The notes below the pieces were generated by a model, which made no database searches, was not told the origin of the DNA, and saw only the letters and a list, made by a program, of their open reading frames with translations. Shown one piece after another: positions 1 through 64,000 of a stretch of DNA of 64,000 nt. Position numbers and translations under genes: made by a program. The DNA comes from Candidatus Obscuribacterales bacterium (lineage in GTDB: Bacteria; Cyanobacteriota; Vampirovibrionia; Obscuribacterales; Obscuribacteraceae): the NCBI GenBank assembly GCA_965228855.1, contig CBDDIJ010000002.1, positions 2,304,001 through 2,368,000 on the forward strand, read 5' to 3'. The stretch's first letter is position 1; every line of letters starts with the position of its first letter.

Positions 1-1057
1 GGACGCGAATATTGTCTAACGTGATCGGCATGTTTACTACGACGAGCTCAATTCGCTCACGTTTGCAAAGCTCAACCAGCTTCAGCAGGAAGTAGTGCTG
101 AATCTTGTACATATGAAGATCGGGATTTTTGTAGCGTTCGCGATACTCTGGCGTGTTATCTGAGAAAGTCGGCGGCTCGTTCGGATCCTGTGGGTGGACG
201 ACGACAGCCAGCGGATGAATCTCACCGGCTTTATATTCCGGAAGAAGTTTGATTCTGTCCCAGTACGTAAACTGTTTCTTGCCAATCGGTTTTGGAAACA
301 CTTTGTCTAACACTGACTCGACTTTATCGTGAGCAAGCATGTGAATGTCGAGCGCGTTTTGATAAAGATAGCAATCGCGTTCGAGAATGAAGTTGAGTTT
401 GTCCCACGGTGATTTGAACACCTTGCCCCAGCTGTCATCCAGGTTGACCAGTCTGTGCAGGAAGCGGAATGCTTCGGTATCGACCGGAGTGATCATGGAG
501 CTGTCGTAAAAATCTCGGGGCGCTACACCGTAGACGACCACGTCAGGACGCTGATGTGTTTTGAGCATCGTCTGTAGTGTCATGTACGCATCAGACGGCA
601 TTTGTCCCGGACCAGCCAGGTTGTATGTTTTAAACGTTCCGCCGAACTTTTCAGCCAACAGTTTGTCAAAGTAGATTGCATGGTGGTAGTTGGCGAGGTT
701 CAACTCTTTCTGCATGTACATTGCGTCGGAGTTGTTGACCGCACTGACCATGAGTGAGGAACCTAGTAGAGCAACGTTATATTCGGCTTTGCTCTTGCGC
801 AGGTCGTTGAACGTCCACCAGGCCCAGCCTTCATAAGGGAATTTGAATTTGTCGAAGTCGAACGGAGTTGTGAAACTCATCAACAAATTCGCCGCAATGA
901 AAATTGCCAGTGCTACGTTGAATACGCTACGCCTACCGTCTTTGTACTTCCTGGTTGGCTCGTCTGGAACTTGCTCTGTGAGCGGCCCGACGTGGTCTTC
1001 TGCACGAATAGATTCGGCAAGAATTTCGATTGTGTTACGTGGAGCTTTGACGGTCAC
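1..1057 (-). CDS. SGNH/DltD-like (DUF1574-like) membrane-anchored protein, partial (runs off window start)
   Basis: Not in the ORF track. Hand translation from GTG at 1057 (overlapping the upstream stop) gives a TM segment, then VALLGSSLMV, TYNLAGPGQMPSDAY and RPDVVVYGVAPRDF, clearly paralogous to 1054..2508. Confidence 0.8.
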   Translation of the reverse strand, partial: MTVKAPRNTIEILAESIRAEDHVGPLTEQVPDEPTRKYKDGRRSVFNVALAIFIAANLLMSFTTPFDFDKFKFPYEGWAWWTFNDLRKSKAEYNVALLGSSLMVSAVNNSDAMYMQKELNLANYHHAIYFDKLLAEKFGGTFKTYNLAGPGQMPSDAYMTLQTMLKTHQRPDVVVYGVAPRDFYDSSMITPVDTEAFRFLHRLVNLDDSWGKVFKSPWDKLNFILERDCYLYQNALDIHMLAHDKVESVLDKVFPKPIGKKQFTYWDRIKLLPEYKAGEIHPLAVVVHPQDPNEPPTFSDNTPEYRERYKNPDLHMYKIQHYFLLKLVELCKRERIELVVVNMPITLDNIRV

Positions 1058-2508
1058 ATCGCACCGTCCTTCACTCCGGCAATTTGTTTTGCCGGGTTCA
1101 ACTGTTCGCTGCTTCCACCGCCTGGATTGGTTCGGCTGCTTGCATCGATTGAGTTAGCCGTTGATTGCGACGCGGCAATCGGGGCATCCAGACTCGCTAC
1201 TTGAGGCTCGGTATCATCATGTCGATTGATGTTGAATGATGAAATTATCTCGTGATTGTCGGCCAACTTCTTAGCGAGCATGTCCAGAAGGCGCGCGCCA
1301 CCACCGGAGTGCAGGTGAACCGTATCGCCGAAATCGGACAGCGGGAATTGTTTTGTCGCATAGAAATCGAAATAAGTAGCGCCTTTCGCTGCAGCCAGTT
1401 TTTCCAAGCTGGTTTTGTACTGTTCCCATGCTTTGTCCGAAATCAGTTGGCGGTTGATGTCGGTAATCGGCATGGCGAGAAGAACCACATGCGTGCCTCG
1501 GGCATTCGCTGTGTCGAGAATGTCTGTAAGGAATTGCATTTGCGATTCAAACGTATCTTGTTTGAGCGTTTTATATCGCTTTCTGTATTCGTCGATGTTG
1601 TCGACGAAGGGCGGGCGATTTTTTTCGTCAGTCGGGCGGAAGTAGCATTCTTTGAGGTTTATCTCAAAAGGATGATATTCGGGCAACAAGCCCCGGCGTT
1701 TGTCCGTGCTCGACGGCGTGACGTTTGGGAACGTGGCTACGAGGAAGTTATTGAACTGTCGCGAAATCGAAGTCATGATGTTTTCGCTTTCGCCCAGCGG
1801 GTAAATGGCGCGTGCGAGTTCGTAGGCGAGCCGTTCTTCCCACTTCGGAGCGATTAAATCTATGCGCTCGTTATAGTCGCCCAGACGGGAAAGGTAGCGG
1901 AACGGGTCCGTCGCTTTCGGGCTGGGCAAGAGGTTATCCATGAAGTCGCGAGGACCGACTCCGTAAACTATCACGTCGGGACGCTTTTCGTTTTTCAACA
2001 AAAACTTGGTGAGCAGATAGGCGTCCGAAGGCATCTCTCCTGGCAAGGCGAGGTTGAAAGTCTTGATGGAATCGCCCGAGTACTCTTTGAATTTCGATTC
2101 GAAGAAAATGCTCTTGTGATGTTTCGCGCCATCAATCGGCTTCTTTGTGAAGTCGGCATCGACGCCGTCAAGCGGCACCAGCATTAATGACGAGCCCAGG
2201 AAGACCAGGTTTGGAGTCGGTGTTTTGGGGTTGTTGTACTCTTTGATTGCCCATGAAGTCCAGGTTGGATACGGGAAATCTTCCGGATGTAGTGAGCCGA
2301 GTTTGGTTGCAGCCATCAACTGGCATGCAACCGCGAACATTGCCAATCCCCAGAGCGCAGTGCTGGCATAGACTCTGCGTCCGCCGCTCTTCTGCTCCGC
2401 AGCCTGAGGTTCGCACGCTGCCGGTCTACCGTCTAGGACGGCAGTCGAACTGCGTGGGATTCCTGCTGATTCTTTCGTCGGTACCGACATGGTTTGAGAC
2501 TCAGTCAT
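1054..2508 (-). CDS. SGNH-fold DltD/AlgJ-like (DUF1574-like) acyltransferase partner
   Basis: N-terminal TM; FLGSS nucleophile block; C-terminal FGDTVHL (DxxH); directly downstream of an MBOAT gene. Confidence 0.75.
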   Translation of the reverse strand: MTESQTMSVPTKESAGIPRSSTAVLDGRPAACEPQAAEQKSGGRRVYASTALWGLAMFAVACQLMAATKLGSLHPEDFPYPTWTSWAIKEYNNPKTPTPNLVFLGSSLMLVPLDGVDADFTKKPIDGAKHHKSIFFESKFKEYSGDSIKTFNLALPGEMPSDAYLLTKFLLKNEKRPDVIVYGVGPRDFMDNLLPSPKATDPFRYLSRLGDYNERIDLIAPKWEERLAYELARAIYPLGESENIMTSISRQFNNFLVATFPNVTPSSTDKRRGLLPEYHPFEINLKECYFRPTDEKNRPPFVDNIDEYRKRYKTLKQDTFESQMQFLTDILDTANARGTHVVLLAMPITDINRQLISDKAWEQYKTSLEKLAAAKGATYFDFYATKQFPLSDFGDTVHLHSGGGARLLDMLAKKLADNHEIISSFNINRHDDTEPQVASLDAPIAASQSTANSIDASSRTNPGGGSSEQLNPAKQIAGVKDGAM

Positions 2509-2511
2509 TAA

Positions 2512-3963
2512 TTAGAACTGGAAGTAGATGAATCTAGGCGAGCTGTCAGGGCTGAAGATGGTGAGCAAGCACATGAGTGCCACCATCACGCCGACCTGCA
2601 CCGCCCACGGTGGCCTTTGATAAAACTTCTTATCGTTGAGCCAATTGACTGCGAGGTGCGCGATCATCAGTCCGGGGATGAGGAACAGCAGTGATGGGAA
2701 GATTAGCGGATCGCGAATCTTGAGTACTTCAAGCTGGTTGAGACTGAAGCTGAATAGATCGATCGGTGCCGATGCCATTTTTGTGAGCATCTTCATTGCG
2801 ATGGTTACGGTGTCGGCACGGAAGAAAACCCAACCGACGCAGACGAAGTGGAAAGTAATGATCACAGACATTACGTGATAGACCTTGCTCTCGATGACGC
2901 TTTTGGGCACGCGCAGCATTTCTGTCAGGTGCTGCCATTCGCGGTGAAGAATCAAGATAACGCCTTGATAGACACCCCATACGAGGAAGTGCATCGCCGC
3001 GCCGTGCCAGAGACCACCAAGCGCCATTGTTATGAACAAATTGCGAGCGGTAAAGAAGCGATTTCCACGCGAGCCGCCTAATGGAATAAACAGATAGTCG
3101 CGCAGCCAGGTCGAAAGGCTTATGTGCCAGCGACGCCAGAAATCGGCCGCGTTTGACGCTATATAAGGAAGGTTGAAGTTGATCGGAACTTTATAGCCGA
3201 ACAACATTGCTGAACCGCGTGCGACGTCGGTATAACCAGCAAAGTCGAAGAAGATTTGAAACGCGAATGCGTAAGTGATCAACCAAAGGTCAACGGAGGA
3301 GAATTGCTCGGGATGTGTGAAACCGGCCTGAGCTACGAGGGCAAGGTTATCTGCGAGCAAAACCTTTTTTGCCAGACCAATGAGTATGAGGTGCATGCCT
3401 TCATCGACATATTCCCATTTGAATTTGCTCTTGATGTCGAGCTGCGGGATGAAGTCCTGGTAGCGCTTAATAGGACCGGCTATCTGGGTTGGGAAAAAGG
3501 ACGCGAATAGTGAGAAGTTCAGGAAATTCTTCACTAGAGGCTTACCGCGATAGACTTCGACTGCGTAGTGAATGAACTCGAAAACGAAGAACGAAATTCC
3601 AAGCGGCAGAATGATATGTAGATGTGGCTCTCGCCAGTCGATGCCACCCACAGCCAGACCGGACTTGATAGCGTCTACTGTGAAGTATGCGTATTTAAAG
3701 ATTCCGAGGGTGATCAGGTTGGCCGCTACAACGATTCCCAGCCAGAGCTTCTTGCGGGTGACCGATTTCGCAATCATCGGCACGAGCAGGAAGTTGCCCA
3801 GCGTCAAGCCAAAGATCAGGATTCCGTATATTGGCTTCCACGACATGTAGAACAAATAGCTTGCCACCAAAAGTAGTGGCACGCGCAATTTGTGCGGCGT
3901 GATCCAATAAAGTAAGAAAACGACCGGGAGAAAAACAAGGTACTGCAGGCTGTTAAATAGCAA
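2512..3963 (-). CDS. MBOAT family O-acyltransferase (AlgI/DltB-like)
   Basis: MLFNS start; LPLGISFF, GPIKRY, DFAGYTD, FWRRWHISLSTWLRDYLFIPLGG and GLWHGA motifs; polytopic membrane protein. Confidence 0.95.
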   Translation of the reverse strand: MLFNSLQYLVFLPVVFLLYWITPHKLRVPLLLVASYLFYMSWKPIYGILIFGLTLGNFLLVPMIAKSVTRKKLWLGIVVAANLITLGIFKYAYFTVDAIKSGLAVGGIDWREPHLHIILPLGISFFVFEFIHYAVEVYRGKPLVKNFLNFSLFASFFPTQIAGPIKRYQDFIPQLDIKSKFKWEYVDEGMHLILIGLAKKVLLADNLALVAQAGFTHPEQFSSVDLWLITYAFAFQIFFDFAGYTDVARGSAMLFGYKVPINFNLPYIASNAADFWRRWHISLSTWLRDYLFIPLGGSRGNRFFTARNLFITMALGGLWHGAAMHFLVWGVYQGVILILHREWQHLTEMLRVPKSVIESKVYHVMSVIITFHFVCVGWVFFRADTVTIAMKMLTKMASAPIDLFSFSLNQLEVLKIRDPLIFPSLLFLIPGLMIAHLAVNWLNDKKFYQRPPWAVQVGVMVALMCLLTIFSPDSSPRFIYFQF

Positions 3964-4272
3964 ACTAAGTTCTCCTTGGACTCCAAAACGTGAGCAGTGC
4001 GCCGTCCAGATAAGTTTTCAATGGATAGCGAGTCACATGATATCGGCTTGTTTTCAAGAATTCCAGAAGCCCGCGCCTGTCTTTACTTAAAACGTTTATA
4101 GTACTGGCTGCTGACCTTCTGAATGCAGGCAGAGCAGGCAGTCTTGAGTGCTTGACTACGCACAAAAGTGCAGATTAGAAGAATGAAGTTGTAAGGAGAA
4201 AAACACAAACCGCGCCCACAGGATGCTTGATTAATTCGCTCAAACTTGAGCGAGGTTTAATCGAGGCGTTCC

Positions 4273-5298
4273 TCATAGCTTCAGCTTTGCTTTAACGAAT
4301 CGCTTAACGCGAGGCATGCTTTGTGAGACCATTTGCGCGTCGTTGTCATTCTTGCCTATCAGACCGGCGACCGTTTCCGCGCAAGCCTCGCCGGGGTCGA
4401 TATAGTAATTGAGTTGACTGCGAACGTCGTCCGGCATGTCGTTGACATCGAGCTTTAGCATGGCGGCAAAACTTGGATCCTTGGAAATTGAACCAAGACA
4501 GTCGTCTACGGCATGACCTATTTCGTGCAAGGAAGTGTCTTTTATCTCGTGAGCTGGACGAATATCCTTGAGGTCCGTCGTCCCACGTACCTGTGCGCGT
4601 TCGTACACATGAATATCGCGTCCATAAGTCCGGCCGACTTCCTCACCCATCGTTGTTGTCGACGAGCCCGGCTTCATGCCATCTCCAGAGCCCGGCCATT
4701 TGTCGATGATATTAGGCGCGAGAGTGAAAGTGGCGTTGTTATCGTCAAGTATGCTTATCACTTGTGGTGGTAGGTTCAGTATTACGTCCCGTACTGTGGT
4801 GAGAGTTCCCTGGCTTATTGGTTGGTGACCGAACTTTGGCGGATAGCAGGTCAGTTTATCAATGAACTTGTTCTTCTTCGCATTAGCAGGTGGGGGGGCA
4901 GCTGCACTTGCCGTTTCTGCTGGTTTTGTGGGAGTTGCGACCGGAAGAGGTTTTATCTTGCGTAGAGCGAACTGGGCATGAACTGCCTCCGGCGAGGTCG
5001 GAAACTTCGCCACCAGCGAACGGTAAACGCTTATCGCGCGCGTTTTGTCATTAGTTGCAGCGTACGAGTGACCTAAGTAGAGCCATGCTGTAGCACTTCC
5101 TTTGCCGTTTGCCACTAATTCGTGGAATAGTTGTGCTGCACTCTTATAGTCCGCTTTTTTGTAGGCTTCGACGGCTGCTTTGTAGGCATCTCCGGCGACT
5201 TCTGCTGACGATGCCGCACAAAGTGAACTTACGCCGACGATAGCCATTGATGCACAAAATAATCTGACTTTCATCCGCGCTCCTGTGACAGGCATCAC
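4273..5298 (-). CDS. Secreted TPR protein with C-terminal zincin (anthrax lethal factor/ATLF-like) metallopeptidase domain
   Basis: Signal peptide; TPR-like helices (AWLYLGHSY); Pro/Ala linker; HEIGH zinc motif with downstream EACAE. Confidence 0.75.
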   Translation of the reverse strand: MMPVTGARMKVRLFCASMAIVGVSSLCAASSAEVAGDAYKAAVEAYKKADYKSAAQLFHELVANGKGSATAWLYLGHSYAATNDKTRAISVYRSLVAKFPTSPEAVHAQFALRKIKPLPVATPTKPAETASAAAPPPANAKKNKFIDKLTCYPPKFGHQPISQGTLTTVRDVILNLPPQVISILDDNNATFTLAPNIIDKWPGSGDGMKPGSSTTTMGEEVGRTYGRDIHVYERAQVRGTTDLKDIRPAHEIKDTSLHEIGHAVDDCLGSISKDPSFAAMLKLDVNDMPDDVRSQLNYYIDPGEACAETVAGLIGKNDNDAQMVSQSMPRVKRFVKAKLKL

Positions 5299-5310
5299 TT
5301 TTGCGGGCGA

Positions 5311-6033
5311 TTAGCCGCCGGATTTACTGGACTTGCTGAAACCTTCGGGTATGAGCTGATAGCCGCCGCCATAGACGGTTTTGATGTATTTGCGGTCGCC
5401 TGCTTCGAGGCGGGTTCGAAGGTGTCTGATGTGGACTCGAATTGTGTCGACATCGTCGTCAGGCGAATAACCCCAGACTTCTTCCAGAAGTTTGCCGGTG
5501 CTGACGGTTTGACCGTGGTGTTGCATCAGGCAATGCAAAATTTCAAATTCGGTAGGAGTCAATTTGACGATCCGCTCTCCCACCTTGGCTTGCAGGTTCT
5601 CAGGAATGAGCGTGATTTCGCCTGCCGTAAGTATTTCCGGCAGCGTCGCTGAATGTGGCACTGAGCCAGCACGTCGAAGAAGTGCTCTGACCCGGACTTG
5701 CAGCTCCGGAATTTCAAATGGTTTCACCAGGTAGTCGTCTGCGCCGGAATCAAATCCGGTGACCTTATCTTTGGTCATCCCCAGGGCCGTGAGCATCAAA
5801 ATTGGAATTGGATGCGTCTGGGGGTTTTGACGCAGTCGCTGGCAGACGGTGAAGCCGTCGAGGTCCGGCATCATGACATCGAGAACGACCATGTCCGGAT
5901 GATTCTGCTGCGCGAGTGCCAGGCCCTTTATGCCGTCGCTGGCGGTTTCAACGTGATGTCCAAGCAACTCAAGGTTGATCTTTACGAGTTCCGCGATGGC
6001 GTGGTCATCGTCTATTACTAGAATTCTTGCCAA
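5311..6033 (-). CDS. rpaA: OmpR-family response regulator, RpaA-like
   Basis: RILVIDDD...DGIKG.ALA.Q..PD receiver; C-terminal [12 protein letters not shown]...[22 protein letters not shown]...[10 protein letters not shown] matches the cyanobacterial RpaA signature. Confidence 0.85.
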
Positions 6034-6057
6034 TGTCCTCTCCGCATCTAGGTGAAA

Positions 6058-7296
6058 TTAGTCAGTCCGAGTAACCGCTAATTTTACTGGAATTTTCATG
6101 ATTCGCGGACCTTTATCGGCGTCATTCCGCAGAACTGTGAGATTCACCACTTGACCTGGGTCCTTCTTTTCGACATACGAAAGCAAGTCGTCGACCTGGC
6201 GGACCTCTATATTGTCAACCGCGACTATCAGATCTGCGAGGTTGCGATCCATCTGGCGCATTACAATTCCGCCTCCGAGGTTGTAGACCACAAGCTTTGG
6301 AACTCTCAAACCCGCTTCGGCGGAAGGTCCCTTGGGATCGAGTTGCATGACGCGCAATCCGAAAATGGCGCCGGTTCTGGTTCTCACGCCTTCCGGGTGA
6401 AGAAGCACAATACCCATGTCCGGGCGTTTGACTATGCCGTGCTTGATCAACTCAGGCACAATCGTTTTCGTAATATTTGCGGGGATCGCCAGACCAATGC
6501 CGGCCGATTGTCCGGAGCGACTCAGAATTGCAGTTGTAATACCGATAACTTTTCCCTGGGTGTCGAGCAGCGGACCACCGGAGTTACCCGGATTTATAGC
6601 CGCATCTGTTTGAATAATGCCTTTGATCAAACGTTTATTGGGCGTTGTGAACGTTCTATTCAAACTGGATACGATGCCCTGTGTCATCGTGTGATCCAGA
6701 CCAAATGGATTTCCGATCGCGAAGACGCGGCGACCCGGCTGTAAGTTCGATGAGTCGCCCCATTCGACGTAGTTGAACTTGCGACCAGCCTCAGCTTGAA
6801 TCTTAATAACAGCCAAATCGTTGGACGGGTCTTTGCCGATAACGCGAGCCGGAAGGCTCGTGCCGTCGAAGAATGTAACCTTAACTGCGTCCGCATCACC
6901 AGTCACGTGGTTGTTGGTTACGATATGTCCTTCCGGGCTGATTACGACTCCGGAGCCGATGCCCTCTTGATTGTCGTGTCCGTAAAAATAGACTTGCTCG
7001 GCTGTAGCAAGCGGCGCAATGTTGACGACTGCTCTATAGGACTTCTCGTAGACGCTCACGTTGACCTTTTCGTCAGGTGTAAGTCCGGCAGTGCTTATTG
7101 ATTTTGGCGAATGCGACAACGTGGATTTTCCGACCGGCTTGGTCAATGTTTTTTTCGTAGCTGTCGACTTAGTTCCCGTTGACTGTGCTGCTGAAGCTGG
7201 CGTCGACAGACCTGTGGGTGCCAACGTCGCGGCGATGATTAGCATAGTCGCAAGCGACGAAACGCTACGCTCTGTGACCTTCTTGAACATACTCAT
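6058..7296 (-). CDS. htrA: HtrA/DegP-family trypsin-like serine protease with PDZ domain
   Basis: Signal peptide; TNNHV, DLAV and TDAAINPGNSGGPL triad motifs; C-terminal PDZ. Confidence 0.92.
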   Translation of the reverse strand: MSMFKKVTERSVSSLATMLIIAATLAPTGLSTPASAAQSTGTKSTATKKTLTKPVGKSTLSHSPKSISTAGLTPDEKVNVSVYEKSYRAVVNIAPLATAEQVYFYGHDNQEGIGSGVVISPEGHIVTNNHVTGDADAVKVTFFDGTSLPARVIGKDPSNDLAVIKIQAEAGRKFNYVEWGDSSNLQPGRRVFAIGNPFGLDHTMTQGIVSSLNRTFTTPNKRLIKGIIQTDAAINPGNSGGPLLDTQGKVIGITTAILSRSGQSAGIGLAIPANITKTIVPELIKHGIVKRPDMGIVLLHPEGVRTRTGAIFGLRVMQLDPKGPSAEAGLRVPKLVVYNLGGGIVMRQMDRNLADLIVAVDNIEVRQVDDLLSYVEKKDPGQVVNLTVLRNDADKGPRIMKIPVKLAVTRTD

Positions 7297-7522
7297 TCTG
7301 CTCCACTTGTTTCATTACAATGTTCGACGGACTGGTTCAGGAATTCCATCCTGGTTAGGAAACCGACAGTTGCTGCGTTTTTCTACACATGCAATGGCGC
7401 TGCACATAAGCGCCCCCATCCGGACTGGAACTCCTTCCGTGCCAAGTCATGTTATTGTCCGACGCGCACCTTTCACCCTTGTTTCCTCAATTCAGTATTC
7501 AAGCACTTTTCTGAGATTTATG

Positions 7523-8260
7523 TTATTCCGAGCTCTTTCGGCCGCGTTGGTCGAGGTTCCCTGAATTCGATGAAGCTCGATCTGGGCCGGCGTCCGTCCC
7601 ACGGATTTCTTGGGGCGGGGTCTGAGGCTGCTTCGGCTTATCGCCAATTTTTGATTCGGTCCCTGCCATCAAGCGTTTTATATTGTCTTTATGGCGGACC
7701 ACGACGTAGACGCATGCCACCAGTGAGAAGACTAATACCGCAGGTGGTGCGCCGCAAAAATACATGAAAGCCGGACACGCAAGAGCTGCCGTGATTGATG
7801 CTAGTGAAACAAACTTGCTTACAAAAACAATTGCAATCCACCAGCCAAAAGTTAGCGAGGCCGCCATCGGGTTCAACCCATACAGAGTGCCAAGAGTTGT
7901 AGCCGCGCTCTTCCCTCCGCTGAAGCCCAGGAAGATAGATTTGCTATGTCCTACGATGCAAATGATTGCCACCAGGGTTGGTATCAGGTGAGGGTAATAG
8001 AACGGCAAAGTGTTCCAGACGCTCTGCTCAAGATAGGCAGCCAGCGCGACGGGAATGTATCCCTTAATAACGTCGAAGACTAGTACGAAAATTCCGGCGC
8101 CCTTGCCTGCGGCTCGTAAGACGTTTGTCGCACCGGTGGAGCCGCTTCCGATCGTTCTTATGTCAATACCTTTGAGCGATTTGACTACCCAGTATCCCGT
8201 CGGAATCGATCCCGCTACATATGCGAGAAGCAAAATCCCGATAGCATACGCGGTGCTCAT
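7523..8260 (-). CDS. plsY: Glycerol-3-phosphate acyltransferase PlsY
   Basis: GSIPTGY, DIRTIGSGSTGATNVLR, FSGGKSAAT and RHKDNIKRL motifs; 4-bp overlap with der. Confidence 0.95.
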   Translation of the reverse strand: MSTAYAIGILLLAYVAGSIPTGYWVVKSLKGIDIRTIGSGSTGATNVLRAAGKGAGIFVLVFDVIKGYIPVALAAYLEQSVWNTLPFYYPHLIPTLVAIICIVGHSKSIFLGFSGGKSAATTLGTLYGLNPMAASLTFGWWIAIVFVSKFVSLASITAALACPAFMYFCGAPPAVLVFSLVACVYVVVRHKDNIKRLMAGTESKIGDKPKQPQTPPQEIRGTDAGPDRASSNSGNLDQRGRKSSE

Positions 8261-9648
8261 TTACCTTCTCGCTTTTTGGGTCGGGCGGCAATTCGAATCG
8301 GTGTTCCGGTGAATCCGAACGCTTCGCGAATTTTTCGTTCCAAATATACTTTGTAGTTCGCGCCCAGAAGTTTTTCATCATTGACGAACAATATAAATGT
8401 AGGCGGCGCTGAAGACACTTGGGTTGCGTAATAGACTTTGAGGCGCTTGCCGCGCTTACTGGCAGGAGGCGGCACGAGGGCTACCGCTTCGCTGACGACC
8501 TGATTGACGAGGTTGGTCGAAATGCGGCGGTGGGTTTCTGCAAAGGCACGCTCCGCCGCTTCAATTATTTTGCCGACCCTCAGCTTCGTAAGAGCGCTTG
8601 TGAAGAGGACCTCTGCGTAAGCAATGTGCCTCATCTCCGCCTTGACTTCGGCGAGCATTTTATTCATCGTCGCGGAGGATTTGTTTTCGATTAAGTCCCA
8701 TTTGTTGAAAACCAGCACCACGCCTCGACCAGCTTCCTCGATCTTCGCTGCGATCTTTTGATCTTGATCGGTTATCGGTTCTGAAGCGTCGATGACATGA
8801 ACGGTGACATCAGCGTGGTCGATTGCTCGAATGGATCTGACGACGGAGAAGCCCTCGATTCCGTAGTCTACGCGTGACTTGCGACGAATGCCGGCCGTGT
8901 CGATTAGAGTGATATCTCGGCCATGAAATTTGATCGGTGTGTCGATGGCATCACGAGTGGTGCCAGGTACATCGGACACAATCGTTCTATCGGCACCGCA
9001 CAAAACGTTCAGTATCGAGGATTTACCGACGTTCGGTTTGCCGACGATGGCGATTGAGAATGGTTTAGTAGACAGATCTTCTTCTGTTTCTTCTATGCCT
9101 TCGTCGTCTTCAAAACCGTTCTTATCTTTTTTGGTTGCTTTTGTGCCCTTCGTGAAATTTTGCACGATCAAGTCGAGCAAATCGCCGACGCCGCCAGTTC
9201 CCCGCGCCGCTGACAATGAATGCGGTTCCCCGAGGCCGAGCGCGTGAAATTCCGGCACGTTGATTTGTTCCGCCGGGCGATCGATTTTATTGACAGCAAG
9301 AATAATCGGTTTTTTGCTGCGTCTCAAAAGATTGGCTACATCTTCATCTTGACCGGTCGGGCCTTCCTTGCCGTCGACCATGAAAACAATCACATCTGCT
9401 TCGTCGATCGCGAGCATGACCTGGTCGCGCACGTGAGCTGCCATGGGCTCTTCCGTTTCCGTGATGATCCCGCCCGTGTCGACGAGCACGAAATCATGAC
9501 CGCTCCAGTCTGTTTCAACATATAAACGATCGCGAGTGACGCCCGGGCGGTCGTCTACGATTGCATGGCGCCTGCCGATGCAACGATTGAAGAAAGTAGA
9601 TTTTCCGACATTTGGCCGACCAACTATGGCGACCACATTCTTGGCCAT
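8257..9648 (-). CDS. der: Ribosome biogenesis GTPase Der (EngA)
   Basis: Two G domains (GRPNVGKS/DTGG/NKID and GKPNVGKS/DTAG/NKWD) plus KH-like C-terminus. Confidence 0.98.
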   Translation of the reverse strand: MAKNVVAIVGRPNVGKSTFFNRCIGRRHAIVDDRPGVTRDRLYVETDWSGHDFVLVDTGGIITETEEPMAAHVRDQVMLAIDEADVIVFMVDGKEGPTGQDEDVANLLRRSKKPIILAVNKIDRPAEQINVPEFHALGLGEPHSLSAARGTGGVGDLLDLIVQNFTKGTKATKKDKNGFEDDEGIEETEEDLSTKPFSIAIVGKPNVGKSSILNVLCGADRTIVSDVPGTTRDAIDTPIKFHGRDITLIDTAGIRRKSRVDYGIEGFSVVRSIRAIDHADVTVHVIDASEPITDQDQKIAAKIEEAGRGVVLVFNKWDLIENKSSATMNKMLAEVKAEMRHIAYAEVLFTSALTKLRVGKIIEAAERAFAETHRRISTNLVNQVVSEAVALVPPPASKRGKRLKVYYATQVSSAPPTFILFVNDEKLLGANYKVYLERKIREAFGFTGTPIRIAARPKKREGK

Positions 9649-9677
9649 GGGACAACCTCTGTGGTCGCTTAACTATA

Positions 9678-11813
9678 TCAAGATTTGTCGTCTGGCTTGG
9701 TTTTTCCGGTAAAGGGAGATGAACTTCCGCCCGCTTTCGAGCCGAACTTTCCACCCAGTTTTGGCGTGTTCTGTTCCAGCCAGCGCAGAAGCGAGTCCTT
9801 TGCCGTGTTAAGTACTATGGATGACTCGGTGTCGCCCCCGAGGTCGGGGTGAACCGCCGTAATTTGCTTTTTCCATTCCTTGAGAACTGTTTCCTTGGTC
9901 AGTTCTTCCGGTCGCAGACCAAGCAGCATGCAATTTTTACGAATTTCCTGCGGAATATGTTTGGACAGCACGCTGTTCGCAGCGTTTGAACTGCCGGCGC
10001 CCGCCGCGGCTGCTGCGGGTTCTGCAGGTTGACCGCCGCCCAGACCGCCACCGAGCCCACCGACTCCTGGATTGGGAGCCGCTTTACCGCCTACAAATTT
10101 CTTGAGTCCTGAGAGTCCCGCTTTACTGCCGTCAGGTGCTGGAGGCGTGCGAACTTCCATATCACTTCCCATCTCTTTAGCAGCAGCAGCGCGGTTTTTA
10201 ATCAGTTCGCGAAGCTGTTCGTCTGAGACTTGAGCCGCTTCCACAGCCACGTCTTCGGTCGTGGTCTCACCTGGCTGATCGAAATCGATGTTTATCGGTT
10301 CGTTGAGGACGTCGATAGTACCCAATTCTTCGAGTTCTTCAAGCGATTCGAAAATATCCAGTTTGTCGATATCAATGAGCTCGTCTATGAAGTCTAGAGC
10401 GTTCTCACCTTTCGGCGCTTCGGGGTCTGATGGTTCAACCACCGGTTCTTGAGCCTGGAAAACTTGCGTTTCCGGCTGTTCGTAAGAATCTTGTGCGTGG
10501 AGACTGTAATCGATGTCCGGCCCCTTGCGCTTCCGGCTCGCCTGTTCATCAGTGTTTCCATCCGCATTCGAGGCCGCCGGCTGCGGCGTTTCCGCTGCAA
10601 CTTCCTCCGGTGTCCCGCCTTGAGCATAGTCCGTGAGGTTTTTTGAAAAATCCCTGATCGAGAGAACGCCCATGCTATAAACCGTTTCCAGATCTCGCCA
10701 ACTCAACGATTCGAGAGGATTGAACGTGGAAGCGACATATGGACCGGTTTTTGCGAAGTTCATGACACGGTCAGGTTCCCAGGCACCCTGCTGGTCTTGC
10801 AGGGGAGCTGGAGCCGGCTCACTCTGGCGCATCTCGACGTTCGGCATCTCCTGATGCATTTCGTAGTATTGTCCCGGAGTGTAGACGACCTGGTCGCCTG
10901 TCGCGACGTGCTCGGTCGCCGGCGCCTGCTCTTGCGTGGGCGCAAATTCTGCCTGGGCGGCAGCGTTTGAAACGTCCTGCGCAGAGATCTGGTCAGGATT
11001 TTCTGGTGTCCTTTCGCTCAGACCTTTCTGATAGCCGATGTTAAATGCGTTTTGCAACTGCAATGCCAACATGTCCGCTTCTTGCTGAAGCTCAGCCAAC
11101 TTAGCCTCCAGCTCCAGAATTAAAGATTCGTGCTGCTGGTTAGTCATCTCCAACAGCGCTATATGCTCGTTGTTAGAGCGATTGCTGGAGACCAGTTCTT
11201 CCATCCGCAAAGCCATTTCGCGGTTGATACTTTCCATTTCGCCCTTGGAAGAAGCCGTACCGGCTTGCTCTTTGAGGCTATTTCGCAATATGGCGCTCTC
11301 CGATTCTAGTTCTCTCAAGCGCGCATTTATAGCCTCATTGACTCTTTCAAGTCCGGAAACCGAGCGAGCTAAATCGACCTTGTCCTCTTCGAGCGTCACC
11401 ACCTGAGCCAGCGCTTGTTCCAGTTCTCTTTCCAGATGTTTGAGTTGCTCGTCGGATTCAGAGCTCAAGAGCGCTTTGACTTGCTCGTTCAATATGTCGT
11501 CATCCGGCAAGCCCGGTATATCAGGAGCGCCAGTGCTGGTTTCAAGCTTGCTTCGCAGGCTTTTTAATTCAGCTTCGAGTTCTGCAACTCGCGACTGGCT
11601 GCCGGGATCTGTGGTTGTAAAACTAACATCGCCGCCGCGTGCGTCGACGATCATCTGCATGAATTCTTTATTTCGAGAAATATCAGCAGGCGACACCTTT
11701 GCTTCTTCAGCAACGGTATAGGGGTTTAAGTCCCATCCTTTGCCCATTACTGACGTAATGGCAGCTTCAATGTGGGATTTAGATATGGTTTCGGAGGTTA
11801 CGTTCTCGGACAT
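9678..11813 (-). CDS. HTH / coiled-coil / acidic linker protein with C-terminal J (DnaJ) domain
   Basis: C-terminal [15 protein letters not shown]...LNTAKDSL (HPD motif); long heptad region. Start placed at ATG 11813 (track extends to 11897). Confidence 0.7.
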
Positions 11814-11981
11814 GCTTTTAGTAGGTGGGTTTTCCGCGGCGCGAATCGACACGAGAATGGTCGCTCGAGTGACGAGCTGATCAGTCAGTATAGCCACTCT
11901 TATATTTTATTTCTTCCCTCTCGAATCAAAAACCTGCAAGTTTTTCTGGTAACTTATTCTGAACTTTGGCGGTACAAAATT

Positions 11982-12284
11982 GTGCATCGAGCAAGACTGA
12001 GAATTCGAGGGCGAGTTCAGGGCGTTTTTTACAGAAAAAGCGCTGAAGAGGCTGCCAATAAACTGGGCTTAGCCGGTTGGGTGCGAAACCTGCCGGATGG
12101 CAGTGTTGAAGCTTACGCTTGCGGGGAGCGCGAAACCATCGAGTGCTTTGCAAGCTGGTGTCATGCCGGCCCTCCCGGTGCGCGCGTTGAATCGGTCGAA
12201 CTGGTCTGGCGGGAGCGCGCCGAGGACGAAGATGAAAAACACGTCGAGCCTGGCTGCGGTTTCAACGTCACCTGGTTAAGCTAG
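11982..12284 (+). CDS. acyP: Acylphosphatase
   Basis: [23 protein letters not shown] and GPPGARVE motifs. Start moved to GTG 11982 because the track extension overlaps the divergent gene. Confidence 0.9.
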
Positions 12285-12290
12285 GCTGCT

Positions 12291-14660
12291 CTAGCTAATC
12301 AGGCGAGAGCCCGGCCCTTCGAAGATTCGATACGCCTCTTTGATTTTTCCGGAGTCAAGACCATCACCCAGCGCGTCTAGCGCCGCTGAGGTATCCGCTT
12401 TTGATTGACTTACTACTGGGGCTGCCGACTGCGAGCGACCCCTATCAGCCTCCTCGTCCAGATCCCGCTGCTCAGATCTGCCTGAGCTGGGTTCCGGACG
12501 TGTGGCAGTTGCGGTGTTCGATGGTGTGCGGTTGTAGGCGTTGTTCGGTTCTTGCGGGAGCCTTGCCGCCGCTGGCTCTTGCGAAGCTCGAAGCGCCACG
12601 TCGTTACGTTGAGGTGCGGACTGCATCGGTGCATCGCCGCCACGTGGAGCTGCGTTATGGGCAGCTCCGCCACCAGGCGGCGCTCCCTCCGCAATGACCT
12701 TCACTATGATGCGAACCTCGTCATTCCAGACGTCTCGGTACGCTTCCATGATCTTGTTGGTCTTGTTTTCAATCGACTTCTGAAAGAATTCCTTCGGTAC
12801 GCCGATCGTAAGGGTTTTCGACTCGAAGCGAATCGGAAATGCGTGCGTAGAGACAAGGCTGAATGCCGGAATACTGCGTTTGTGGATCGCTTCGAGCAAC
12901 TCTCCCCACATCTCGTCCAGCCCGGACTGCGAAAGCTCGCCCTGTCCTTCACCCTCCACGTAGTCAGAAGGCTGAGGCGGAGCGGCTTGACGTTGTGGCG
13001 GTGCGGCCGCCTGTGCCGCCGGTCGCTGGACCGGAGCGGGAGAAGCCGCGGCTTGAGCTACTGGTCGAGAGGCGAAGCCCTCACCATCTTCCTCTTCCTC
13101 CTCGAAGCTGCGGTCGTACATCACGCCTCCGGCGGGCGCAGGAGCTTGATCCATTGTTTGAACCGATGAAACGACAACCGGTGCAGCGGCCCCTTCATCT
13201 TCGTCATCATCTCCTTGAATCAAGGCAAATCCTCCGGCCGGAGCTGCGCTTGCAGCCGGTTCTACTCGCGCAGGCGCGGGTGGAGGTGTCGCAGAAACGG
13301 GTGCTTCCGGTCTCGGTGCCGGCTCACTGCGCGGCGGGGCTTCCTGTCTTGGCGCTGAATAAGATTGCGGCGCCGCTGCCGGACTGGGTTGCCCACCGTA
13401 TGAAGGTCTTGCCGGAGGTGCGGCGGAGGCACCGGGACCGCCAGGCGGGCGAGCTGCCGCGCGCGGCATCTCTCCGCTTGCCATCGCTTCCTGCAGCTTG
13501 GCTATCTTCTGCTCGAGTTCGCGGATGCTGGTTATGTCGTGGCGGTGGCACAGTGAAAGCAGCGCTATCTCAAGCGTCATCGACGGCTGAGTCGAACGCT
13601 TCAAAGCTTGTTCCAGATTGTCGAGTTGTTCGACCATCTGCGAGAGCTCCACTCGTTCGAATTGCGTGGATTGCTCCACCAACCCTTCTATGTATTCCTT
13701 CGAGCCGAGGACGAAGCGCCGCGCCTCATCGGCGTTGCCTTCTTTGGCGGTAACATATGAAGCCTTCGCCAGGTTCAAAAAGTGCTTAGCTAATTCCTGC
13801 GCAATCAAGGCTGGCTCTCGACCCTGCATTACCAGTCCGGAAATTCCGTCGAGAACATCCTTACCGTTTCGTTCCAAAATGCCACGGCTCAACGTCAACA
13901 AAACGTCCTCATCAAGCGCTCCTAAGAGGACGAGCAAGTCTTTCTGCGTGACAGGTTCTCCCGGTCTTGCCAGCAAGCTCGCCTGATCGAGCAGTCCGAG
14001 AGCGTCTCTCAGACCGCCTCCCGACTTCCTGGTGATCAACTCTATCGCGTCTTGTTGAATCTCGATATTTTCTTTGGCCGCTACGGAAGCTAGATGCTCT
14101 GCCAATTCATCGAGGTTTGCCAATCTAAACATCAGGCGCTGGCAACGGCTCAAAATCGTCGGCGGAACCTTGTGTTCCTCGGTGGTGGCAAGGATGAAGA
14201 TTACGTTGGGCGGCGGCTCTTCAATGGTTTTGAGCAAAGCATTGAATGCCTCTTTCGTGAGCATGTGACATTCGTCGACGATGTAGAGTTTGTTGCGTCC
14301 GCCCTGTGCCACCAGTGGTGCGCGCTCGATCAACATACGCGCGTCGTCGACGCTGTTGTTTGACGCCGCGTCAATCTCGAACACTGATGGACAGCTGCTT
14401 TCTTTGATTGAAACGCATGATGCGCATTGCAAGCACGGCGTGACCGTGGGGCCATTCTCGCAGTTTATTGACTTCGCCAAAATTCTTGCGGAAGAGGTTT
14501 TGCCGCATCCACGAGGACCAGTAAAAAGATATGCATGAGCTATGCGATTGTTTTCGATCGCGTTTGTGAGTGTCTTCACAACCGACTTCTGACCAACCAG
14601 GTCTCCCAGCGTTTGCGGTCGATGTTTCAGGTATAAAGGTAGATACTTCGATTGGTCCAC
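12291..14660 (-). CDS. dnaX: DNA polymerase III subunit gamma/tau
   Basis: HAYLFTGPRGCGKTS, Cys zinc cluster, EIDAAS, DECH, FNALLKTIEEPP and SRCQ motifs; long Pro/Ala-rich linker. Confidence 0.97.
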   Translation of the reverse strand: MDQSKYLPLYLKHRPQTLGDLVGQKSVVKTLTNAIENNRIAHAYLFTGPRGCGKTSSARILAKSINCENGPTVTPCLQCASCVSIKESSCPSVFEIDAASNNSVDDARMLIERAPLVAQGGRNKLYIVDECHMLTKEAFNALLKTIEEPPPNVIFILATTEEHKVPPTILSRCQRLMFRLANLDELAEHLASVAAKENIEIQQDAIELITRKSGGGLRDALGLLDQASLLARPGEPVTQKDLLVLLGALDEDVLLTLSRGILERNGKDVLDGISGLVMQGREPALIAQELAKHFLNLAKASYVTAKEGNADEARRFVLGSKEYIEGLVEQSTQFERVELSQMVEQLDNLEQALKRSTQPSMTLEIALLSLCHRHDITSIRELEQKIAKLQEAMASGEMPRAAARPPGGPGASAAPPARPSYGGQPSPAAAPQSYSAPRQEAPPRSEPAPRPEAPVSATPPPAPARVEPAASAAPAGGFALIQGDDDEDEGAAAPVVVSSVQTMDQAPAPAGGVMYDRSFEEEEEDGEGFASRPVAQAAASPAPVQRPAAQAAAPPQRQAAPPQPSDYVEGEGQGELSQSGLDEMWGELLEAIHKRSIPAFSLVSTHAFPIRFESKTLTIGVPKEFFQKSIENKTNKIMEAYRDVWNDEVRIIVKVIAEGAPPGGGAAHNAAPRGGDAPMQSAPQRNDVALRASQEPAAARLPQEPNNAYNRTPSNTATATRPEPSSGRSEQRDLDEEADRGRSQSAAPVVSQSKADTSAALDALGDGLDSGKIKEAYRIFEGPGSRLIS

Positions 14661-14929
14661 TTAGCTAACCCATATTTGCGAATGCCGCAATATATGCGGA
14701 AATTCGCGGTTTCACTGATTTCTTCGGGGACGAGCTCTCGTCCAGATAAAATCGTAACCGATCGCCCGCTCTAATCACGTTGAAAACTTGCATGTTCAAT
14801 CTAAACTATCTAAAAAGTTGCTGATTCAACTGACAAGCGGCAAGCCCTTTGCAAACTTTGGTTTCTGCGTGCTCGATTTACAGAGAGACGGTAAGATTTC
14901 AATAGGTCGGCGTCAGGATACAAGATTTT

Positions 14930-15598
14930 ATGTTCGAATTTTTCAAAAGCAGATGCGGCGAACGTATTTTGTTTATCGGCGTTGTATCAATGGCTTTTGC
15001 AATCTGTGGGTGCGCATCCACAACTGGCGCGAAGGAGACCGCGCAGATCGGTGCTGAAACGAGTAGCGACCCTGAGCAAATCACGGATTCCGAGCAGTCG
15101 CTGGAAGTATCTAAAGTTAAAACTCCGCCTGGTCTGGAAAAGGCGGTGCTCGCCGCCGGCTGTTTCTGGGGCGTCGAGAAAATATTGCAGGAGTTGCATG
15201 GAGTGAAGGCGACAACGGTTGGTTACACGGGTGGTAAAGAGCTGGATACCGATTACAACCGCGTATGCGCGGGTCGAACCGGTCACGCCGAAGCCGTGGA
15301 GATCTTTTTCGATCCTAAACAGATATCGTTTCACGCGCTTCTGAGCAAGTTCTTTGACCTCCATGATGCAGGCGACAAAGAAGGATTGACATTCCATGGC
15401 GGTCAGTATCGCTCTGCAATTTTCTACACAAGCGATGAACAGAAGAAGGTCGCCGAAGACTTTGTGAAACAGCTAGAGGCGAAAGAGCATCACAAGATCT
15501 ACACGCAAATCGTGCCCGCTACGGATTTTGTAGTGGCAGAGGATTTTCACCAGAATTATTTGAAAGTTCGTGGTCTGGAAGCCAGTTGCCACAAGTAA
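14930..15598 (+). CDS. msrA: Peptide methionine sulfoxide reductase MsrA (Cys form), probable lipoprotein
   Basis: GCFWG, GYTGG, TGHAE, QYRSAIF and AEDFHQNY motifs; lipobox-like AFAICGC; C-terminal Cys. Confidence 0.93.
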   Translation: MFEFFKSRCGERILFIGVVSMAFAICGCASTTGAKETAQIGAETSSDPEQITDSEQSLEVSKVKTPPGLEKAVLAAGCFWGVEKILQELHGVKATTVGYTGGKELDTDYNRVCAGRTGHAEAVEIFFDPKQISFHALLSKFFDLHDAGDKEGLTFHGGQYRSAIFYTSDEQKKVAEDFVKQLEAKEHHKIYTQIVPATDFVVAEDFHQNYLKVRGLEASCHK

Positions 15599-15649
15599 TA
15601 CGTTTAATTGAACCGAGAAATTTTGAACCGGTTTAGTCGGTTTCGAAAC

Positions 15650-16519
15650 CTACCGTGCCGCCATTTCCCTGGTCAATTCTACGAGTTGTTTCTTCGCTTC
15701 AGCGCTGGAAAGCTTTACACGTTGACCGTGTCCGGGCAGAACCCATTCGAAATCAAAGTCGATAAGCGTCTTCATCGACTCTGTTTGTTCTGACCAGGAA
15801 TACCAGCAGTAATCTCGAAACGCTTCGAGATGTTTCGCTTCGCGGCTGAAGTATAGATGATCTCCAGTGAATAGAAACTTGTTGCGGTATAGCAAAACCA
15901 TATGCCCCTTTGTGTGCCCTGGGGTGTGAACTATTTCGAAACCGTCGGGAATGTCCGCAAAAGCACTTGCGTCCTCAATTACGATCTCCGCATCCCGACA
16001 CGCTTGAATAGCATCTGCGTGAATGATTCGTTGCGCTTTAAACTTTTCCGCAAAACGATCTGCATCCGCTACATCGTCCTCGTGTGTGAGAAAAATGTAT
16101 TTCAATCCGCCGCGTTCCTCTATTCGTTTGACCAGGTGCTGGTTGAACTTAGGAGCATCAATGAGCCAGTTGCCACCTGCGTTTTCGATGAAGTATGAGT
16201 TTCCGCCATAGCTTTTGGGGGAATTGAAACCGCAATAGAATACACCGTCCTCGATTGGCAACGGAAAATCATCCATCACTTCTGCGGCGATATTGTTGCC
16301 GTCGCAACCGATGGAACCGGTCGGACAGGCAAGAAGCGCTTGAGTCGCTTTTCTTCGAGCTTGCACGGAGTTCGGCTGTTCCCAAACGTATGAATAGTCT
16401 CCTGCGTCCTTGAATGACTCCGGCGCAATTTGCCTGCACGTATCGCAGTCAATACAAGTGGTATCAACGAAAAAGTCTCCGTCCACGTTTTCTCTCACAA
16501 TTTTCTTTCTGTCGGCCAT
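15650..16519 (-). CDS. Ferredoxin-fused MBL-fold metallo-hydrolase
   Basis: N-terminal CIDCDTC...CP; THEDDVAD, TPGHTKGH, FTGDH and LPGHG motifs. Confidence 0.9.
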   Translation of the reverse strand: MADRKKIVRENVDGDFFVDTTCIDCDTCRQIAPESFKDAGDYSYVWEQPNSVQARRKATQALLACPTGSIGCDGNNIAAEVMDDFPLPIEDGVFYCGFNSPKSYGGNSYFIENAGGNWLIDAPKFNQHLVKRIEERGGLKYIFLTHEDDVADADRFAEKFKAQRIIHADAIQACRDAEIVIEDASAFADIPDGFEIVHTPGHTKGHMVLLYRNKFLFTGDHLYFSREAKHLEAFRDYCWYSWSEQTESMKTLIDFDFEWVLPGHGQRVKLSSAEAKKQLVELTREMAAR

Positions 16520-16657
16520 AAGCGCGATTCTCTTCGTGGAGTTATGCTTCGAGTTTAGATCTTAAAACATCAGGCGGCAACCGATTGTTTTGGCCTGAAG
16601 TTAGTTGCGTCTGCCGATGATGTACGATACGAATGATAGCTTTGCCGTGGTCGAAAA

Positions 16658-18691
16658 ATGACCCCAGGAAAACAAATTGCCAATCGTTCGAGCGAGAGCA
16701 TTTCAGCGCGCGCGAAAAGCTCTTTGGTTTTCATTGCATCCGCACTTCTTTTGTGCGGCTGTAACTCGACCGGCTCCGGTTCGACTGACGACGCGAGAAA
16801 ACGAAGTGCGGCGAAAGATCAGGCAGCCAGGGCGAAAAGCGAAGCTGAAGATGCTGTCGGTAAGTCGAATGACGATGATAATGAGCTGGAAAAGCTGAAG
16901 GCGTACAGTCGCAAATGTTTTCTGAAAGCAGAAAAGAAAGAAGACTTCTATAGACCACCAATCGATGAGAATGAGCGAGAAGCCGTAAAAATCTGCACCA
17001 AAGCTGCGGCTATTCTAGATGCGCGGCGAGAGGCCGAAGACAAAAGAAATGGTAGTGCTCCCCAGTCGAAAGATCCAGTCGACGCTGAAGTAGAGAAAGT
17101 CAAAAAGGAATACGGAAACATTGAAGGGTCTCGCGCAATTCAGGATGCGCTTCTAATCAGCCAGAGAGCGACTGCAATGGCGCCGAAACATCCCCTCGCC
17201 TGGAACCTACTTGCAGCGTGTCATTACACGATGGGAGATCGAGAAGCGGGTGATGCCGCAGTGGAAAAGGCTTGCGCGCTGGATCCGTGCTATGTGGTCG
17301 CCTGGAAAAACCGCGGAGTGATCGCCGCTGAGCGTCACAACTGGACAAAAGCGGCGGAATCGTTTGGGCATTGCGCGCGTTTGATTCCGGAGAATCCCAA
17401 GATTTCCATGATGATGGGGCGCGTTTACATCGAGATGCAACGCGGAGATGAGGCGATTAAGTGGTTTCAAAAAACATTGGAAATCGCTCCGAAGAATGCA
17501 GATGCTTGGTATCAACTCGGATATGCGTACCATTGCATGAAGCAGTTCACGACAGCGGAAGAAATGTACAACAAAGCCCTTTCGTTTGAACCCACTCATG
17601 AGGAAGCATTGCGGTATTTGTTGATTGCTCAGCGTGGTCAGAAAAAGTTCGCTGAAGCCGAAAAAACTATTGTGCGAATGACGCAAGTGATACCACAGCG
17701 AGCGATCGGATGGATTGAGCTCGGAAATTTACGCCGCGCTCGTGGTGACGTTTATGGGATGAAACAGGCTTATCGAGAGGTTTTCAAACATGATCGTAAA
17801 AATTCCGAGGGAATAATCGCTGAAGGCGAATACTACGCGGATCAGCAAAAATTCGAAGAGGCACGAAATTATTTTGAGCAAGCTCGCAAGCTAAATCCAA
17901 GCTGGTCAAGACCGTGGCATCTGCTCGGTCAGCTTGCCATGGATGTGCATGACTACAAGGGGGCGGAAAAATATTACTCTGTTGCCGCGAAATTGAGGAC
18001 GAATGCACCATTCGAGTGGAATAGTCTTGGATGCGCAGTCGCTTCGCAGGGGCGCATTCCCGAAGCCGAGAAGTTTTTCAAAACGGCCGTCGAGAAGGAC
18101 CCCTCGTACGCTCAAGGCTGGTCTAACTTGAGCCTGATCGCCCGTGATATGGGGCGGAGGCAAGAGGCTATCGAGTTGGGCTTGAAGGCCGTGAAGATGG
18201 ACCCTTACAGAACGAATTCCCTCTGCAATCTTGCCGATTTGTACTACGCAGAAGGGCGTTTAAAAGAGGCCGAAAGTCTTGCTCAAAAGGCCCTTCGTGT
18301 AGACGCAACTTCTGCTGATGCCTGGATTGCACTTGGCGTAATCGCCGCCGGGAAAAAGGATGCTGCCACCGCCAAGAAGTGTTTCGTCAAGGCGACGGAA
18401 CTTGAGCCTAGTAACAAAAGCGCCTGGAAAAACTTATCCGAAGTCTATAAGTTGCTTGGGGACAAGAAAGGCGAGGCTAGTGCGTTGAAAATGGCAATCA
18501 AAAGCAAGAGCACCGATCATCCTGACGATTTGTACAGCATGGCTTACAAGCTGGAATCGCTCGGTCATAAAGACGATGCGCGTGCTGCAATGAAGCAAGG
18601 TCTGAACATGGATCCCAGCGAAGCGGATGTGCTGATGAACGTCCCCTACGCTATTGAACAGAGTGAGTCCGATTCGAAGTCGCCGAAGTAG
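16658..18691 (+). CDS. Multi-TPR lipoprotein
   Basis: LLLCGC lipobox; more than 10 tandem TPR repeats (AWNLLA, AWKNRG, AWYQLG, AWIALG). Confidence 0.85.
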   Translation: MTPGKQIANRSSESISARAKSSLVFIASALLLCGCNSTGSGSTDDARKRSAAKDQAARAKSEAEDAVGKSNDDDNELEKLKAYSRKCFLKAEKKEDFYRPPIDENEREAVKICTKAAAILDARREAEDKRNGSAPQSKDPVDAEVEKVKKEYGNIEGSRAIQDALLISQRATAMAPKHPLAWNLLAACHYTMGDREAGDAAVEKACALDPCYVVAWKNRGVIAAERHNWTKAAESFGHCARLIPENPKISMMMGRVYIEMQRGDEAIKWFQKTLEIAPKNADAWYQLGYAYHCMKQFTTAEEMYNKALSFEPTHEEALRYLLIAQRGQKKFAEAEKTIVRMTQVIPQRAIGWIELGNLRRARGDVYGMKQAYREVFKHDRKNSEGIIAEGEYYADQQKFEEARNYFEQARKLNPSWSRPWHLLGQLAMDVHDYKGAEKYYSVAAKLRTNAPFEWNSLGCAVASQGRIPEAEKFFKTAVEKDPSYAQGWSNLSLIARDMGRRQEAIELGLKAVKMDPYRTNSLCNLADLYYAEGRLKEAESLAQKALRVDATSADAWIALGVIAAGKKDAATAKKCFVKATELEPSNKSAWKNLSEVYKLLGDKKGEASALKMAIKSKSTDHPDDLYSMAYKLESLGHKDDARAAMKQGLNMDPSEADVLMNVPYAIEQSESDSKSPK

Positions 18692-18693
18692 TT

Positions 18694-20211
18694 CTAAATA
18701 AACTGAAAAAGCAGCAGACTCTTAACTATCACCGGGTCGCTTGGCGCTTCGCGTGCGAGTTGGAAGCTGACCTGATTGACCGGATACACATAGTTTTTCT
18801 TGCCGGGTATGGTACCGCCCGCGGTGTTGGTTGGCTCGGCCAGGGTAAATTGAGGCTCTCCAAACTTTTTCTTCATGGTTTCCAGCTTATCATTGAGAGC
18901 AACACCAAGTCCTTCGGGAACGTAAGCTTGGTCGAATACTCTGAAAGCCTCGACGGTACCATTACGCAAATAGATTTGCAGCAATGTCTTTCGACTGTTG
19001 TTTTGCAAAGACCAGACGTTCCATCCGTTGTACTTTTGTTTGGAGACAATTCCCTTGTTTTTGAGGTAGGAATCGACTTGTGCTTCAGGCACGCCCAGTC
19101 TGAGCCCCGGAATGCCTGACACCAGCTGCGGTGGCAGGTAGGCGACGTGCATTCCACCGGATGCTATCGGCCCGCGATTTTTCGCCTTTTCCAGAATTCC
19201 AGCGACACCGCTCAAATCCGCTTCCTTCTCAGCCACGTATTCTTTCATTGTCCGGTACTGAATCGGGCTGTCGACGCGCGCGTACGTTTTATCACTTCCG
19301 CCGTACTGATTGTCGGCAGGAGATTCGGCTTGACCGCGCCTGAGGTCTACGATTCCCTGCGACTGTGCCAGTCCCGCCGATCTCGTCGAGTCCTTAGTGT
19401 AGTCGGTTATCTTCGGAATCGATGAAATTGTGGTGCCTCGGGCGTAATTGCCTGTTCGAATCACTTTTGATTCAGTGTCCGCAATTATATTAGCCATCTC
19501 CTCTGCTGGAGCCGATTCAGCTTTCTTGTTGCCAGTGATCTCTTCTACGAATTTTGTCGCCTGGTACATTTTGTTGATGTTGTTCGCCATCGCCCCCCAG
19601 TTGTTAGTCGATTTACCGGAGAGTGCCGAGGACGACTCCGCCTTGCTATCGGTGGACGCACCTAGATTACCGGCGGGTTGGTAGGCATTGGGCGTGAAAT
19701 TGAATCTGGCACCGGCGCTTCCTGCGGATGGCTCTGCGAGGCTTGCTGTTTTCGAAGCACCGTCTAAATGATAACCACCTGGTTTTGAACGGCTGGCCGG
19801 CATCATCGCGATTAGCTCATCCGATTTCGTCGCGCTCATTTTAGCCCGGCGCATCTGTTTAGCCTGCGGTCTAATCACAAGCGCGGGATCGAGTGAATTC
19901 TGGGTTGCTAGAAACATTTGCTGCGATGGAGCCTGATCCAATTTTTGCATCGCGATTTGGGGCTCATTTCCAATGTTCTGCAAAATGCGAATCAGCAATT
20001 GCACTCCGGCTTCCGGTGAAGAAACTGCGGAACCGGCTTTCAGCAGTTTGGTCTTCCTCGCAACGATGGTAGCTTTGCTCTCCGCCCCGAACGTCGGCGA
20101 GCCGGCGGCAACCGGTTGGTTGGCGCATACCGCCAGCGAAACTGCAGTGATAATGGCGCTCGTCACGTGCAGATGTTTTGTTTCTATTCGGGTCTTGATT
20201 AGCTTCATCAT
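18694..20211 (-). CDS. Secreted hypothetical protein, last gene of the two-component operon
   Basis: 505-aa ORF with signal peptide and GGAGG RBS, 12 bp after the response regulator; globular C-terminus (GLRLG...KKFGEP). Confidence 0.7.
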   Translation of the reverse strand: MMKLIKTRIETKHLHVTSAIITAVSLAVCANQPVAAGSPTFGAESKATIVARKTKLLKAGSAVSSPEAGVQLLIRILQNIGNEPQIAMQKLDQAPSQQMFLATQNSLDPALVIRPQAKQMRRAKMSATKSDELIAMMPASRSKPGGYHLDGASKTASLAEPSAGSAGARFNFTPNAYQPAGNLGASTDSKAESSSALSGKSTNNWGAMANNINKMYQATKFVEEITGNKKAESAPAEEMANIIADTESKVIRTGNYARGTTISSIPKITDYTKDSTRSAGLAQSQGIVDLRRGQAESPADNQYGGSDKTYARVDSPIQYRTMKEYVAEKEADLSGVAGILEKAKNRGPIASGGMHVAYLPPQLVSGIPGLRLGVPEAQVDSYLKNKGIVSKQKYNGWNVWSLQNNSRKTLLQIYLRNGTVEAFRVFDQAYVPEGLGVALNDKLETMKKKFGEPQFTLAEPTNTAGGTIPGKKNYVYPVNQVSFQLAREAPSDPVIVKSLLLFQFI

Positions 20212-20223
20212 CGTTCCTCCGGT

Positions 20224-20931
20224 TTATGCTCCGGCTTTGGCTCCCAGCTTTGCTTCCCAATCATCAAGCTCTTGCTGATTAATAAGTCCGCGCTTGTTTG
20301 CAAGGTATACTGCCCGGCATCGCTGATTGAATTCCGTTTCGTTTGACTCGCCACGACCGGGAATTCCGAGCTTCGCATAAAGCGATTTTAGTCGTGACTG
20401 CACAGCTTTCTCGGTCAAGAACAATCGTTTTGCGATTGTGTGATCGGTCATGCCGAGCGAGATGCATACGAGTGCCTCGTATTCGGCGCTGGTCAAGTTT
20501 GTGGCTCGGTTTTGAGTGCGCTGAATTACTCTAGCGATACCTGGATGAATCCAGCAATCACCGGACAGAACTGCGCGACAGGCTTCAACAACTTGTTCAT
20601 TCGATGCGTTTTTCAACACGTAACCAAACGCTCCGTCAGGCGGCACAATCTTCCAGAGCTGTCTGACGTAAACTTCATCGGAAAAGTTCGATAGCATGAT
20701 AACGCCCGTCGAAGGCAACTTCTCCAAAATCTGCTCAGCGGCTTTGATTCCCGAGAGGTTCGGCATCTTGATGTCAAGGAAAACCAGGTCGGGCTTTATC
20801 TTAATCGCCATCTCAACGGCTTCTTGACCGTCGTGAGCTTCGTGAAGAGGGTGGTCTTTGACGTTCTCCTCGAGGAGATTGCGCAACCAACCACGGTCTC
20901 TGTCTTCGTCATCCGCAAAGAGAATCGTCAT
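20224..20931 (-). CDS. NarL/LuxR-family response regulator
   Basis: ILFADDE...DIKMP...GYVLK receiver; LTSAEYEAL...IAKRLFLTEKAV HTH; 4-bp overlap with the kinase gene. Confidence 0.93.
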   Translation of the reverse strand: MTILFADDEDRDRGWLRNLLEENVKDHPLHEAHDGQEAVEMAIKIKPDLVFLDIKMPNLSGIKAAEQILEKLPSTGVIMLSNFSDEVYVRQLWKIVPPDGAFGYVLKNASNEQVVEACRAVLSGDCWIHPGIARVIQRTQNRATNLTSAEYEALVCISLGMTDHTIAKRLFLTEKAVQSRLKSLYAKLGIPGRGESNETEFNQRCRAVYLANKRGLINQQELDDWEAKLGAKAGA

Positions 20932-22835
20932 AAATTACCTCGTGCGTCCTCATCCGATGTGCCTACGGCGATTTTGAGCATCAGCTCGCAACCTGTTTCA
21001 TACATTACCGGCTTCGACCATTCGACATTAGCCCCAATCAGTTGGGCTCGCTGGCGAATGTTCAGAAGTCCGTGGGAATCAGCCCTGATTTTGGATGGAT
21101 CGATCCCTCTCCCATTATCCGTGACTTTAATCACTAAGTGGCCCTCTTGCAACCCTATAGATAATTCAACTTCGTTTGCGTGAGAGTGCTTTTGTATGTT
21201 GTTTAAACCTTCTTGAACTATGCGATAGAGCTGCAATCTGGTCATCTGAGTGAGACCATAGTCGTCTTGTTGGTCACCGTCCTTAAAACTGGTCTCAATA
21301 TTCATGTCCCTCTCCAAGGCCACCAGCAGATTTTCAAGTGCCGGCTTGAAACCCATCGTCTCCAGAACGGAGGGGTGAAGGTCATTAATTACGCGCCGCA
21401 TCTCGACTACAGCTTGATCCAACTTCATTCTCATCTCTTGAGGAACAGGATTGTCTTCAAGTTCCGTCGAGAGTTTATCCGCCATGCGCGCAACAGATGA
21501 AAGGGCTGGCAAAGTTTCGTCGTGTAAATCTTCTGCTATTCGTTGACGCTCTTCTTCCGCGCGAACCTGCATGGCTTCTCTCGCTTCGGCGAGCTCTTTG
21601 TTCCTTAATCGTAAATCGGTGTCCAGGTAGATCAGCGTTCCAAAGATGAAAGCCAGCATGATAACTGCCAGAAGCGGCACAATGGGAACGTAAATAAATG
21701 AGGTGATAAACAGAACTTCGGTAGTCGCCACGATCACCATCGAGGTGCAGAGAAAACTAGTGGTGCGCGTACCCATGCGCAGGATCGAAGCCAGCGCGCC
21801 CAAAGCTCCTCCAGCCAAAAGAAGGATGTGGTGAAGAATAGAGCGTGGAAACGTATGAATTATCTGGTTTTTGTGAATCGTGTTGATTGCGTCCGCTTGA
21901 ATTTGAGCGTGTGTCACGTTTTCCGCAAGTGGGGTTCTGACAGCCGGAGTGTTGTCCTGCTTCTGCGTAAATTTCGTGCCGATGATCACGACTTTGCCTT
22001 GAAAGTGAGACGGCGCCACTTCGCCGTTCACCACTTCGGTTGCTCGATAGGTATCGTATTTGGTGCCGCGAAAATTGATGTATAGAGGCAGATCGTCTTG
22101 AGTGAACTTCGGCATCTGTCCGACGGTGGGACCGATGCCGCCCTTGCTGGCCATCAATGCCGCAACCGCTTTGGGTAATGAATCGAACACCTCATGACCG
22201 TACGTGAAAATTGGACTGTTAACCGTACCCTCCTGGGCCGCTGCCACCATCGGCATCTGACAGACCAGTCCATTCGGCTCCGCCAGCAGGTGATCGTAAG
22301 CACAAGCTGCGCAAGCCTTGCGCAATTCAACAGACGGAAAGTCCGAGGCGTCCTCCAGGTTGCCGAGCAGGGCAAGTACGATATTCGAACGATACTTTTG
22401 GAAAACTTCAATCAGTTTCGGATCGGCTTTACCGGCAACATCGATGTCGACCACGACGAGCAACGGCGAGCCTGCCTGTATGGTGGTAATCAAGTTGGCA
22501 AGGACTTGTTGAACTGGGCTCGGACCGTCGTCAATCGGCTCGGCCTCGAGGTCGAACTGATCGTCGTCGTCATAGGTAACGAGCACGATATCCTGCGATT
22601 TGGTTGTTCCCAGCAGCTTTGAACTGAGTTCATGCGCTACTTTGAACCGCCATTCGAGTAAATTCAGCTCCATTGTGTCGAGCACGGGAGACTCCGCAAG
22701 AAGGATGGTAGCTAAACAGCCGGCAAGAGTTCCCCAAAACAGCCGTTGAAACAGAAGACCGTCGCGGCCCTGCTTCGCCATCGCTGCGGGTAATCGACGC
22801 GTTATCGGCGCCAGAAATGAACTCATGTTTGCCAT
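20928..22835 (-). CDS. CHASE2-domain HisKA_3 sensor histidine kinase
   Basis: TM, then CHASE2 (DIVLVTYDD, VVVDID, FQGKVVIIG, RTPL), three TMs, RIAEDLHDE H-box, QEGLNNIQKHS and DNGRG. Confidence 0.92.
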   Translation of the reverse strand: MANMSSFLAPITRRLPAAMAKQGRDGLLFQRLFWGTLAGCLATILLAESPVLDTMELNLLEWRFKVAHELSSKLLGTTKSQDIVLVTYDDDDQFDLEAEPIDDGPSPVQQVLANLITTIQAGSPLLVVVDIDVAGKADPKLIEVFQKYRSNIVLALLGNLEDASDFPSVELRKACAACAYDHLLAEPNGLVCQMPMVAAAQEGTVNSPIFTYGHEVFDSLPKAVAALMASKGGIGPTVGQMPKFTQDDLPLYINFRGTKYDTYRATEVVNGEVAPSHFQGKVVIIGTKFTQKQDNTPAVRTPLAENVTHAQIQADAINTIHKNQIIHTFPRSILHHILLLAGGALGALASILRMGTRTTSFLCTSMVIVATTEVLFITSFIYVPIVPLLAVIMLAFIFGTLIYLDTDLRLRNKELAEAREAMQVRAEEERQRIAEDLHDETLPALSSVARMADKLSTELEDNPVPQEMRMKLDQAVVEMRRVINDLHPSVLETMGFKPALENLLVALERDMNIETSFKDGDQQDDYGLTQMTRLQLYRIVQEGLNNIQKHSHANEVELSIGLQEGHLVIKVTDNGRGIDPSKIRADSHGLLNIRQRAQLIGANVEWSKPVMYETGCELMLKIAVGTSDEDARGNL

Positions 22836-22963
22836 TGGAGCATCGTGCCTGATGGTCTCGGTAGTAATGCAGGCTGTCGCCTTACCACTAATATGAAGTT
22901 TGCCGGCTCCTCCACGCCCGTGTGCTCCAAGATTAGTCTAGCCAAGGCATAACTTCAATTGTC

Positions 22964-23016
22964 CAGGGAAAACCCCAGAGGCGCCTTATTTAGATAATAA
23001 CCCAGGGTTTTCCCTG
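22964..23016. promoter_or_regulatory. Two inverted copies of a GGGTTTTCCCTG motif in the divergent HK/VIT promoter region
   Basis: CAGGGAAAACCCCAG at 22964-22978 and palindromic CAGGGTTTTCCCTG at 23003-23016. Confidence 0.6.
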
Positions 23017-23149
23017 ACCGTGAAGAGCCGTTTTACGCCAAGATTTCGACGCCGATAATGTCTATCCTGATTATAGGCGTCACTCAGCGCGGTCGAAGAC
23101 TCGGGTCCGATCGGCTGCACTCTCGTATCAGTCTTGTGAGGCATTGTTT

Positions 23150-25804
23150 ATGCGAGTTCGAAGATTTACATTGGCAGCCCTGACGGTAATTGGCACAAGC
23201 TCATCGCTTTTGATGGCGCCATCGGCACAGGCTTCCGGTTTCATCGTCGTCGATCCGGCATTCCACGGGGCGATCGCTCCAGTGCCCATATCGCCTCCCA
23301 CCACCCCCATAACTCCTATCCGCCCAGGTCATCCTCTGCCGCGCCCGGTGCCGCCGGTTTTACACGGTAGCGTTTCAACCGGACTTTCACTCGATAAGCA
23401 AGAGATCTCTGTGGACATTGACAATAATGTCGCTAAAACGTACATCAAACAGACATTTCGCAATGATACCGACCGAGATCTTGCCGGTACCTATCTCTTC
23501 CCTCTACCTCAAGATGCTACCTTCAGTTCTTTCTCGTTGCATATTGATGGGAAACCGATCGAAGGAAAGATTCTGGCCGCAGCTGAAGCTCGGCAGCAGT
23601 ACGAGCAGATTGTGCGCTCGATGGTCGACCCCGGTCTTCTCGAATATGCGGATTATAAAACAGTTCGCGCTCGCATCTTCCCAATCCCGAAGCACGGAAC
23701 GAAAACCGTCGAACTTGAATACACGCAATTGCTCAAGACAAATGGAGGTATGCTCAAGTATCGCTTCCCTTTGAAATCGGCTCAGGCTCAGGCTGTGGAC
23801 GAAACCAAGATTGACATAAAAGTGAAGAGCAAGGAAGAACTCCGATCGGTTTGGTCTCCGTCGCATACGATTAAAACCGATCGAAAAGACAGTCATAATG
23901 CGATTGTTTCATTCGACGACAAGGCTACAGATAAGTTGGCCAATAAGGATTTTTCGGTCTATTACACGATCTCAGATAAAGATCTGTCAACCAGTATCTT
24001 GACTCATAAGAAGAGCGATGAAGACGGCTATTTTTTGATGACGCTAAATCCGCCGTTGATCGCCAAAGAGATTGTAGAAAAAGATGTGGTCCTGATCGCT
24101 GATACATCCGGGTCAATGAACGGCGAGAAAATGGATCAATGCAAGAAGGCATTGAAGTATGTAATTGAGTCGCTGCACCCAAAGGACCGCTTCTCGCTCG
24201 TCAGTTTCAGCACTGATTCCGAGGTCTTTAAGAGCCGGCTGGTCGAAGCAACGAAGGAGAATAGGAACAAAGCAAATGAGTTTATCGACGATCTGCGAGC
24301 TCGTGGTGGTACCAATATTGGTGACGCGCTCTCAAGCGGGCTGGAGATTCTCAACGATAGTTCTTCTCGACCCGCCTACTTGGTCCTAATGACTGATGGA
24401 CAACCGACCGTCGGCACAATTGAGATGAACGACCTTGTTAAATCTGTGAAACCCAAACGTGACATTCGCCTGTTCGATTTTGGTGTGGGCTACGATGTTA
24501 ATACTCAATTGTTGAATAAACTCGCTGAGGAGCATCACGGTTCTGCACAGTACGTAGAGCCTGATGAGGATCTTGAAGTTTCGCTATCAAGTTTCTATCA
24601 AAAGATCAGCAGTCCTGTTCTTAGCGATGTGAAGCTGGTTTACGATGGAATTGAAGTTAAGGATGTCTATCCAAAGACCGTAAAAGATCTCTTTGCCGGA
24701 ACCCCGGTGATGCTTCTGGGGCGCTACAAAACAGGAGCCGAGGCGACTGTTAAACTCACCGGCAGCGTCAACGGAGATGCAAAGGCTTTTGATTTCCCTT
24801 TGACTTTTGAAAAGTCAGAAGCTGGTGCTTCATACCTTCCACGAATGTGGGCGATGAGAAGAATTGGCTATTTGACGGAAGTTGCGCAATCCAACAATGA
24901 CAATAAGGAAGTGGTTGACGAGATTGTCGAACTTTCCAAACACTATGGAATTATCTCTGCCTATACTTCTTTTCTCGTGACCGATCCCAATGAGCCAACC
25001 GCATTTCGTAACAATGTGATGCCGGTGGATGGTCCGGCTGTTGGCAGAGGGTCTATCCCGCTACCGCCTCCGGGTGCTCCTGAGCCACTAATCTCTACTG
25101 CTACAAGCGCTCGCGGCGCGCGGTTTGATTTCATGCCAAACGCGTGGGGCGGCGATGAGTTTCGCGGTGGCGAAGGCTGGAGTTCATCCGGAGCGCCGCA
25201 AGCCATGTTTGCTTTTAGCTCTAAACAGAAAGCCGCTATCGCTGGCGGCGGCGGTGGGTCTCTCCACAGACCTGTCAGTGGGCGATTACACTCTCCAACC
25301 AAGCTGGATTCTGGAGTCTCTCGCTCACCGGAGAGCAAATCCGAGCTTGCAATGCTTCCACCTTCAAATTTCGGAGCTTCTGCGAGCGCTAATAAAATCT
25401 ACCGTGACGAGGGGGCCGACCGCGACCGGTTGAAAGAATCAAAAGATGCATTCGCCAGATCTTTAGCCGGCGCCAAGCCTGCTGGTGAGAAGGCCGTGCT
25501 CGCTCAAAAGTCACTGGCTTCATTGAAAGGCGCAGATGGAGTATCCGCTGCCGGCACCATTAATGGTGTCAAAGTCATTGGAGAAAAGACCTTCTATTTC
25601 CTCAATGGTTTTTGGGTCGATAGCAGTTTTGAAAAAGAGAAAGATCCAAAAATCGAGGAGATCGAATTCGGCAGCGAAAAATACTTTGATCTTGTAAAAA
25701 GCGATTCTGAGATAACACCGTTTCTCGGCGCTGGCCAACAGGTTATCGTTGTTTTCAAAGGCCACTGCTACAAAATCGTAGAGCCGAAGCAAGCGCAAAT
25801 CTAA
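23150..25804 (+). CDS. Secreted VIT + vWA domain protein (inter-alpha-trypsin inhibitor heavy chain-like), copy 1
   Basis: Signal peptide; Pro-rich segment; VIT (QTFRN...YLFPLP...ARQQYE...DPGLLEY); MIDAS DTSGS, GGTN and TDG. ATG 23150 follows a GAGG RBS. Confidence 0.9.
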   Translation: MRVRRFTLAALTVIGTSSSLLMAPSAQASGFIVVDPAFHGAIAPVPISPPTTPITPIRPGHPLPRPVPPVLHGSVSTGLSLDKQEISVDIDNNVAKTYIKQTFRNDTDRDLAGTYLFPLPQDATFSSFSLHIDGKPIEGKILAAAEARQQYEQIVRSMVDPGLLEYADYKTVRARIFPIPKHGTKTVELEYTQLLKTNGGMLKYRFPLKSAQAQAVDETKIDIKVKSKEELRSVWSPSHTIKTDRKDSHNAIVSFDDKATDKLANKDFSVYYTISDKDLSTSILTHKKSDEDGYFLMTLNPPLIAKEIVEKDVVLIADTSGSMNGEKMDQCKKALKYVIESLHPKDRFSLVSFSTDSEVFKSRLVEATKENRNKANEFIDDLRARGGTNIGDALSSGLEILNDSSSRPAYLVLMTDGQPTVGTIEMNDLVKSVKPKRDIRLFDFGVGYDVNTQLLNKLAEEHHGSAQYVEPDEDLEVSLSSFYQKISSPVLSDVKLVYDGIEVKDVYPKTVKDLFAGTPVMLLGRYKTGAEATVKLTGSVNGDAKAFDFPLTFEKSEAGASYLPRMWAMRRIGYLTEVAQSNNDNKEVVDEIVELSKHYGIISAYTSFLVTDPNEPTAFRNNVMPVDGPAVGRGSIPLPPPGAPEPLISTATSARGARFDFMPNAWGGDEFRGGEGWSSSGAPQAMFAFSSKQKAAIAGGGGGSLHRPVSGRLHSPTKLDSGVSRSPESKSELAMLPPSNFGASASANKIYRDEGADRDRLKESKDAFARSLAGAKPAGEKAVLAQKSLASLKGADGVSAAGTINGVKVIGEKTFYFLNGFWVDSSFEKEKDPKIEEIEFGSEKYFDLVKSDSEITPFLGAGQQVIVVFKGHCYKIVEPKQAQI

Positions 25805-25807
25805 ACA

Positions 25808-26125
25808 TCAAATGTTCAATCTGTATTCGGCAATGGAATCTTGCACAAGCTCTAACGGTACATTGCCGACGACTTTTTCGATCCAGTCAGGATTGATCTG
25901 CGCTGGTGTCACAGGGAGGATTATGTGCGTTTCGCTCAGTCCGCAATTTGTGTGAATCGAAGGGTCTATGGTGAGGCTCCATGCGTACTCCGGTTTGGGT
26001 CTGATGGAGAACGTTGTCGGCTTACCATGGTCTACCCTGAGGACCAAGAGAAACGATTGCGGGCGCGAACTCGCCGTGCTTCGCAACTGGATGATATCGC
26101 CTACCTTGAGCGACAATTCACTCAT
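25808..26125 (-). CDS. Small protein, divergent PemK/MazF-like fold
   Basis: KVGDII...RP..LLV...NCGLSETHII...QI...IEKVVGNV pattern resembles PemK; AGGAG RBS upstream. Confidence 0.5.
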   Translation of the reverse strand: MSELSLKVGDIIQLRSTASSRPQSFLLVLRVDHGKPTTFSIRPKPEYAWSLTIDPSIHTNCGLSETHIILPVTPAQINPDWIEKVVGNVPLELVQDSIAEYRLNI

Positions 26126-26190
26126 AGGATGACTTCTCCTGAAACTACCTTTTGATTTTAGTCCAGGACTTGTTTCTCTGACAACGGTTT

Positions 26191-26499
26191 TTAATGAGTA
26201 ACGGACGACGGCGCTACGCGTGATGCAGTTTTATAACCGTTGTGCGCTGCTTGAAGTTGGTGCTTCGGCGATGAGTGATAGCCGCAAGCCATGACGATGA
26301 GGAAGCCGAGTAAGAGCCCGCTGACGATGAAGTGCCTGGAGTAGTCGGCGTTACTGGCGCGAATTACAGCTGTGCGCTTTTTGAATTCGTCGGAGTGACG
26401 ATCGGAGTGAAACGAAAGGTTCGTGCGGGAACAACCCACGCATTCGTTGCTGAATCTCGACATGATGGCGCCGCAGTCATTGCACAGAATTGCTTTCAC
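26191..26499 (-). CDS. Zinc-ribbon protein with single TM segment
   Basis: CNDC...CVGC followed by hydrophobic FIVSGLLLGFLIVMAC; AGGAG RBS. Confidence 0.65.
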   Translation of the reverse strand: MKAILCNDCGAIMSRFSNECVGCSRTNLSFHSDRHSDEFKKRTAVIRASNADYSRHFIVSGLLLGFLIVMACGYHSSPKHQLQAAHNGYKTASRVAPSSVTH

Positions 26500-26596
26500 T
26501 AGAACTCTCCTTACACAACGCCTCTCTTATACGACGAGGGATCTGGTAGTGCAAGCGGTGGCAGATTTATAGGCTGTATAACTGGCATGCTCCAAA

Positions 26597-26611
26597 CCGG
26601 GTTTTCCCTGA
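26597..26611 (+). promoter_or_regulatory. GGGTTTTCCCTGA motif upstream of VIT-vWA copy 2
   Basis: 13 bp (26599-26611) identical to 23005-23017. Confidence 0.55.
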
Positions 26612-26761
26612 ACGTTGCTGGCGCTTGTTCCTGGCGAATTCCTCGCCTGGATTTCGTACGCTAGTTATTGACCGAACAACTTCGGTCACACGGCGAATTG
26701 ACGGGATGCCCGAAAGATAAATTTGTTATCGATCCTTGGCATCCGCGACGAGGACATTTAT

Positions 26762-29230
26762 ATGAAACGTTTTGTGCTTTCGACCTTAATAACTATGGCG
26801 GCAAGCTGCTGCATCTCTCAACCTGCCAATGCGACCGGGTGGATTGTTATCGATCCGATTGCCGGTGGTGGACCTGTGGTAATGCCACCGGTAACGGTGA
26901 CAACTCCTGGTGTCAGACCTGGTATCACTCCCATCAGACCTGGCTCTCGGACTCCCCGTCCGTCAACGATAACTCTGCAGGGACACGTGAGTGTCGGGTT
27001 GCACTTACAGGCCGCCGCAGTCAAGGTCGAAATCAAAGATCAGATAGCGAAAACTTATATTACGCAGACGTTTTCAAACGACTCAGATCGCAACCTTGCG
27101 GGAACATACCTTTTTCCGCTTCCCGATGACACCACATTTAGTTCCTTTTCGCTTCACATAGACGGGAAGCCTGTCGAAGGAAAAATTCTCGAAGCATCTG
27201 TCGCTCGGCAAGAGTATGAATCGATTGTGCGACGAATGGTCGATCCCGGCTTGCTTGAATACGCTGACAGTAAGACAGTTCGCGCTCGCATATTTCCAAT
27301 TCCGGCGCATGGAACTAAAAAAGTAGAACTCGAATACACGCAAATTTTGAAGGCTGAGAACGGTTTATTGAAATATCGTTTTCCACTGAAGGCAGGTGTA
27401 GAGGACAGTCCGGCTGATGAAATTAAGGTGGATGTGAAGATTGCCAGTGCGCAGGGGCTGCGAACTATATGGTCGCCGACCCACACTGTGAAAACGACTC
27501 GTGCCGACAATCTTAACGCTAAGATTTCCATGTCAGAGAAGGATACGCTTCCGGATAAAGACTTTCTCCTCTACTACAGTGTTTCAAACAATGAACTGGC
27601 TGCTAACTTGATCACGCATAAGGCTGAAGACGAGGACGGCTACTTTCTAATGACGTTGTCTCCGCCGATGCAGTCAAAGGCGATTATTGGAAAGGATGTG
27701 GTGTTGGTTGCTGACACATCCGGCTCTATGCAGGGAGCGAAGATGGAGGAGAACAAGCGTGCACTTAAATATGTCGTCAATGCGTTGCACCCGACAGATC
27801 GTTTCGGTCTCGTTGAATTCAACACGGATGCAGAAACGTTCAAAAATAATCTGGTCCCTGCGACGCCTGAGAACAAAAAGGCGGCGTGCGAATTTATCGA
27901 TGATTTGAGCGCGCGTGGTGGCACCAATATCGGTGAGGCAATTTCGATAGGTAAGACGCTACTGGCTGAAGAAAATTCCCGACCGGCATATATGATTTTT
28001 ATGACTGACGGCGAACCTACTGTCGGGGAGCGCGACTCGGAGAAATTGATTTCGCTTGCGAACTCCAAGAAAGACATTCGTGTTTTTGACTTTGGAGTTG
28101 GATATGACGTAAACACTAAGCTACTCAACAAGCTTGCCGAATCTCATCATGGTACGTCCCAATATGTCGAACCGAACGAGAATATCGAACATGCACTCGC
28201 GTCGTTCTACGACAAAATTAAGAGTCCGGTGCTCAGTGATGTGAAAATCGCCTACGAGGGCATTGAGGTGAAAAACACATATCCGCGCGAGGTAAAGGAC
28301 ATTTTTGCCGGCTCGCAAGTTTTGCTCCTGGGACGCTATAAGAAGGGCGGCTCGGCAAAGATAAATTTGACCGGTACCGTCGGTGGTGCATCGAAGAATT
28401 ACTCATTCCCGTTGACCTTCTCGCCGTCGCAAGCCGGAAATTCGCATCTTGTTAAACTCTGGGCAATGCGTAGAATCGGTTATTTGACGGAGGTTGCGCA
28501 CTCGAATCAAGAGAATCGTGAGGTCATTGACGAGATCGTCGCCCTCTCGAAACAGCATGGAATTATTTCTGAATACACATCCTACCTCGTTACAGATCCA
28601 AGTGAGAATGGTCGCCTGGCTATGCAGCCTGTTAGAGGCGGTGTCGTTCCACGTCCGGAGGCTTCTCGGTCAAGGATTGCATCGATTGCTCGTCCGGGTG
28701 CTTCCCCTGCATGGAACCGTTCGATTAGATCGACGCGTGATGCCGAGTATGGATCTGCCGCAAGTGGTTTAGCCGCACCTCCTGCTCTGGCGGGAGCTTC
28801 GAACGGGACTGTTGGCATGAATGCAGCAATGCTCAAAAAGTCTAATAGAATGCAACTGCAAATTATTGCGGACGAATCACCAGCGGTTTACGATCGGCGC
28901 GATGCACCGGTGTCCGGAAAGCTGGCTGTAATCGCAGCAAAAGAAAGGAACAATTTGAAGAACAGCATGATTGCAGATAAAGGCCTTCTCTCCAAAGATT
29001 CGAAAACGGTTGATGATAAAACCTTTTACTTCAGTGGAGGAACTTGGACGGATAGTAGCTGCAATAGTTCTTCCAAGCCGATTGTGATTGTTTTTGGTTC
29101 GAAAGAGTATTTTGAACTTTTAAAAAATCAACCAGGAATCGCTAAGTATTTGTCCGTTGGAAAGCAGGTATTGCTGAGCTTCAAGGGCAACGTATACAAA
29201 GTCGTCCAGACCCGAACTGCAACGGGCTAG
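26762..29230 (+). CDS. Secreted VIT + vWA domain protein, copy 2
   Basis: Paralogue of 23150..25804 (ITPIRPG, LAGTYLFPLP, DTSGSM, TDG, WAMRRIGYLTEVA). ATG 26762 follows a GAGGA RBS. Confidence 0.9.
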   Translation: MKRFVLSTLITMAASCCISQPANATGWIVIDPIAGGGPVVMPPVTVTTPGVRPGITPIRPGSRTPRPSTITLQGHVSVGLHLQAAAVKVEIKDQIAKTYITQTFSNDSDRNLAGTYLFPLPDDTTFSSFSLHIDGKPVEGKILEASVARQEYESIVRRMVDPGLLEYADSKTVRARIFPIPAHGTKKVELEYTQILKAENGLLKYRFPLKAGVEDSPADEIKVDVKIASAQGLRTIWSPTHTVKTTRADNLNAKISMSEKDTLPDKDFLLYYSVSNNELAANLITHKAEDEDGYFLMTLSPPMQSKAIIGKDVVLVADTSGSMQGAKMEENKRALKYVVNALHPTDRFGLVEFNTDAETFKNNLVPATPENKKAACEFIDDLSARGGTNIGEAISIGKTLLAEENSRPAYMIFMTDGEPTVGERDSEKLISLANSKKDIRVFDFGVGYDVNTKLLNKLAESHHGTSQYVEPNENIEHALASFYDKIKSPVLSDVKIAYEGIEVKNTYPREVKDIFAGSQVLLLGRYKKGGSAKINLTGTVGGASKNYSFPLTFSPSQAGNSHLVKLWAMRRIGYLTEVAHSNQENREVIDEIVALSKQHGIISEYTSYLVTDPSENGRLAMQPVRGGVVPRPEASRSRIASIARPGASPAWNRSIRSTRDAEYGSAASGLAAPPALAGASNGTVGMNAAMLKKSNRMQLQIIADESPAVYDRRDAPVSGKLAVIAAKERNNLKNSMIADKGLLSKDSKTVDDKTFYFSGGTWTDSSCNSSSKPIVIVFGSKEYFELLKNQPGIAKYLSVGKQVLLSFKGNVYKVVQTRTATG

Positions 29231-29303
29231 GATGAGCGTGGAGGCAATCTCAAGTCCGAAGGTTTAACGACGACCCTTCCTTCAACCTGTCCTCCATGCC
29301 ACT

Positions 29304-29340
29304 GGGAAACACCGAGCGCACCGCGCTCGGTGCTTTTCCC
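29304..29340 (+). terminator. Hairpin, probable intrinsic terminator after VIT-vWA copy 2
   Basis: CACCGAGCGC-acc-GCGCTCGGTG 10-bp stem followed by CTTTT. Confidence 0.6.
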
Positions 29341-29429
29341 TTGAGGCGTCTTTCATTGACCAGGATGTGACGAACTCTTCTCCGCAACATGCCTTTGAGC
29401 GCGTGCTATGAACCCGAGAGGAGTTGAGT

Positions 29430-29807
29430 ATGAGTGTCAAAAGAGCACTATTCGGTTTATTTTTCTTGCTAACGTTGGCTTCACCGCCGGTGTTCGCAGG
29501 GGTGCTGCTCGTGCTCGTTGTTGCCGCATCGATTTGCAACTTAGACATCGCGCTTGAGAAGTGGGGACGCGAAGTGCGGCAGGCTGGACCAAAGCCAGTT
29601 AAGTTCAAGATGACTTCGAGTCTATGCGTTGTCGGCGCCTTTCTTGCAGTGGTTTTCGCCGCAGCAGGAGCATTATGGAATAACGTTCCTGTGATATCGC
29701 CGTCCACGGTCCACGGATTGGTTTCATGCTGTTCAATTTTGATGCATTTTGGAGCGATTTTTCTGTTTGTCGGCTCGATGTACACCTTCGTCAAACTGGT
29801 AGACTAG
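29430..29807 (+). CDS. Small membrane protein, hypothetical
   Basis: GAGGAG RBS; about three hydrophobic segments; lies just upstream of ndh. Confidence 0.55.
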   Translation: MSVKRALFGLFFLLTLASPPVFAGVLLVLVVAASICNLDIALEKWGREVRQAGPKPVKFKMTSSLCVVGAFLAVVFAAAGALWNNVPVISPSTVHGLVSCCSILMHFGAIFLFVGSMYTFVKLVD

Positions 29808-29823
29808 AAACGCTTCAGGCTAT

Positions 29824-31242
29824 TTGTCGTCGACAGGAGATCTTTTGAACCCACCGCCTCATGTAGTGATTATTGGTGCTGGTTTCGGCGGACTGGAAGC
29901 CGCGAAACGCATGCATGAAGCACCTGTCAAAATCACACTTATCGACAGGACAAATCATCATCTATTTCAACCTCTTCTGTATCAGGTTGCGATGGCTTCG
30001 ATTTCGTCAACCGAAATCGCGTACCCGATAAGATCGATCTTTCAAAACCAGGAAAACATAACAGTCTTGATGGCAGATGTCACGGGCGTAAATCTCGAAA
30101 AGAGTATTGTGTCCATGGGTGATAGAGAGATTGAATACGATTACTTGATCGTTGCGACCGGATCGCAAAACAGCTATTTTGGACACGCCGAGTGGACGAA
30201 GCATGCCCTCGGGTTGAAGACCTTGCAGGACGCATTTATGATAAGGCGGCAGATTCTTTTGGCGTTTGAAACAGCTGAGAAGCTTGCGCCAATTCAACCC
30301 GTAGACGACTTGTTGACGTTCGTGATAATTGGAGGCGGACCGACTGGTGTCGAACTCGCGGGTTCACTTGCGGAACTTTCGCGAAGAGCTTTGTCAAAAG
30401 ATTTCCGAAACATACGACCATCCTCTGCGAGAATCATCATGATTGAAGGCGCGCCGAGGATTTTGCCGCCGTTCCCGGAGGAAGTCTCGAGATTAGCCGA
30501 GGAGAAACTGCGGTCCTTCGGCGTTGAAGTTCTAACCAACACGTTCGTGACTGACATCAATGAACACGGAGTTCAAATTGGTGACAGATTCATACCGGCA
30601 ATCACAAAACTATGGTGCGCTGGAGTGGCACCAAGTCCTCTTTCAAAAGTACTCGGAGAACAAGGTGTAAAACTGGACCGAGCTGGACGAATAATTCTGC
30701 AAAAGGATCTTTCAATAGACGGTCATCCAAATGTTTTCGCTATCGGTGATATCTCAAGTTACATTCAAGATGGAAAACCGCTTCCCGGGCTCGCTCCCGT
30801 GGCTATGCAGCAGGGGCAGTTTGTTGGCGAAACCATTGAAAATCAAATTACCGGAAAGGATTTGAAGGATTTTCGCTACATTGATCGAGGTACACTGGCA
30901 ACAATCGGTCGCTCGTCGGCAGTGGGCAACATCGGAAAAACTGTATTTAGCGGACTCTTGGCCTGGCTCGCGTGGTTGTTCATTCACGTTATGAACCTGG
31001 TGGGCTTCCGTAATCGTATGGTCGTGATGCTCGATTGGATGTGGTCGTACGTCACATTCCAGCGCGGTGCGCGCTTGATTTCGGACCGAGGTCATCATGG
31101 CGCTATAGATGTTGAAATCTATCTGCAGGAAGCAATTTCCAAACACAAACAGGCGTTAGGTTCATCGGATGGAAGCCGTTTAGAATTGGTGTCTGAAAAA
31201 CAAAGTAATGATGGAAAGGTTTCGGTTCCGTCCGTTGAGTGA
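29824..31242 (+). CDS. ndh: Type II NADH dehydrogenase (NDH-2)
   Basis: GAGFGG, HLFQPLLYQVA, GGGPTGVELAG, FAIGD and APVAMQQG motifs. Confidence 0.93.
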   Translation: MSSTGDLLNPPPHVVIIGAGFGGLEAAKRMHEAPVKITLIDRTNHHLFQPLLYQVAMASISSTEIAYPIRSIFQNQENITVLMADVTGVNLEKSIVSMGDREIEYDYLIVATGSQNSYFGHAEWTKHALGLKTLQDAFMIRRQILLAFETAEKLAPIQPVDDLLTFVIIGGGPTGVELAGSLAELSRRALSKDFRNIRPSSARIIMIEGAPRILPPFPEEVSRLAEEKLRSFGVEVLTNTFVTDINEHGVQIGDRFIPAITKLWCAGVAPSPLSKVLGEQGVKLDRAGRIILQKDLSIDGHPNVFAIGDISSYIQDGKPLPGLAPVAMQQGQFVGETIENQITGKDLKDFRYIDRGTLATIGRSSAVGNIGKTVFSGLLAWLAWLFIHVMNLVGFRNRMVVMLDWMWSYVTFQRGARLISDRGHHGAIDVEIYLQEAISKHKQALGSSDGSRLELVSEKQSNDGKVSVPSVE

Positions 31243-31260
31243 TACCACATTTGATGCCAA

Positions 31261-31962
31261 CTATTGAGACTTTATAGTCGGCATTGTGGGGGCCGCAATC
31301 GGTGTGTAGTCAGAAGTCAGGGGCGCATCTTTTTCGTCGCGAATGCCAAAGTCGTTTCGCTCGATCACCTTTTTAAGTTTTTTGGGATTTAGCTTGTCCA
31401 TCAAGTAGATTATTTCGATTTGAGCATACCTCGGCTCGTAAACGACCGGTCCACCATTCGGCGCGGGGCGAATCACTCGTGCATATTTGATTCCGTCTTG
31501 CTCTCGGACTTTCTTCTCCAGCTGCATGAGGCATGAAACACAGAGTGACCCTTTTAGCCTGGCACGCATGACTCTCAGGTTTTCCGGTTGACCTTTGAGC
31601 GCTGTCAGCTGGGCTTCAAGCGCGGTGTCCTTAAGCGGCGTAGTACGTAATGCCGGTTCGAGGTCGCCGCCGGTAGCCGCATCTACGACTGCTTTATTTG
31701 CTGCCTCCTGGGCCGCTGAACTCGGCGAAACTGCTTGAGCAGTTTCAATCCGGTTAGATTTTACCGAGCCCTTACCATCGGCTACTTCTGCGGTGGGATT
31801 CTCAGCACGTTTATCCGACTCGCCCTCGACCCCGGCAGTCGCTCCTTTGTCCTGGGGGACCGTGATGCTAAAACGCTCATCAGTGGAGGGTTGCATCCAT
31901 TTTGGCGCAAGCGAAAATGTAGTGTTTGCCAGCAATAAAACAACCAGAAGATTTGTCAGCAT
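31261..31962 (-). CDS. Exported protein with C-terminal HMA-like (CxxC) domain
   Basis: Hydrophobic N-terminus from ATG 31962; LKGSLCVSCL...LEKKVREQDGI...KVIERNDF resembles the HMA fold. Confidence 0.6.
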   Translation of the reverse strand: MLTNLLVVLLLANTTFSLAPKWMQPSTDERFSITVPQDKGATAGVEGESDKRAENPTAEVADGKGSVKSNRIETAQAVSPSSAAQEAANKAVVDAATGGDLEPALRTTPLKDTALEAQLTALKGQPENLRVMRARLKGSLCVSCLMQLEKKVREQDGIKYARVIRPAPNGGPVVYEPRYAQIEIIYLMDKLNPKKLKKVIERNDFGIRDEKDAPLTSDYTPIAAPTMPTIKSQ

Positions 31963-32123
31963 TAAGATATGGACCAGTCCTTTATATAAGTTTGCGTATC
32001 CATTGTCGCGCAAATGATGCCGTTTTAGATGAAAGATGAACCCTGAAGTGTGGTTACAAGTGAATTTATTAAGATCTCCAGAGGCGATCAGCGTTATGAT
32101 GGTCTCTGTTAAGTTCTGATCTA

Positions 32124-34112
32124 ATGGGACTTTCAGGGATCATGCAAACGCTAGTACAGCATCCGACCTCTTTCCTGGATGCAATTGTGACACCAGCCGA
32201 ACTAAAGAAGCTCTCGATAAACGAGCTGAGATCGCTGGCGCAGGAGATACGTGCAGAGATTGTTCGCAATCTCAATAAGACCGGCGGGCACCTGGCTTCT
32301 AATCTCGGCATTGTCGAAATTACGCTGGCGCTCCACTATGTTTTTGAGACACCAAGAGACCAAATTTTGTGGGACGTAGGGCATCAAGCGTACGTTCACA
32401 AAATGCTCACCGGGCGTCGCGATAAGTTTCAGTCGCTTCGGCAGTTTAAGGGTTTATCCGGCTTCATCAACCCGCAAGAGAGCGAGCACGACTCGTTCGT
32501 AGCAGGTCATAGTTCTACCTCTGTTTCTCTTGGCGTGGGTATGGCGATTGCTCGTGACCACCTTAAACAGGATCACAAGGTTATCGCCTTGATTGGAGAT
32601 GGTGGTTTGACTGGCGGTATGGCGCTCGAGGCGCTGAATCACCTGGGTCATATCCAACGTGATGTTTTGATTTTGCTGAACGACAATGAAATGTCCATCA
32701 GCGAAAACCTTGGTGGCTTCTCGCAGTACATGAAGCGCATTAAGGAAACGTTCTTCTACAAAGATATAAAGCAGAAAATCACTCAACTGGAAGATCAGCT
32801 GGACGGAATGTCTCTGACTCCTGCAGTGTGGAAGCTCATCGAGTCCGTTAAACACGAGGCGACCGAGCGAATTGATACTCCCGGAATCGTTTTTGAAAAG
32901 CTGGGAGTTAACTACAGTGGTCCGATTGATGGTCACGATGTCGGTGCCATCATCGAGATGTTCAACAAGGTTAAAAACGAGCGCGTTCCGCTTATCGCTC
33001 ATTTGATTACGCAAAAAGGAAAAGGTTTCGATCCTGCCGAGCGCGATTCGATTAAATATCACGGTGTGAAAAAGTCTTTCGAGCCACGCGTGGAGCCGGC
33101 TGCATCGGAGCAAGCCCAGAAATCCAAATCGGCTAAAACCTACTCGGACGTTTTCACTGATGCGCTTATCGATTTAGCGAAAGTAGAACCGAATCTGGTG
33201 GCAATCACTCCGGCAACTGCTGAAGGCAGTGGTCTGGTGAAGTTTGGAAAAGCATATCCTGAGCGCTTCTTTGACGTCGCCATTTGCGAACAGCACGCCG
33301 TCACGATGGCTGCGGGCATGGCGAAAGCCGGATTAAAACCGGTTGTCTCGATTTACTCGACCTTCCTGCAGCGAGCAATCGACCAGGTAATACACGACGT
33401 CGCCATAATGAACTTGCCGGTCGTCTTCGGTATAGACAGAGGCGGATTAGTCGAAGACGGTGAAACTCACCAGGGTGTTTTCGATATTGCGTTCATGCGT
33501 AGCGTGCCGAATTTCACGGTTCTTGCTCCAAAGGATGCTAACGAACTTCGCAGCATGTTGTACATGACCATAAAGGAGTCGAAGGGACCGGTAGCAATTC
33601 GCTTCCCTCGCGACGAGGCCGTTAACCCGGAGAATCTCGCGTCTGGCGAAACTTTTACGACCATCGATTGTACGAAGTGGGAAGTTCTGCAGGAAGGTGC
33701 ACCGCTCAATGGCTCAAACGGCAACATTGTAGTTCTCGCTCACGGCGCCATGGTGAAAGCGGCTACCGAAGCTAGTCTCGGTTTGAAAGAAAAGGGCATC
33801 GACATCACGATTGTGAATGCCCGTTCAGTGAAACCGCTCGATGTTCAAATGCTAAACACGCTTCTCGACAATCCGGAGAATCAGATCATTACTCTGGAAG
33901 AAGGCTGTGTGTCCGGCGGTTTTGGCGCGGCAGTTCTCGAGCACCGCTCACAGTATCGCGTAACCGATCCGAAGAAAAAGCTTGCTGAGGTCGTACCGCT
34001 CGGCGTTCCGGATCGCTTTATCGAGCACGGTGGCAGAGCAATTCTTCTTGATGAAGTCGGTTTAGGTCACAAGAAGCTGGTTGAGTTTATCAGCGGTTTC
34101 GCCGGACAATAG
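32124..34112 (+). CDS. dxs: 1-deoxy-D-xylulose-5-phosphate synthase
   Basis: GGHLASNLG, WDVGHQAY, GDGGLTGGMALEALN, DRGG...DGETHQG and IRFPR motifs. Confidence 0.97.
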   Translation: MGLSGIMQTLVQHPTSFLDAIVTPAELKKLSINELRSLAQEIRAEIVRNLNKTGGHLASNLGIVEITLALHYVFETPRDQILWDVGHQAYVHKMLTGRRDKFQSLRQFKGLSGFINPQESEHDSFVAGHSSTSVSLGVGMAIARDHLKQDHKVIALIGDGGLTGGMALEALNHLGHIQRDVLILLNDNEMSISENLGGFSQYMKRIKETFFYKDIKQKITQLEDQLDGMSLTPAVWKLIESVKHEATERIDTPGIVFEKLGVNYSGPIDGHDVGAIIEMFNKVKNERVPLIAHLITQKGKGFDPAERDSIKYHGVKKSFEPRVEPAASEQAQKSKSAKTYSDVFTDALIDLAKVEPNLVAITPATAEGSGLVKFGKAYPERFFDVAICEQHAVTMAAGMAKAGLKPVVSIYSTFLQRAIDQVIHDVAIMNLPVVFGIDRGGLVEDGETHQGVFDIAFMRSVPNFTVLAPKDANELRSMLYMTIKESKGPVAIRFPRDEAVNPENLASGETFTTIDCTKWEVLQEGAPLNGSNGNIVVLAHGAMVKAATEASLGLKEKGIDITIVNARSVKPLDVQMLNTLLDNPENQIITLEEGCVSGGFGAAVLEHRSQYRVTDPKKKLAEVVPLGVPDRFIEHGGRAILLDEVGLGHKKLVEFISGFAGQ

Positions 34113-34325
34113 ACCTCTTTGCTCGATACAATGCAGTTCAGCTCAGGCACAAAAGGTCCTGATCCTCTTGTGGTTGCTATTGCGATTTTCCCCCTCGAGT
34201 GACAAGGTCTTGTCACTGCGACGGTTGAATTCGACAGTGCGAAAACATTCTTGGCGTAGTTCAATTGCCTCAGGACTTGAGGGTAATTGGATGAATGCAG
34301 TTGTGGCTGGACAAAGAGGTGCGGA

Positions 34326-35909
34326 ATGGATTCAGCAGAGCGAATGCGAAGCATGTGCGAGATACCGGCTCGAAAACCTTCGTTTGCAGACACTGCTTGG
34401 TCGGAGTGTGCTGCTGGTGCTCCTGGAGTTAGTGCTCTGGTTTTCGGCACCGTAGATGGTGTCAAAGAGCAGTTCGACAAATATTCGCGTGGCACAATTT
34501 CCCTTCCTGTGTTGGAGATAGCAGGTGCGGTTGGGCTTGGAGTGGCGCTTAACGCTGCACCGAAATGGCTGGCTGTGCCTGCCGCAGTTGTCGGCGGCGC
34601 AGGCTCATTACAATATCTGCAAGAGGTTCAAACTACTGCATCACGAGTTTTGCCGGCACTAACCGAACGAAGTTCGACGGCGGAGCGAACTCGAAAAATC
34701 GTGGCTTCCGAGGTCGGACCGCTTGCTTCTGAAACGGTTTGTCTGGCGGCGCTCGGTCTCGTCTCTTCCGGTTTTACCTCGCATGTCGCAGGTCGGATAG
34801 AGCGACCTTCTAAGTTGTTGCAGATTCGGAGATCTAAGTCTCATTTCGAAATTGGAACGGAGTCGAATCTGTCCGATTTTCGAAGTTACAAATTACCGCA
34901 TGTGGATCTGAGGTACTTCGCTCCAACCGCCGCTTCTCATAGTCGTTTGCATTACTTCGATGTTTCAAAACTTCAGCGAAATGGCTTCGGCGAAAATGCG
35001 ACGCTGAAGTTTTCTCCCTATATGCAATTGACGAATGACGACGCAAAACATTCGCTGATAAAACAGTTTCAGTCATCTCACAAATGGAATTCTTCACCAG
35101 AAGGGTATGTGAGAGTTCCTATTCTACCGCGTCAGTATTCCAATGTGGCTCTCGGTTTACGACCCAAGACCCATGCCGACAGTAAGTTATATGAATTCGC
35201 GAAAGACTCGATTGTTCAAGTTCATGGAGTCGGTTCCGACAATCAGGCTTGGAGCGGTTCGGGATTTTTCGTCGAACGGGACGGTAAGATTGCGACGGCT
35301 TTGCACGTTGTCGCTGACGCTAAAAAAGTGCGAGTAACATCCAGTGATGGTATTAAATATGATGCCGCCTTAATTGCTCATGACTTTGATTCCGATACCG
35401 CCATCCTGAAGGTGCACAGTCTCGGAACAACGTTTAAACCCCTTCAGTTGGCGGCATCTAATGAACCTGTGAAGAGCGATGTTTTCCTCTTCGGCCATCC
35501 GGCAGGTTCGAAAACCATGTTTATGTCTCCCGGATTATTTCATCGTAAAGGTTATGAGCGGGCATATCTGTCCCCAACGGACAGTAATGAAATCCTTTAC
35601 CGCGGGCGAGTCTTCGAGACCAGGGCCTATTTCTTGCATGACCGGAAAGGAAACTCCGGTGGTCCGGTTTTAAATTCAGACGGCAAAGTTATCGCGCTGC
35701 ATACAGATGGCGATCTGCATGCGTGCAATTCTTATGATGAAGTGAGAGTCGGTGTTGGTGCAGCATCTAGCGAACTGTCAAAGTTGTTGGTCCTGGCGCG
35801 AGGCAAAGAAGACACGTCGCATCAAATATGGAGACCTCATCTCCTCTTTCCGCGCGAAACGGAGTCGCTGTCAGCCAGAAATCGATGGTGGTCGTTTCTC
35901 TTGCCGTGA
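34326..35909 (+). CDS. Trypsin-like serine protease (no PDZ) with hydrophobic N-terminal region
   Basis: GSGFF, ATALHVV, DTAIL and KGNSGGPV motifs. ATG 34326 follows an AGAGG RBS. Confidence 0.8.
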   Translation: MDSAERMRSMCEIPARKPSFADTAWSECAAGAPGVSALVFGTVDGVKEQFDKYSRGTISLPVLEIAGAVGLGVALNAAPKWLAVPAAVVGGAGSLQYLQEVQTTASRVLPALTERSSTAERTRKIVASEVGPLASETVCLAALGLVSSGFTSHVAGRIERPSKLLQIRRSKSHFEIGTESNLSDFRSYKLPHVDLRYFAPTAASHSRLHYFDVSKLQRNGFGENATLKFSPYMQLTNDDAKHSLIKQFQSSHKWNSSPEGYVRVPILPRQYSNVALGLRPKTHADSKLYEFAKDSIVQVHGVGSDNQAWSGSGFFVERDGKIATALHVVADAKKVRVTSSDGIKYDAALIAHDFDSDTAILKVHSLGTTFKPLQLAASNEPVKSDVFLFGHPAGSKTMFMSPGLFHRKGYERAYLSPTDSNEILYRGRVFETRAYFLHDRKGNSGGPVLNSDGKVIALHTDGDLHACNSYDEVRVGVGAASSELSKLLVLARGKEDTSHQIWRPHLLFPRETESLSARNRWWSFLLP

Positions 35910-35913
35910 GAAA

Positions 35914-36510
35914 CTAAACTTCGCGCCTGCCCTCGAGAGCCCGCGATAGAGTCAAATCGTCTGCATACTCAAGATCCGCGCCCATCGGCAGTCCGAATGC
36001 GATACGCGTGACCCTGATGCCGAGTGGTTTTAACAGATTGTTCAGATACAGCACCGTCGCGTCACCCTCGATGGTCGGATTGATGGCGAGAATTACTTCT
36101 TTAATGCCGTCTGTGTGAACGCGATTAATCAACTCGCGGATGCTGAGTTGGTCGGGACCTTTGCCTTCCAGAGGTGAAATCAGACCGGTAAGGACGTGAT
36201 ACCGCCCTTTGAATTCGCGGGTTCGCTCTAACGCGATTACGTCTTTTGAGTCAGCAACCACACACATTACGAGTGGTTCTCTACGCTCACTGGTGCAAAT
36301 TTCGCACGGATCCTGTGCGGACAAGTGGTAACAACGGCTGCAGTTTTTAACGCGCTCTTTCGCGTCCACGAGCGCGTCTGCAAATTGCGTGACGTCATCT
36401 TTTGACATGCCTAAAACGAAGAAAGCCATGCGTTGAGCCGATTTCGGACCAATGCCTGGAAACTTTTGAAATTGCTCTATCAGTCTTGCCAGCGGTGGTG
36501 TGAATTGCAT
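35914..36510 (-). CDS. recR: Recombination mediator RecR
   Basis: [11 protein letters not shown]hH, C4 zinc finger, Toprim NPTIEGDAT and ALEGRR. Confidence 0.97.
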
Positions 36511-36516
36511 ACGTCC

Positions 36517-36828
36517 CTAGAACCCGCCCCCCATGCCCGGAGGCATCTTCAGGTTCTGCGCGGTATGTTCCTGGCATTGCACGATGGCGCTGTTGATAGC
36601 GACTACAAGCAAATCTTCCAGCATGCCCAGATCGCTTATATCCACCGCTTCCGGCTTGATTTTGACTGCTTGGAACTCCATCGCGCCATTGCAACGAACC
36701 GTAACTGCGCCGCCGCCAGCCGTGCCTTCCACTTTTTTGAGTTTCAATTCTTCCTGCAATCTCATGACTTCTTTCTGCATGTGTTGCAATTGCTCGTAAA
36801 GCTTGTTGATATCCGGTGGTTGGTGCAT
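36517..36828 (-). CDS. ybaB: YbaB/EbfC nucleoid-associated protein
   Basis: VEGTAGGGAVTV...LEDLLVVAINSA; ATG 36828 after AGGAG; adjacent to recR. Confidence 0.93.
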   Translation of the reverse strand: MHQPPDINKLYEQLQHMQKEVMRLQEELKLKKVEGTAGGGAVTVRCNGAMEFQAVKIKPEAVDISDLGMLEDLLVVAINSAIVQCQEHTAQNLKMPPGMGGGF

Positions 36829-37045
36829 TGTGTTCTCCTGATCCGCGCATGGCTTTTCACGCACTTTGCTAGGATTATCTCACGGGAAGAATGCGAGGAT
36901 TTACGACTACATGGGCTTCTTGGGAGGCATGCCGTAAATCTTTATTAATGGTGTCAGGCTGCGGCTATCGAAGCATGGCACAAGTATCTATACTAGTCGG
37001 CGAGAAACCCGTTAATCCGCTTCAACTCTTGATGGGGTGAGGAAA

Positions 37046-37234
37046 ATGGCTGAATTCGAAACAAACGCAGAAAATGCCGAAGCATCCGAAGACGGCGACA
37101 AAGAAAGCCTGGCGCATCGCTCTAAGGGATTGCTGGATAAGTCGCTCAAGCGACTCGTTTTATTTGTCTCTTTCGGACCTGGAGTTTTAGGATTTCTGTG
37201 GCTAATTGGACGTATCTTAAAGCCCTCGCGCTAA
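37046..37234 (+). CDS. Small membrane protein, hypothetical
   Basis: GAGGA RBS; acidic N-terminus with one TM segment; overlaps the 5' end of the next ORF. Confidence 0.45.
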   Translation: MAEFETNAENAEASEDGDKESLAHRSKGLLDKSLKRLVLFVSFGPGVLGFLWLIGRILKPSR

Positions 37235-38106
37235 CAGATCCTCTGGCGTACCTGGAGAAGCGCAACCCGACGTACTGTGAGCGGTACGGCGCGGATGTCG
37301 ACGAATTCGGTTACGACATCCACACTTATGCGCGCTGGGAGCCGCTTTTCAGATTTCTCTTCGAGGATTATTTCAAAGTCGATATTCGCGGCATTGAGAA
37401 CATTCCCCACGAAGGTCGAGGCATTCTAGTTGGCAATCACTCGGGATTGCTGCCGCTGGACGGTGCCATGCTGAGCATCGCGATGTGCAATTACAACCAA
37501 TCTCCGCGCCGAGTGCGGTACCTGGTCACGGACTGGTTTTTCAGCGTTCCAGGAATGGCTTCCTGGATGCGCGAGACCGGTCAGGTCCGTGCCACTCTGG
37601 ACAATGCCCAGAAGTTGCTTGCAAACGACGAACTGGTGGGCATTTATCCTGAGGGAATTCGCGGGGTCGGTAAGCCCTTTCGCGAGCGCTATCGAGTTCT
37701 GGATTTCCATCCTGGATTCGTTCAACTTGCTCTGGAGACCCAGACGCCTTTAATTCCTATCGCGACTGTCGGTGGAGACGAGATTTTTCCGAACTTCGTC
37801 AACTTGAAAGACATCGCTCGACTAGTGGGCATGCCATTCTTCCCGATCACACTGGGTTTTCCATGGCTGCCATTCCCGTTGATGTTTTTCCCTTTGCCGG
37901 TTAGATGGCTCATCAAGATCCACAAGCCGATAGATTTAAACTATCCAGCATCTAAAGCGAAAGACCGGAGATTTGTTCTCGGCATTGCTCGTGATATTCA
38001 GCATATGATTCAGGAAGACTTGAATGAAATGCTGCGGCTCCGGAAAAACGTCTTCACCGGCTGGGACGACGACGACAACACAACCGAAAAAGAGGAAGCG
38101 AAATGA
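37198..38106 (+). CDS. Lysophospholipid/glycerol acyltransferase (LPLAT family)
   Basis: VGNHSGLLPLD catalytic His/Asp, IYPEG and PIATVG motifs. Confidence 0.9.
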   Translation: MANWTYLKALALTDPLAYLEKRNPTYCERYGADVDEFGYDIHTYARWEPLFRFLFEDYFKVDIRGIENIPHEGRGILVGNHSGLLPLDGAMLSIAMCNYNQSPRRVRYLVTDWFFSVPGMASWMRETGQVRATLDNAQKLLANDELVGIYPEGIRGVGKPFRERYRVLDFHPGFVQLALETQTPLIPIATVGGDEIFPNFVNLKDIARLVGMPFFPITLGFPWLPFPLMFFPLPVRWLIKIHKPIDLNYPASKAKDRRFVLGIARDIQHMIQEDLNEMLRLRKNVFTGWDDDDNTTEKEEAK

Positions 38107-38915
38107 GCAATTTCGTGGCGACCTATCGCGAATTCGTAAAACAATCCGCGAAGTCAGACCAATACTGGGGATTCGATCTTCGTGCTCTGGCGCGGCTGGA
38201 ACCTTTTCTTTCCTTTCTCTACTTCGATTGGTGGAAAGTTAGCTTCGAAGGGCTGGACCGTTTGCCTAAAGAAGGACCTGCCGTAATCGTTGGAAATCAG
38301 GGCAGTGTCCTGCCCTGGCAAGCTTTGATGCTTATTTATGGAATGATGTCCAATGCGGATAATCCGCGTCGAGTGCATATAATGTGTGATCTCGACTGGA
38401 TAGAAGACGAACGGCTCAATGCGTTTCTCATCGAGATCGGTTTTGTGCCGTGGTCCTCGGCAAGCATGAAACGTTTGTTTGCTAAAGGCGAAATCGTTGC
38501 AATCTTTCCTGAAGGTGTTGCGGGGTTGGCGAAACCTTACAGCCAGCGGTACCGTTTGCAGGAATTCGATTGGACTAGATTGCTTCCGGCTGTCGAGGAA
38601 GGCGTGAAGATTTTTCCTCTTTCCACTCTCGGTTGTGATGAGGCCGTTCCGTTAATTTGGAACGCAGAACGTCTCGCTAAGTTTTTGAAGATGCCATACT
38701 TTCCTGTATCGCCGTTCTTTCCATGGTTCCCTTTTCCGCTGAATCTTGCTTCAAAGTCGATTCCGTGGAAGATGAACCTGATGAAGGAAGCGAAGTTTCA
38801 GACCTCCCAGGAGCGCGATGAAATTGAGGACGAAACAAAGACTTTATCCAGACGGCTTGAAGGCGAGATCCAGGCTCAATTGAACCGGGATTTGCGCCGC
38901 CGTTTCAAGGCGTAA
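38103..38915 (+). CDS. LPLAT-family paralogue lacking the catalytic His/Asp
   Basis: VGNQGSVLPWQ at the HxxxxD position; IFPEG retained; ATGA overlap with the upstream paralogue. Confidence 0.8.
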   Translation: MSNFVATYREFVKQSAKSDQYWGFDLRALARLEPFLSFLYFDWWKVSFEGLDRLPKEGPAVIVGNQGSVLPWQALMLIYGMMSNADNPRRVHIMCDLDWIEDERLNAFLIEIGFVPWSSASMKRLFAKGEIVAIFPEGVAGLAKPYSQRYRLQEFDWTRLLPAVEEGVKIFPLSTLGCDEAVPLIWNAERLAKFLKMPYFPVSPFFPWFPFPLNLASKSIPWKMNLMKEAKFQTSQERDEIEDETKTLSRRLEGEIQAQLNRDLRRRFKA

Positions 38916-39025
38916 AGTTATTCGTCGCCGCTCGCTCGGCGCGGGCGTCTGCTAAGCACTTCAAGAGGTCAGGAATACCTAAGTTCTGGTAGTCTTTAAG
39001 AAGTCCGTTAGTTCGATTGGTTGTC

Positions 39026-40630
39026 ATGTATCGTCCAAAGCAATCGCCCATTCGCTTGCCCAGGTTGGAAACCCTCCCCGGGTTAGACGATGTTATGAAC
39101 GCGATGGAAAATGCGCGTGCCCGAATGGGCATGCCCGTCGAGTTGTCCTGGGTGATGGGAGATGGTGTGACCGTCTATCGCCTGGTTGCCACTTGCTCTC
39201 AACAGACCGGAGATTTGACGTGGGATTTGCTGGTTGGTGAAGGTCGGAATGAGGTCCAAGCCTGGACTTATACCACCGGTGACGTGGCTCTTGTTCTCAA
39301 TCTGGTTCTATCCGAGTCGACAGAAAATATTACCGAAGGCACCATGGATCAGGCCGGGTTACTCGGTGAAAACCACGACAGAAACACGGGTTTGTCCAGC
39401 AGTTACAGCACATCGCTAATGGGACTGCAGTCTCTCACATCGACCTCCTCGAAACTTCCTGTTTTTCAAGCGTCGCGTGCACTGCGCCCGGCCAGCATGG
39501 AAGGAACGCTCGAGGACATGCCGATTCCGAACCTATTGCAATCGATTGCGATGGGAAAAAACACAGGCAAGCTCACAGTGACAAACGAAGAGACCGGCGC
39601 AGAGCTATTCTTCGTAGATGGTGAATTGACGCACGCACAGGTTTTAAACTTGAAGGGCGACCTGGCGATCATGGAGTTGGTCACGTGGGACACAGGCCGT
39701 TTCTTCTTCTATCGAGACGAACGCTCTGAGCAAAAAACTGTTCAGCGGCGGGTTGACGCTATCCTTATGGAAAGTGTCACACTGCTTGACCAGAGCAAAT
39801 TCTTGCTCGATAGCGGTCTGAAAATGGACAGCTATATCGACAAGAGAGATGCCGCTCTCACCGAGGCGCAATTCGAGGAGGCGGTGAAGCGCGGGGCGCC
39901 ATGCGATATTGCTGCGCAAAAGCAATTCTATCTGCGCCTCGATGGCAACAGTACGCTGTTCGATATTTTGCGCGAGCGACCCATGGTTAAGAAAGACTGG
40001 GTTCCAGTGCTGTTTAACATGATTCGCTGTGAGTTAATTACTTTATCCGACAAGCCGCGCATTCGCGATAAGGCTAGCTTGTTGCAATCAACCGCTCTCG
40101 ACCGTAACGCGATCGATGCGGTGGCGCGTTCGATGAAGCGCTCCGACACTGGGATTGTTTCTTATCCTGCTTTTCAGTACTTTCTTGAGCAAGAATTTTT
40201 CCGTTTTCAATTTAACAGCACGCCTTTCTCAGTGATTGTTTTTGAAGTCTGGATGTGGGGACAGGACAAGCTCGAAGCTCTACCGATCCCGGCTGTTGCG
40301 GAGGTGGCGCGTCGCATTGGAAGCGTGAAACGCAATATCGATTTGCTCGCCCACTTCGAAGCATTGCACTACGCGATGCTTCTGCCGAATACGGAAACCG
40401 CATCAGCTGCCATTCTCGCGCACCGCTGCCTTGAAGTTCTTACTGCCACCAGTTTGACTTCTGAGACCGCAACTCGACGGCTTGCCCTGGCATTCGGAAT
40501 TGCTGGAATTCCGGAAGACTGTCGTGATGTCGGTTTGCTGCTGTCCGCCGCCAAGGTAGCAAAAAATCTGGCGCAGCAATCCGATTTTCCGATCATTATG
40601 TTTAAAGACCTGCAGGCTCCTCCGCAATAG
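39026..40630 (+). CDS. DUF4388 (PATAN-like) + degenerate GGDEF domain protein
   Basis: MEGTLEDMPIPNLLQSIAMGKNTGKL...GELTHA...TWDTGRF (DUF4388); DTGIVS...DLLAHFEALHYAMLLPNT (GGDEF fold without the motif). Confidence 0.8.
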   Translation: MYRPKQSPIRLPRLETLPGLDDVMNAMENARARMGMPVELSWVMGDGVTVYRLVATCSQQTGDLTWDLLVGEGRNEVQAWTYTTGDVALVLNLVLSESTENITEGTMDQAGLLGENHDRNTGLSSSYSTSLMGLQSLTSTSSKLPVFQASRALRPASMEGTLEDMPIPNLLQSIAMGKNTGKLTVTNEETGAELFFVDGELTHAQVLNLKGDLAIMELVTWDTGRFFFYRDERSEQKTVQRRVDAILMESVTLLDQSKFLLDSGLKMDSYIDKRDAALTEAQFEEAVKRGAPCDIAAQKQFYLRLDGNSTLFDILRERPMVKKDWVPVLFNMIRCELITLSDKPRIRDKASLLQSTALDRNAIDAVARSMKRSDTGIVSYPAFQYFLEQEFFRFQFNSTPFSVIVFEVWMWGQDKLEALPIPAVAEVARRIGSVKRNIDLLAHFEALHYAMLLPNTETASAAILAHRCLEVLTATSLTSETATRRLALAFGIAGIPEDCRDVGLLLSAAKVAKNLAQQSDFPIIMFKDLQAPPQ

Positions 40631-40723
40631 CGAAAGAGCCTGAAGGATACCGTAAATCTGGTGTTCTATTTAAGTGGGTTTCTACAGCTTGAGCGTTGCG
40701 CTGCAATCGTTTATCAATTGCAA

Positions 40724-41395
40724 CTAGGCGGTGCGCAAGTCTGTAACCTCACGCATCAAGCGTAGAAGTGTCTTCTGAGCTCGATCCGCTACATACGGAT
40801 TTTCATCCTCGATCAGAACTTTTAAAACGGCGATCGGAACCGTGTAGCTCTCAGCCAGCCGGAGCCTCACATCTGGACTGTTATCTCTTGCGAGTTTCCA
40901 GACTGTTTTCATAGACGTATTTATGTTTTCCGCCACAGCTGCACGAACCTGAGCCTCCTCATGGTTGGCCAGTCGAGTCAGTGTGACAGAGTGTGCCCGC
41001 GGATGCTCCGCAACGCGCTCAAGGAGCTGCGGCGGCGCATTATGAGCGAGATGGTCGAGAACCGGCGGCGGAGTATTGGGATTGATAGCGAGTAGCCAGC
41101 GAATTCTCGCGGCTTCTAACGCTGCATTTTCCTTTTCTGCCGAACGGTCCTTCTTCGGCTTGGTAGCGACCACCTGATCTGTGGTCTCACCAGAATCCTT
41201 ATTGCACAACAACACCTTCAGTGCCTCCCTGATGTGTTCTTCCTTCTCCCAATGGAACGCATAGGCAAACGACAAATCGTATTGCTCAAGTTCGAATGAG
41301 TGCGTCGTTTCGCCCTTCGGCGCAGCACTATTTGCGAACCTTCTCGTGCCCATAGTCGTAGTTGAGTTCGACGGATAGATTGTAGTTGCCCCCAA
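40724..41395 (-). CDS. LRV/HEAT-like repeat protein
   Basis: Repeats LAINPNTPPPVLDHLA, VAEHPRA, VRAAVAENINT and VRLRLAE. Start uncertain. Confidence 0.75.
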   Translation of the reverse strand: MGATTIYPSNSTTTMGTRRFANSAAPKGETTHSFELEQYDLSFAYAFHWEKEEHIREALKVLLCNKDSGETTDQVVATKPKKDRSAEKENAALEAARIRWLLAINPNTPPPVLDHLAHNAPPQLLERVAEHPRAHSVTLTRLANHEEAQVRAAVAENINTSMKTVWKLARDNSPDVRLRLAESYTVPIAVLKVLIEDENPYVADRAQKTLLRLMREVTDLRTA

Positions 41396-41570
41396 AATCA
41401 GACACGAATGCCTGATGTATATGCCCTACAACCATTATGCCTGCAGGGTTTTACAACTGTGTCTTGGTTTGGCTATAAATCCCTATAGGGAAGGCTACAA
41501 ATTTCCCGATACTTGCATCAGGGTATCGTCCGGGTTAACGCTTCAGAGTCAAAGGTTTTGCAGTCGCTCG

Positions 41571-42128
41571 TTACTTGTTTCCTGCGCCTGCGGTGAACTT
41601 GCCATAATAGTTTTGATGGTACTGCTCGGCTGCATAGAAGACTTTAGCCGGCTCCAGCAAACTCTTAGCGGCTTCCTGACTATAGCCAAGCGATGATAAA
41701 ACGTCTGCGGCTTCGCGCTTTTGCTGCTCGTCCTGATAAAAGATTGCCGCTCGATACTGACTGGTCGACTCTGTGGAATACCGCTGCGGTTTAAATTCTG
41801 TGAGGTAATGGCGAATCAGGTTTTTAAACGTCAACTCTTTGGGATCGAAAAGAACCTGCACAGCTTCTGCGTGACCGGTTTTTCCGCCGCAGACATCTTT
41901 ATATGTAGGGTTCTTAGTGGTACCGCCCGTGTAACCAGATGTCGCGTGTTTGACACCTTTAATTCGTTGAAGCTCCGCCTCAACACCCCAGAATCATCCA
42001 GCGGCGAGAACGGCTTTATGCAAGTTGCCTTGCTCCGGTAATTTCGCGATAGTGGTGTCTTTGAAGAGCATTATGCAAACCAGGTATCCAGCAATCAGAA
42101 GCAGTATCAAATTCAGTGGTCCGTTCAT
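41571..42128 (-). CDS. msrA: MsrA with in-frame TGA at the catalytic position: candidate selenocysteine MsrA, N-terminal TM anchor
   Basis: Track ORFs 41994..42185 and 41571..41861 are in one frame. Readthrough gives AVLAAG*FWGVE...GYTGG..KNPTYKDVCGGKTGHAE...QYRAAIFY...AEQYHQNYY (185 aa; TGA at 41996-41994 is codon 45). GGAG RBS. Confidence 0.8.
41962..41996 (-). other. Putative bacterial SECIS element
   Basis: mRNA reads UGAUUCUGGGGU-GUUGAGGC-GGA-GCUUCAAC-GAAU: 8-bp stem, G-first apical loop 17 nt after UGA, plus a possible lower AUUC/GAAU stem. Confidence 0.65.
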
Positions 42129-42144
42129 AGTCGTCGCTCCGGCC

Positions 42145-42690
42145 CTATCCTTCCAGTATAAGCATTGGGAGATTTCGTGCCACACGTTTGAATATCTGAT
42201 AGTCTCTCAGCGCGCGGGAAACAATGAGTGAACCTTCGATGGCGATGAGTGCATTTTCTGCTCTCTCCCTTGCCAGTTTTTTATTTAAACCATTCTCGAC
42301 GGCCACACCTGCGATCGCTTCGATCCAGGCTTCGAGGCTTTGCTGAACGAGCTCTTGAAACGGAGCGCTTGCAGCTCCTAGCGTCAAACCCTCAACAATG
42401 CATCCTTTCCGTCCACCGTCATAGAACTCTTCGATGGTTTTTGCCATGGTCGCGAGCTTCAGCTCCGGTTTGCCCTCCGCTTTGAGCGGTGCGATGAAGT
42501 GTTCTCTAACTGCTGAATCGATGTGTCCAAGCACTTCGCGGGCCATTTCTTCCTTTCCGCCGGGAAAGTGGTGGTAAAGACTGGACTTGCCTAGACCAGT
42601 AGCCTTCGAGACCTCGCCTATGGAAACGCCCTCATAGCCTTGTTGGCGAAACAGCTCCAATAGTTCATTAATCAGTGCGGTCTTGTCCAT
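42145..42690 (-). CDS. TetR/AcrR-family regulator (LmrA/YxaF/NemR-like)
   Basis: LFRQQGYEGVSIGEVSKATGLGKSSLYHHFPGGKEE HTH; KGCIV motif; IEGSLIVSR. Confidence 0.93.
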   Translation of the reverse strand: MDKTALINELLELFRQQGYEGVSIGEVSKATGLGKSSLYHHFPGGKEEMAREVLGHIDSAVREHFIAPLKAEGKPELKLATMAKTIEEFYDGGRKGCIVEGLTLGAASAPFQELVQQSLEAWIEAIAGVAVENGLNKKLARERAENALIAIEGSLIVSRALRDYQIFKRVARNLPMLILEG

Positions 42691-42712
42691 GATTCAGCTC
42701 CTTGCGAACGGA

Positions 42713-42741
42713 AGCGTACCGAACATTCGGTCGCACGTCAA
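42713..42741 (-). promoter_or_regulatory. sigma70-like promoter of tetR with embedded operator
   Basis: TTGACG-17bp-TACGCT. Plus-strand GTACCGAACATTCGGTCG (42716-42733) matches 15/18 of the palindrome core at 44340-44357. Confidence 0.7.
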
Positions 42742-42840
42742 CGGCGGAGGTGTTTTGGGCAAAAGCACCAGATGCGATGCTATCTGCATCGCCTGGTGTG
42801 GTGTCACCTGTGTAATCGGCTGGACTTCGTCGGTAGCTTA

Positions 42841-43764
42841 TTACTTCGGGTTGAACGGAGAGGCGTCGATGAATTCGAGTTCGAAAGCAGGTATGGTAGC
42901 TCTTTGCCAATGTTCTATATCCAGCGTCCAGAAACGATTGGTACCACCAGTTTCACCGTTTGGATCTTCCTGATCAAGAAGAACCGCAGCTCGTCCGGAT
43001 ATCTGAAGGCTTTGACGGGCGGCAAAGTCTAGAATGATGACACCGGCTCTATCGTTCAGCTGCAGATTGCCGAACGAATTGAACATGCTATTGCCTGCGA
43101 AGTCCGGCACACGAAGCTGCTTTCCGTCGACCACGCGAACAAACCCTTGCTTGCCTCCTCGATGGGAAATATCAAGGTTGCCTTCCGGATTCGAGGTTGC
43201 GGCAAACATCGTATCGCTATTTTGGATAAGCGCAATTTCTTCGGCTTGGAGCGTGGTTCCTCGAGCTAGAGATGTGGTTAATATCGCGTTTTTGTCATCC
43301 GGCAGTCTAACCTTTCGACGCTGAATATATTTCGGGCAGAGTGGAAAGGATTCCTCGACCGCGATGAGCAGCTGTTCTTCAGTATGTGTGGAAACTCGCC
43401 CGTTGATCTTCAACCGTCTTCTCGTGTCCAGTTCGATCAGTAGAGTTCCAACGCGCGGGTCGTCGCTGATGTTTGTCAGCAATGGATCACCTTCTATGCC
43501 AATCGACTGCGTCAAATCAATATTTAATTCCCTGGTGCTCGGTGCGTGCATGAAACCAGGCTTTCCGAAGAGCATAGACGCCCAGAGATCGCCAGTGGAA
43601 TCTTCAGAAGCGACCACGACCAGCGGTTGGCGATCAATGAAATTCAAGGCGCCACCAAGAATTTCACTCTTAACCGCGACAGAGTTCATCATCGCGATAT
43701 CTCGCTCGCCCGTTCGCTCTTGTATGTCGAGCTCGCCTTCATGAAATGGCCCATCAGAAAACAT
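42841..43764 (-). CDS. Pyridoxamine 5'-phosphate oxidase-like FMN-binding protein (tandem domains)
   Basis: PFHEGE...WASMLFGKPGF...RRRLKING...CPKYIQRR...DISHRGGKQGFV...PDFAGNSMFNSFGNL. Confidence 0.9.
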   Translation of the reverse strand: MFSDGPFHEGELDIQERTGERDIAMMNSVAVKSEILGGALNFIDRQPLVVVASEDSTGDLWASMLFGKPGFMHAPSTRELNIDLTQSIGIEGDPLLTNISDDPRVGTLLIELDTRRRLKINGRVSTHTEEQLLIAVEESFPLCPKYIQRRKVRLPDDKNAILTTSLARGTTLQAEEIALIQNSDTMFAATSNPEGNLDISHRGGKQGFVRVVDGKQLRVPDFAGNSMFNSFGNLQLNDRAGVIILDFAARQSLQISGRAAVLLDQEDPNGETGGTNRFWTLDIEHWQRATIPAFELEFIDASPFNPK

Positions 43765-43849
43765 ACGCTACTCCTTTCTGGCTCAAGGTGCCGGTTTCTA
43801 TCATCGAATCCGTCACCTTGAGCGCAGCACCATGGCCGGTGACTCTGAA

Positions 43850-44230
43850 TTAGAAGTTCACAATCGTGTATCCATCGCTGATCAATTTACGCAAACTGGT
43901 GACACCTGAAGTTCCTGGAACTGTGTTGTCTTTGATTAATGCGTAACCTTCTTTTTCCGCGTCTTCCGAGGCTCCGAACACGTCGGCGCAACCGCAAGAG
44001 ACGCCGGCGACTTTGTCTCGAACCGCTTCGTAAAGTTCGTGTGCCGGGTGATCCGGTTTTCCAAGTTGTCCGACCCAGCGAGTGCCGGCGCCTTGAAACA
44101 TAAGCGTGACGTCGTCGCCGTTTTTCTTAAAGTCGTAAGTGGCAGCGAGTGCGTTGAACAAGCGACCGAGCGCTTCTTCATTGCCGTTTTTCGGATCTGA
44201 GTAAACGAGAATTGCAGTCTTCATTGGCAT
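43850..44230 (-). CDS. DsrE-family protein
   Basis: RLFNAL...DVTLMFQGAGTRW...GVSCGCADVFG; AAGGAG RBS. Confidence 0.8.
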   Translation of the reverse strand: MPMKTAILVYSDPKNGNEEALGRLFNALAATYDFKKNGDDVTLMFQGAGTRWVGQLGKPDHPAHELYEAVRDKVAGVSCGCADVFGASEDAEKEGYALIKDNTVPGTSGVTSLRKLISDGYTIVNF

Positions 44231-44336
44231 AGCTCCTTGTTGTTTATGTAAAACCGTGGTTGCTGTTCGTTTGACTTGGCTCGATTCGATTCTTCAAATT
44301 CCGTTCGTTTGCGTCCGGCGAGCCGTTCATGTAGTT

Positions 44337-44365
44337 ACTGTACCGAACGTTCGGTACAATGTCGA
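44337..44365 (-). promoter_or_regulatory. Promoter of the dsrE-like operon with perfect 20-bp palindromic operator
   Basis: TGTACCGAACGTTCGGTACA (44339-44358) lies within TCGACA-17bp-TACAGT. Confidence 0.75.
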
Positions 44366-45100
44366 CCCCCCAACCTTCCTGTTCGGACAATGGCAAGTCA
44401 GCCCGCTCATATCTGGAAATCAACTCATATATAGAGTGCGAGGCCAGCTTATTCTTACTGCGGCATGGTGGGACTTTCGTAGCAATACCGCTACCCGAAT
44501 GGACTCCTGGCTCATTCCAGATGCGGTATGAAACCTGAATGTCGGCAATTCCGCCAGGCGAATAGACTATCCGTTTGGCAATGGGTCGAAATGCATTCGA
44601 TGGATTTTCGCCGAACCTATAGGCGCGCCGCGCCGAAGTGAAGGCACTAAGAGTGGTGTCGTGCAAGTTTTCTGAAGCTTCCAAAGCGCTCGTTTAGTGA
44701 CCGATATGCGCTTTTGCAAGTGAAAGGAAGGTCTGGAAACCGTTTCCTGCTTGCAACTTGTATAACTTATAAGTTTCCGCCCATAAGAATATAGGAAAAC
44801 GATTACTCCGCTTGCTGAGTGTTTTCGTATTATGGAGAGGTAAGACACAAACGGCATCCGCCGCACAGTGAAGGTCCAAGGGTCGGACGCGCACGAGGTA
44901 CAGATTTAGCACATTGCGGAATATCGGCAAACTGATGCACATTTATAACTAAATGATGTGTGCTTGCTGAAACCCCCCGTGTTCGACCCTCTTACACTCT
45001 TACAAAGATTTCTTACAGCGATTCTGCCATACTCACGAATGGAATTCGGCTCTAAAGCCGGGTTCTATTCGTTTTTAGAGGAATTTTCCAAGAGCGACCT

Positions 45101-45114
45101 CAGGGTTTTTCCTA
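45101..45114 (+). promoter_or_regulatory. CAGGGTTTTTCCTA, variant of the VIT-upstream motif, before cpaB
   Basis: 12/14 match to CAGGGTTTTCCCTG, about 75 bp upstream of ATG 45189. Confidence 0.35.
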
Positions 45115-45188
45115 TTACCGGACCGGCGAATCTCCGCGAAGAATGGAAGTGGTTAGTCTTTCTCCGTTCATCTCGGGGAGGTTCTTTC

Positions 45189-46151
45189 ATGAACTCTGTT
45201 AGGTCACTAATGATACTCATCTCGCGTATCCCGCCAGCTATGCTGGTTGCCATCATCGTTGGAGTCGCTGGTGTAACTGCCATGCTTGTCTCCGGAGAGA
45301 TGGAAAGAAACCGGGTTGAGTTCGAAAAATCAAAAGCCAATCTCGAGGCGCAAAGAAACGCGATGGGAACCGTAGTGGTTGCATCACGAGATATCCCTGA
45401 AGGAAAGCCGATTGCCAGCGACTTTCTGGAAGAAAAGAAAATTCCGGCCGGCAAAATTCCGACTGATGCAATTACATCATCGGCGATGGCGGCAGGTCGG
45501 CTCTCCAAATACGGTATCAGTCAGGGGCAAGTCGTGTCTCAGCACGATCTAATGCCCATCGGCATTTCCCTCGACTTTGAATCTAAATTGAAACCAGGTA
45601 TGCGTGCCTTGACGTTTGCTGTTGATACCAATTCCGGTGTCGCCGGTTTTATCAAACCGGAAAGTAGAGTGGACATCATGAGCATGGTCGGAAGTGGCGC
45701 TGAGACTAAAGTTGCTCCGATTCTGTCTGACGTCGAAGTAATCGCTGTCGGTCAGATGTACCAGAGAGAACCGGGTGCGTCGCAGGCTATTCCAGCGAAC
45801 TCCGTAACGGTTGCGATCAATCCGGAAGACGCTCAGAAACTAGTTAAAGGCGTTGCTGCAAGTAAATTATATTTGTCGTTGCGCAGCCAAAACGATCACG
45901 CTCCACTGCTTACTGTTGACGTGACTACACTGTTCCCAAAGAAAATCGCTGATGGCGGCGAAGAGATCGCGCAAACCGCGATGATTCCTCCGCCCCCAAC
46001 ATCAGCGATTCCACAAGGCGATTTGCCCGAGCAAAACTTCGGTGCTGGAAATCCGATGGAAATTCCGCAGCCGCCCCCGCCTCCTAATCACGAAATCGAG
46101 ATGTGGAACGGCGGAAGTAAGCAGCTCATCGAAGTTCCAAATCATCGGTAA
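45189..46151 (+). CDS. cpaB: Flp pilus assembly protein CpaB/RcpC
   Basis: TM; SAF domain (VVVASRDIPEG); RcpC domain (PGMRALT...GVAGFIKPESRVDI...LSDVEVIAVG...LSLR). ATG 45189 follows a GGAGG RBS. Confidence 0.9.
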   Translation: MNSVRSLMILISRIPPAMLVAIIVGVAGVTAMLVSGEMERNRVEFEKSKANLEAQRNAMGTVVVASRDIPEGKPIASDFLEEKKIPAGKIPTDAITSSAMAAGRLSKYGISQGQVVSQHDLMPIGISLDFESKLKPGMRALTFAVDTNSGVAGFIKPESRVDIMSMVGSGAETKVAPILSDVEVIAVGQMYQREPGASQAIPANSVTVAINPEDAQKLVKGVAASKLYLSLRSQNDHAPLLTVDVTTLFPKKIADGGEEIAQTAMIPPPPTSAIPQGDLPEQNFGAGNPMEIPQPPPPPNHEIEMWNGGSKQLIEVPNHR

Positions 46152-46239
46152 GGTGGCGGCGCTTCACTCACGCCGATAAAACCGAGTCGACTCACGCTGG
46201 AGAATTCACTTAGACCATCCGGCAACAACACATTTGATG

Positions 46240-46273
46240 CGGCTCCTCGCTACACGAGGAGCCGTTTCATTTT
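46240..46273 (+). terminator. Intrinsic terminator after cpaB
   Basis: CGGCTCCTCG-ctaca-CGAGGAGCCG 10-bp stem followed by TTTCATTTT. Confidence 0.75.
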
Positions 46274-46570
46274 CACAAGCAAAGATCGAGCGCGGACGCC
46301 GACAATTTGTCTATGTTTTGAGCGATGAGCGAGTATAGAGGCTGCCTCTCATGCTCTCCCTCCATTCAGCCCCAGAGAAATTACTGAGTGGCAGCTTCTC
46401 GATACTAGGCTCGGCTCCACCGGATGTCAAGTTGTCGATTTCTAAGCATGACGGTCAAAAATAGACCAGATAAGTGTTTTCTCAGTGCGGGAATCACCAT
46501 GGACAGGTCAGTAGCGGCTTTCTAAACTGAACTTACATTCGATTGCAGTTCGCTCGGTTAAAAACGTCTG

Positions 46571-47188
46571 ATGAGAAAATTTGTTCCAGCTCTATTCGCA
46601 ACTCTCTGTCTGGCATTGGCAGTATCTCCGGCGTATGCACAGGACGGCAGCTATCAAAATTACCTTGTGCCGGTTCCGACCGCCGAGGATTTAAATTGCG
46701 CTGCGCAGCCGGCTAACCAGTACTACAATCCTGCTCAGCAGCAACCTCAGTTTAATCAGATGGTATCGCCGGCGCAGGTTCCATGGGGAAATCCCGGGCA
46801 AGCATTTGATCAGAGTGGAATGCAGCAGCAGTTTGTAAACCAAACGCAAGTTCCGCAGGGCATGACGCCATACCAGCAGCAAGAAGCTGCCCTTGAACAG
46901 GCGCAGATGGCTCAGCAAATGGACGACCGAAAGCAAGCGGACGAGACTTTCCGTATGTCTAGCCAGTTTAATGAAAAGAAAAAGGATTCGAACTGGGACC
47001 ACAACAAACCCAACAAAGGTAAGTCTGTCGCGAGTGGACTCGGTCGGCTGGTGAAGGGTAGCATGCGCTACGCCGTTCCAGCAGCTGGAACAGTCGGCTC
47101 TGTTTATCTGCTTAGAGCTGCTTTCGGTGGCAATGGCATGATGATGATGCCGATGGGCGGTGGCATGATGGTAGTGCCCGGTCGCTAA
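46571..47188 (+). CDS. Secreted Gln-rich hypothetical protein
   Basis: Signal peptide ending AYA; Q/P-rich body; Met/Gly-rich tail. Confidence 0.7.
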   Translation: MRKFVPALFATLCLALAVSPAYAQDGSYQNYLVPVPTAEDLNCAAQPANQYYNPAQQQPQFNQMVSPAQVPWGNPGQAFDQSGMQQQFVNQTQVPQGMTPYQQQEAALEQAQMAQQMDDRKQADETFRMSSQFNEKKKDSNWDHNKPNKGKSVASGLGRLVKGSMRYAVPAAGTVGSVYLLRAAFGGNGMMMMPMGGGMMVVPGR

Positions 47189-47230
47189 GCGACTAGCAAG
47201 TTTTAAAGCAAAAGTTCTGACGCAACATCG

Positions 47231-47761
47231 CTATTCTGCGATGGTATCACCAATGATGCTCTTCAGAATTCGTTCCATCTCGCGTTCGTTTCTTCTACTC
47301 ATCGCAGAGCAGAGACAGAGGAAACCCGATGCGCCTGCGAGGAAAGCAAGAGCCAGAGTGACGAGTTCCAGTCGATAATCGGACACGCCACTATAGATGA
47401 TGGCTGTAATCCCTGTGAGTAGAACAACACTCATTAACGCAAACCAGATGCCGAAGATAACTTTGACGGCTGGTTTGATTGAGAACGTGTAATAAACTAC
47501 GGTTCCAAACCTTTCCTCATTAACGACGCCGAATAGAGAGCGGGCGAAAGGGTTGGTCAGAGAATGTTTTGGAGCTATCACAAATCGTTTGCCGGCGACG
47601 GAGATCGCGAACTTTGCTCCTGCTTCGCTCGAATGCAGGGCTGCTAACGAATCCAAGATTTCTTGCTGTGGCCTGTGGCAAGAGACCAATGTTGTCTCCG
47701 ACTCAGCCGATTCAGGCGGCGCTATTTCTTGAGTATTCGCGGTCATCTTGTCCCCTGGCAA
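47231..47761 (-). CDS. Hypothetical membrane protein (2 TM)
   Basis: NPFARSLFG...VIFGIWF pattern followed by two TM segments. Confidence 0.6.
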   Translation of the reverse strand: MPGDKMTANTQEIAPPESAESETTLVSCHRPQQEILDSLAALHSSEAGAKFAISVAGKRFVIAPKHSLTNPFARSLFGVVNEERFGTVVYYTFSIKPAVKVIFGIWFALMSVVLLTGITAIIYSGVSDYRLELVTLALAFLAGASGFLCLCSAMSRRNEREMERILKSIIGDTIAE

Positions 47762-47916
47762 TCCCGAAACGCGGCTCGGTGCCTGCCGAATTCGAGAGAA
47801 TTGTACAGTATTGTTTTGATATTCCGCTCAAAGTTGTCCTGTCAAGTGTATCGTTAGTTTGCATTCTATTTAAGATAAACTGTTTGAAGATAGTTCGGGG
47901 GACGCTTAAAAGAGAT

Positions 47917-48795
47917 ATGCTTTCCACTTTCAAATATTTGAGTATTAAACCGAAACGTGCATCTGTAGCGCTTCTAGGCTGCCTCATTATTATCTGCGTT
48001 TCAATCGTGAGCCCGGGTGCAGCGATTGCTCAGGGAAGTGAATGGAGTGGAGTTACATCTGTAACTGGCAACTCGACGAATCCGAATTCAAAAAACGCGG
48101 GCGACGGAAATAAAACGGCTTCGCCTGCTGCCGCGAGCGGTTCCACTCCGGCGGGCGGCGGTTCACCGGATGCATCGACTACTCCTGGTAATTCTTCTGC
48201 GGAGCCGACCACACCTAAAGAGTCGAATGCTGTCCCTGTATGGGACGGGTCTGGAGCGAACCCAAACACTCCGACCGTCGCGCCAGCGGTCCCCGCGAAA
48301 GCTCCTGTTGGAGACGGACGCCCGCAAATTGCGCTTCAGATGCCGCCGCCGAAGCAACTCGCCTATATGCTTCGGATGAACGAACCAGCAGCGCGGTCCC
48401 GGATAAAAATCGCAACCGATCGGTGCCGCCAGCACCTGGCCAAAGCCGGCATGGATGCGAACATTGATGTTGATGACGCTATGGAACTCAGTAAGCCCGT
48501 TATCAACATCTATCTGAAAAGGAGCGTCGGCGACAACATTCTGGCTCACGGATTTTGTATGCAAGCCTTTTTGATGCAGTATCAAAGGAAGCCAAGCGGG
48601 CGGGTCGAACCCGTTCGCTGTGCCCGGATCGGCGAGTCTCCCGAGATTTATTCAGGTGCCGACTGGGAGGACAAAGTTGTAACTCTGGTTGATGCATATA
48701 TCAGTGCGCGCCACCACCAACTCAAGGCAGGCGCGAGTGGCAAAGCTGGCGCTGCCAAAGGCAAGCCTGGCTCTGCAAAAGGAAAGAAGAAGTAG
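47917..48795 (+). CDS. Secreted hypothetical protein
   Basis: From ATG 47917: signal peptide, S/T/P-rich linker, globular C-terminus, Lys-rich tail. The track extension to 47569 overlaps the opposite-strand gene. Confidence 0.6.
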   Translation: MLSTFKYLSIKPKRASVALLGCLIIICVSIVSPGAAIAQGSEWSGVTSVTGNSTNPNSKNAGDGNKTASPAAASGSTPAGGGSPDASTTPGNSSAEPTTPKESNAVPVWDGSGANPNTPTVAPAVPAKAPVGDGRPQIALQMPPPKQLAYMLRMNEPAARSRIKIATDRCRQHLAKAGMDANIDVDDAMELSKPVINIYLKRSVGDNILAHGFCMQAFLMQYQRKPSGRVEPVRCARIGESPEIYSGADWEDKVVTLVDAYISARHHQLKAGASGKAGAAKGKPGSAKGKKK

Positions 48796-48858
48796 ACTCG
48801 CGCTCTGGTAAAATGACTGCGTGGTTCATCTGAAGCCTGGAAGGGCTGTGGTAAGTTT

Positions 48859-49401
48859 ATGTCGACAAATATCGTTCTAACTGGTGTTGGCCGTGACCGC
48901 GTAGGTATCGTCGCCGAACTCTCGCAGGTGTTGTTTGAATTTGGTTGCAATCTTCTTGATTCGAGCATGACGCTTCTTCGGGGTGAGTTTGCCGTAATTT
49001 TGATGGCTCAACTTCCTGAAACGCACTCGCTGGACCAGTTAAAGGAGCGACTTGGTCACGCTGAAGGCGCGCTTGGGATGAACGTTTTCGTTCGTGAGCT
49101 ATCTGATGCCAGCCTCGACGAGGATGACGACGCCGGCTTGCCATTTATCTTATCGGTTTATGGTGGCGATAAGCCTGGTATCGTTGCTGGTATCACAAAG
49201 GAATTATCGCGAATTGGTGCAAATATCACAGATGTAGAAACGAAGAAGACCAAAGCCGAAAAACCGATCTTTATGATGATTCTAGAAATCACGCTTCCTG
49301 AGAGCGTTTCCGAGCAGCAGTTACGCGATCAATTGGGACGAGTTTCCAAAGAACTCGGCGTCGACTTGAGTATTCGAGCCATTGAGGTCGTGGAGCTTTA
49401 A
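48859..49401 (+). CDS. Tandem ACT-domain protein (GcvR-like)
   Basis: GRDRVGIVA...CNLLDSSM and GGDKPGIVA...ANITDV. Confidence 0.9.
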   Translation: MSTNIVLTGVGRDRVGIVAELSQVLFEFGCNLLDSSMTLLRGEFAVILMAQLPETHSLDQLKERLGHAEGALGMNVFVRELSDASLDEDDDAGLPFILSVYGGDKPGIVAGITKELSRIGANITDVETKKTKAEKPIFMMILEITLPESVSEQQLRDQLGRVSKELGVDLSIRAIEVVEL

Positions 49402-49402
49402 A

Positions 49403-49972
49403 ATGGCGATACTACCTGTCCTTGTCTATCCTGACCCCGAACTCAAAAAGGTTTCCGAACCCGTAGATTTCAATGAGGATTTGAGCGAAATTCTGAAAGA
49501 CCTTTTGGAAACTATGTATGATGCGCCGGGTTGTGTGGGTTTAGCCGCTCCACAGTGCGGAATTCACAAACGGATTTTAATCGTCGATGCCTCGAGAAAT
49601 CCAAAGGTGGAATCTAAGTATGGATTGATGGTTATCATCAATCCGATCATCGAGTATTCGGAAGGCGAAGTGTTGGCGCGCGAAGGTTGCCTCAGCCTGC
49701 CGGATTTGACTGCGAATGTGAAACGCGCGGAAAAGATCCGCGCGCGTTTTTGGAATGAGAATGGAGAGGAAAGAGAAATCGAGGTTTCGGATTTCGAGGC
49801 GAGAGTTGTACTGCACGAACTCGATCACCTCGATGGAATCTTATTCTTAGACCGCGTCTCATCGCTGAAGACAGATGTTTTCCGCCGAAAGCAGTACATG
49901 AAGAAAGAAGACAAAGCCAACGATAAGCCTCCAATTCCGCAGACGAATGCGCCGGAAGCGGCTGGCAGTTAG
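49403..49972 (+). CDS. def: Peptide deformylase
   Basis: CVGLAAPQ, EGCLS and HELDH motifs; ATG 49403. Confidence 0.95.
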   Translation: MAILPVLVYPDPELKKVSEPVDFNEDLSEILKDLLETMYDAPGCVGLAAPQCGIHKRILIVDASRNPKVESKYGLMVIINPIIEYSEGEVLAREGCLSLPDLTANVKRAEKIRARFWNENGEEREIEVSDFEARVVLHELDHLDGILFLDRVSSLKTDVFRRKQYMKKEDKANDKPPIPQTNAPEAAGS

Positions 49973-49979
49973 GAGTTCC

Positions 49980-50573
49980 TTATTTGCTGAGTGGTGGCAT
50001 AACGACACCGTCCAGTATGTGTATGATGCCATTGCTACAGGGAACATCGACTGTCTGAATCAAGGCTTCATCAGCATACATGTTGCCACCGCGCTCGCTT
50101 ATTGTTATCTCGTGACCTTCGAGCGTTTTGAATTTCTTGTTCTTCTTAAGCGCGTCTGAGTCGAACTTGCCTTCGACTACCGTGTATTCGAGCACCTGAC
50201 GCAGTTTCTTCTTATTCGCGAATAGCGACATCACATCTTCATCCGGCATGCGTTTAAAACCATGATCGCAGATCGCAAAAACCGTAAATGGTCCGTTGTT
50301 CTTCAGTTTCTTATCCAGGTCGAATGCTTGAACTAAGCCGTCGAGCAGTGTGACGAAGCGCGTAACCTCGTTGTCTTTAAGAGTGTTGATAATGTCCTTG
50401 GGCGCGCGCTCGAATCCCTCTTTATTCGAGTATCTCGTCGTTTTTGTCGCGGCGATGAGCAGGCGGTTATTTGCCGAAAAGCCTCGCTCCGATTTTGATT
50501 CGGCTGAGCCGACGCTGAATACAACAAATCCGGCTATTAGTATACCTGTGAAGACTCTATTGGGTTTAAACAT
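49980..50573 (-). CDS. Secreted fasciclin (FAS1) domain protein
   Basis: Signal peptide; GPFTVFA (H1) and DVPCSNGIIHILDGV (H2). Confidence 0.88.
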   Translation of the reverse strand: MFKPNRVFTGILIAGFVVFSVGSAESKSERGFSANNRLLIAATKTTRYSNKEGFERAPKDIINTLKDNEVTRFVTLLDGLVQAFDLDKKLKNNGPFTVFAICDHGFKRMPDEDVMSLFANKKKLRQVLEYTVVEGKFDSDALKKNKKFKTLEGHEITISERGGNMYADEALIQTVDVPCSNGIIHILDGVVMPPLSK

Positions 50574-50640
50574 GAGAAACTCCTTGACGGCTCGACCATT
50601 ACTTACCCAATCTGTGCGACTGTTAAATGATCGGTTTGTG

Positions 50641-51219
50641 TCAGGAGAGCAATTTTTCCAGTGTCATTGCAAAAGCGTCAAAAGGGCGCCCGTCGGACTC
50701 AAAGGATGCTAACTTGGCATATCCGAGTTTTTCGTGGGCATGAATTGAGCGTTGATTGCTTTGAGAAACTAGTGTGAGTGCTATGGCGTAATTGCTCAGC
50801 GCCTCCTGTTTTAACAAAGCATACATGTGCTGCATGATTCCCTGTCCTCTGAAATTTCTGGATATGCAGATTGGACCGCAGACAATCGCTTCCTTGGCTG
50901 ATATCGTTTTACCTTCCACGGTTTTCCCTTCAAGCACAGCTATCATGCGCGCTGCAAGCGGGTTGTTGCGAATGTTGTAATCGCAGGATTGTGCAAAAAG
51001 AACTCCTGCTGTTTCTGCTGATGAAACAGCGACAACTGTAATGCCATTCTCCGTCATCTCTCTGACTTCATCCAGAGAAAAGCGTACTGAGATGAATCCG
51101 TCTTTGACGTCTTCGTCTGCCAATGCTCCTCGGTAATTCTCATCGAGTAGCGTCAAGGCTCCATATAGGTCCTGGTCGGAAGCGATTCTATATAGTATTT
51201 CCAGCGCCTTTGAATCCAT
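50641..51219 (-). CDS. GNAT family N-acetyltransferase
   Basis: GPICISRNFRGQG...NQRSIHAHEKLGY. Confidence 0.85.
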   Translation of the reverse strand: MDSKALEILYRIASDQDLYGALTLLDENYRGALADEDVKDGFISVRFSLDEVREMTENGITVVAVSSAETAGVLFAQSCDYNIRNNPLAARMIAVLEGKTVEGKTISAKEAIVCGPICISRNFRGQGIMQHMYALLKQEALSNYAIALTLVSQSNQRSIHAHEKLGYAKLASFESDGRPFDAFAMTLEKLLS

Positions 51220-51256
51220 CAGACGTTCCTCTTAAATAAAAACCACTGGCGTACCT

Positions 51257-51913
51257 TCAACCGAACAATTTTCTTACTTCATCCAATTCCAGTTCTGTCC
51301 ACTCGCCTGGTGCGAGTTTTAAATCACCGAGAGTTAGTGAACCAATCGACCAGCGAACCAACCTCAAGGTCGGGTGACCCACCGCTGCTGTCATGCGACG
51401 CACCTGGCGGTTTTTACCTTCAGTGAGAGTCAAACTTATCCAGCTTGTTGGAATATTTTTTCTGATTCGGATAGGCACCGTTCGCGGTGGCAGGTCCGGC
51501 TCTCCACTTATCCGATGTGCACGACAGGGCTTCGTCTTTCTACCCTGCACTAACACGCCGCGCCGCAATTCATCTAGCGCTGCTTCGGTCGCTTCGTGGT
51601 CGACTTGAACCCAATAGGTCCGTTCATGCTCATTCTCCGGGTCGAGAAGAGCGTTGTTCAATCGCGTGTCATCGCTAAGTATGAGAAGACCTTCGCTATC
51701 GGAATCTAACCGGCCAACAGGATAGACGTCCTTGGGAAAGTCGAAGTTCGCAAGAGATTCTTGTTGATCGTTTTCCGGAGGCGTGAACTGCGTGACCACG
51801 TTAAACGGCTTAAAGAATGCCAGGTAAAGTCGTTCATCTGACGGTTCGAACTTTCTCGCCCGTTTATGTTTTTGTTCGAACGTCTTGCGTCCGCCTCGGC
51901 CGTATCTATTCAC
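51257..51913 (-). CDS. RsuA/RluE-family pseudouridine synthase
   Basis: YPVGRLDSDSEGLL, EGKNRQVRRMTAAVGHPTLRLVR; no S4 domain. Confidence 0.93.
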   Translation of the reverse strand: MNRYGRGGRKTFEQKHKRARKFEPSDERLYLAFFKPFNVVTQFTPPENDQQESLANFDFPKDVYPVGRLDSDSEGLLILSDDTRLNNALLDPENEHERTYWVQVDHEATEAALDELRRGVLVQGRKTKPCRAHRISGEPDLPPRTVPIRIRKNIPTSWISLTLTEGKNRQVRRMTAAVGHPTLRLVRWSIGSLTLGDLKLAPGEWTELELDEVRKLFG

Positions 51914-51915
51914 GA

Positions 51916-53127
51916 CTAATTCTCAACGCCATCGCCCGAGCCCTCCGCCTCTTGCTCACCAGGCTCGCCACTCTGGTTTCCAAATGCCAGAGCGGCGACT
52001 TCCGTGGCAATCTTGTACACCGGAGGCTTGCGTAAGTTGCACAGAGCGACAACGCAACTGTTTTTCTCCGGCAAAAGAATTATGGTTGAGGCGACACCAG
52101 GGACGCCACCATTCATTGAAACCGTTCTTGCATTACCGTAACGAGGAGCAATTTTCGAAGCCCACCCGAATGCCCACTTCGATGGTTCACCGGTGGTTAA
52201 TGGTGGACGTTCATACCAAAGGGTTTGATACGCCGACGTTGAAAGTACTTTTCTGCTCAAAAGCGCTTCAGCGTATTTCAGCATGTCATCCGAAGTGCTT
52301 TCAAGCATACCCGCGGAAAACTGCGCGGCTGGATTCATAAATGGTATAGGGTGTGGTGGTACGGACCCGTTATTGTCGCCGTACACCTGCGCGATCAGCC
52401 CCGATTGAGCCAGGGTGACTGTCGTACCGGTGGTGCTCATTCCGAAGGGAACAAGCATCGTTTCGCTCACATAATCCAGGTACGGTTTGCCGGTCACGCT
52501 CTCGATAACCGAACCAAGTAAACGATAACTGTAATTGGAATACAAATATTTAGAGCCGGGGTCGGAAACCAGCGGTGTGTGGACGAGTTGGTCAAACTGT
52601 TGAGCCCAGGGTCTCTGTTCGCCGATATTACTCGGAACACCAGCTACCATCGAAGCCAGCTGGCGAATGGTGAGCTTCTTATACTCAGCTCCCAGGTTTC
52701 GAAGGTATTTGTCGAGCGGATCGTCAAGTCCGATCAGTCCCTTGTCTACAAGAGAAAGAAGGCAGAACGCGGTAAATGTTTTGGTTACGGATGCGAGCCC
52801 GAAAACGGTTTGATTTGTTGCAGGACGTTGTTGCTCTACGTTTTGAAAACCGTAAGAGTTGTGGATGATCAGTCGCCCGTTTTTCACTACCGAGATGGCG
52901 TAGCCTGGAATGTTTTGCTCTTGCAGGCGTTGAACGACCAGGCTATCGATTTCGCGTCTTAGCGTTGCGTCATCATCACCGGTATTACCAGCAGTGCCTG
53001 CGGCGAATTGACCAGGCGCCTCAACAGTCCGACTGAAGTCCTGAGCCTGCGCCGCATCAGGCGAGCTGCAAGCAGCCGTTGCGATTAGCAACACCGCCGC
53101 CAGTCGAAAAACTCGTTGCCGCGACAT
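51916..53127 (-). CDS. Serine hydrolase, beta-lactamase class C family, exported
   Basis: ASVTK (SxxK), YSN motif, signal peptide. Confidence 0.88.
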   Translation of the reverse strand: MSRQRVFRLAAVLLIATAACSSPDAAQAQDFSRTVEAPGQFAAGTAGNTGDDDATLRREIDSLVVQRLQEQNIPGYAISVVKNGRLIIHNSYGFQNVEQQRPATNQTVFGLASVTKTFTAFCLLSLVDKGLIGLDDPLDKYLRNLGAEYKKLTIRQLASMVAGVPSNIGEQRPWAQQFDQLVHTPLVSDPGSKYLYSNYSYRLLGSVIESVTGKPYLDYVSETMLVPFGMSTTGTTVTLAQSGLIAQVYGDNNGSVPPHPIPFMNPAAQFSAGMLESTSDDMLKYAEALLSRKVLSTSAYQTLWYERPPLTTGEPSKWAFGWASKIAPRYGNARTVSMNGGVPGVASTIILLPEKNSCVVALCNLRKPPVYKIATEVAALAFGNQSGEPGEQEAEGSGDGVEN

Positions 53128-53213
53128 TGTGTGAAACCTCGTTGATACTCGATGCGACGCCCTTGCATGGCGTCGAACCTTGGACGGATTTCATTATCCC
53201 ATGAGATTAGCGA

Positions 53214-53555
53214 TTAGATATCAGTTTGCTTTTCTTCGGCATTATCGCGCAAAGAATTAGGTACGCCATATGGATTGGACGGAGGCTGCAACGCATCATT
53301 AAATCCTAAAGGCGACTCGGCTGTGCGTAGTCTCTTCGTGGCATTCGAAAGTGGAGGCGAGATTACTGTTTGTCTGGTCAGTTTCACGCACCACTGGCGG
53401 TGCAGCCGTTGTGCTTCTAAAATTCGTGGAGCCCAGGGAGCGAGGTGAGCCACACTGCTCAGATCGATTATTTCGATCGTTTCAGCCAACGAGTCGGCAA
53501 TCGAAGAACCGCTTTGCGGCTCAGTCTTTGATTGAGAGTCTCGAGTGGAAGGCAT
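53214..53555 (-). CDS. Possible orphan hypothetical protein
   Basis: 113-aa ORF filling a gap between same-strand genes; no motif recognised. Confidence 0.3.
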   Translation of the reverse strand: MPSTRDSQSKTEPQSGSSIADSLAETIEIIDLSSVAHLAPWAPRILEAQRLHRQWCVKLTRQTVISPPLSNATKRLRTAESPLGFNDALQPPSNPYGVPNSLRDNAEEKQTDI

Positions 53556-53813
53556 ATTTCAGTGTTTGACGAACCGTAGGCTGGACCGCACAATGCGGTC
53601 CAGAGTGGGCTCACCGTCCCCGTCAATTATATGCGGTGCGATTTGCACGCACCGCTTAAACTTCGTATGCATGTATCCTAAATTCGGATTGCATCGAAGT
53701 CAATGCAACAAAACATTTCTGAGAGAATGTTCGGGATGTGTATATGTTATCGTTTTGCGCGACATATTAATCCGATCTGTGATGTGCGTGCAGAAGCTAT
53801 CACGGTGTTGAAA

Positions 53814-56117
53814 TCAGTTTTTCCGAAGAAGGACCATCAAGTCTTTGCGATGGTCAGGCCAATCTGACCACAGATCCCCAATGCGGTTTAAACGCTCTGG
53901 TAATGTCGACATGGTGTGATGAATCGGCAACTCCGTCCCCAGTTCGTCCCATCTCAGCGGCGTTGATACCGCCTGCTCTTGCACGAGGCGTGGTGAGTAT
54001 GGTGCGATTAAGGTTTTCCCTTTGCAATTGGGACTTACATCTATAAGAATTTTTCGTTCTCGCTTGGCTGCGACCGGATCGAGTGAGACGCTATTGCTGT
54101 GCTTGTTGAGAACGAACTTACTAATAATCTCTGCGAGCACTCTGACCTCATCATGGTCCAAGGTATTCTCTATTGGAACAAAGACATGCAATCCATTGCG
54201 ACCTGATGTTTTCAAATAGGAGTGCAGAGAAACCGTTTCCAGCGCTTCTTTAAGCCATACTGCAGCTTCCGAGACTCTGAGAAATGCATCTTTCCTATAT
54301 AGACGTTTGTCCTTTTTCTCATCATCGAAGTGAAGGTCCAGATCGAAAACCATGAAGTCCGGTTTTTTGCCAGGATCCGCCAGGGTTAACCTCGATAGCC
54401 AGACGTGGTGCTCCATCACACCATGCTGTGAATACCACAATAAAGATGCGAAGTTGTTGCACATCGCCACTTCGGTGTCATCGTCGTTTTGTCTGTCTAC
54501 AAAACATGTTTCTACAAAGTCAGGAATCGGAAATTTCCAATGTTTCTGGTAGAAACTTTTGCCCTTGAGCCCATCCGGTGAGCGCACCACCGATAGTGGT
54601 CTATCTTGAAGATATCCAAGAGAATACGGTGCTGTAACCGCGATGTAGCGAAGAAAATCTCTCTTTGTGACTACCGGAAGACCAGCGGATGCAGGCCACA
54701 TTACTTTGTTGAGATGCGAAAACTCGATAGTATCTCCGTTAACGACTGCTTCCATTTTGTCGTCATTCTTCGTAGCCTCCAGCTGTGCAGCAACCGCTGC
54801 ACAAGCCGCTTTCTGTTCGCTGGAAACTTGTTTAAATGGAACAACTACGGCATCGTATATCGACTGTCTTTCGGCAACTCGCGGTTCTTTGCTTCGCGAT
54901 TTTGCTGCTGCTGTTTTATCCTTCTTTGATTTCGGCGCAGTTTTAGCAACTGCGCTGGTCCCGACCTTGGCAGATTTTTTACGTCCGGTTTTAACCGAGC
55001 CCTTCGGAAGCGCCGCGCCTTCGAGTGTCAGTGTCAGCTGCGTCGGTTTCGTTGGAACATATTTACCCGGATCTATTTGAACGATTGCCTGGGGGGCGCG
55101 CCTCACAAGGCGGACTTCCTCCGGACCTTTATCTTCTCGGACGCGAAGAAAAACAGGGGCTCGCAAATGATTATCGAAAGTCCAGTCCATGAACTTTATT
55201 TCAATCACGATCCGTGGATTCAGCCAGGTTACTTCCTTCTTTTCGTCAGGTCGTTTAATAAAGGGATGCTTTTCAATTTTGTGAGGCTCCATCCGGCGGC
55301 ACATATCTCTTAGGAGTCGCTCGTCGAAGCCGGTTCCTACACTTCCGCAGTAAACAAAATTGCCGTCATCGTCGTATGACCCGAGCAGCAAGGCACCGAA
55401 CGTGGAGGTTCGCCCTCCCTGACCTCTGGTGAATCCGCCCACGACAAATTCGTCTGTTTGTTGAGCCTTCACTTTTATCCATTGTGGTGAACGTCTGCCC
55501 GGTTCATAAAGACTGTCCAGGCTTTTGGCCACTATACCTTCGAAGCCGTTATCCACGCAGACTTCGTATGCTGCCATACCATCGTTCTCGAACGCTGTCA
55601 GGTGTCTGATGCGCTCCGACTCAAGCAGAATTTGTTTGAGTACCAATTTGCGGTTTGATAGCTTACAGGCAGTCAGATCAGTGCCGTCAACTTCCACGAT
55701 GTCGAACGCGAAGAAGAAGGCTGGAACAGTTTTCTCCGCACGTTCGATGTCAGCGCTGCGAATCAGGTTCATCCGTTGCTGCAGGTGTTGAAACGAGGGG
55801 CGACCAAGTTCATTCAAGGCGATAATTTCGCCGTCAATTATCGCGTCCCGAGAGCAGAGCTTCGAAATTTCGTTTGCGATCAGCGGATACTGTTTGGTTA
55901 TGTCGAGCGCTCGCCGGGAGTAGATTTTGCAGACGCCACCTCGGATAACGATGATAGCTCGCATTCCATCGAGTTTGGGCTCAAAAATCCAGCCTGCGCG
56001 CGCGAAATTATTCTCCGGCAAACTCGCCAACATCGGCGTGAATTTGTTTGCGGTGATAATCGAGCGTCGAGCACCAGGAATTTTTGAAGCGTCGAGCATT
56101 CCAGGAACCACTAGCAT
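53814..56117 (-). CDS. ligD: NHEJ DNA ligase D (ligase + AEP polymerase domains)
   Basis: EPKLDG, EGIVAK and GSVGTGF (ligase); FDLD, KTSGRNGLH and APYSPR (polymerase). ATG immediately follows the ku stop. Confidence 0.95.
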   Translation of the reverse strand: MLVVPGMLDASKIPGARRSIITANKFTPMLASLPENNFARAGWIFEPKLDGMRAIIVIRGGVCKIYSRRALDITKQYPLIANEISKLCSRDAIIDGEIIALNELGRPSFQHLQQRMNLIRSADIERAEKTVPAFFFAFDIVEVDGTDLTACKLSNRKLVLKQILLESERIRHLTAFENDGMAAYEVCVDNGFEGIVAKSLDSLYEPGRRSPQWIKVKAQQTDEFVVGGFTRGQGGRTSTFGALLLGSYDDDGNFVYCGSVGTGFDERLLRDMCRRMEPHKIEKHPFIKRPDEKKEVTWLNPRIVIEIKFMDWTFDNHLRAPVFLRVREDKGPEEVRLVRRAPQAIVQIDPGKYVPTKPTQLTLTLEGAALPKGSVKTGRKKSAKVGTSAVAKTAPKSKKDKTAAAKSRSKEPRVAERQSIYDAVVVPFKQVSSEQKAACAAVAAQLEATKNDDKMEAVVNGDTIEFSHLNKVMWPASAGLPVVTKRDFLRYIAVTAPYSLGYLQDRPLSVVRSPDGLKGKSFYQKHWKFPIPDFVETCFVDRQNDDDTEVAMCNNFASLLWYSQHGVMEHHVWLSRLTLADPGKKPDFMVFDLDLHFDDEKKDKRLYRKDAFLRVSEAAVWLKEALETVSLHSYLKTSGRNGLHVFVPIENTLDHDEVRVLAEIISKFVLNKHSNSVSLDPVAAKRERKILIDVSPNCKGKTLIAPYSPRLVQEQAVSTPLRWDELGTELPIHHTMSTLPERLNRIGDLWSDWPDHRKDLMVLLRKN

Positions 56118-56999
56118 CTACGAGCCGGTTTTGCGCTTTCTCGTGGTTTTCTTTTCGCTTGCCACTGCTGCTTCCGGTTCTTTCGAAACCTTTGCAGCTT
56201 TAGCAAGCGTGGGCATCGGCGCTGTTTTCTTCGCCTTGATGCTTTCCATACTGGCTTGCAGCGCATCCATCAAATCTATAACTTTGGCTGGTGCCGCCGA
56301 TGGTGCCTCGTGAACTTCCTTGCCTTCGAGTTTTGCTTCGATAACCGACATGAGCGCCTCTCGGTAACCATCTTTGTAGGACTCAGGCTCGAAGTCTGCG
56401 GCCATCAAATCAATCAAGCTTTCTGCCATCGCCAATTCTTTGTCTGAGACTTGAACGTCAGGCAATGCCTTATCCTTATCAACCCGGACTTCGTCCGGAT
56501 ATAAGAGCGTGCTCATCATAAGTGTTCCACCGTATCCGCGCAGGCAGCAGAGACGTTCCTTCGTTCGAATCGAAACCTTCGCGATCGCCACCATTCCTTT
56601 TTCATTCATAGCGCGCATGAACAGTGTAAAAGGTTTTTTCGCAGCCTCCTCAGGTTCGATGTAATAAGCCTTGTCGTAGTAGACGGGGTCAATGTCTTCT
56701 GCTGTGATAAATGAGGTTATTTCGATTGTGTTTTTGTTCGGTAGCGGCAAGTTGTCGAAATCTTCTTTCGTGAGAACGACATATTGCCCTTTCGAGTACT
56801 CGTAGCCTTTCTCGATTTCGTCATATTCTATTTTTCTGTCGCAGGTCGGGCAGAAACGTTGTTCTTTGACCCTGCCCTTGCAATCTTTATGCAGTTGGTT
56901 GAAATGGATATCCTTGTTGTCGGTTGCCGAGTAAAGTTTGACCGGAATGCTGACCATACCGAAGGTGATGATTCCGCTCCAAATAGCCCGTGCTGCCAT
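56118..56999 (-). CDS. ku: NHEJ Ku protein
   Basis: RAIWSGIITFGMVSIPVKLY, KGYEY and VIDLMDALQAS motifs; basic tail. Confidence 0.96.
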   Translation of the reverse strand: MAARAIWSGIITFGMVSIPVKLYSATDNKDIHFNQLHKDCKGRVKEQRFCPTCDRKIEYDEIEKGYEYSKGQYVVLTKEDFDNLPLPNKNTIEITSFITAEDIDPVYYDKAYYIEPEEAAKKPFTLFMRAMNEKGMVAIAKVSIRTKERLCCLRGYGGTLMMSTLLYPDEVRVDKDKALPDVQVSDKELAMAESLIDLMAADFEPESYKDGYREALMSVIEAKLEGKEVHEAPSAAPAKVIDLMDALQASMESIKAKKTAPMPTLAKAAKVSKEPEAAVASEKKTTRKRKTGS

Positions 57000-57346
57000 A
57001 AAATTTACCTTTCTGCTTAATGCTGATGATACTAAATGCGGTATCAGCGATCTGAAACCATCCAGAGGCTGATAATTGGCGCTGTTCCCGAGTTATAGCG
57101 ATATTCTTCCCATATAGCATCGACATTATTCAAATATGTCGGCTGGCGCTTGGAGCCATACGTGTGTATGTGGGGCGTCTCTGAGCCCATGTCTTCGTGA
57201 TGGCTTGATGTCCCTAGACTTCATGCAACCGGAGGGCACGTCACTTTTGTGTTTCAGGTGCCCGCAGCCGCAGACTATCGAAACGAAACGGAAAGAAGTA
57301 AACACCCATAATCGCTTGGTTGGCTACAGTCTATATTTAATGAGCT

Positions 57347-59800
57347 ATGGATGACTTAGAGAAAATCGTTTTGTCTCACCTTTCGCGAAACCCGCAAAGC
57401 GACGAAACGGCAAGCAGCGAAGCGGAATTGCAGTCTATGACCCACCAACACGAGATAGATGTGGACTCGGCAGCTCGGCGCGACGCAGAACTTGATTCAT
57501 CAATGGAGCAAGATCTCGACGCCGGTTTGATGCCTGAGGATGAAGGCGTACAATCGTTTAGTGACAGCCGTACGACGAAAGCCGAGGTAGATCTGACCGA
57601 ACAAGTTTCAAACAACGACCCGGAGGTCGCAGCCGAATATCTGCCTCCGTATGAGCCTGACATGCGACCGCTTTGTCAGGGTATGCCGTTCGTCTTGACT
57701 GACTCTGCCCATCCCAGGCATGCGGTCAAGCACGGCAGTCACTTCCTGGTCCTCGACGATGCAGGCTTGATTCCGAGTTGCAATTCAATGGGGTACGGTT
57801 ACTATCGCTATGATACAAGGCATCTCAGCTCGTGGGAACTCGAGCTGAACAATGCTCCTTTATCGCTGCTGTCCTCTGATTTCACTAAAGGATACGCAGC
57901 TGATTTGCTGTATACCAATAACCACTCAGAATCGGTCCCTCAGCAAAAAGTGACGGTGGAGCGCAAGATTGTTCTAACGGACTTGCTCTGGGAGCAGATT
58001 ACTCTTGAGAATTTCCACTCTGAACCTGTCGAAGTCGAGTTAGCACTTCGGTTTTACTCAGACTTCGCGGACATCTTTGAAGTCAGAGGTGTAAACAGAC
58101 CTGTGCGCGGGCAGCGTATGAAACCTACAGCGCCAGGCGGTTCATCGATTTTTCTCGCGTACAGAGGTGTTGACAATATACTGCTTGAAACGGTTATCGA
58201 TTTTAAAAACATCCGTCCGACGTCGCTCAATGACGGTGAAGCGATTTTTAAAATGACCTTGCCTGTCAGGCGGCCGGTCAGCATGGACATTTGCATCTAT
58301 ACACGTTGGAATCGTGGTGCACCGAGGGCGGTGGCAAATGGAGCGGACTTCAAGGAAGCAGAGCAAATTGCCGATACGAATTACGAAAGTTGGCGTAACG
58401 AACTCACCACGATCGAAACAGATCTGAACATGTTCAACATCGCTATTGATAATTGTTACCGCGATTTGTACATGCTAAGGCAGCCGACTCCAAAGGGTCT
58501 TGGTATCGCTGCTGGTATCCCATGGTATTGTTCTTTGTTCGGTCGAGACACCGCTATAACAGCGCTACAGATGCTGCCCTTCGCGCCTGATCTGGCGCGC
58601 AGTTGCATCGATGTGCTGGCAGCATATCAAGGACAGAAAACCGACACCTTCAGGGCCGAACGCCCCGGAAAAATTTTGCACGAATTGCGAGTGGGCGAAA
58701 TGGCTCGCATGAAGGAAACTCCGCACGATCCCTATTATGGAACGGTCGATGCGACGCAACTCTGGCTCATCTTGATCGCGGAGTACATCGATTGGACTGG
58801 TGATCTTGAGTACGCAAATTCGCTCTGGCCGAATATAAAACTGGCTCTTCGATTTCTCGATAACGCCGTGAAAACGGGCTACATGAGCTACAAGCGCGAG
58901 AGCCCACTCGGACTTGAAAACCAGGGCTGGAAAGATTCCGGCGACTCAGTGACGCACCTCGACGGCAAGCTCGCAGAACCTCCAATTTCTCTATGTGAAG
59001 CGCAAGGCTACCTGTTTCTTGCCTGGATGAAAATTGCTAATCTTGCGAATCTCTTGGGACAAAATTCACTCGCTTTCAAGCTACGCCAGCGGGCAATGGC
59101 TTTGAAAGAGCGTTTCCAGAAAGATTTCTGGATGGACTCCGAGCAGTTTATTGCTATTGCGCTTGATCGCTACGGCAATCAGGTTCAGACGGTTTCATCC
59201 AATCCCGGTCACTGTCTATGGTCCGAGATTTTAGATGATGAAAAGGCTCACAAGGTGGCGGACCGCATCATGAATGCCGATCTCTTTTCCGGTTGGGGGA
59301 TAAGAACGCTGTCCACGGAAGCGCCGTCATACAATCCGCTTAGCTACCATAATGGTTCCGTCTGGCCTCACGATAACGCGATAATTGTCGATGGGTTGAG
59401 AAAGCTGGGACGTTCAAAGGACATCGTCGTAGTTCTCACGGCTATGTACGATGCCATGCGACGGCAGTCCGACTTCCGCTTGCCCGAATTGTTTTGCGGA
59501 TTCGAACGTTCGAGTTCTCCGCATCCTATCGATTATCCGGTCTCCTGCCGACCACAGGCATGGGCTGCTGGAGCCATTTTTCAAATGCTCAAGGCGTGCA
59601 TCAATCTGTCTCCTGACGCTGCAAAAAATCAGCTCAGAATTGTCGATCCAGTTTTACCGCCCTGGTTGACTCAGGTGCGGATATCGAATTTGCGGCTGGG
59701 CAAATCGTCTGTGGATCTGGCTCTTCGACGAGACGGCACCTCGACGTTTTGCCAGGTTTTGAAGAAACAGGGTAACATCCGGATCGTGATTGAAACATAG
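57347..59800 (+). CDS. Amylo-alpha-1,6-glucosidase / glycogen debranching enzyme family
   Basis: AAGIPWYCSLFGRD, PGKILHE, NQGWKDS, SYHNGSVWPHDN, RLPELFCG and CRPQAWA motifs. Confidence 0.92.
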   Translation: MDDLEKIVLSHLSRNPQSDETASSEAELQSMTHQHEIDVDSAARRDAELDSSMEQDLDAGLMPEDEGVQSFSDSRTTKAEVDLTEQVSNNDPEVAAEYLPPYEPDMRPLCQGMPFVLTDSAHPRHAVKHGSHFLVLDDAGLIPSCNSMGYGYYRYDTRHLSSWELELNNAPLSLLSSDFTKGYAADLLYTNNHSESVPQQKVTVERKIVLTDLLWEQITLENFHSEPVEVELALRFYSDFADIFEVRGVNRPVRGQRMKPTAPGGSSIFLAYRGVDNILLETVIDFKNIRPTSLNDGEAIFKMTLPVRRPVSMDICIYTRWNRGAPRAVANGADFKEAEQIADTNYESWRNELTTIETDLNMFNIAIDNCYRDLYMLRQPTPKGLGIAAGIPWYCSLFGRDTAITALQMLPFAPDLARSCIDVLAAYQGQKTDTFRAERPGKILHELRVGEMARMKETPHDPYYGTVDATQLWLILIAEYIDWTGDLEYANSLWPNIKLALRFLDNAVKTGYMSYKRESPLGLENQGWKDSGDSVTHLDGKLAEPPISLCEAQGYLFLAWMKIANLANLLGQNSLAFKLRQRAMALKERFQKDFWMDSEQFIAIALDRYGNQVQTVSSNPGHCLWSEILDDEKAHKVADRIMNADLFSGWGIRTLSTEAPSYNPLSYHNGSVWPHDNAIIVDGLRKLGRSKDIVVVLTAMYDAMRRQSDFRLPELFCGFERSSSPHPIDYPVSCRPQAWAAGAIFQMLKACINLSPDAAKNQLRIVDPVLPPWLTQVRISNLRLGKSSVDLALRRDGTSTFCQVLKKQGNIRIVIET

Positions 59801-59860
59801 GAAACAGGATCGGGCACGTCTACGACGCCGAGACCGAGATAAGACTGAGAGGAGATTACT

Positions 59861-60961
59861 GTGAAGATTGCTCAACTGGCACCACTCTCGGAAGCCGTCC
59901 CTCCTAAGGGCTACGGTGGGACCGAGTTAGTTGTGAGTCAACTGACTGAAGAGCTAGTACGTCGAAACCATGATGTCGTACTGTTCGCCAGCGGCGATTC
60001 TGAAACGGATGCTGAGTTGGTTTCAATTACTCCTAAAGCGCTGCGAATGGAAAAGGTGCCATCGCACCGCTGGGCGGCTTATGAAGTGCGCTCGTTGCTG
60101 CGGTTTTTAGAGCGTAAAGATGAGTTTGACGTCGTTCATAACCACATGGGTTTTCTGGCTTATCCGTTCCTCGCGCAAGCGAACTGTCCGGTTGTCTCGA
60201 CTATTCATAACCCGATGCTCGATTACTGTGCGGACATTTATCGCACCTTTAGTCACCTTCCTATCGTTTCTATTAGTGATGCTTATCGCAAATTGAACCT
60301 GTGTGATGAGTTGAATTATGTTGCTCGCGTTTACAACGCCGTCGACTCCAAAGGTTTTGATCCAGGCGAACTATCAGCTGACAAAATTGGCGACCAGGAC
60401 AGAAAGTATTTGTTGTTTCTGGGACGGATTTCACACGCAAAAGGAACTGCTGATGCGATAAAAATCGCGAAGGCAAAGGGCTTGCCTCTCAAAATCGCAG
60501 GAAAAGTCGATGATACCGACTTGAAGTATTTTAATGAGAACGTCGAGCCCGAGCTGGGCGGCGGCATCGAGTATGTTGGTGAAGTAGACTTCGAGCAGAA
60601 GAGAAGCTTGTACAAGAACGCGATGGCGATTGTTTATCCTATCCATTTTGAAGAACCCTTCGGATTGGTCATGGTTGAAGGTCTTGCATCCGGTACGCCT
60701 CTTGTCGCGCTGGCGCGGGGCAGTGTGCGGGAGATACTAACTGATAAAACAGCTGTCATAGGAAGCACCGTCGATGAGTTAATTGAAAACTTCGACCGGG
60801 TTTTCGACCTGCGTTCCTCTGAGTGCATTGCCAGGGCGAACGACTTCAGCGTAGACAAGATGACATCTGGCTATGAAGAAGTTTACGCGAAGGTCATTGG
60901 AAGTTTCACAAAAGGCAAACCGCTGTCTTCGCAGTCGGACAGTGCTCTCGCGGTTAAATAG
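59861..60961 (+). CDS. Glycosyltransferase family 4
   Basis: VPPKGYGGTE, FLGRISHAKG and EEPFGLVMVEGLASGTP motifs. Confidence 0.93.
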   Translation: MKIAQLAPLSEAVPPKGYGGTELVVSQLTEELVRRNHDVVLFASGDSETDAELVSITPKALRMEKVPSHRWAAYEVRSLLRFLERKDEFDVVHNHMGFLAYPFLAQANCPVVSTIHNPMLDYCADIYRTFSHLPIVSISDAYRKLNLCDELNYVARVYNAVDSKGFDPGELSADKIGDQDRKYLLFLGRISHAKGTADAIKIAKAKGLPLKIAGKVDDTDLKYFNENVEPELGGGIEYVGEVDFEQKRSLYKNAMAIVYPIHFEEPFGLVMVEGLASGTPLVALARGSVREILTDKTAVIGSTVDELIENFDRVFDLRSSECIARANDFSVDKMTSGYEEVYAKVIGSFTKGKPLSSQSDSALAVK

Positions 60962-61071
60962 CCTTTCCCTGCCTCATGACCGGTTTTGAGGGGATTGCGT
61001 GGTTTCTGCATCGATTTTCAAATGCGTGCTATGGCGAGATCAACTAATACCAATATGCCTTTGGCGGTCAC

Positions 61072-62268
61072 ATGGTTTCCCGAGAACATTCTATTATCAA
61101 TCGTAACGTCTGCCGAGCCGTTATTGCGGCTCTTCTCGTGCTTATCTGGAGCACGGGTCCGGTGCGCTGTGAGGCCGTGGCATCTGATTCGCAGGCGAAA
61201 AAGACCGATGTTCATATCTACGCGAATGAGCTTAACATCACCAATCTAACCGTCGATTCCGTAGACGCCGCGGCAAAGCCTGTGCCGCCGGTAGATTCGG
61301 CGAAGACCGAAGCGTCGGAAAATGAAGCCGAGAAAACAATCAAGGCCGTGCCACCACCGCCGGAGCGTTTCACCGAAGCCGCCCCGTCCGGGCGTCGCAT
61401 AGCGCTGGTGCTCGGGGGTGGTGGTGCCCGCGGTGCTGCCCACATAGGAGTTCTCAAAGTTCTGGAAGAGCACAACATAACGCCCGACATGATCGTTGGC
61501 AATAGCATGGGCTCTGTAATAGGCGCGCTCTACTGTGCAGGCATTCCATTGAGTAAGATTGAAAAACTCTGCTCCGACGGCTCCGTGAAAAAAGCATTCT
61601 TACCGACCCCGATTCCTATTCAAATGGTCAAGAAGGCACTGAGACCACGCATCCCTTTCAAAAAGAGCAAGAATCGCTTCCCGGGAATCTACTCAGGCAA
61701 AAAGTTGGAAGAGTTCATCAACGAGACGGTGGGCGAGGAACACCAGCGCATCGAGTCGTTACCCATACCACTTGCGATAACTACAGTGAATCTTTTGGAT
61801 GGCAAAGCGTATAGGTTTACGCAAGGTAATTTAGGATTGATGGTACGCGCGAGTTGCAGTCTGCCGCCGATGCTCAAGCCCGTCAAGTTTGAGAACATGG
61901 TTCTTGCCGACGGCGGAATCAGGGCTAATCTGCCCACACTCACGGCACGCGATCTTGGTGCTGACATCATAATCGCTGTCAATGTCGACGAAAAATTGGA
62001 GACGGTGAATCAGAAAGAAGTACAAGACCTCACCGGTCTTGCAAATCGTGTCGCGACGATAGTCCTGGCTGTGCGTGACGAGCAATTCTCGAAAGAAGCG
62101 GACCTGGTCATTCAGCCTGACGTTGCCGGAATTTCCATCGTCTCCAAAGCTGATGAGGACTACCATAAAGCAGTCGAAGCTGGTCGCGTTGCTGCTATCG
62201 AATCGCTGCCAGCTTTGCGAAAGATCCTGGATTTAAAAACCGCCGAGAAAAACAGGATGCGGCTTTAA
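61072..62268 (+). CDS. Patatin-like phospholipase, exported
   Basis: LGGGGARGAAHIG, GNSMG and DGG motifs; N-terminal signal. Confidence 0.9.
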   Translation: MVSREHSIINRNVCRAVIAALLVLIWSTGPVRCEAVASDSQAKKTDVHIYANELNITNLTVDSVDAAAKPVPPVDSAKTEASENEAEKTIKAVPPPPERFTEAAPSGRRIALVLGGGGARGAAHIGVLKVLEEHNITPDMIVGNSMGSVIGALYCAGIPLSKIEKLCSDGSVKKAFLPTPIPIQMVKKALRPRIPFKKSKNRFPGIYSGKKLEEFINETVGEEHQRIESLPIPLAITTVNLLDGKAYRFTQGNLGLMVRASCSLPPMLKPVKFENMVLADGGIRANLPTLTARDLGADIIIAVNVDEKLETVNQKEVQDLTGLANRVATIVLAVRDEQFSKEADLVIQPDVAGISIVSKADEDYHKAVEAGRVAAIESLPALRKILDLKTAEKNRMRL

Positions 62269-62403
62269 GATAAAAGTTGTTGGTATCCAAATGGACGCCG
62301 AAAAATTCTGAATTTAGCGAAATGGAGGGGCATACGGAGCGTTGAGAGGCAGTTAATCGGTCATGGTAACGGGTATCATAGAGGTGCCGACCAGAGAGGT
62401 CAT

Positions 62404-64000
62404 ATGGAACATCTACTAGGATCAGAAGGTTACGCTCCACTCGGAATGTGTTTCAAGTGGGATGCAACTTTGCTTGTTCTTACAGTAGTTGGAAACCTTC
62501 TTGCAGCTCTGGCGATGATTATCATTCCAATCGCCCTGCTAGCCTTTCTTCGACGTGGCGAGCAGTATAAGTCTTTTCACTGGGTTTTCTACCTTTTCGC
62601 ATCTGCATCATTTGCCGGTGGCGCTGCGCACGCAGTCAAAATCTGGAATGTCTATCATCCGGCTTTCGCTCTGGAAGCCGGTCTCGACTTTTTCTCCGGA
62701 GTCGCATTTCTTTCAACAGCGATATTGATGTGGCCGATGATGCCGAAAATTCTTGCTTTGCCAAGACCAGAGCAGATGGATAAGGCTTATGACGAGCTCA
62801 AAGCCGAGATGATTCGCCGAGAGTCAGCCGAGTATAGAAATCGACAGCTCGCTTCAATCGTGGAGTCGTCCAACGACGCAATTGTCAGTTTTATGTTGAA
62901 TGGGACTGTTCTAAGTTGGAATCGCGGTGCCCAAGAACTATTTGGCTATTCGGTCGAATCGACTATGGGACGCGCGATGCGCCAGCTAATTGGTCCTGAT
63001 ATGGACATGATCATCGAAGTTCTTCGTGAAGGACGAAAACTCGACACGATCGAGTTACCCTACACCACCCATGATGGCAAACAGATCTATCTGTCGCTAT
63101 GCGTTTCACCGATCAAAGATGCCGAAGGTAAAGTGGTCAGCGGTGCTGCAATCTTCAGAGACATAACTCAAATGAAACAGGCGGAGAAAGATTTGGTTCA
63201 TACGTCCGAGCAACTCTCGCATTCAAATAAGGAACTGGAAGACTTCGCCTGGGTTGCCGCGCATGACCTTAAGGAGCCCGTGCGAACGATGGCTACTTAC
63301 TCAAAGCTTTTGTCGCAGGAATGCGAAGCCACTCTAGATGAGCAGGGTAAGCAGTTCCTGAACTTCATTCACCGCTCGTCTATTATGGCGATGGCTCGGA
63401 TTGACGACGTATTAAAGTTCAGTGCGGTTCGACGTGAAAAGTTCAACCCTCACAAAGTCGATTTGAACGATCTCGTCGCGCGCGTAACGCAAGATTTGAA
63501 CTCTGCGATCAGAGAATCGCATGCGAAAATCGATGTGCCGGTTGAGTTGCCGGCAATTCAAGGCAAGGCTGAATATGTCTCCCTGCTGTTTCAGAATGTT
63601 CTCAGCAATGCAATTAAATACCGCGGCGAAGCTGTTCCTCATATAACGATCACTGCCGAGCGCGATGGCGAGTTCTGGCACGTCAAGGTTCGGGACAATG
63701 GTATCGGTTTTGAACAGGAACACGCTGACAAAATTTTTCAGATGTTTCAACGGCTGCACAACGATGAGAAGTATTCAGGGACCGGTCTTGGACTGGCTAT
63801 GTGCAAGAAGATCGTTGAATTGCATGGTGGAAAGATTTGGGCCGAGTCTGCACCCGGCGAAGGTACTACATTCCACTTCACTCTGCCGGTTTACGAAAAG
63901 CCAGCCGTAACTGATCTTCGCGTGACCGACAAATTAGCTGACGTGAAGACGGACCTTCGAGCAAAAGACAAACAAGCGGAATCGAGGGCGGCGGCAGAGA
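62404..64000 (+). CDS. Sensor histidine kinase: ethylene-receptor-like TM domain + PAS + HisKA + HATPase, partial (runs off window end)
   Basis: Not in the ORF track. Hand translation from ATG 62404 (GAGAGG RBS): three TMs, IVESSNDAI...SWNRGAQELFGY (PAS), FAWVAAHDLKEP, NVLSNAIKY, DNGIG and GTGLGL. Confidence 0.9.
   Translation, partial: MEHLLGSEGYAPLGMCFKWDATLLVLTVVGNLLAALAMIIIPIALLAFLRRGEQYKSFHWVFYLFASASFAGGAAHAVKIWNVYHPAFALEAGLDFFSGVAFLSTAILMWPMMPKILALPRPEQMDKAYDELKAEMIRRESAEYRNRQLASIVESSNDAIVSFMLNGTVLSWNRGAQELFGYSVESTMGRAMRQLIGPDMDMIIEVLREGRKLDTIELPYTTHDGKQIYLSLCVSPIKDAEGKVVSGAAIFRDITQMKQAEKDLVHTSEQLSHSNKELEDFAWVAAHDLKEPVRTMATYSKLLSQECEATLDEQGKQFLNFIHRSSIMAMARIDDVLKFSAVRREKFNPHKVDLNDLVARVTQDLNSAIRESHAKIDVPVELPAIQGKAEYVSLLFQNVLSNAIKYRGEAVPHITITAERDGEFWHVKVRDNGIGFEQEHADKIFQMFQRLHNDEKYSGTGLGLAMCKKIVELHGGKIWAESAPGEGTTFHFTLPVYEKPAVTDLRVTDKLADVKTDLRAKDKQAESRAAAE

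Follow-up and report, generated by a model that had tools for sequence, protein, structure and literature searches.

Within the window (the whole 64,000-nucleotide stretch of Candidatus Obscuribacterales DNA that was analyzed, from a genome referred to here as G000), an msrA gene on the minus strand is interrupted by one in-frame TGA, such that the standard code yields fragments of 63 and 96 amino acids. The features of the locus are as follows.

41571..42128, minus strand: msrA coding sequence, 185 amino acids, with selenocysteine (Sec) predicted at residue 45 (translation, profiles, predicted fold)
41994..41996, minus strand: in-frame TGA (predicted Sec45) at the catalytic Cys position of G-C-F-W-G; conserved, and aligned to Cys in three paralogues
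41965..41985, minus strand: predicted bacterial SECIS, 9-bp stem with a GGA triloop at 41976-41974 (folding, conservation)
42063..42119, minus strand: N-terminal hydrophobic helix, residues 4-22, a putative signal anchor or signal peptide (hydropathy, flanking charges, model)
42137..42140, minus strand: GGAG ribosome-binding site, 8 nt 5' of the ATG (sequence)
42145..42690, minus strand: TetR-family (LmrA/YxaF-like) regulator, ending 16 nt before msrA (profile search)

Translation of the minus strand from 41571 to 42128 gives 185 residues followed by TAA, and the TGA at codon 45 is the sole in-frame stop. The original prediction placed this TGA exactly at the Cys of GCFWG, and the translation bears this out: it lies at 41996-41994 within AAG-U-FWGVE, and the motifs GYTGG, TGHAE, QYRAAIF, and AEQYHQNYY are undamaged 3' of it. 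With C standing for U, the read-through product scores 137.3 bits against TIGR00401 (cut-off, 108.1) and 153 bits against PF01625 (cut-off, 23.7), so that the two fragments can be taken together as one 185-residue MsrA, as proposed. The diagnostic peptide put forward, AAGUFWGVEAELQR, is incorrect; cleavage after K37 gives the tryptic form AVLAAGUFWGVEAELQR. Protein databases show the clade to which this MsrA belongs as fragments plus one Cys member, and NCBI holds a clade protein as a 131-residue record with a start 3' of the UGA, which is a truncation, where a pseudogene call had been predicted. We are highly confident, in a judgment that covers the Sec-MsrA reading and leaves membrane orientation aside, that the read-through product is a genuine Sec-MsrA and thus belongs to both the MsrA family and the bacterial selenoproteins, as its sequence indicates; Sec insertion itself, activity, reductant, and orientation are what we infer for it.

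If the TGA were instead a nonsense mutation in a pseudogene or a sequencing error, loss of the gene would be cheap, since G000 has three intact Cys-MsrA paralogues that make the TGA copy dispensable. The genome also offers an example of such a change in a secreted beta-carbonic anhydrase (G000 C5:1258240-1258932, plus strand; L212:1441-2133), which has TGA at the Cys of its HxxC zinc ligand in G000 only: among 21 matches, 18 loci with the motif were read and one has TGA, the 17 relatives having TGY, with TGC in a 98%-identical orthologue. We rejected it as a selenoprotein, and from these alignments its TGA is probably a strain-specific nonsense change or a base error. The msrA orthologue is found in eight of the 61 genomes searched (G000 included), and all eight have TGA at the catalytic codon; the other seven are 52 to 98% identical to the query, and at the lower end synonymous sites are near-saturated. 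Over the 99 codons after the UGA, 12 pairs compared with G000 have pS values of 0.67 to 0.87 and pN values of 0.13 to 0.31, and the closest pair has a pS of 0.104 and a pN of 0.004, these being ungapped comparisons in which one sequence has a late frameshift. Both halves of msrA are, as judged from these alignments, under purifying selection, and the hairpin 3' of the stop is likewise conserved. A public contig from an independent strain (X8) has 22 other differences from the stretch in 901 nt and keeps the TGA, and 11 of its 13 coding differences are at third positions; two further contigs, X1 and X3, match the stretch exactly and may be source data. Because the TGA recurs in orthologues from seven other genomes and is kept in X8, we conclude that it is not a base error, and either form of this explanation is exceedingly improbable. 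A TGA unique to this strain, or relaxed selection downstream, had been named as grounds for abandoning the prediction; neither was found. Failure of the carbonic anhydrase where msrA passes indicates that these tests can tell a genuine Sec gene from a damaged one.

The sequence straight after the UGA, GUUGAGGC-GGA-GCUUCAAC, is predicted to form a stem-loop with a minimum free energy (MFE) of -9.2 kcal/mol, and the loop begins 17 nt downstream. The z-score of the hairpin is -3.1 over a 41-nt stretch and -0.9 over a 77-nt stretch. The bacterial SECIS model, as set out in the Fig. 2 legend of PMC13188914, has a loop of 3 to 9 nt with G in the first two loop positions, a stem of 4 to 16 bp, a spacing of 16 to 37 nt, and an MFE of at most -7.5; the msrA hairpin lies within the constraints of that legend, with its 3-nt GGA loop, 9 bp, and 17 nt. 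At codons +4 to +9, a single codon encodes the majority residue in 14 of 14 sequences, some of them close kin, and the mean top-codon share in the same sequences is 0.56 for codons +11 to +99. A strict hairpin test is passed by 20 of 32 TGA forms, the other 12 being without a strict hairpin, and by none of 18 Cys forms. Covariation is weak, with two-sided change in one of eight pairs, 96% of cells pairing, and 40 of 500 shuffles reaching the score.

All four genes of the bacterial Sec-decoding system accompany this SECIS-type hairpin in G000, an 8.2-Mb genome in six contigs (95.3% complete, 5.8% contaminated). The selA match scores 520.5 bits in a profile search, selB is over its cut-off and has a SelB-wing_3 domain, selD (371.5 bits) is Cys-type with GGCAAK, and tRNA-Sec scores 73.5 bits with a UCA anticodon; they lie at four separate loci on three contigs. 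The search for selA, selB, selD, and selC had been proposed as a check, and a genome devoid of them is not what was found. We did not find selU in G000, so no selenouridine use accounts for selD. The selA gene adjoins the tuf region and a tRNA-Thr/Tyr/Thr cluster (C3:2570748-2576104), tRNA-Sec lies immediately 5' of rpoB, and a SirA/YedF-like gene comes after selD; these core-genome positions suggest long residence.

We also note other features of the genome. A dense array of 21 tRNA genes occupies 3.5 kb at C3:724518-727973 (minus strand) and includes a tRNA-Cys call with an ACA anticodon and one unassigned tRNA, and a second cluster of five tRNA genes lies at C3:1529761-1530653 (minus strand). 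The small contigs C1, C4, and C6 have GC contents of 54 to 55%, compared with 50 to 53% in the main contigs, and C4 carries mercury-reductase-like and other foreign-looking genes and may be a plasmid or contamination.

Some bacteria recode UGA to Cys through tRNA-Sec-like tRNAs, and the msrA codon could similarly be read as Cys by such a tRNA, or as Trp through leakage or a code change, to give an ordinary or an inactive MsrA. Yet TGA terminates 1,682 of the 5,799 called genes in G000 and thus remains a normal stop, with no global reassignment, and ARAGORN at default settings reports one UCA tRNA, which it scores as tRNA-Sec. Moreover, TGA forms track selA in the MsrA, ArsC-like, and SelW-like families. 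We regard decoding as a residue other than Sec as very unlikely, and Sec remains the preferred reading.

When paralogues are counted and each case is checked by translation, TGA-MsrA is present in 18 of 37 genomes of the G000 family: 18 of the 30 that are selA-positive versus none of the seven that are selA-negative, counts that come from related genomes and are not independent. The seven selA-negative genomes, one of them only 58% complete, have nine MsrA matches, none with a stop, and no TGA-MsrA was seen in 12 of the 30 selA-positive genomes. A short sequence pattern alone proved too noisy as a Sec-MsrA marker, with hits outside msrA in selA-negative genomes, so we counted only hits within MsrA matches. 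A pattern scan of GTDB returned at least 119 loci (L090-L208), at least 102 of them MsrA. Among the matches listed, 80 loci are titled, and 20 of these are from Obscuribacterales/Melainabacteria and 31 from Planctomycetota, in whose metagenome-assembled genomes Sec-MsrA is thus common and often fused as MsrB-MsrA. Armatimonadota, Actinomycetota, and Myxococcota records also contain it, with selA in most of the genomes tested. A selA search of 48 TGA-MsrA genomes picked from the 102 or more matched in 45 and not in three, and matched in one of two non-MsrA control genomes; with selA in 45 of 48 genomes from many lineages, Sec-MsrA is widespread and not peculiar to G000. As this type of enzyme is known, the gene by itself is of modest interest and serves to correct an annotation. 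The suggestion of a Sec-MsrA in a Melainabacteria genome nonetheless stands, with complete machinery, a TGA common to relatives, and a constrained downstream half.

An AlphaFold2 model built from a 16-sequence alignment (pLDDT, 88.1; pTM, 0.80) has the MsrA fold, and all listed PDB matches with an E value of ≤0.001 are Msr entries, one with a glutaredoxin title. Residues U45, F46, W47, Y76, E88, Y125, and YHQ are invariant in that alignment. From their spacing, Y76, E88, and Y125 would correspond to Tyr82, Glu94, and Tyr134 of Escherichia coli MsrA, and C80 to Cys86; in the accessible part of PMC6316033, the E. coli residues hold the sulfoxide oxygen. Compared with Cys-type MsrAs (E. coli and the Neisseria PilB domain), the G000 protein shares the fold, the triad, FW, and YHQ, and differs in having predicted Sec in place of Cys51, no equivalent of Cys198/Cys206, and no NRQGxD loop. 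The absence of a C-terminal resolving Cys had been noted at the outset and is correct, as there is no Cys after C80, nor is there a C-terminal Cys in any of the 12 Sec clade members in our tree. These 12 form a clade (support, 100) with a long stem (1.09 changes per column), in which the H-D-P-T..R-Q-G-x-D loop kept in most Cys-MsrAs is replaced and the substrate-side loop is three residues shorter; we found no paper on loss of the Asp129 loop.

One full-length database member (P0006, 60% identity) lies inside the clade and has an active-site Cys together with three C-terminal Cys residues. This single case suggests that no resolving Cys is needed by the Sec form, and the clade provides a naturally occurring Sec/Cys pair of which the Cys partner alone has resolving Cys residues. 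We obtained no support for a single origin of Sec in Obscuribacterales MsrA, as the tree shows several Sec lineages with weak deep support. Elsewhere in the window (14906-15598, plus strand) is a Cys-type MsrA with a lipoprotein-like N-terminus that is without the NRQGxD loop and groups weakly with the Sec forms; it may, from this grouping, be a Sec-to-Cys reversion.

The closest characterized comparison is with MsrA of Clostridium (Alkaliphilus) oremlandii OhILAs (PDB 4LWJ, U16C), an experimentally verified bacterial Sec-MsrA (Table 1 of PMC13188914; PMC4333827, as available in part) that likewise has Sec in G-U-F-W-G and no resolving Cys. According to the accessible part of PMC4333827, CoMsrA has one Sec and no other Cys, is 20-fold more active than its Cys version, is recycled by glutaredoxin, and needs its C-terminal helical domain for activity. 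The 4LWJ fold matches the predicted MsrA with a TM-score of 0.66 and 36% identity, in a match that spans CoMsrA residues 7-144 only. Unlike CoMsrA, the G000 protein stops 14 residues after H171 (at residue 185), without the C-terminal helical domain, and has an N-terminal hydrophobic helix, C80, and a rebuilt substrate loop. By its sequence it is thus not of the CoMsrA helical-domain type, and its clade, separate from CoMsrA, contains only Obscuribacterales-type genomes among those sampled.

We propose the following mechanism. SelB with Sec-tRNA(Sec) would bind the GG-triloop hairpin 17 nt downstream, and UGA45 would be recoded as Sec. The Sec45 selenolate would attack a sulfoxide held by Y76, E88, and Y125, releasing Met and leaving a selenenic acid. 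As there is no C-terminal resolving Cys, an external thiol or selenol partner would reduce the selenenic acid directly, as happens in the C. oremlandii enzyme with its single Sec. The helix at the N-terminus would tether the protein to the inner membrane, where it would more probably face the periplasm. Sec could also be inserted into an enzyme whose substrate is something other than peptide Met-S-sulfoxide, such as a membrane-bound sulfoxide, and the rebuilding of the substrate-side loop throughout a clade on so long a stem is consistent with this. The loop also varies, however, in other Sec-MsrAs and in one Cys paralogue, and the sulfoxide-binding triad, FW, YHQ, and fold are those of MsrA; a different substrate is, in our estimation, unlikely, and peptide Met-S-sulfoxide is the preferred one.

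The location of the catalytic domain is less readily assigned. Residues 4-22 are hydrophobic (mean KD, 2.45), and the AlphaFold2 model has a helix at residues 3-21. Under the positive-inside rule, the flanking charges also fit an N-out/C-in helix, with the same Sec-MsrA having a cytoplasmic catalytic domain that glutaredoxin or thioredoxin would recycle. Lys and Arg are absent before the segment in 13 of 14 clade N-termini, and all 14 have two or three within the 15 residues after the helix. G000 also has Cys glutaredoxin-family genes, and glutaredoxin reduces the single-Sec MsrA of C. oremlandii in the accessible part of PMC4333827. Against this, the positive charges downstream are balanced by two acidic residues, and most of the other Obscuribacterales Sec-MsrAs inspected have classic signal-peptide-like N-termini. 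Peptidase I sites follow a small-x-Ala rule, and after the helix there is such a motif (T-I-A, S-I-A, A-I-A, or T-P-A), a potential cleavage site. Granted that Sec is real, and as an alternative concerning location only, we give the cytoplasmic arrangement a somewhat less than even chance; on these sequence features we modestly favor a periplasmic catalytic domain, for which export is likely. G000 carries DsbD-type genes and a Sec-TlpA lipoprotein. Of the proposed extracytoplasmic protein with an N-terminal anchor, the conserved hydrophobic helix is thus upheld, and the location is somewhat more likely than not.

The TetR-family regulator is possibly cotranscribed with msrA, and the two are adjacent in two of eight orthologue loci. 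We discarded the idea of a conserved msrA operon, as the neighbors differ in the other six of the eight, and counts of promoters and terminators equal chance. Upstream of the TetR gene (window 42841-44230, minus strand) are a DsrE-family gene and a gene for a pyridoxamine-phosphate-oxidase-like flavoprotein, a small redox cluster on the same strand as msrA that is next to it in the closest relative alone.

A scan of 38,732 TGA read-through frames in G000 yielded four further candidates worth following, one of which is the carbonic anhydrase described above. The other three are known selenoprotein types with a conserved TGA and a short hairpin with G at the loop start.

G000 C5:1078428-1079378 (L209), minus strand: TlpA/ResA-like lipoprotein, WSMT-U-HSC (UxxC), with a long N-terminal region
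G000 C2:1482070-1482417 (L210), minus strand: SelW/Rdx-like protein, CGA-U-G (CxxU), with a GGU-triloop hairpin ~22 nt after the UGA
G000 C3:2656299-2656646 (L211), plus strand: ArsC-family (NF041106) protein, U-VSC, with a CAAGA-GUU-UCUUG hairpin

The TGA of the TlpA/ResA-like lipoprotein, a candidate exported Sec disulfide reductase by its motif, is conserved in five genomes, and the protein is under all NCBIfam cut-offs. The SelW-like gene has TGA in most members of the family and at all 12 loci that were read; in the two selA-negative genomes with a match, it is free of stops. For the ArsC-like family, 18 of 32 matches have TGA, all in selA-positive genomes, and the matches in four of four selA-negative genomes have Cys; the family alternates between Sec and Cys, with the CAAGA-GUU-UCUUG hairpin only in the TGA forms read. 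We found no Sec forms of Grx, Trx, GPx, or further AhpC/TSA proteins in G000, and Gly-UGA-X-stop helical-repeat selenoproteins were not evident there. Obligate pairing of Sec-TlpA with Sec-MsrA was rejected, as only two genomes are common to both.

We surveyed G000 together with 400 evenly drawn Cyanobacteriota genomes for the distribution of the trait. There are selA matches in 16 genomes and PsaA/B matches in 182, and no genome has both; G000 has no PsaA/B match. The 15 other selA genomes belong to five photosystem-less families outside the class of G000 (15 of their 20 genomes), presumably Sericytochromatia or similar lineages. One small-genome family of G000's own class has selA in none of 178 genomes, and in the G000 family it is present in 30 of 37. 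The expectation that Sec use is not typical of cyanobacteria therefore holds for oxygenic members (selA in none of the 182 photosystem-bearing genomes) but fails for the G000 family, selA being common in nonphotosynthetic lineages. An apparent Sec-MsrA in an oxygenic cyanobacterium (L127, Drouetiella sp.) was discounted, as the genome has no PsaA/B and its sequence groups with one of the Obscuribacterales family; the record is probably a mislabeled nonphotosynthetic genome.

The repertoire of the family is also unusual. Sec decoding was not detected in Cyanobacteria among the 75 Sec users surveyed in 2006, and FdhA or SelD was in every selenoproteome (accessible part of PMC1794560); G000, by comparison, has a Cys-type SelD, and Sec-FdhA was not found. 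Of 35 SelD matches in the 61 genomes, 34 are free of stops; we rejected the exception, a Sec-SelD in G006, which is on a 1.6-kb contig of 70% GC and is probably contamination. None of 46 matches to the FdhF-type model, the only FdhA model covered in the relatives, has a stop, with two beginning beyond the Sec site, and the three molybdopterin proteins of G000 are uninterrupted. It is quite probable that this family keeps Sec with neither Sec-FdhA nor a native Sec-SelD.

The lack of Sec decoding in Cyanobacteria is restated in the available portion of PMC9312934, and that of PMC13188914 includes MsrA among the verified bacterial selenoproteins and says nothing of Cyanobacteria or Melainabacteria. 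From the excerpted text of PMC5029168, Prochlorococcus has only an orphan SelD, and aerobes make up 40% of Sec users, which means that Sec use by an aerobe is no novelty in itself. Among the rows listed of BSepDB Table S1 (PMC13326102, in part) are at least 18 Vampirovibrionia and at least eight Sericytochromatia, with none named Obscuribacterales, and the BSepDB online entries may already hold some Cyanobacteriota selenoproteins. PMC12013277 (text and four supplements) makes no mention of Sec use in these lineages, the accessible portions of PMC11823831 and PMC13578239 contain nothing on it, and we found no report in the open-access literature of Sec use in these nonphotosynthetic Cyanobacteriota.

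In a quick SelA tree, the Obscuribacterales sequences group together (SH-aLRT, 99), and neither the deep forks nor the phylum is resolved; 11 of 60 rows were left out, one row was mis-extracted, and outgroups were few. A tentative and rather doubtful scenario is that Sec was ancestral in Cyanobacteriota and was lost toward the oxygenic phototrophs and gut lineages, with Obscuribacterales maintaining it through envelope oxidative-repair selenoproteins, possibly in a relay from DsbD through the Sec-TlpA lipoprotein to an anchored Sec-MsrA, for which co-occurrence support is weak.

On the genomic evidence, nonphotosynthetic relatives of cyanobacteria almost certainly use selenocysteine. In this nonphotosynthetic Cyanobacteriota family, most genomes have the full machinery and spend it on small thiol-type oxidoreductases. 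To a selenium specialist the enzyme itself would be familiar, but its lineage would come as a surprise, as would Sec use apparently independent of Sec-FdhA and Sec-SelD. The Sec-MsrA clade raises the question as to what keeps the Sec trait without FdhA, and is a marker for asking whether Sec disappeared when oxygenic photosynthesis arose.
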